Shown: positions 1 to 26,022 of the stretch, in pieces | How the letters are laid out: every line of letters starts with the position of its first letter | Numbering within the stretch: the first letter of the stretch is position 1 | IMG/VR virus record: IMGVR_UViG_3300036779_000174 | Coordinates: 1 to 26,022 of that record | Direction: 5' to 3' (one strand) | DNA length: 26,022 bases | Source: a virus | Taxonomy: Duplodnaviria; Caudoviricetes | Made by a program: the position numbers and the translations under genes | Notes under the pieces: model-generated | What the model saw: the letters and a program-made list of their open reading frames with translations, nothing else | What the model was told of the DNA's origin: nothing | The model's database searches: none

Positions 1-193
1 GCAGCATGTGAAAGAAGGCCGTAGCGGTCGCCGGCGTCCACGTCACGGTGACCTCGAGCGCGAGAGTAAGCAGGCAGAACAGCCGGTTCGCCTCGTTGAG
101 CGCGGCGATAATCTCGGCAGTAGGGTAAAACGTCGGCGAGCCCGCCTCGTTGAGGCGCTCCGAGACCCGGGTGTACATGGTCGAGACCGTCAT
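1..193 (-). CDS. Putative head-tail adaptor-like virion protein (partial, runs off window)
   Basis: ATG at 193 reads MTVSTMYTRVSERLNEAGSPTFYPTAEIIAALNEANRLF; N-terminal helical pattern resembles phage adaptors; follows the 201-1154 gene. Confidence 0.55.
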   Translation of the reverse strand, partial: MTVSTMYTRVSERLNEAGSPTFYPTAEIIAALNEANRLFCLLTLALEVTVTWTPATATAFFHML

Positions 194-200
194 GGTTCAC

Positions 201-1154
201 TCAAGGCTGGTCAGTCGGCGGGTTCGGCATTCCGCCGTATCTCCCATACCCCCGCGACGCTCTCGCCATCCGGTGACGGGTGAAGCGGTCCGCCATTTTC
301 ACCGAGGTCTTCACGCGGCGCTGTGCGTGGTCGACGAGCAGCATGCGGGCGAGTTCGCGGCCGAACTGGGCTTCGTATCCGGCCGCCTGCGCGAGCTTTT
401 CCTTGTGCACTGCAATATCCGCGCGGACGCCGGCGAGGAGCACCGCGGCGGTAACGAACGGCAGCGGCCCCGTCGAGGTATTCTCGCCAGTGAACTGATT
501 GGCGAGCCGCAGGTACTCGAGCGGAAATCCGCGCGCCTCGAGTGGCGGCGGGTAGAGCTCGATCTGGCGCAGGACCGGCGGCGAGGCCTCGGGGCTGTCG
601 TCGTAGGGCGCCCACGCCTTCGGATAACCGATCGTCGCGCGGCTGCCGACGGACTGATCGAGACCGTCTTTGGTAAACGGCTGCAGCGGCAGATTGGTGA
701 TCGGATCGAGCACCGAAACGATCGAGTTGCAGTCGGCCGGCAGAGTATAGACGTTCTGCATCAGCACGTAGGGAGATCCGGCGTAGACGGTCCCCTGCGG
801 CTCGCTGCCTTTTCCCTCGTACGGGCGGTCAAAATACAACTCCGTCGCCGAGACCAGGATGTCCGCGAGATAAGTCACGGTGTCGCCCGGGATGTAGAAC
901 CGTTGGCCGACGATTGTGCTGGTCCAGGAGGTTCCCGCGCCGGTCGCGCCCCCGCCGCCGACCGTGACCGTCACGGTGTCGGTCGTCGACTGGTAGGCCG
1001 CCTCGGTCTGAATGGTCGCGTGCGCTTTGAGCCCGGTCCAGTCTGTCGCCTCGAGCACCGAGCCGTACCGGGTATTCAGCCATTCGTCGAGTAAATCGAG
1101 GCTGATGTCGGGCGCGGTCGTTTGTAAGAGCAGCCGCAGCTGGCCCCACGTCAT
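201..1154 (-). CDS. Putative head-tail adaptor/tail tubular protein with inserted beta-rich domain
   Basis: 317 aa; adaptor-like N-terminus (LDLLDEWLNTRY), YTLPADCNSIVSV and GYPKAW..IELYPPP motifs; located after capsid genes. Confidence 0.6.
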   Translation of the reverse strand: MTWGQLRLLLQTTAPDISLDLLDEWLNTRYGSVLEATDWTGLKAHATIQTEAAYQSTTDTVTVTVGGGGATGAGTSWTSTIVGQRFYIPGDTVTYLADILVSATELYFDRPYEGKGSEPQGTVYAGSPYVLMQNVYTLPADCNSIVSVLDPITNLPLQPFTKDGLDQSVGSRATIGYPKAWAPYDDSPEASPPVLRQIELYPPPLEARGFPLEYLRLANQFTGENTSTGPLPFVTAAVLLAGVRADIAVHKEKLAQAAGYEAQFGRELARMLLVDHAQRRVKTSVKMADRFTRHRMARASRGYGRYGGMPNPPTDQP

Positions 1155-1161
1155 TCCTGTC

Positions 1162-1169
1162 TATTCGAC
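1162..1169 (-). promoter_or_regulatory. GTCGAATA motif, putative phage-sigma -10 element
   Basis: Octamer ends 7 nt before the ATG at 1154. Confidence 0.55.
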
Positions 1170-1177
1170 TTGTGATC

Positions 1178-1630
1178 TCACGCCACGCGGATCGCCGAGA
1201 TCATGGTGGTCACGGCGCCGCCGTAGATCTGGCTGGTCCCGGTTCCCGCTGACTTGTAACCTATCAGTTGCAGCACCGTGCCCGCCGGGACTGTCACAAG
1301 CCACTGCTGAGTAATCAGCGCCCTCAACGAGGCAGTCTGCGGCACAAAAATTGCCACTTCAGTTTGCTGCGTGCCGGCGACCGCGAGACCGCCGATTAGA
1401 GGCTGCCCGACGTCTCCAGCGCCCACGCACCCGAGGTCAAACGCCGCTGTAACCAGGTAAGTGCCCGCGGCCGCGACTGTGAGCGATCCGCCCGGAATGT
1501 TGGCCGCAGTCGTGGTGAGGACGAGAACCTGAATCGGGTAAAGAATCTGCGCCGCGGTCGCTGGCGCATTCCCGGCCGTTGCATTCGCCTGACAGATGCC
1601 GCCGACGTTGGCGTACCCCTGCGGACACAT
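1178..1630 (-). CDS. Beta-rich hypothetical virion protein
   Basis: 150 aa, A/G/T/V-rich, AGTYLVTA motif suggestive of a jelly-roll domain; in structural operon. Confidence 0.55.
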   Translation of the reverse strand: MCPQGYANVGGICQANATAGNAPATAAQILYPIQVLVLTTTAANIPGGSLTVAAAGTYLVTAAFDLGCVGAGDVGQPLIGGLAVAGTQQTEVAIFVPQTASLRALITQQWLVTVPAGTVLQLIGYKSAGTGTSQIYGGAVTTMISAIRVA

Positions 1631-2044
1631 TTACGGCATCATCTCCGCATCGACAGCGATGGTGGCGGAATTGCCGGCGCCCAGCACAACCTGAACCGCC
1701 CACTTCATCGGCAGTTCAATGCCCGCGATGCCCAGCAAGTGCCCGCCGGCCGCCATTGTGGGCGGAAGCCAGGCCCCCGGGTAGAAATCGGCCACATAGA
1801 CGCCAGCCGCGGAGAGCGCGTTCGCTGCAGCGAATCCGGCGATCGGAACAGCCGGGCCGCCGGCCGGCGGGATAGCGCAGAGAAAGATGGCGTCGCTGCC
1901 CCCGCCTGCAGTCGCTGCCGAGACGGTCACGAAAAAGCGGATGCCGCGGCCCCACGTCGCGAATTCAGTCTGCGAGGTAATCGAGCCCGCGGCCGCGATG
2001 GGTGTCGCGGGGATTACATTGCGGTGTAGTGTCTTGTTGATCAT
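1631..2044 (-). CDS. Hypothetical virion protein
   Basis: 137 aa beta-rich ORF abutting neighbours. Confidence 0.6.
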   Translation of the reverse strand: MINKTLHRNVIPATPIAAAGSITSQTEFATWGRGIRFFVTVSAATAGGGSDAIFLCAIPPAGGPAVPIAGFAAANALSAAGVYVADFYPGAWLPPTMAAGGHLLGIAGIELPMKWAVQVVLGAGNSATIAVDAEMMP

Positions 2045-2056
2045 CGACGTCGGGCG

Positions 2057-2278
2057 TCAGGCGCTCGGGACGCCTGTAGCCGAGATCGAAAACAGCACGG
2101 TAACGCCGTCGGACGCGACAATCTCGAGCGCATTGGCCGACTGCGCGGCCGGCAGAATGATCCGGAGCGGCACGGTCGTGCCCGCGCCGACTGCGGGCGC
2201 GTGGCCCTTGCCGCCCGCGCCGCGCGGCGTAATCTCGACCTGGGTGAACCTCGACGGTTGTATCGGCGATTGAGCCAT
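2057..2278 (-). CDS. Small hypothetical protein
   Basis: 73 aa with AAGGAGG RBS upstream; directly after capsid gene. Confidence 0.65.
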   Translation of the reverse strand: MAQSPIQPSRFTQVEITPRGAGGKGHAPAVGAGTTVPLRIILPAAQSANALEIVASDGVTVLFSISATGVPSA

Positions 2279-2289
2279 TGGTGCCCTCC

Positions 2290-3210
2290 TTAGCTCGACG
2301 GGATTCCGACCGTTCCGTAAAATCCGTTGTAGCCGACCGAGAACCGCATCCAGCCAGCCGTCTTGACGCTCCTGCTGTCGAAGTCGATGTCGTGAACTGT
2401 GTTGAACGGCTCGCGGTTATAGAAGCGCAGTTCGGTGTCCGCGACGTTGCCCTCGATGAACCAGGCGTCGGGATCCGTGAGGTAGTCCCAGACCATCCAG
2501 GTATCGAACGACGGCAACCCGCTGCGCCGGCGGAACGCGTTAATCGCGCGGTTCGCCGTATCCGGGCGGTCGACGCCGCCGAGCAGCTCGGCCCCGACGA
2601 ATTCGAGTTGCGCCGGAAAGATGGCCTTTTGAGGCGGAATGCGCTGTCTCTTGCCGCGGTGGTCGACCGACGTCCGCATGAGGGTCAACGCCAGCTGCAT
2701 CGACGTCACATCCGGGTCGGTCGCGTACGAGAGCCGGTTCGACTGCACGCCGCCGCCGATCAGCGGATGCGCGGTCGAGAACAGGGGCTGGCCGTCCGGG
2801 CCGGTCGCGGAGACGAAGCCGGTATTGAACGGGTTGGCGGCTGTCACTTCCTTCGTTTCCTTGCCCGAACGGCCCAGCTCCGTCGCGAGTTTACGCACGA
2901 CACCGAATTTGTCGTCGTCCATCGCGACCTTGGTCACGCGGAACCCGAGCGAGTACTGCGCGTGATTATACGTCTTGTTGAAGGCCGGCAGCGCCTCGTC
3001 ATAGCGGGTGTCCGCGCCTTCCGGCACGACCGCCATCTGGCCGAAGCCCGTGACCTCGGTTGTCTGCTCGATCGAGCGCGACGACGACTCCATTCGGTAG
3101 ACTTCCGAGAATTCGTCGGGGAACTGCGAGTACTTCGTCATCACGACCTCATCGATCGCGGGCAACATGCTCTGCAGGTAGAGATCGGGGAAAAGTGTGC
3201 GAATGAACAT
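2290..3210 (-). CDS. Major capsid protein (HK97 fold, Mu gpT-like)
   Basis: 306 aa; GFGQMAVVPEG, YSLGFRVTKVAMDDD, GPDGQPLFSTAHPL and YLTDPDAWF motifs typical of this capsid family; follows scaffold and decoration genes. Confidence 0.85.
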   Translation of the reverse strand: MFIRTLFPDLYLQSMLPAIDEVVMTKYSQFPDEFSEVYRMESSSRSIEQTTEVTGFGQMAVVPEGADTRYDEALPAFNKTYNHAQYSLGFRVTKVAMDDDKFGVVRKLATELGRSGKETKEVTAANPFNTGFVSATGPDGQPLFSTAHPLIGGGVQSNRLSYATDPDVTSMQLALTLMRTSVDHRGKRQRIPPQKAIFPAQLEFVGAELLGGVDRPDTANRAINAFRRRSGLPSFDTWMVWDYLTDPDAWFIEGNVADTELRFYNREPFNTVHDIDFDSRSVKTAGWMRFSVGYNGFYGTVGIPSS

Positions 3211-3222
3211 GGGTCGTGTCCT

Positions 3223-3795
3223 TTACACCGCGGCGGTAGCCTGTCCGAGTGCGTGCTTGTTGATCAAGACTTCGACGATTGCGTTCGGACCCTCCACGTT
3301 CGGAGGGATCATGGCGATGCCGCGGATCTTGAGGTCGTACCCCGCGGTGACCGCGATGTTCGCATCGTCGACGCCCGACTTCGACATCTTCGTCGCCGGG
3401 TTGCCGGCAACCAGCTTCACGAGCGCATTCAGCCCGGCGTGCGCGGCCGTCGTGATCACCGTCGCCCCCGGGCCGCACGCGGCGAGAAACACGCAATCGA
3501 TCTCGTCTGTCACCGGATGCACGGTCGCAGTCGATGGGGCGCCGTAGCTCATGCTGGCGCCAAGCCAGAGCGACGTGCCCGGCGTCAGCTGCGAGCCGTC
3601 CTGGATGCGCGAGAGGTTGTACGTCGGGTTCTCGGGCAGCGGCATGGGCGTGCCGCCGGTCAGGTGGCCCACGAGATCAAATGCGTAGATCGGATTCACG
3701 TCGGCCGCCGCTTTGCCGTATTCCGTCACGGAAAACGGCGAGCCGCCCATGCGGATCACCGGCCGGAAGCCAAACTGGAAATTGGGATTTGCCAT
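3223..3795 (-). CDS. Putative capsid decoration/cement protein
   Basis: 190 aa starting MANPNFQFGFRPV and ending VEVLINKH, immediately upstream of the capsid gene. Confidence 0.6.
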   Translation of the reverse strand: MANPNFQFGFRPVIRMGGSPFSVTEYGKAAADVNPIYAFDLVGHLTGGTPMPLPENPTYNLSRIQDGSQLTPGTSLWLGASMSYGAPSTATVHPVTDEIDCVFLAACGPGATVITTAAHAGLNALVKLVAGNPATKMSKSGVDDANIAVTAGYDLKIRGIAMIPPNVEGPNAIVEVLINKHALGQATAAV

Positions 3796-3796
3796 A

Positions 3797-4744
3797 CTAT
3801 CTCTCCCTTTCGACTCTGAAACCCGTGTCGCGCGAGCGCCCGAGATATGAATTCGTGAGCGCCGGGTCCTCGAAGTCTCCTGCGGCGGTCGAGCGGACCT
3901 GCTCGCCCTCGCGCAGCACCGAGATCCCGGCTTTGCCGCCGTCGCGGATCGCGCGCGCGGCGATGTCCTCGAACTGCTCGCCCGCCTCGCGGATCTGCTC
4001 GTCCGATTCGTTCGCCCAGTGCTGGCGCCGCGCTTCGGCCATCCGCAGCGGGATCTCGCCCATGATGAGCGTCCCCACTTTGACGGGGTCGCCGTGCTCG
4101 TCCTTCACGATCACATAGCCTCGCAGGCCCAGCACGCCGATACAGCGTTCGCTGAGAAACTTCGCCGCCATGCCGGGGCTGCCGTACTTCTGGACGGCCT
4201 CTTCCATAGGCTGCGCGAAGATCATGGCGTCCGAGCGGTCCGCTTCGACTTCGACCGTGCGCTGGGGTATCCGCATGATGCGGTCGCGGAATGCCGTTGC
4301 AACTGCGTCCTTGCCGAACCGCGCGATCGCGGCGCGCAGGCCCTTCTGCAGCACAGGGTCCGGGACGGCTTTTTCTTCGCGCAGCAGAATCGCTTCGGCC
4401 GTCGCGTTCGCATAGTCCTCGAGACCGACGTTCTCGATCGAGGCTTTCATGGCAGGGCAGGAAATGAGCAGCGGATCCGGACCGTAGACGACGCGCGTGT
4501 ACGTCGGGATCGAGTCGCCGAACGTCTTGCGGTCCCACTCCTCGTCGAGGAACTGCGCGACATTGTCGGTCGGGCGGTTGGGGTCGGGCTCCGGGTCCTT
4601 CAGGTCGAGCCCGAGGTCGGTCGCCAGCGTCTCGACGGCCTTCTTGTCATCGATGCGCGCCTGTCGGTCGGCGAGGATGCGTTCGTTTGCGTCGCGCGCC
4701 GGGTCGGCCGGCGGCTTGCGTTTATGGCTGCGGGGTTGACTCAT
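3797..4744 (-). CDS. Hypothetical head-module protein
   Basis: 315 aa; ATGA overlap with scaffold gene. Confidence 0.7.
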   Translation of the reverse strand: MSQPRSHKRKPPADPARDANERILADRQARIDDKKAVETLATDLGLDLKDPEPDPNRPTDNVAQFLDEEWDRKTFGDSIPTYTRVVYGPDPLLISCPAMKASIENVGLEDYANATAEAILLREEKAVPDPVLQKGLRAAIARFGKDAVATAFRDRIMRIPQRTVEVEADRSDAMIFAQPMEEAVQKYGSPGMAAKFLSERCIGVLGLRGYVIVKDEHGDPVKVGTLIMGEIPLRMAEARRQHWANESDEQIREAGEQFEDIAARAIRDGGKAGISVLREGEQVRSTAAGDFEDPALTNSYLGRSRDTGFRVERER

Positions 4745-5466
4745 TTAAGACCTCTCATGGCGACGCCGGCCTTCGCGCGTTTCTTGTAGGCTTCGTGGCT
4801 GACGCCCATAGCGTCCGCGATGCGCTTCTGTTCCGGCGTGAGTTCGTCGTCCTCTTCCGGGTCCGGCGCCGGCTGGCGGCCGCCGCCGCCTGCCGACTGC
4901 GCTTTGATGCGGGCGAGCCGCGCCGCTTCTTTCTCTTCTTTGGTCGCTTCGCTGCCGGCAGGCTTGAGTTTTCCCGTGCGCATGAAGTCCAGTTCCGCCT
5001 TCTCCGCAGCCAGTTCCATCGCGACTGCCTGCGGCGTCCCGGCCTTGACCAGATCGCCGTAATGCAGCGCCGTGGCCTTGAAAAACTCGGAGTCTTTCTT
5101 TTTGAGGTCCGGATAGCGGCCGAGCAATTCCTGTTCTTTGGTCAGCGACGCGGCGCGGTTCGCAATGAGCGCTTCGACTTCGTCCTTGCGGACAAAACCG
5201 CGTTTCGACGCGAGCTCGTCGAACCCCTTCGCGCCCTTCGTCGTGATGGCCTCGAGAACATCCGGCTCGTCTTCCTCGGGAACCTCGGCGGCTCTCGGCT
5301 GCGGCGCCGAGGCTTTCGCCTTGTCCGCCCAGTACTGCGCGGTCCGCTGCCCTTCGGCGACTTGTTCCTTCAGTTCGTCGATCTGGCGCTGCAGCGCGGC
5401 CGCATCGACGGCGGGCTCGGCAGCGGGCGGCGCGGCGGAATCGGGAATTTCAGGATCGGGTGTCAT
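4741..5466 (-). CDS. Putative capsid scaffolding protein
   Basis: 241 aa, charged and helical; C-terminal LTPEQKRIADAMGVSHEAYKK motif typical of scaffolds; lies between portal and capsid. Confidence 0.7.
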   Translation of the reverse strand: MTPDPEIPDSAAPPAAEPAVDAAALQRQIDELKEQVAEGQRTAQYWADKAKASAPQPRAAEVPEEDEPDVLEAITTKGAKGFDELASKRGFVRKDEVEALIANRAASLTKEQELLGRYPDLKKKDSEFFKATALHYGDLVKAGTPQAVAMELAAEKAELDFMRTGKLKPAGSEATKEEKEAARLARIKAQSAGGGGRQPAPDPEEDDELTPEQKRIADAMGVSHEAYKKRAKAGVAMRGLK

Positions 5467-5831
5467 AGCTTCAGGACCTCAGCTCCGAATGGGGTGCCGC
5501 GGTAAAGGTCCGCCCGCTTCGCCACATATGGCCGCACACAGCTCGAGCAGAGTACCTGGTACACACCATCGCGGGGAACGACATATAGCCTTACTTCGAC
5601 CGCGCCGTCGCCCTTCGACAGAATTTCGCGCAGCTCGTCGGAGGTCAGTCCGCAGTTCTGGCAGCCGGGCAGCGCGCGACCCGCGAGCAACTCGATCGCG
5701 GCCATGTGCCACTCCAGACAGTAGTCGCAGATCGATTGCGCGGCCGCGGCGCCGTCGCCGCCGAGCTGGTGGACCCGCCACGCCGGCCGGAACCGGCTGC
5801 AATAGTGGCACTTTATCTGGGCGAATTCCAC
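5463..5831 (-). CDS. Zinc-finger hypothetical protein
   Basis: Four CxxC pairs (CHYC, CDYC, CQNC, CSSC); GTG start. Confidence 0.65.
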   Translation of the reverse strand: MEFAQIKCHYCSRFRPAWRVHQLGGDGAAAAQSICDYCLEWHMAAIELLAGRALPGCQNCGLTSDELREILSKGDGAVEVRLYVVPRDGVYQVLCSSCVRPYVAKRADLYRGTPFGAEVLKL

Positions 5832-6167
5832 TTACTTTGACTTGTGCGAAACGGGTTCCGGCTCGGCTTTGCGGGCAGGGTTGCCGGGGTCGCCGGACTC
5901 CGGTTTGCGGCCGGGATCGTTTGGGTCGGGTTTGTGGCCAGGGGCGAGCAGCGGCGGATGCTCGCCGGTCTTGTGCTCGGCTGCTTTGTTGTGCTCGGCC
6001 GGTTTGGGGAGCAGCGCCCGGATTGTGTCGGCGTCTGCGCCCTCCGCCAGCACGGAGTTCGCGCCGACCTGAATGACGACGGCAGGATTGCGGAGATCAA
6101 CGAGACTGATCTGGTCCGGGTTGATCGAGTACCCGGATTCGAGGGAGACGAAATCGCTGAGAGGCAT
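5832..6167 (-). CDS. Hypothetical protein
   Basis: 111 aa; preceded by GTCGAATA motif. Confidence 0.65.
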   Translation of the reverse strand: MPLSDFVSLESGYSINPDQISLVDLRNPAVVIQVGANSVLAEGADADTIRALLPKPAEHNKAAEHKTGEHPPLLAPGHKPDPNDPGRKPESGDPGNPARKAEPEPVSHKSK

Positions 6168-6174
6168 ACTGCGG

Positions 6175-6182
6175 TATTCGAC
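6175..6182 (-). promoter_or_regulatory. GTCGAATA motif
   Basis: 7 nt before ATG at 6167; no Shine-Dalgarno in between. Confidence 0.55.
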
Positions 6183-6185
6183 AGG

Positions 6186-6443
6186 TCATCGGCCGCCCTT
6201 CGCGCCCATTTCCTTCAGCAGCATGCCCGGCAGCTCGAGCACGACCCGCAGGGCCTTCGCCGCACCCTGCGCACGGTGCAGCATCATCGGATCCGCCTGC
6301 GATTCGCAATCCGTCAGCGCCCGTATCAACTCGGCTGAAATGCGGGAGCGCAGCAGCTCGAAGCTGTCCGAGGCCAGCATCGCCTCGAACTGCTCGCGGT
6401 CGATCTGGTCGAGGCGCGCTGACGGTTTAGTAGCCGGCTGCAT
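6186..6443 (-). CDS. Small helical protein downstream of portal
   Basis: 85 aa; HRAQGAAKALR motif resembles small portal-adjacent phage proteins. Confidence 0.65.
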   Translation of the reverse strand: MQPATKPSARLDQIDREQFEAMLASDSFELLRSRISAELIRALTDCESQADPMMLHRAQGAAKALRVVLELPGMLLKEMGAKGGR

Positions 6444-6600
6444 CGCCTTTCGGCTGGAACCGCGGCCGCGGCCGTTTCGGGGCGGCCGGCTTCGCTGGTT
6501 TCTTAACCGTTACGGGAGCCCGCGCCGGATCGGGTGCGCTCGCGCCCGCGCCGCCCCGGGCTCTGATCAGGTCTTCGAATCTGGGAGTTGATCTTGCCAT
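6427..6600 (-). CDS. Small basic hypothetical protein
   Basis: ATG at 6600 (MARSTPRFEDLIRARGG...), 9 nt after GTCGAATC at 6610-6617; the longer track ORF is an antisense extension over plus-strand genes. Confidence 0.5.
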   Translation of the reverse strand: MARSTPRFEDLIRARGGAGASAPDPARAPVTVKKPAKPAAPKRPRPRFQPKGDAAGY

Positions 6601-6721
6601 ATACCGGAGGATTCGACGCGGGCCGCGCGGCGCGTACAATCGAATGGAACGCCGCCAGGCCGGCACGGGTAGGTTGAGTTTGTGTGTTGTCGAGCAGCCG
6701 GCCAGCGGCGTGTAAACTTCC

Positions 6722-7081
6722 GTGAGCGAACCGAAGTACATACCGCGTCCGCGCAACCCGGACCCGGCGGTCATCCATACGCATTCAATCATTTCGCACC
6801 GCACCGGGCGCGGCATCGTGGTGATCGAGTGGGGCGAGATGCAGGGCCAGTTCGATCCGGAGGACGCGCGGGTTTTCGCGCATACGCTGCTGCGCGAGGC
6901 CGACAACGCGGAGACGGACGCTTTCGTGTACCACATCATGAAAGACAAGGTACAGGCCGAGCCCCATGTGATCGGCGGGTTTATCAGCGAATTCCGCGAG
7001 GAGCGCGCGCGGCGCGAGATGGCCGCAGGCCTGCGGCGGAAGAGTGAGGGCGACGAGGTTCCGGAGGACGACCGGCGATGA
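6722..7081 (+). CDS. Hypothetical protein (opposite-strand island)
   Basis: 119 aa; ATGA-coupled to next gene. Confidence 0.6.
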   Translation: MSEPKYIPRPRNPDPAVIHTHSIISHRTGRGIVVIEWGEMQGQFDPEDARVFAHTLLREADNAETDAFVYHIMKDKVQAEPHVIGGFISEFREERARREMAAGLRRKSEGDEVPEDDRR

Positions 7082-7518
7082 GAGACAAGTACATCCTTGT
7101 CGGCCAGTCGGCCGTACCCTGCGACGACCTGATCGAGTGGGCTACATGGTTCGATACTGCCGATCGGCGGGTATTCAAGACTCTGGTGGGCGAGTACGAG
7201 GTTTCGACCGTGTTCCTCGGCCTCGATCACAACTTTCACCGGCTGCTTACGGGCGAAGACAGTCCGCCGATTTTGTTTGAAACGATGATCTTTCCGGCTG
7301 CACGGAATACCCACAGCAGGAAAGGCAAAACCCTCACTGAATGGCTTGAACAGGGCAAGCGTGATGAAGAGGGACTCGACAGGGAACTGCTCGACTTTCA
7401 GGACAGGTATCCGGACTGGGGCGAGGCCGAGGCGGGCCACGACGTCGCGGTGATGATGGTTGAGGAACGGACGGGAATCAAGCGGACAGCGCCGCAACTC
7501 GCGGATGTAAAGATGTAA
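7078..7518 (+). CDS. Hypothetical phage protein
   Basis: 146 aa; VSTVFLGLDH..P.LFETMIF..RY.DW.EAEAGH pattern reads as a genuine protein. Confidence 0.7.
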   Translation: MRDKYILVGQSAVPCDDLIEWATWFDTADRRVFKTLVGEYEVSTVFLGLDHNFHRLLTGEDSPPILFETMIFPAARNTHSRKGKTLTEWLEQGKRDEEGLDRELLDFQDRYPDWGEAEAGHDVAVMMVEERTGIKRTAPQLADVKM

Positions 7519-7533
7519 ACGACATCTTTACAT
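7505..7533. terminator. AT-rich 12-bp inverted repeat between convergent genes
   Basis: ATGTAAAGATGT-aaacg-ACATCTTTACAT at the junction of the plus-strand island and portal end; terminator or binding site. Confidence 0.45.
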
Positions 7534-7554
7534 TTGCCACTCTCAGAGGCTGTC

Positions 7555-9831
7555 TCACTGTTCGTGCATCACTTCCGGATGTCCCGAATACAGACTCGGC
7601 CCCGTCGCCGCCGGGTTGCCCTTCGGCTCCGTGGTCGTGTCTCTGTTGCCTTTCGCGACGCCGGCATGCGGCCCGAACAACCCCTCGGGAAACGCAAGCA
7701 CCCCGCCGGGCTGCCCGGGCGGCTGGCCGTTCTGCGCCATCTGCTGCGCCGCCGCGACCGCCTGCTCGATGATGGCCTGCTGCAGCTTTTTCTGCTGCAG
7801 CTGCGCGATGTGCTGCATGTAGTGCTGCTCGAGCGCCTTGACGGCAACGGGGTCGCGGTTCGGATCCGTCAGTGACTCCTGATAATCCCGCCAGTGGCGC
7901 AGCATGTGGACCTGGTCGTTGTCCATCGGGTTGACGTGGACGTCCTCGCCCTGTTCCATCCGGACCCACTCCTCGCGCGGATCGATCGAGATATCCGGCG
8001 CCGGCGGCTCCGCGACCAGGTCGGCGAAGTTCGGATCGCCCAGCGCCTCGTGCGCGTCCCGCGTAACCTGCCACAGCGCGCGCGGGTTCTGCACAATCAG
8101 CGGATTTTGCAAGTCGAGCTGGTAGCGCGCGAGCGCCTGCTCTTTCTTGACCTCCTTCGACCACACGGAATTGGCGAACTTGAGTTTGAAGTCGTAGCGC
8201 CCGTCGCGGTCTTCGACCGTGAGCGCCGCGGCGCCGTTGTGGACCTCGAACAGACCGTCCGCATCTTCTTCCGTTACCCGGAAGAAGGTCTGCGGCGGAG
8301 TAAACAGATATTCGAGCGCCCAGAAGTGAGCCAGCACCCCGCTCATGTCTTCCTGCAGCACCTTCGTATCGAGCGAGATCCGGACGTTGCCCTCCTCGAG
8401 CAGCTTCACCGTCTGGGTCGCCGTGCGCGGCGCGTTCGGCCGGTCCGACTGCCGGCCCATCTGCAGATCGCTCATGCCGGTCAGCTTCTCGCCGTATCCG
8501 AGCACGACCTGTTCCTTCCAGGTCGCGGCTTCGAGGTCTGCCGAAACGGTCAGCTCTCTGATGTCGGTCGCGGGATTATCCAGCGGAATGAAGAGCCCGG
8601 GCTCGGCGTGGAAAGTATCCGCGTTGACGCCGGCGGCCGGCCGGTAGCCGAACATCGGCGTCGCCGCAAACTGCGCGCTCTCGGTCGACAGGTTGTGATT
8701 CACGCGGAGCTCGTCCTCGAGATCGATCAGCATCTCGGCCATGCCCGGCGACCAGTAGGTTCCGTCCTTGCACATCGACGACTCGACGAACGGACGCCGG
8801 TTCTTCATGGTCGGGTAGAGGTCCTCGAGCGACTGGATCCCGATGATCAGGTGCAGGTCCCAGAGGTAGCGCACGACAAAATCCTTCTGCCGCATCTGGC
8901 GTTTCGAGAAGTCCCATTCGCTCGCATCTTTCTTACCGCTCTTCAGCGGCCGCCAGCGGCCGTACCACTCGAGCACGAGCACCCACTCGCCGGACGACAG
9001 CGGCCGCTGGTACATCACGCCCTCGGCCTCGTCCTTTTCGAGCTTGATCTCCTCGCCCTGATACTCGCGCTGCGTGCCGTGCTGCGCCAGATTCACGATT
9101 TTGTCCCAGTTCTTCGTGATGCCCTGATACCTGCCGTCTTCCTCGCCCTCGAGCAGTTCCTGCGGCGTCGTGCGGTAGCGCCGGATGACGAAGCTGAACT
9201 CGTGGAGCGTTTTTACTTCCTCGGCAGGAACGACAAAATCGTCCGGCCAGAGCGGCTGGAAGTCCGGGCCTTCGTAGTCGACGACATCCTTGCCGGCGAC
9301 TTCAAACGTGTCGCGCTTCCAGGGCGAGTAGGCGATCGACTTGCCGAAGACGAGCTTACGCAGCACAAACTCGCAGAACGGGTTCAAGAGCTTCATCGAG
9401 TTGAAGACCCGCCAGGTCATGTAGCGCGAAATCTTCTTGTCCTTGCGGTAGTCGCTCGGTCCGACCGGCACGGCCACGATCTCGGCGTCGTCGCCGAACA
9501 GCGCGTCCATTTCCTTCGCCCATTTGGTGAAGATGTTCCAGCGGATGAACGGCACGGGCACGTTCGAGGCGGTCTCCTCGCCCGCGGCGGGCACGTCGAC
9601 GGACGCGCGCCAGCGGCGGTAGAACTCAGCCCACTTGCGTATGCGGCGATTATGGTCGTTCATGGCCGCGCGGTAATCGGTCTGGACCTTCGAAGCAAGG
9701 CGCGAGACTTCGGCGTCGGGCCACTTGAGCTGAAACTCGAGCTGCGGGGGCGTGGCCGCGTCCGCGGCAGGCGGCGGGGTCGGCGCCGCTGGCGGCGGCT
9801 GCGGTGGCTGTTGCGGCGGCTGGGGCGTCAT
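7555..9831 (-). CDS. Portal protein (P22/podovirus-like)
   Basis: About 758 aa from ATG 9831 (MTPQPPQQ); EKLTGMSDLQMGRQ..PRTAT motif, Gln-rich C-terminal helix; lies between terL and scaffold. Confidence 0.85.
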   Translation of the reverse strand: MTPQPPQQPPQPPPAAPTPPPAADAATPPQLEFQLKWPDAEVSRLASKVQTDYRAAMNDHNRRIRKWAEFYRRWRASVDVPAAGEETASNVPVPFIRWNIFTKWAKEMDALFGDDAEIVAVPVGPSDYRKDKKISRYMTWRVFNSMKLLNPFCEFVLRKLVFGKSIAYSPWKRDTFEVAGKDVVDYEGPDFQPLWPDDFVVPAEEVKTLHEFSFVIRRYRTTPQELLEGEEDGRYQGITKNWDKIVNLAQHGTQREYQGEEIKLEKDEAEGVMYQRPLSSGEWVLVLEWYGRWRPLKSGKKDASEWDFSKRQMRQKDFVVRYLWDLHLIIGIQSLEDLYPTMKNRRPFVESSMCKDGTYWSPGMAEMLIDLEDELRVNHNLSTESAQFAATPMFGYRPAAGVNADTFHAEPGLFIPLDNPATDIRELTVSADLEAATWKEQVVLGYGEKLTGMSDLQMGRQSDRPNAPRTATQTVKLLEEGNVRISLDTKVLQEDMSGVLAHFWALEYLFTPPQTFFRVTEEDADGLFEVHNGAAALTVEDRDGRYDFKLKFANSVWSKEVKKEQALARYQLDLQNPLIVQNPRALWQVTRDAHEALGDPNFADLVAEPPAPDISIDPREEWVRMEQGEDVHVNPMDNDQVHMLRHWRDYQESLTDPNRDPVAVKALEQHYMQHIAQLQQKKLQQAIIEQAVAAAQQMAQNGQPPGQPGGVLAFPEGLFGPHAGVAKGNRDTTTEPKGNPAATGPSLYSGHPEVMHEQ

Positions 9832-9912
9832 GCTCGCTCGCTTCTTATCTGCTCGGTCACTGCAGGGGAATTCGACAGTCGGCCGAACGGGCGGTAGAAT
9901 CACCGGTACGGA

Positions 9913-10482
9913 ATGAATCCCACGCTCAAAAACCACGCGCGCGACCCGCGCGCCGAGCGCCAGATGTTGATTGAGCGCCTCCGCGATTACGAGCGCGAAT
10001 CGATCGATCAGCTGCGGCTTAAACTGATCGCCTGCTGGAAAGCCGAACATCCGGAAGCCGCGCTGGAACAAAGCGCGGTCTTTCATCCACTGACGCGCCA
10101 CGAAGTCGGTCCGAAGAACGAACCGCATGAACCCGACGAAGCCTGGTATAACGACGTGTACTACGTCACCGTGCGCCGGGGCCTGCCCGACAAGATGTTC
10201 GGCTCGCGGGAGGGCATGACGACGCTGGGCATCGCGTCGCACGACGGCTGCGCGCGCCATGACTGGCGCGACTTCCAGGCGATCAAGAACCAGCTCGCCG
10301 GTGAAGAATGCGAGGCCATCGAGCTTTTCCCGGCCGAATCGCGACTGCTCGATCCCTCGAACTACTACACGCTTTGGTGCTTCCCGGGTGTGAAGCGTCT
10401 GAGGATCGGCATGGAGATCCGCGACGTTCGCGATCGCGACACCGCCGCGCTCGCGCCGCAGCGCGCGTTGGCAACCGTATGA
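9913..10482 (+). CDS. Conserved hypothetical phage protein
   Basis: 189 aa; HDWRDFQAIKNQLAGEECEAIELFPAESRLLD motif. Confidence 0.75.
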   Translation: MNPTLKNHARDPRAERQMLIERLRDYERESIDQLRLKLIACWKAEHPEAALEQSAVFHPLTRHEVGPKNEPHEPDEAWYNDVYYVTVRRGLPDKMFGSREGMTTLGIASHDGCARHDWRDFQAIKNQLAGEECEAIELFPAESRLLDPSNYYTLWCFPGVKRLRIGMEIRDVRDRDTAALAPQRALATV

Positions 10483-10775
10483 TGCCGTCCCTGCCGGACC
10501 CCGGCTCTCCCGAAGCACCGAAATACTGGCGCTACGAAACCGGCGGCTTGCTCGCGATCGCCGTCGAGAACTACCTGAACCACCGGGCCATGACCGTGCG
10601 GGATGTTGCGATGATGAGAGCCTACCTCTGCCAGTGGATCGATTCGCCGGCGTGGGATATGAACCCGGGCAACGAACTCGCCGCGCTGCGCAAACAGGCC
10701 GCGGAGATTCTGACTGTCGAGGATATTCACCGCTGGATCCACGCCGCGCTCGGTCTGGGGATCGATCCGCTGTAG
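10479..10775 (+). CDS. Hypothetical protein
   Basis: ATGA-coupled start MMPSLPDPGSPEAPKYWRYET. Confidence 0.65.
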   Translation: MMPSLPDPGSPEAPKYWRYETGGLLAIAVENYLNHRAMTVRDVAMMRAYLCQWIDSPAWDMNPGNELAALRKQAAEILTVEDIHRWIHAALGLGIDPL

Positions 10776-10790
10776 TCGAAGATCAGAACG

Positions 10791-10985
10791 ATGGTCCTCC
10801 CGTTCGGGGACGGCGCGGCTGAGATGCCGGGCAGCGCCGGGTTCGCATGGCTCGATTACGTGCTGACCGATGCGTGGTGGGGCTGCTCATGCCTTCGATG
10901 CCGGGAAAAACCTCACACCCGCTATCTGCTCCTGACGTACGAGTGCGGCGGCTATCAGATCACCCGTTGGGTGTCGAAGTCCTGA
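10791..10985 (+). CDS. Possible small hypothetical protein
   Basis: 64 aa filling the gap; GTCGAAGA 8 nt before ATG. Confidence 0.3.
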   Translation: MVLPFGDGAAEMPGSAGFAWLDYVLTDAWWGCSCLRCREKPHTRYLLLTYECGGYQITRWVSKS

Positions 10986-10987
10986 GC

Positions 10988-11125
10988 ATGTTTACTGTGC
11001 CCTTCATTCTTTACGCGATCGCGTTCGCGCTTACTCTCGTGAGCGGGATCACGGGCAAAGTGCCCTTGTGGGTGCCTCTTCTGCTCGTGTGCATTGTGGG
11101 GCTGATCGCGGGCGTGAAGTTCTAA
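10988..11125 (+). CDS. Small two-helix membrane protein
   Basis: MFTVPFILYAIAFALTLVSGITGKVPLWVPLLLVCIVGLIAGVKF; GTCGAAGT 7 nt before ATG. Confidence 0.6.
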   Translation: MFTVPFILYAIAFALTLVSGITGKVPLWVPLLLVCIVGLIAGVKF

Positions 11126-11685
11126 GCCACGCGGGCCTTTGCCGGCCGCGCGGGCTGCTCAACCGCCGCGGGCGCCGCGGCCACTGCCGCCAGCGGCACA
11201 GCGTTAAACTTCCGCGAGCCCGTCTGGCTCGAAATCAGCAGCTTCTCGACCTCGGGCTTCGCCAGAAAACGCCCGAGCGCAGTAATCGTGACCGAGCACG
11301 CCTCGAGGAACCGCTCGACGCCGAGCGCCTTTTTAGCCTTCGCCACGTCGACGGACCGCTCCGTCGCCCGCGCCGAAATCTCGACGGTATAGCGGTTGCC
11401 GCGCACGATGAAGTCGGCGGCGGGGTCCTTGTCCGCGATGAGGGCTTTCAGTTCATCGCGCAGCTTGTTGTACCGGGCCTGCGTCGGGGCGAAGCGGTCG
11501 ACCAGCAGCTGCAGGTCGCCGAAATCGTCGACCGTCTGCGCGGGGATCGTGCCGGGTTTGATTTCCATACGGGGAGATTCGACGCGCTCGGCCGCGGCCG
11601 CGGGGTACGGGCCGAAGCGGTCGACCACGTCCTGAATGCCGCCGAACGGGGTGCGCGGAGGCGGCGCAGCGGGTTTTGTGCGCAT
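11122..11685 (-). CDS. Hypothetical protein
   Basis: 187 aa; starts 3 nt after the preceding stop. Confidence 0.65.
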   Translation of the reverse strand: MRTKPAAPPPRTPFGGIQDVVDRFGPYPAAAAERVESPRMEIKPGTIPAQTVDDFGDLQLLVDRFAPTQARYNKLRDELKALIADKDPAADFIVRGNRYTVEISARATERSVDVAKAKKALGVERFLEACSVTITALGRFLAKPEVEKLLISSQTGSRKFNAVPLAAVAAAPAAVEQPARPAKARVA

Positions 11686-11688
11686 GAT

Positions 11689-11961
11689 CTATTTTCCCCC
11701 TTTTCGCCCGGAGGCTTCGTTGAGCGCCGTACGCAGGCCGCCCGCCGCCACGCGGCCGCCGCTGCGGCCGAGCACGCGGTTGGCTTTGGCGTCGATCCGC
11801 GCTTTCGTCGACGCGCTCATGCGGCCGGCGTTGACCGCCTGCGAGGCGCGAGCTTTCGCATTCCTGGCGTGGGAGGCATCGGGAACCGGGTAGGAACGGT
11901 CAGGACCCGCGAAGGTCGATGCCGGGAGCGCGTTGCGCTTCTTTGCTGTCAGTTTTGCCAT
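11689..11961 (-). CDS. Small basic phage protein
   Basis: MAKLTAKKRNALPASTFAGPDRSYPVPDASHARNAKAR; ATG 7 nt after GTCGAATA at 11969-11976. Confidence 0.7.
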   Translation of the reverse strand: MAKLTAKKRNALPASTFAGPDRSYPVPDASHARNAKARASQAVNAGRMSASTKARIDAKANRVLGRSGGRVAAGGLRTALNEASGRKGGK

Positions 11962-12142
11962 GCGGACGTATTCGACCGGCGGTCCGCGCCTCGGCGATCC
12001 GCTCCTCAGACCACATAACAAGCTCCATGACCATCGTGGTCGATGCCTCCTTTTCCGGGTTGGCGCCCAGAAAATCAAGCAGCAGAATGTCGAGCGCGTT
12101 GTGCAGCCGGCGACACTCGGCGAGTGTTACGGGTCTTTCCAT
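11900..12142 (-). CDS. Hypothetical protein, paralog of N-terminal half of 12185-12586
   Basis: 80 aa; ATG 7 nt after GTCGAATG at 12150-12157; shares LD.LL..FL..NP.K..STT.VMEL..WS. Confidence 0.6.
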   Translation of the reverse strand: MERPVTLAECRRLHNALDILLLDFLGANPEKEASTTMVMELVMWSEERIAEARTAGRIRPHGKTDSKEAQRAPGIDLRGS

Positions 12143-12184
12143 GCACCGTCATTCGACGGCACCGCACAAGTTCGCGAGCCGCCG

Positions 12185-12586
12185 CTACCCGTCCGCCGGC
12201 TGCGCCGCCGCCGGCGCCAGCTCGACGCGCCAGACCGGCTCGAGATAAACCTCGCCGTGGTGCGCGCAGGAGTTGTTTGAGCAGGCGATCCGGCGCTGCG
12301 TCGCGTCCCAGAGCGAGTCGAGATACATCATCGAGGTTCCGCATTCGCAGATACAGTAGCCGGTGTCGAAACGGACGTTCATCTTAGCCTCACCTCCGCA
12401 TTCTTGACAGCGCGTGTGCGACCACTCGGCAAGCTCCATGACGGTCGTGGTCGACGGCAGTTTGTCCGGGTTGTCGCACAGAAACGCGGCCAGCAACCTG
12501 TCGAGCGACTCGTGCTGACGCCGGTACTCATCGGCGAGCGTCGGTTGCCGCCGCGGTTTGTCGTCGCTGTCGCCGTTGCGGCTCAT
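12185..12586 (-). CDS. Hypothetical protein with Cys-rich C-terminus
   Basis: ATGA-coupled start at 12586 (MSRNGD). Confidence 0.6.
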   Translation of the reverse strand: MSRNGDSDDKPRRQPTLADEYRRQHESLDRLLAAFLCDNPDKLPSTTTVMELAEWSHTRCQECGGEAKMNVRFDTGYCICECGTSMMYLDSLWDATQRRIACSNNSCAHHGEVYLEPVWRVELAPAAAQPADG

Positions 12587-12768
12587 ATTTTCACGCGCTC
12601 CTGTAGCCATCTGGGGTCGTCGATAAATACCAGCGTCTCCCCCTTGCGGAGAGACAACACATATTCCATCGCTTTGCGTTCCGCTTCGCCGCGATCGAGG
12701 CCCCCGTCAAATTCCATGATGGCGGCCCGTTCATCAAACAAGTATTGTTCCTCGGTCGTCAGGGGCAT
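12583..12768 (-). CDS. Small hypothetical protein
   Basis: 61 aa; FDERAAIMEFDGGLDRGEAE motif common in phage proteins. Confidence 0.7.
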   Translation of the reverse strand: MPLTTEEQYLFDERAAIMEFDGGLDRGEAERKAMEYVLSLRKGETLVFIDDPRWLQERVKI

Positions 12769-12774
12769 GGCCCT

Positions 12775-14523
12775 TCATCGCACTCTCACATTTGTACCCC
12801 GCCGGTCATCCGGCCGCGCCGGCTGCCCGTAGCGCCGCACTTCCGGCCGTTCGGCGGTCTCACGGTTCACAGGCCGCGGCATTCGCATAATAACGACAAT
12901 TGCCAGCGCGAGCGCAATAACGGTGTCATCGTGGCAGCCCGCCTGCGCTTCGGCTTTGCCGCGCGGCGAGATGACGAACGTCAGCAGCTCCTGCTGCGTG
13001 ATCGGGTCGCGGATCGCGATCGCGCCGCGCCGGATGGCTTCATCGAGGTAGCCGATCAGGAGCGGCCGCGATACGCCGGACGTATCCCAGCCGATACGGT
13101 CGCCGCGGACCTGCGGGTCCTGATCGGCCGTCACACTGCGGTGGTAGATGAGCCCGGAGGGATAGTCGGCGTTCAGCATCGCCTCAAGCATCGATATGCC
13201 GCCGCCGCCCGGGTTCCGTTCGCCGCAGACCTGCGCCATGTTGTACCAGCGGCAGAACGCAGCCATATAGCGGCCGGTCTCGCCCGGCATCATGCGCGCC
13301 CGCAGCACGGCCACCTGTTCGCCCGTATCGCGGTCGAGCATCTGGCCGCAGGAGTAATCCGGATCCGACTGGCCGCCCTCGGTGCCGACGTCGACACCTT
13401 GTGCGCAGTCGGCGCCGCACGCATAGAGCCTGCCCTTCTCCGGGCGCTTCCAGACGCGCAGGGCGCCGCGCTCGCCCGGCCGGAAGATCAGCCGGTTCTC
13501 GACGCCCACGGGATCGATCTCGAGTTCGCCTGCGAGTGCGTCCCGCTGAATCGGCATCCGTTGAATGTGTGGAACCGAGAAACGGTTCCGCGACGACGCG
13601 GTGAAAGCGTCCTCGGGCGTCGCCGGATGCTCCCGCCGGAACCGCACCACGTCGCCGGCGAAGTCGTTCTGAATGGTCCAGCGTCGCCAGGCCAGCTGCT
13701 CGAGCGACAGGTTGTACTGGCCCTGCAGCTCGCGTTCTTCGCGCGAGAGCGAGTCCATGAAGCGATCCCGCGCAACGCTGGGCAGCATGCGGTTGCCCGG
13801 GTGTTCCCACCACCCCATGAAGAGACCGACCCATTCGGACTCGGACGCCGGATCCATCGCCTGCTGCCAGAGCTGGTGATAGGAATCCCCGATTGTTTTC
13901 GCGGTGCCTTCAATCACTGCGATTGTGTCGGGCGTCTTCGGCACGGCCGCCATCACGGCACCGAGCAACTCCATCGAAGCCGGATAGTACGGGAATTCCG
14001 AGAGATGCACATTGGTCAAACGGAACGAGCGGCCGAAATCGATCGTGCCTGCGGTCTGCACCTGAATGAAGGAGCTCTCGCGCTCGCCCGCGTACTCGAA
14101 CGTGATTTTGTTCGGCCGCGGCCGGTTCGGTGGTAGCCGGATCACGCCGGCGAACGGCTTGTAGAGGTTGAGAAACCGTTTGTAGATCGCGTAGATATTC
14201 TGCGTCGATACGTCATTGTGCGAGATCACCGCGGTGTGGACGCCGGCCGCGAACGCCGTCGCGTAAAAGAACTGCGCCGCCGTGCCCGTGGTCGCATGGA
14301 TGCGGCGGGATTTGAGGTAGATCAGCCGGACCGGCACGCCCTTCGCCCGCTGCCCTTTGATCGCGTCGTTGAGGCGGATCTGGCCGGGCGACAGGATCAT
14401 CGGCACAAGGGCCTTTTGCTCCGTCTCGACTGTCAGCGAACTTCTGCAGAATGCGGCATGGTCCTGAAACTGGCGGTAGACGAGGTCGAGTTCGGCGCGG
14501 GAGAGCGTCGCGACGTCGATCAT
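12775..14523 (-). CDS. terL: Terminase large subunit
   Basis: 582 aa; deviant Walker A LKSRRIHATT, Walker B VHLSEF, EGTA coupling motif, nuclease GADCAQG..DYS and HDDTVIALALA. Confidence 0.92.
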   Translation of the reverse strand: MIDVATLSRAELDLVYRQFQDHAAFCRSSLTVETEQKALVPMILSPGQIRLNDAIKGQRAKGVPVRLIYLKSRRIHATTGTAAQFFYATAFAAGVHTAVISHNDVSTQNIYAIYKRFLNLYKPFAGVIRLPPNRPRPNKITFEYAGERESSFIQVQTAGTIDFGRSFRLTNVHLSEFPYYPASMELLGAVMAAVPKTPDTIAVIEGTAKTIGDSYHQLWQQAMDPASESEWVGLFMGWWEHPGNRMLPSVARDRFMDSLSREERELQGQYNLSLEQLAWRRWTIQNDFAGDVVRFRREHPATPEDAFTASSRNRFSVPHIQRMPIQRDALAGELEIDPVGVENRLIFRPGERGALRVWKRPEKGRLYACGADCAQGVDVGTEGGQSDPDYSCGQMLDRDTGEQVAVLRARMMPGETGRYMAAFCRWYNMAQVCGERNPGGGGISMLEAMLNADYPSGLIYHRSVTADQDPQVRGDRIGWDTSGVSRPLLIGYLDEAIRRGAIAIRDPITQQELLTFVISPRGKAEAQAGCHDDTVIALALAIVVIMRMPRPVNRETAERPEVRRYGQPARPDDRRGTNVRVR

Positions 14524-14816
14524 TCGCCCTCGACCTCCGATGGAAACAAATCCCGCGCTGTTATCGTGAGCGGTTCGGTCCGGGTCAGCACTTCCTCGAC
14601 CCGCGCTTTCGTCAACTCCGCTATCAAGCGATCGGTCTCAATTGTGTAGATGCCTGTCAGTCTCCGCATCTCCGCGTCGAACTCGCCAAACAGCGCAACT
14701 TCGGAAATTGAGAATCCGCCTTCCGGCTCGAGCTGCCGTTTGAATTTGATGAGCGCGAACTCGAGGGCATCCGCAAGCTGCTCGCCCAAACCGGGGATTT
14801 TGTATTCGAATTTCAT
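14520..14816 (-). CDS. Hypothetical protein
   Basis: 98 aa; ATGA-coupled at both ends. Confidence 0.65.
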   Translation of the reverse strand: MKFEYKIPGLGEQLADALEFALIKFKRQLEPEGGFSISEVALFGEFDAEMRRLTGIYTIETDRLIAELTKARVEEVLTRTEPLTITARDLFPSEVEGE

Positions 14817-15442
14817 CGGCCCCTCACCGCCGCCGCCACCGTTTCCCGCGCCTCAGTGAGCGCCGCCCGCGTCCACGCGAGCGACCGTCCCGTCTCGCGC
14901 GCCGTCGCCGCGAGCGACCGCCCCTCGAGATGCGCCTCGAACACACATCGCTCCGCTTGAGGGAGCGCCCGCACCGCAGCGGAGAGACGCCGGAGGGCCT
15001 GGGCCCGCGCCGCGGCTTCATCCGGCAGCGCGGCCGGATCCCGATCGAGCGCCGGCGGCAGCCAGCCGTTGTTTCCCTCCGCGATCGCCTGCAGCGATAC
15101 GTTCAGCTGTTCGCGGAAGGCCCGCCGTTTCTGCGAGTCGATCATTTCCCCTCGTACGCGCCAATAGGCATACGGCGCGAAACTGCCGATCGCCGGATGG
15201 TAGCTGTTTGCAGCCGATACGAGGCCCACATAGCCCGCCTGCTGCAGGTCCTCGATGTCGATCGAATGCGTGAACAGATTGACCACGCGACGCGCGATCC
15301 GCAGGACCTCGGGCATGCGCTCGCGGATCGCCGCTTCGCGGTGCCAGCGGCGCCAGCTGCCCCGTTTCCCCGCCGCCGATAGCCTTTTTCTTCTAAGTGC
15401 ATGATTCGACTGGCGTCTCTGAAAGACCCATGAATCCCACAA
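14813..15442 (-). CDS. Sigma-70 family factor, FliA/WhiG-like (start uncertain: TTG 15442 or ATG 15316)
   Basis: Region 2 IEDLQQAGYVGLVSAANSY..SFAPYAYWRVRGEMID; region 4 LPQAERCVFEAHLEGRSLAATARETGRS; region 3 short or absent. Confidence 0.85.
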   Translation of the reverse strand: MWDSWVFQRRQSNHALRRKRLSAAGKRGSWRRWHREAAIRERMPEVLRIARRVVNLFTHSIDIEDLQQAGYVGLVSAANSYHPAIGSFAPYAYWRVRGEMIDSQKRRAFREQLNVSLQAIAEGNNGWLPPALDRDPAALPDEAAARAQALRRLSAAVRALPQAERCVFEAHLEGRSLAATARETGRSLAWTRAALTEARETVAAAVRGR

Positions 15443-15443
15443 C

Positions 15444-15956
15444 TCAGCCGCGAGTGGCAAGCGGGTCTCCGTGCGTCGTCTCGGCCGTCTCGGGCATAGC
15501 ATCTTTACCGCGATAAATTCGGACGAATTCGTCCCAGAGTACCTGACCTGGGGCGGCTGTTTCATCGGGCGCCCGGGAGCGGTCGTTCCAGCCCATCCTG
15601 GCCGAGGACCAGTAGCGCAGCGCCCACGGTTCGCCGCGGTGCATCGCTCTGATGATGCCCGCGCCGCACAGGCCATTGATCTGCGTCACGGCGGTCTCGA
15701 TCTCGCGCGCGAAATGCTTCCGCATGGTCGCGGGATCGATGCCGTGATCGCCGAGGCAGGCCGCGATATCTGCGTGCGGGATCCCGGTGGCCACCATTGT
15801 TCTGACCGTCTCACGGTCGGTTTCCGACGGTTCAAACGGCGGCTGTCCCGAGCCGGGCCGCCGGCCGCCGCGCTTTTTTGCCGCAGGTTTTTTTTTGCCT
15901 GTCTGTTTTTTCGCCGGCCGTTTTTTCGCCGCCTGCTTTTTCGCGGGCGACGGCAT
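15444..15956 (-). CDS. Putative terminase small subunit (HTH)
   Basis: ATG 15956 with GAAGGT upstream; HTH GIPHADIAACLG..IDPATMRKHFAREI; Lys/Ala-rich N-terminal tail; upstream of terL. Confidence 0.65.
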   Translation of the reverse strand: MPSPAKKQAAKKRPAKKQTGKKKPAAKKRGGRRPGSGQPPFEPSETDRETVRTMVATGIPHADIAACLGDHGIDPATMRKHFAREIETAVTQINGLCGAGIIRAMHRGEPWALRYWSSARMGWNDRSRAPDETAAPGQVLWDEFVRIYRGKDAMPETAETTHGDPLATRG

Positions 15957-16003
15957 CGTTCTGACCTTCGCGGAGTGTCGCGCCGTTTTCGGGGGGGTCA
16001 GCG

Positions 16004-16107
16004 GAAGTTTCAAACGCGCCCACTCTCCGAAAGCAAGCGGGCCGCGGGTTTCAGCGCATGTGCCGTTTGAAACTTCACTTCGCGGGGTGTCTTCTCACCC
16101 CGAAGTT
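16004..16107. repeat. Overlapping inverted repeats between array and terS
   Basis: GAAGTTTCAAACG (16004-16016) pairs with CGTTTGAAACTTC (16064-16076); CGGGGTG-tcttct-CACCCCG hairpin at 16083-16102. Confidence 0.6.
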
Positions 16108-16127
16108 AGCAAGGTAACCCATCTCAC

Positions 16128-16379
16128 TGCCGAAGCGATTCCGGATATCAATGATCGCTTCTAGGAATGTCGTAGTTCGAGGAACTTGGCCGCGAGTTGG
16201 AGCCGAAGCGATTCCGGATATCAATAATCGCTTCCAGGATGTTGCTCGTCCGAAGCCAAAGACGCCAAGCAAGCCGAAGCGATTCCGGATATCAATGATC
16301 GCTTCCAGTCAGCTTTGGCCCCTGAGAAGGAAATCGAGACAGAGCCGAAGCGATTCCGGATATCAATGATCGCTTCCAG
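16128..16379 (-). CRISPR. Mini CRISPR array: 4 x 37-bp repeats, 3 spacers (36, 34, 34 bp)
   Basis: Plus-strand consensus AGCCGAAGCGATTCCGGATATCAATGATCGCTTCCAG at 16128-16164 (2 mismatches), 16201-16237 (1 mismatch), 16272-16308 and 16343-16379; internal 8-bp stem GAAGCGAT/ATCGCTTC; unique spacers; degeneracy increases leftward, consistent with minus-strand orientation. Confidence 0.93.
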
Positions 16380-16499
16380 GGCTGCGTCCGCAAGCGGAAG
16401 ATATCCCGGACCTTTACCAGCTTTGCCGCGAGCACCCGGCCGGCAAGCGTGCCGGGCCTCGATGCGGCCTGCGCCTGTCGGTGGCGCTAACCCATGATT
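16380..16499 (-). ncRNA. Putative tracrRNA/omegaRNA-like scaffold
   Basis: 120 nt between effector stop and first repeat; partial anti-repeat at 16392-16410 and several GC hairpins, including TCCG-CTTG-CGGA on the minus strand. Confidence 0.55.
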
Positions 16500-17666
16500 C
16501 TACACGTCCGCGAGCGACGGCGCTGTTTCTTCCGGCACCGGGGTGCTCGCGGCTTCAAATGCGATCCGCGCCGCATCGCACTTTTCGGCGATTCGCCCGG
16601 CGAGCACATGCCATGGAAACCCCGGGCAGAATTCATGCCCGCGATCCTCATAGCGCACTTTGGCAAAATGCCTGCGCGCCGCGTACCCGGCCACCATCGC
16701 CGCCGCCAGGTGGGTGAGCGAATCCATGCGGTCGCGGTACTTGCGCGCCATTGCTTCGCGCTTCGCGCCGAACGGCGGGTGGGGCCGCATTTCGGCTTTC
16801 GAGTCATCCGCGAAGCGCTGGAGCCGCCGTGAATGCTCCCGCGACCAGCGGCGCGCCTGATCGCCGTGATAGATCCACAGCCGTTCATCTTTTGCATTCA
16901 GCGCGACGAGCAGCGCATCAGGCGATGTGTGCACGCGGAGCACACCTGTCCGCCCGCGCTCCGCTGCCGTCCGCGGTAGCCATGCGACCATCTTGCACAT
17001 GACGGATTTCCCCTTGCGGTAGAGATCCATCTGGCCCGGCTCGGCCTCGCCCGCCACGATCTGGCGCACTGAGGCGAGCTGCCGCAGGAATTCATGTCCG
17101 CCCCGCAACCGGAACCGGACACGCTGTTCTCCGATGCGCGCCGAGACGATGGGGGAATCGTTTTCCATCTCTACCGACCAGCCCTGGGACGGTACCGGAA
17201 ACGGCGACGGATAGCGATACGTGGGCAGGCTGGCAGTGCACGTCCAGACCACCTCGTAGCGCTTGGCGCGATACTTTTTGCCGATTGCCTGTTCGAGGGC
17301 CGCGCATGTCTGTGACGGCAGCCCGGGAAACCGGCGCCGCGTCTCAGGGTAGAGGTAGACCCGCGGCATCGGCTGCAGCTTGCCTTTGTCGCGTGATCGG
17401 TTGTCCTGCGCATACATCTCGGTCAGCATCCAGTTCGATGCCTGCGTCACTAGCGCCCACTGGACCCGCAGCGCTTTCCCAAATTCGTCCCAGCTCTGAT
17501 CGAGCGGCGAGACGACAGGAATAGAAACCGCGCGCAGGATATAGCGCTCGCGCCAGCAGTCTCCACAGGACAGCACCGCGTCTTTCCGCTTCCATCCGGC
17601 TGGAATGCGGTTGCTGTCGGTTTTCATGATGCGCTCGCGGTTGCACAGGGCGCATTTCAGGGTCAT
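16500..17666 (-). CDS. Nuclease-dead TnpB/Cas12f-like RNA-guided DNA-binding protein
   Basis: 388 aa; N-terminal CxxC..CxxC, SLPTYR motif, degenerate RuvC-I (VLRVHTS), helix KYRDRMDSLTHLAAAMVAGYA, RuvC-II VRYED, FPWHVLAGRIAEKC; ends without the C-terminal Zn finger or RuvC-III; adjacent to the array. Confidence 0.75.
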   Translation of the reverse strand: MTLKCALCNRERIMKTDSNRIPAGWKRKDAVLSCGDCWRERYILRAVSIPVVSPLDQSWDEFGKALRVQWALVTQASNWMLTEMYAQDNRSRDKGKLQPMPRVYLYPETRRRFPGLPSQTCAALEQAIGKKYRAKRYEVVWTCTASLPTYRYPSPFPVPSQGWSVEMENDSPIVSARIGEQRVRFRLRGGHEFLRQLASVRQIVAGEAEPGQMDLYRKGKSVMCKMVAWLPRTAAERGRTGVLRVHTSPDALLVALNAKDERLWIYHGDQARRWSREHSRRLQRFADDSKAEMRPHPPFGAKREAMARKYRDRMDSLTHLAAAMVAGYAARRHFAKVRYEDRGHEFCPGFPWHVLAGRIAEKCDAARIAFEAASTPVPEETAPSLADV

Positions 17667-17671
17667 GCCAA

Positions 17672-18181
17672 TTACCCCTTGACCAGATCGCCGCGGAAGA
17701 ACCGCCAGCGGCCGCCGCGTGTGTGCCGTCCCATGTCCCGCACAGTGACGAGCGGTTTCGCCGACTCGGCCTGGGTCAGCAGCCAGCGCGCCGTCAACCC
17801 GGAGAACGCCTCGGCTTCCTCGAGAGTGAGCCAGGGCTTGACGCGCGGAGTCGGAGCCGCCGGCGGTTGATGCGCGGCGGGCGGCAGAGGCTCGAAGACC
17901 CGCGCAGGCGGCGCCACTGCGACGGGCTGCGCCTTCACGAGCGCGAGCGCGCCGGCGGGATCTTTGATGACCGGATCATACGTTTCGCTCATGCGGTCTT
18001 TGAACGCCGCCACGTCGGCGCGGTCAAATACCGTGGTTTTGCCGTTCGGACCGTTGAAGTATTTCGCGGTCAGGCGACCGCTCGAGATGTAGGTCTCGAC
18101 TGATCTCTTGGACTTCCCGAGGTACTCGCAGACCTCGCGTTTGTTCATGGTTTGAGCAGATGACGGATCGGTTTCAGACAT
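17672..18181 (-). CDS. Xis/MerR-like double-HTH DNA-binding protein (start 18181 or 18148)
   Basis: MNKREVCEYLGKSKRSVETYISSGRL and WLTLEEAEAFSGLTARWL, joined by a Pro/Ala linker; stop is 5 nt from the effector ATG. Confidence 0.8.
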   Translation of the reverse strand: MSETDPSSAQTMNKREVCEYLGKSKRSVETYISSGRLTAKYFNGPNGKTTVFDRADVAAFKDRMSETYDPVIKDPAGALALVKAQPVAVAPPARVFEPLPPAAHQPPAAPTPRVKPWLTLEEAEAFSGLTARWLLTQAESAKPLVTVRDMGRHTRGGRWRFFRGDLVKG

Positions 18182-18298
18182 GGATGCCGCATCGTAGCTC
18201 ACATGGTCTGAATAAAGCAACGCAGGGCAGAGCAATGCAGAGAATCGCAGCCCGTTTCGATTGTCTGCTCGGGTCTGCTCTGCACGGGTGTGCCCAAT

Positions 18299-18646
18299 TT
18301 ATGCAGTTTTATGCACCTTCGCTATTGCCGATTTAATCGCGACGGCAACCGCTTCCTGATCTGCAGCGGATGTGAAATCATCGATTACAACGATCGCCCG
18401 GGCGATGCGGCGCAGTGTTTCCGGCAGCACGACGCCGCGCTGAACTACCACCACCATAGGCTTGTCGAACAGCACCGCCGCGCCGATTTCGAGCGCCAGC
18501 TTGGCGTCCGGTTTGCCGGTGGCTATGACCATCGAAAGAACGGAGGCCTGCATCTTCGGGAACATGTCCCGCTCGGCGCGATACAGCCAGTCTTTTACCT
18601 CGGCCTGATTCAGCAGATCCTCGAAAGATCGCTCCTCGTTTTTCAT
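18299..18646 (-). CDS. Hypothetical protein
   Basis: ATG 18646 (MKNEERSF) overlaps the upstream stop; LEIGAAVLFDKPMVVV suggests an alpha/beta fold. Confidence 0.6.
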   Translation of the reverse strand: MKNEERSFEDLLNQAEVKDWLYRAERDMFPKMQASVLSMVIATGKPDAKLALEIGAAVLFDKPMVVVVQRGVVLPETLRRIARAIVVIDDFTSAADQEAVAVAIKSAIAKVHKTA

Positions 18647-19116
18647 CAGTTCGCCTTTTCCCCGGGCGCGGGCAGCGCGAGCTGTTTGTTCTCGAAGTAT
18701 TCGAAAAACGTCAGCCCATCTTCCCGCTGGATATACGGCATGAAGACCTCGGCATTCTTCACCATCCCGACCTCGATCATTGCCAGCTGCGCCTGCACCC
18801 ACCGCAGCAATTGCCGCCACGCGACCCGCTCGGCCTGCTCGCGAAGGCGCGTCTTGGTTTCGCCGCTGAGGACACCGCCGCCGCTGCGCCGCTTCACGAG
18901 CAATTGAAAAACGGGCTCGACGCGCGCCGGCAGCGCGAAGTGCAGATCCGCTGGCCCGACTCGCATCGTCCATGCGAGGCCGACAATCTTCCCGCCATCC
19001 CATTTGGTCGATACCGATGTCGCGCCCGCCTGCACGAGGCAGCTCGAAACCTCGGCCGCCGTCCGCTCCGCGGCGATCTCGGTCGTTTCCATAAAAATTG
19101 GTTTTTTTGTGCTCAT
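18646..19116 (-). CDS. Conserved hypothetical phage protein
   Basis: 156 aa; QAERVAWRQLLRWVQAQLAMIE..EVFMPY motif. Confidence 0.75.
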   Translation of the reverse strand: MSTKKPIFMETTEIAAERTAAEVSSCLVQAGATSVSTKWDGGKIVGLAWTMRVGPADLHFALPARVEPVFQLLVKRRSGGGVLSGETKTRLREQAERVAWRQLLRWVQAQLAMIEVGMVKNAEVFMPYIQREDGLTFFEYFENKQLALPAPGEKAN

Positions 19117-19334
19117 GCTGTTGTTTCCGGCGGCAACTTGTACGGCGTCCAGTCCGGGTTGCCTTCGTTGATCGTGTTCGCAAGACGAAAAAGAGAATCC
19201 CTGAATCCAAAGTTAGCGCGGAAATCAGGTCGCGCCGCAGCGTCTGTCGCAATGCCGAGCGCCAAAAGGAGCAGCTCGAATTCTTCCTCGTCGATGTCGA
19301 CCAAGACGCGGCCGTTTTCGCGTTTCATGCTCAT
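19113..19334 (-). CDS. Hypothetical protein
   Basis: ATGA-coupled MSMKRENGRVLVDIDEEEFELLL. Confidence 0.6.
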   Translation of the reverse strand: MSMKRENGRVLVDIDEEEFELLLLALGIATDAAARPDFRANFGFRDSLFRLANTINEGNPDWTPYKLPPETTA

Positions 19335-19603
19335 TTGAGCGCCTCGCCTTCGGGCGTCGCATAGATGACTTCTTCGAGCCGGTAGCGGCAAAGGTAAATC
19401 TTTCGGCCGAACGCGGCCGCCTGTTCGCGCATGGCGCCGACCAGCTGCGTGCGGTTCACTTTCGTCGGATCGACAGCCACGAGCGGAATGCAGCCCGCCG
19501 GCACGAGCGCCTGTTTCAGGCCGATCTCGCCCGAGCCGTACTCGTCCTCGCCGAGCCACGCGAACAGTTCGACCGCCTGCAGGCGTTCCGGTATGTCGCT
19601 CAT
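19331..19603 (-). CDS. Hypothetical protein (tandem paralog)
   Basis: 90 aa; resembles 19600-19860. Confidence 0.65.
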   Translation of the reverse strand: MSDIPERLQAVELFAWLGEDEYGSGEIGLKQALVPAGCIPLVAVDPTKVNRTQLVGAMREQAAAFGRKIYLCRYRLEEVIYATPEGEALK

Positions 19604-19860
19604 GGCTCGATGACCTCGATCTCCTCGCGCAGGCTGAACCGGCAGAGGGTAATTTTATTACCGGTTTCGCGCACAATCTGCCGCGCCATCTCGCGCAGCG
19701 AGTCGACCCGGGCTTTATCCGCACAGACCATCGGCAGCATCATGCCGCCGTTCTGGAACGCCGGCAGCCCTTCGCCATCCGCGTCGCTCGCGATGAACGC
19801 GTAAAGCTCATCGATCCGCAGCAGCGTTTTCGGTTTCGAAATATCCACGAATTTGCTCAT
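19600..19860 (-). CDS. Hypothetical protein (tandem paralog)
   Basis: ATG 19860 (MSKFVDISKP); ATGA-coupled. Confidence 0.65.
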   Translation of the reverse strand: MSKFVDISKPKTLLRIDELYAFIASDADGEGLPAFQNGGMMLPMVCADKARVDSLREMARQIVRETGNKITLCRFSLREEIEVIEP

Positions 19861-20108
19861 GACCGCCCCTGCTTCGTTCGTACTCTGCCTCGGCCACGAG
19901 CTTCCCATGCGGCCCGGTTGGTGATCGGGTGCGGGATCTCCGCGCAGCGCACGCACACTTGCGGGACCGTGGTAAGCGCCGCGAACGCGCTGTAGATTCC
20001 ATGCGGCGGCCGGCGCGGGTGGCCACAGCACAGCTCGACAGTCGACCAGTTCCCGTCAGGCGTGCGTGCCGGCGGACGGGTCAGCAACCGTTCGATCGTG
20101 GCTCTCAT
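19857..20108 (-). CDS. Hypothetical protein
   Basis: 83 aa, coupled at both ends, GAGGAGG RBS. Confidence 0.55.
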   Translation of the reverse strand: MRATIERLLTRPPARTPDGNWSTVELCCGHPRRPPHGIYSAFAALTTVPQVCVRCAEIPHPITNRAAWEARGRGRVRTKQGRS

Positions 20109-20353
20109 GAATCCTCCTCATCCCGCTGCACAGTGCCAAATGCGCCGCGCGCCGCCCGCGGGATGCCCCACCCGACGTTATCCGGGTTTCGGGGACACGC
20201 AATCCAATCGGGCGCGTGGCCCTCCATTTCCATCGCGCAGGGCGAGTGCGCCGAAGTGACAAGGCCGCAGCGGTTGCCGCCTGTCGGGATAAGCACAGCG
20301 CCCGATCCATCGTGCGGCAGCACGAGTGCGACAGCGTAAAACGGGCAGCTCAT
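20105..20353 (-). CDS. Cys-containing hypothetical protein
   Basis: ATG 20353 (MSCPFYA) with GGAGG RBS. Confidence 0.55.
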   Translation of the reverse strand: MSCPFYAVALVLPHDGSGAVLIPTGGNRCGLVTSAHSPCAMEMEGHAPDWIACPRNPDNVGWGIPRAARGAFGTVQRDEEDS

Positions 20354-20378
20354 TTTTTTGTCGCCTCCCTTCGGCGGC

Positions 20379-20693
20379 TCATGCAACCCTCCGGCGGCTT
20401 TGCCGTTTTTCCGTACGCGGCGACATCCGCTCAGGCTGGGCCGCAATGCCGTTCAGAATGTCGAGAAATGCGCCGGCTGTGATGGGCACCGCGTCGGCCA
20501 GCTGGTAGTAGCCGGTCGAACTGGGCGCCGCGGCGTAATGCAGATGCCCCTCGTCCGCCCACAGAACACCCGCTCGGCCGCGCCGGCGGAGTTTGCGGTA
20601 TAAGACAACCTCGGCATCGGTCAGGATGCGTCTCCAGGGGCTTGCAGCCCCACTCGCTGGCGGTTGCCCGAGGCGATTTCGGGGTTTCGTCAT
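20379..20693 (-). CDS. Hypothetical protein
   Basis: 104 aa immediately after the replication gene. Confidence 0.5.
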   Translation of the reverse strand: MTKPRNRLGQPPASGAASPWRRILTDAEVVLYRKLRRRGRAGVLWADEGHLHYAAAPSSTGYYQLADAVPITAGAFLDILNGIAAQPERMSPRTEKRQSRRRVA

Positions 20694-20698
20694 GCTGT

Positions 20699-21763
20699 TC
20701 AGAGTCCTTTGCCTTTCCGTTTCTGCAGTACTTCACCCACCAGGCCGCTGGCGAACTGCGGCTCAGGGTTTTGCTGCTCAATGAGTGGCTGTTGCTCGCC
20801 GGTGAGGCTCCGGCCGCGGTCCTTCACGATGCGGAGCGCCGCCCAACGGGCCTTGGTAATTTTGGGGTCGACTCCGCGGAGTCGCTGCATCGCCACGGAG
20901 ACGTAGTAAGAATAGCGGTCCGGCTGGGGTCGCGGTCTGTCGGCCATGAGGTCATTAACGAGATTGATGGTTCCGGCCAGCCCGCCGATTGACAGAAGCA
21001 CGGCTACGATCTTGTCATCCGGAGGATGGGCATTTTTGTCGCGTCCGTACTTGAGTTGGTAACCATGCACCCACCGCCTGGCTTCTGCGATTTCCCGCGC
21101 ATCGAAGTCCCGCGGTTCGGCGCGCAGCATCCGATCGATGACTTCCTGATCGATGTTTCCCCCTCGATCGATCGAATCGGTACTTATCGAATCGATCGAC
21201 GCGCCCGCGCCCGCGCGTTCCTTATAAGGGGGTGGCCCTGGTGTAGGGCCACCCTGGCCCTGGAATAGGGCCACCTTTTCCACAGAATTCTGTGCTTCAG
21301 CGAGCTGAAGGTGGCCCTGGTGTAGGGCCTGGCCCTGGTGTAGGGCCACCTTTTCCACAGGGGGTGGCCCTACACCAGGGCCACCCATGACAGCAGTCCG
21401 CAGGTAAGTCAGAATGTACCCAGCGGCAAGCGTCGCCGTGCCACTTCTGGCCGCGATAATTTGCCTTTTAGCGAGCCTGTCGAGAGCCGCCTGGACATTA
21501 CTGCGCGACACCCCGGATGCTTCCGAAAGGGCCCTGGCGCTGATTCGGCCTGACTGACCGGGAGCCGCAGCGAACAGGCGCGACAACGTAATCAGCACCC
21601 TGAGATCTGCCTCTCCAAGACTCGGGGCAAGACGCTCTATCGCCAGAAAGGCTCCCGCCAACCGGTGGGGCGCCTCAACTTCCGATAATGCATATTCGCG
21701 TGAACCATTGCCTCCCGAAGTTTCGATTTCTGCTACTCTCGTTTGTTCGGGACGATCGCGCAT
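20699..21763 (-). CDS. Putative phage replication initiator (N-terminal winged HTH)
   Basis: 354 aa; ISARALSEASGVSRSNVQAALDRLAKRQII HTH; central linker encoded by iteron-like repeats, as in lambda O-type genes. Confidence 0.7.
   Translation of the reverse strand: MRDRPEQTRVAEIETSGGNGSREYALSEVEAPHRLAGAFLAIERLAPSLGEADLRVLITLSRLFAAAPGQSGRISARALSEASGVSRSNVQAALDRLAKRQIIAARSGTATLAAGYILTYLRTAVMGGPGVGPPPVEKVALHQGQALHQGHLQLAEAQNSVEKVALFQGQGGPTPGPPPYKERAGAGASIDSISTDSIDRGGNIDQEVIDRMLRAEPRDFDAREIAEARRWVHGYQLKYGRDKNAHPPDDKIVAVLLSIGGLAGTINLVNDLMADRPRPQPDRYSYYVSVAMQRLRGVDPKITKARWAALRIVKDRGRSLTGEQQPLIEQQNPEPQFASGLVGEVLQKRKGKGL
21231..21385. repeat. Putative replication origin: five quasi-palindromic iterons and two DnaA boxes
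   Basis: TGGCCCT-N5-AGGGCC occurs five times (last copy inverted); TTTTCCACA (fits TTWTNCACA) at 21276-21284 and 21351-21359. Confidence 0.7.
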
Positions 21764-21783
21764 TTCCCGGAACTATAACACGA

Positions 21784-21799
21784 GATAAGCTGTCTTATC
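21784..21799. other. Palindrome GATAAG-ctgt-CTTATC, candidate recombinase site/operator
   Basis: Lies between the divergent rep and recombinase genes. Confidence 0.35.
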
Positions 21800-21900
21800 G
21801 AGAGGTCAAGCTCGAAATGATGACGCCTACGGACCCGCGCTTTGAGAATCAACTCCCCCTATGTAACGATTGGTTCAGGGAACGAGAGGAGGGTCTCACG

Positions 21901-22812
21901 ATGGCAAGGCTGAGACTCGAGGAGCTGCAGAGCTTCCAGCACGCTCCCCGAACCGTTTCCGCGTATGCCAGCGACTGGAAGGATTTCGTGCGATGGTGTG
22001 CCGACTCAGCCAAGGAGTCTTTGCCCGCCCATCCCGACACCGTGGCTCTGTATCTCTCTCATTTGGTTCCCCTGAAGAAGGTCTCGACGCTCGAGCGGCG
22101 CATGGCAGCCATCGGCGCGAGGCATCAGGCCGCCGGTTTGCCGTCCCCGACGACGCCTCTCGTGCGTTCCGTGATAGCGGGCGCCCGCCGCAAGAATCGG
22201 CGCACGGTAAGCCGCAAGGCGGCTATCACGCGCGATGAACTGCTGCTGATATGTGAGCATTTGGAAGAGAGCGGAACGGTCCGCGCCACCCGTGATCGCG
22301 CCGCGATTCTGATGGGCTTCGCCGGGGCATTCCGCCGCTCGGAACTTGTGGGCCTCGACCTCGCCGATATCGATTTGCGGCGGGACCGGGTGGAGGTCCG
22401 ATTGAACCGATCAAAGACCGATCAACTGGGGCAGGGGAGAGAGCTGGTTCTTCCGCGCGCCAAACACGGCGGCCTTTGTGTAGTGCGGGCACTGGCCGCA
22501 TGGCTGGGTGTGCGCGGCCGGAGTCCCGGCCCGCTGTTCCAGGATGTCTCGATCGGCGCCGATGCCGTACTGCCGGGCCGGATGGCTGATCACATCGTCT
22601 ATTACGCCCTGCGGACCGCCGCGGCCAGGGTGGGGTTGGATGCCACGAAGTTCGGGGCTCACTCTTTGCGCGCCGGTGCTTGCACAGCCGCGGCGGATGC
22701 CGGCGCGGATATTTTCGAGATCATGGCACTCTCGGGACACAAATCCGTGGAAACGCTGGGGCGCTACGTGCGCCGCTCAACGCTTAATTACCCGCTGCGG
22801 AAAGTCCTTTGA
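21901..22812 (+). CDS. Cre-like tyrosine recombinase
   Basis: SAM-like N-domain (TVSAYASDWKDFVRWC); catalytic R (AFRRSEL), K (RSKTDQ), HSLR, SGH and Y (RYVR); GAGGAGG RBS before ATG 21901 (alternative start 21817). Confidence 0.9.
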   Translation: MARLRLEELQSFQHAPRTVSAYASDWKDFVRWCADSAKESLPAHPDTVALYLSHLVPLKKVSTLERRMAAIGARHQAAGLPSPTTPLVRSVIAGARRKNRRTVSRKAAITRDELLLICEHLEESGTVRATRDRAAILMGFAGAFRRSELVGLDLADIDLRRDRVEVRLNRSKTDQLGQGRELVLPRAKHGGLCVVRALAAWLGVRGRSPGPLFQDVSIGADAVLPGRMADHIVYYALRTAAARVGLDATKFGAHSLRAGACTAAADAGADIFEIMALSGHKSVETLGRYVRRSTLNYPLRKVL

Positions 22813-22833
22813 TTCCCGGCATTGTAAATATTC

Positions 22834-22868
22834 AAAAAAGCCCGCTGGCGCGCCGCGCGCCAGCGGGC
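22834..22868 (-). terminator. Intrinsic terminator for leftward transcription
   Basis: 13-bp GC stem (22840-22852/22856-22868) followed by T6 on the minus strand. Confidence 0.75.
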
Positions 22869-23073
22869 ACAGCGGATGACGGGACCACACCGGTCAAGAT
22901 GCGAGGCCCCGGCCCACCGCTCAATGGCTATTACAACACTTGCAAATTGCCGAGGAATCAGAGGATTTTGCCACTAAATGGATTCAGACTGAGGAAAATT
23001 CACGCGGCCATTCATTTTTGTGGTGGGACGCCGGTCACGCTGAAATGAGGAAGACAAATAAAGGGAACAACGA

Positions 23074-23280
23074 ATGACCATCGACCTCGACGACCTAAGA
23101 CGGAAGAGGGACGCCTTGATCGGTCCGGAAGCAGCAGCGCGCGCAGAGCTTAGAAGAAGCCACGCTGATGAGCTAAGACAACTCGCAGAAGAATGCCGCT
23201 GGCATCGTCGGATAGTTCTCACCGACAAACAACTTGCGGCGCTCGACGCGGCGATTTCTCTTCTCGAGACGGGTATGTGA
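23074..23280 (+). CDS. Hypothetical protein
   Basis: 68 aa with AAGGGA upstream. Confidence 0.5.
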   Translation: MTIDLDDLRRKRDALIGPEAAARAELRRSHADELRQLAEECRWHRRIVLTDKQLAALDAAISLLETGM

Positions 23281-23296
23281 TTCCGCCCGGCGGTTC

Positions 23297-23404
23297 CTAC
23301 CGCCCCCGCCGCTCCGCAACAAAGCTCGCCACGCCGATCGCGATGAACGCGACGCCCACGAGCCCGCAGAGGACCATAAAGCCGTCAATCAGCGGGTTAC
23401 TCAT
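23297..23404 (-). CDS. Small single-pass membrane peptide
   Basis: MSNPLIDGFMVLCGLVGVAFIAIGVASFVAERRGR; start overlaps the stop of the upstream Cys-rich frame. Confidence 0.45.
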   Translation of the reverse strand: MSNPLIDGFMVLCGLVGVAFIAIGVASFVAERRGR

Positions 23405-23582
23405 CGGCGTTGAACCCGCCGCAGCGCCAGCAGGCGGCCGGGTACGCAACGGCGCCGACGTTCTCGACCTGCCGGTCGCCGCCGCGGCTGCCGTGGTCGG
23501 CGCAGAACGGCATCGAGCAGTCGTCGCAGCGCAGGACGGCCAGCTCGGGGCAGCCGTCGTACGCGCAGCTATGATTGATGGA

Positions 23583-23867
23583 ATGTGTGCCCTGATCTAC
23601 GAGGTCAGCGTTCCCCTCGGCGACCTGCGCCGTCTGGCCGTCCGCTGCAACGCGTGCGACACCGTGATGATCGTGGACCTCAGGGGCAAGACTCAGACGA
23701 CCGTTACCTTCTGCCCCACCTGCCGGCACGACTTCGAGCCGGCGATCAAGGATCGCGTCCGCAGTCTTGCCAGCCTCCTCGAGGCGCTTGCCGACTCGAA
23801 CGAGTGCTCCTTTGCCTTCCGGATCGCCGCTCCGGAACTGCGCGGAGCTCCTGCGGTCGAACGGTGA
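23583..23867 (+). CDS. Zinc-ribbon hypothetical protein
   Basis: CNAC and CPTC pairs; start uncertain. Confidence 0.55.
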   Translation: MCALIYEVSVPLGDLRRLAVRCNACDTVMIVDLRGKTQTTVTFCPTCRHDFEPAIKDRVRSLASLLEALADSNECSFAFRIAAPELRGAPAVER

Positions 23868-23870
23868 GGT

Positions 23871-24044
23871 ATGGACAACATTCCCAACGTTCGCAGCTAC
23901 ACCGAGGACGGCTACACGATGTACGTGATGGACATCGAAAACCCGGCTATCCATCCTGACGCCCTCCCAGTGCTTCAACGTCTTCTGCAGCGAGCCGAAG
24001 AAGATCGGCCAGGCGCCGCGCGTCAGCGGGAGACAGCATGTTGA
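23871..24044 (+). CDS. Small hypothetical protein
   Basis: MDNIPNVRSYTEDGYTMYVMDIENP with GAGGT RBS; not in the ORF track. Confidence 0.5.
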   Translation: MDNIPNVRSYTEDGYTMYVMDIENPAIHPDALPVLQRLLQRAEEDRPGAARQRETAC

Positions 24045-24065
24045 CTCCTGAGTCCACATCGAACG

Positions 24066-24281
24066 CTATACACCCTTCCGCCCGTCCCGCTCTTCGGCGG
24101 CGTCTGCGGCGGTTAGGATTTGACGTGCAAACTCCCGCGCAGTATCGGGAGCGAGAAGCACGCCGGGCTGAGGCGTACCTCCGTAAAGCTCTACGAAAGC
24201 CTCAGCCCGCAGAACGATAAGCACGCCGTGCACACCGCTCTCGAACGGCCCGACTAGAGCCGCAATGTCTTTCTGCTCCAT
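24066..24281 (-). CDS. Hypothetical protein
   Basis: ATG 24281 (MEQKDIAALV) overlaps the upstream stop. Confidence 0.55.
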   Translation of the reverse strand: MEQKDIAALVGPFESGVHGVLIVLRAEAFVELYGGTPQPGVLLAPDTAREFARQILTAADAAEERDGRKGV

Positions 24282-24898
24282 CACCGCACCGCCTGCTGGC
24301 GCTGCCCGCCGATGTAGATCGACAACCCTATGGCCCTGACACTTTCTTCCGAGAACGTCACGCCGAGGCCTCTGCGTTGCGCATAGGCCTGCGTTTCGAT
24401 AATCGCGTCCACGGCTGCACGCATCGCGGCCGTCATGGCTGCGCTTGCCGGCGTGATGACGGGCAGATCCGGATCGGCCGCTGCAGGCTGCGCGGCGTGG
24501 AACGCCTGGGCCCCGTTCTGGCGCGCCATCTCGACCGACTTCGCCAGCAGGGCTTCCTCGCGGGACGGCGCGGGCACTTCGCAAGACGGTGCGGCGCCGG
24601 CGGTATCCTCGACCCGCTCCACGCGGATCGAGAAGCCGCCGCCGCGGGCCGATCCGTGTTTGGTGCGGGTGACCCGGATGAACTCGGCCGGCTGGTAGTT
24701 CAGGTCGACCAGCGCATGCTCGAACTCGTTCGCGTCCTCGGTGTTGAGGAACAGCCGCCGCTCGTCGACGGCCGTGAACATGACATTGCCCCATTGCCCC
24801 ACTTCCTTGCCGGTCGCGAACTTCAGGGCGAAGGTCTGCGGGCGGTTGGTTTCGAGTTTGATCTCGTCCTGCCGCGGGGCGCGGATAGCGGTCGCCAT
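24281..24898 (-). CDS. Hypothetical early protein
   Basis: 205 aa, coupled to neighbours. Confidence 0.7.
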   Translation of the reverse strand: MATAIRAPRQDEIKLETNRPQTFALKFATGKEVGQWGNVMFTAVDERRLFLNTEDANEFEHALVDLNYQPAEFIRVTRTKHGSARGGGFSIRVERVEDTAGAAPSCEVPAPSREEALLAKSVEMARQNGAQAFHAAQPAAADPDLPVITPASAAMTAAMRAAVDAIIETQAYAQRRGLGVTFSEESVRAIGLSIYIGGQRQQAVR

Positions 24899-25215
24899 TA
24901 TGCGCTCCTCCGGACCGTTGCCGTGCGGGCGGCCTGCTGGCCGCGCAGGAAGCCGTCGATCGCGGCGGCAAACGGCTCGGCGATCGCGGGCGCATTGGCC
25001 GCCTGGCAGGCGGCGGAATGCGCGAGATGCTCGAAGCAGTCGTCGTCGCAGTGGATCGTTTCGGTCGGCATGAAGGCGCGCTCGCGGGCATCTTCTTCAG
25101 CCGCCGCGTCGGCGCGGCGGTTTTCTTCGTCTGCGGCTTCCTGCTCGGCGAGCCATTCGGCGTGCGCTTCTTCGGCGAGGCTGGGGTAGCTGTAAAGGTC
25201 TGGGTCGTATGCCAT
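24898..25215 (-). CDS. Acidic hypothetical protein, first gene of leftward early operon
   Basis: 105 aa, Glu/Ala-rich, AGGAG RBS. Confidence 0.7.
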   Translation of the reverse strand: MAYDPDLYSYPSLAEEAHAEWLAEQEAADEENRRADAAAEEDARERAFMPTETIHCDDDCFEHLAHSAACQAANAPAIAEPFAAAIDGFLRGQQAARTATVRRSA

Positions 25216-25246
25216 CGGGTCTCCTGTGGAACTTGCTTGCAGATCA

Positions 25247-25348
25247 ATTCTATGCTTTCGTAAGCATATCTGTCAATGCTTGCGCGAGCAGTATTTGTTG
25301 GTGCTATTCTCGCGTTAGCATTCTGAGAGTGCTTACGTAAGCTAAAAT
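25247..25348. promoter_or_regulatory. Divergent promoter region with repeated 14-bp operators
   Basis: Leftward TTGACA (25276-25271)-N18-TAGAAT (25252-25247); operators TGCTTTCGTAAGCA 25253-25266, TGCTTGCGCGAGCA 25277-25290, TGCTTACGTAAGCT 25330-25343; rightward TAAAAT 25343-25348. Confidence 0.7.
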
Positions 25349-25359
25349 GAGAAACGACA

Positions 25360-25521
25360 ATGGCGAAGAAAAAGAACGCTGTCGCGCAGGCGATGGTCGC
25401 GATGAGAAACAAGAAATTGACGGCGACGCGGCGGAAGGAAATTGCCAGCGCGGCGGCGAAAAAGCGGTGGGCCGATCGGGATGCGTCTACTTCGTCGAAA
25501 CCGACGACGGAGCCTTCGTGA
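25360..25521 (+). CDS. Small basic putative DNA-binding protein
   Basis: MAKKKNAVAQAMVAMRNKKLTATRRKEIASAAAKKRW, 53 aa; not in the ORF track. Confidence 0.65.
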   Translation: MAKKKNAVAQAMVAMRNKKLTATRRKEIASAAAKKRWADRDASTSSKPTTEPS

Positions 25522-25856
25522 GCCGGACACAGGTTATTTGGGCAATTCTGACGTTTTTGGCTATGCCCGCGTGGATGTTGGTGACGAGCACCCACGAGCA
25601 GCCTGCTGCGAGCGTCCACGCGCAGCCTGCTGCGGAGAAACCGTTTTATCTTTCAGCGGCGGCAGAGAAGCGCGTTACGGATCTTCGCAGGCAGGCGCAT
25701 GTTATTTATGACCGGATCGATTTAAAAGATGCCGACGCCTTTATGCGCGAATCGGCTGAAGCGGAAAAACTCGACGCCGAGGCTGACGACATTGAGTCCG
25801 CGGAGATCGATAAGTGGCTCGGCGCCGCCGGCGGAGCCGTGAAGGAACAGCGATGA
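25518..25856 (+). CDS. Membrane-anchored/secreted hypothetical protein
   Basis: GTGA-coupled start; hydrophobic N-terminus VIWAILTFLAMPAWMLV. Confidence 0.55.
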   Translation: MSRTQVIWAILTFLAMPAWMLVTSTHEQPAASVHAQPAAEKPFYLSAAAEKRVTDLRRQAHVIYDRIDLKDADAFMRESAEAEKLDAEADDIESAEIDKWLGAAGGAVKEQR

Positions 25857-26022
25857 GCGAAACGAACGGGAACCCGCCGAAAAAACCCGAGTGGTTGGAG
25901 CGGCTGGAGCGCGTTGAGGCGTCGCACGTCAAACTGATGACGGATCACGAAGTCTTTGTCGCCGCGCAGGAGCGCGCCTGGGAACGTCACGAAAAGTTCG
26001 TGGCCGAGCAGGAAGCCTGGGC
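25853..26022 (+). CDS. Hypothetical coiled-coil protein (partial)
   Basis: ATGA-coupled MSETNGNPPKKPEWLERLERVE; runs off the window. Confidence 0.55.
   Translation, partial: MSETNGNPPKKPEWLERLERVEASHVKLMTDHEVFVAAQERAWERHEKFVAEQEAW

Follow-up and report, generated by a model that had tools for sequence, protein, structure and literature searches.

The window, meaning the whole 26,022-nucleotide stretch analyzed here, is the virus record IMGVR_UViG_3300036779_000174, a linear soil phage record with an estimated completeness of 57% that carries capsid, terminase, and integrase genes. On its minus strand, an open reading frame (ORF) of 388 amino acids (positions 16500..17666) encodes an effector with a Cas12f fold, comprising a Cys4 ribbon, WED/REC, and RuvC, that is predicted to be nuclease-dead. 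An HTH_17 excisionase-like phage gene (17672..18181, minus strand; 169 aa; Pfam HTH_17, E 1e-10; phrog_66) sits 5 nt upstream of the effector ORF, and 120 nt past the end of that ORF begins a CRISPR array of four 36-nt direct repeats, with periods of 71, 71, and 73, and three unique spacers. Read along the minus strand, the array runs from the scaffold-proximal repeat 1 (16344..16379), which contains an internal hairpin, through spacer 1 (16309..16343, 35 nt), repeat 2 (16273..16308), with the same letters as repeat 1, spacer 2 (16238..16272, 35 nt), repeat 3 (16202..16237), with one change, and spacer 3 (16165..16201, 37 nt) to the terminal repeat 4 (16129..16164), whose change falls within its 5' contact to the guide scaffold described below. 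That this contact is altered in the distal repeat fits transcription of the array from the minus strand. The 388-aa ORF, the co-oriented HTH gene, and the four-repeat array are thus where a first-pass annotation of this DNA had placed them; its report that cas1 is absent also held in the whole window record (57% complete), and cas1 was found in 0 of 25 virus records. Contigs of run X1, possibly the window's own source, reproduced the gene and array with no differing letters, and a promoter and terminator scan remained at chance level.

The proposal that the effector has a TnpB/Cas12f-like fold was borne out by several comparisons. The AF2 model of the protein had a pLDDT of 94.8, and Foldseek matched this model to AsCas12f (E 3e-19, TM 0.70), although the N-terminal ribbon was hardly covered by the fold search. 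Structure comparison (VIA) likewise placed AsCas12f closest with a Z score of 27.6, followed by dCas12f (24.3), TnpB (17.5), and Cas12m (12.4). When the family profile was aligned with OsCas12f, the D of GVD lay opposite column 246 and the E of MEDL opposite column 340, and the profile alignment stopped at dCas12f's own end point. Altogether, the model, the Foldseek match, the structural Z scores, and the profile alignment reveal the WED-REC-RuvC fold of the Cas12f/TnpB superfamily. Among profile libraries, PADLOC identified the effector as Cas12f (E 2e-8), Pfam returned OrfB_IS605 only (E 0.098), and PHROGs and NCBIfam, the latter including TnpB, gave no match; a PDB search with the single sequence found none, and the ESM Atlas neighbours were generic Cas12f/TnpB proteins only.

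The effector contains the motifs VLRVHTS, VRYED, and FPWHVLAGRIAEKC, together with the extra N-terminal CxxC..CxxC noted before (C5, C8, C34, and C37, forming the Cys4 ribbon). Within RuvC, His246 occupies the place of the RuvC-I Asp and Glu340 lies at RuvC-II, and the protein stops before the zinc finger and RuvC-III. We counted these residues in 270 homologs, made up of 120 close homologs and 150 cluster representatives. Asp was present at position 246 in none of the 270, so the replacement of the RuvC-I Asp and the loss of RuvC-III, both originally read from the window alone, proved to be family-wide. By the same counts, Glu340, which had been taken as meaningfully retained, is incidental, with Glu there in only 9/270 homologs and mostly Asp in the others. 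Two CxxC motifs after W352 were seen in 0/270 homologs (three homologs had one CxxC), the tail beyond W352 having a median length of 37-38 aa, while two CxxC motifs within the first 70 residues were found in 204/270. Lacking two of the three catalytic residues, the effector is very likely unable to cut DNA, as judged from its sequence. The opposite reading, that it still cuts or nicks through a rearranged active site using Asp341 and further residues, would draw on the retention of Asp341 in 119/120 close homologs, on the prevalence of Asp at position 340, and on the rearranged RuvC sites that the available text of PMC10691335 describes in TnpB clades; given the absence of a RuvC-I Asp from every homolog and of the RuvC-III region, and given that perfect targets persist in a host MAG (see below), we consider it very improbable.

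The gap between the effector gene and repeat 1 contains a conserved guide scaffold (tracr/omega-like; 16380..16491, minus strand, with an approximate 5' boundary) that abuts repeat 1, a feature missed by the first-pass annotation. This scaffold, of about 112 nt, was detected behind 90 of the 95 loci having at least 300 nt downstream (duplicates included) and behind 56/61 loci outside the seed set; a covariance model of the scaffold gave matches, and an Rfam search with the gap or the scaffold gave none. The annotation had spoken of a 120-nt structured gap. Folded alone, the gap is no more stable than its shuffles (z -0.81, not significant), but its structure is supported by covariation across relatives. 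In the predicted pairing, the CCGA loop of the first scaffold hairpin (16478..16481, minus strand) forms a 4-bp pseudoknot with the 3' end of the repeat, beside the spacer, and a short anti-repeat, TCCGGG (16405..16410, minus strand), pairs with the first 5 nt of the repeat and the preceding C. In 30 sequences, 95.8% of cells in the pseudoknot were paired and 4/4 pairs had changed on both sides; for the 6-bp anti-repeat pairing, the values were 92.2% and 4/6 pairs. The middle of the repeat forms its own hairpin and is free in sequence. The whole scaffold-repeat structure scored above all 500 shuffles, with 90% pairing against 34-45% in slid controls, in a model of five helices on 30 array loci that was drawn by eye from the same sequences, so that these controls lean toward it. 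Among 98 internal repeats, the contact positions changed in 0.8% and 0.3% of cases compared to 2.5% for the loop, a difference that lends modest support to a predicted use of the scaffold in trans by the later repeats.

The effector family is large yet sporadic: one search returned 247 homolog matches and another 938 clusters at 50% identity, and within one bacterial order 4 of 401 genomes carried it. Because record titles name Acidobacteriota in 13/16 MAG loci, this group is the likely host of the window phage. For locus comparison we fetched 121 loci of relatives. Where 450 nt or more of downstream sequence was available (79 rows), 30 rows had an array, 45 had the scaffold with one repeat, and 4 had neither by the scaffold profile, counts in which degenerate arrays are underrepresented and entered as single repeats since the array finder used a 12-nt exact seed. 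The homologs are therefore linked to arrays, as the first-pass annotation had proposed to check, and it had overlooked that more than half of the relatives have a single repeat with the scaffold. By source, arrays occurred in 14/21 viral, 3/14 MAG, and 13/44 metagenome rows. On a quick tree, array and single-repeat forms alternate 17 times, and at least 10 of these alternations are forced by strong branches. Several relatives are broken, and guides are conserved between species.

Genes around the window effector recur poorly beside its relatives. The HTH gene had been counted as part of the system; HTH_17 was found in 0 of 141 ORFs directly upstream of relatives, and the single weak homolog of the window HTH protein lay 1.4 kb from a relative; the HTH gene was accordingly rejected as a partner. 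Similarly, the emphasis that had been placed on the location at an early/late junction was not supported, the relatives' neighbours being variable. Since the HTH, sigma, and terminase genes of the window are not conserved near relatives, the unit consists of the gene, the scaffold, and the repeats. The sigma gene (Sigma70_r2/r4, at about 14813-15442) lies 0.7 kb past the array, and we considered whether the effector activates transcription by recruiting this phage sigma factor, in the manner of dCas12f-sigmaE. The proximity of the gene and the structural likeness of the effector to dCas12f speak for such a role; however, a terminase-small-like gene stands between the array and the sigma gene, Sigma70_r2 occurred in just 3/24 other virus records, each time more than 20 kb from the effector, and no homolog of the window sigma was found near relatives. 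In addition, the window protein stops right after region 4 and has no C-terminal extension of the kind that binds dCas12f according to the available descriptions, so the locus does not have a tightly linked sigmaE of that form. The sigma factor was accordingly rejected as a partner, and recruitment of it is, in our judgment, highly improbable.

Spacers of the window were compared with several collections. Against INPHARED phages (blastn), only matches of E >= 0.8 were returned, and against IMG/VR, the 18-nt 5' seeds gave 0, 4, and 1 hits, none of which extended beyond 25/37. In two overlapping samples of 401 candidate host genomes, matches were partial, up to 28/35, and without TTN. For spacer 1 no target was found, and spacers 2 and 3 had partial matches only, the best being 28/35 and 26/37, respectively, each without TTN; we treated these partial matches as chance. 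No TTN-flanked match of at least 11/14 was found in the window itself. The lack of targets for the window spacers, like the broken relatives, would suit another reading, in which this phage carries the cassette as a decaying passenger or as a decoy with nothing useful to target. Against decay stand the intact ORF, the intact scaffold contacts, and the three near-identical repeats in the window, as well as the breadth of the family (938 clusters) and the conservation of guides between species, and we regard this reading as quite improbable.

Targets were more informative in relatives. The fetched DNA, 2.35 Mb in total, was searched with 124 unique spacers of the family, with sibling arrays and scaffolds excluded from the target counts; as a control, reversed spacers gave 0 matches at 80%. 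Three family spacers matched their own phage or contig perfectly, behind the non-TTN triplets GAC, CGT, and TGC. Perfect self matches of this kind are as expected if self-targets bearing a protospacer-adjacent motif (PAM) are selected against, and a cutting enzyme fits them equally well. In one array relative (L032), 2 of 5 spacers had perfect matches (36/36 and 35/35) in the MAG of its own host, which may combine contigs from different cells; the preceding triplets were TTT and TTC. One of the two sites lies upstream of an HTH_17 excisionase-like gene and the other at the end of a gene for an Xre-type HTH protein, and each belongs to a region that bears an integrase. Since cleavage at these sites would presumably break the chromosome that encodes the effector, perfect TTN-flanked targets in the relative's own MAG argue for a non-cutting effector. 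A spacer of another relative (L113) matched tRNA-Arg genes at their 3' end and, within L113's own element, an att-like copy. Other searches were negative: the array of L030 had no full-length target in its own MAG and four others, and four more spacers of relatives, compared with IMG/VR, found only their own arrays in two cases, nothing in one, and in the last a 28/35 match behind ATG that was not counted.

Single-repeat relatives gave a different class of targets. For 7 of 58 single guides, the guide's own locus held a match of 12/14 or better behind TTN, whereas 60 shuffles averaged 0.23 such guides and never exceeded 2. The TTN motif used for this shuffle test had been spotted in these very data, only the two L032 targets being independent of it, and the seven matches represent five gene types rather than seven independent cases. 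Each of the seven falls within a neighbouring gene, on its sense strand, and mostly the gene is an outer-membrane gene: a BBP2 porin, a DcaP porin, two TolC-type genes, two TonB-receptor-like genes, in which the match falls at the start codon, and one lyase. As a guide of sense sequence cannot pair with the mRNA, the target of these guides would be DNA. For one guide (G003), the match over 14 nt, preceded by TTC, was to a distant TolC-type paralog, and the copy adjacent to the effector had two mismatches; a second (G002) showed a weaker version of this pattern, the best match of a third (G001) was without TTN, and for three others no better paralog was found at one mismatch. Swapping of alleles by single guides may be read into this pattern as a lead only. 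These guides also bear on the possibility that this binder, again without cutting, acts chiefly on host genes for surface, defence, or metabolism, remodelling the lysogen like the fliC-associated TldR. The TTN-flanked matches to porin, TolC-type, TonB-receptor-like, and lyase genes nearby, the better fit of G003 and, more weakly, G002 to a paralog, and the integrase in the window would suit it; yet the three guides with no better paralog and G001 do not follow that pattern, the targets known for an array relative (L032) lie in mobile elements, and the window spacers had no convincing match in the two samples of candidate host genomes. For the window phage we think this unlikely.

Our preferred reading, which we hold to be probable, is that the effector is an array-guided, non-cutting DNA binder with a TTN PAM that, in an Acidobacteriota host, silences genes of competitors, either phages or integrated elements. 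A natural single guide would be produced from the scaffold together with repeat 1 and spacer 1, and later repeat-spacer units would load on the scaffold in trans through the 5-6 bp and 4 bp contacts. Relatives point to TTN as the PAM and to about 14-16 nt as the working length of the guide, and the bound complex would block transcription. New spacers might be supplied in trans by an adaptation module of the host; in one host (G433), Cas7, Cas3, Cas4, and Cas1 are encoded beside a 37-copy array elsewhere, a locus in which no Cas8 was recognised and which may be type I-C-like with the PAM TTC. That competitors are the targets is drawn from one relative (L032) and one att-like spacer (that of L113). 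The first-pass annotation had likewise suggested a non-cutting role in gene regulation or against competing elements; the targets of relatives fit this role, and those of the window spacers were not found.

The effector shares features with several known systems. Active Cas12f (type V-F; AsCas12f, OsCas12f, and SpCas12f1) supplies its best structural and profile matches and also has 36-nt repeats. The PAM of AsCas12f is TTR, T-rich like the TTN deduced here. Like V-F loci, the window locus has a helper RNA predicted to pair with the repeat and an adjacent array; in Cas12f, the available text of 10.64898/2026.03.27.714800 places the helper RNA between gene and array. The effector differs in having neither the D-E-D triad nor the C-terminal zinc finger (TNB) and in its extra N-terminal ribbon, and the window scaffold directly adjoins repeat 1, its predicted pairing with the repeat being limited to 5-6 and 4 bp. 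The sigmaE-associated dCas12f of Bacteroidota (PDB 9N9C) is similar in fold (Z 24.3, 12% identity) and, as far as the sources available describe it, in the same C-terminal truncation, the inactivated RuvC, and a single-guide RNA downstream of the gene; unlike the reading preferred here, that protein activates transcription via sigmaE with a C-terminal extension (PMC13472631; 10.1101/2025.06.10.658880), and it has a 5'-G TAM and mostly no arrays.

Array-linked dead Cas12f is already in print: the accessible part of Hoffmann et al. 2026 (PMC13472631) mentions such a cluster (Extended Data Fig. 1a,b), with a truncated nuclease-dead Cas12f, a covarying RNA upstream of the CRISPR array, proposed repression, and efflux cassettes among the predicted targets. 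The example given there is a Chitinophagaceae MAG with a promoter target, whereas the window family occurs in Acidobacteriota phages and islands, has the N-terminal Cys4 ribbon and an apparent TTN PAM, and has targets in coding sense strands and mobile elements. Five exact motifs of the window family were absent from the accessible form of that paper's table of 1,487 homologs, with cells of up to 400 characters. Other non-cutting type V subtypes have been classified as well, V-M, V-O, and V-P being listed in the accessible text of Makarova 2025 (PMC12669027). As described in the portions available of PMC12669027 and PMC11656645, Cas12m (V-M), V-O, and V-P are array-guided, RuvC-inactivated type V systems on mobile elements, interference by transcription block being shown for V-M and predicted for V-O and V-P. 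Cas12m is bigger than the effector (about 590 versus 388 aa) and more distant in fold (Z 12.4 versus 27.6 for Cas12f), and among the PADLOC hits for 13 proteins there was no Cas12m profile. TldR, in the available text of 10.1101/2023.11.30.569447, is a dead RNA-guided repressor on prophages, and fliC-TldR represses the host's version of a gene of which it carries a variant itself, as some single-guide relatives may do. TldR is derived from TnpB, uses a single omega-like guide with no array, and has promoter targets; the window locus has an array, and its effector is closer to Cas12f than to TnpB (Z 17.5). Altae-Tran 2023 (PMC10691335), in the part available, reports 40 V-U clades and proposes array-to-omega-RNA reversion; V-U24 is described there as HTH-linked, unlike the window family. 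Within the largely open-access literature covered, we found no account of the Acidobacteriota dead-Cas12f family, which supplementary material may nevertheless describe. Altogether, the effector is best viewed as a very likely non-cutting, array-guided Cas12f derivative that would work like Cas12m or TldR and falls outside both and outside active V-F.

A wider proposal, possible but doubtful at present, is that a single dead-Cas12f lineage, with its 938 clusters at 50% identity and no Pfam name, switches repeatedly between two lives. In phages, it would act as a multi-guide silencer, with TTN spacers from type I adaptation of the host and 5+4 bp loading, shutting down genes for excision and regulation in elements that share the host; once reduced to a single repeat, it would turn into a host regulator with one guide, silencing the resident version of an outer-membrane gene that travels with it and so swapping surface alleles, with the Cys4 ribbon as a lineage-specific silencing part. 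Arrays of the family, although their repeats diverge widely and cas1 is absent, would still acquire PAM-correct spacers. If the preferred reading is true, the locus would be a natural multiplex CRISPRi device of just 388 aa with a simple predicted PAM, TTN; with the guide architecture worked out, it is testable at once in E. coli and may offer a compact DNA-binding chassis. The family would further provide an extant series linking array-guided immunity to gene regulators with a single guide, and since array and single-repeat forms alternate so often on the tree, reversion from CRISPR to omega RNA becomes testable.

Directly beyond the last repeat of the array, window positions 15990-16128 on the minus strand are predicted to fold much more strongly than shuffled sequence (z -3.24), and a perfect 13-nt inverted repeat lies inside this segment. 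This structure is possibly a 3' end or a regulatory RNA ahead of the packaging genes. A short sigma-70-family gene with regions 2 and 4 present is found at 14813-15442, also on the minus strand, where it is flanked by small and large terminase-like genes; it perhaps encodes a phage late sigma factor.

In locus L019, which carries a relative of the effector, spacer 5 of the array contains a 22-nt palindrome that recurs at 421-444 of the same locus, immediately upstream of the phage's terminase gene, resembling an operator. Spacer 1 of locus L113 corresponds to the 3' end of tRNA-Arg, an att-like core (L113 7280-7320 and 8101-8135; L017 9785-9817), and an integrase gene lies immediately upstream of the effector gene. 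The element's own att-like copy is flanked by TTG but carries two mismatches close to the PAM. Such a tRNA-Arg-matching spacer could protect an integration site.

Among the single-guide relatives, the guide was matched in L265 (G002:C180) at 13 of 14 positions, with a TTC flank, inside a TolC-like motif that contains an in-frame stop codon. In L121 (677), one single guide matched the effector gene itself at 14 of 16 positions, without a TTN flank. The first 8 guide bases are common to two genomes (L036 and L238), and no target of these guides was detected at one mismatch in 15.

Other multi-guide arrangements were observed in relatives. Locus L097 harbors two scaffolded arrays positioned head-to-head (4319-5878), and one of its spacers covers the same sequence, on the opposite strand, as a spacer of L102. 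A second array bearing the L032 repeat is located at a contig end in host genome G433 (L318 1-560; G433:C11), with duplicated and variant spacers. In further loci the complete scaffold-plus-repeat unit is repeated in tandem with a separate guide per copy, giving omega-RNA-like arrays (L121 811-1709, L085 7176-7671, and L089 5060-5548, as well as L045 and L008/L029). These tandem units are a second route to multiplexing within the effector family.
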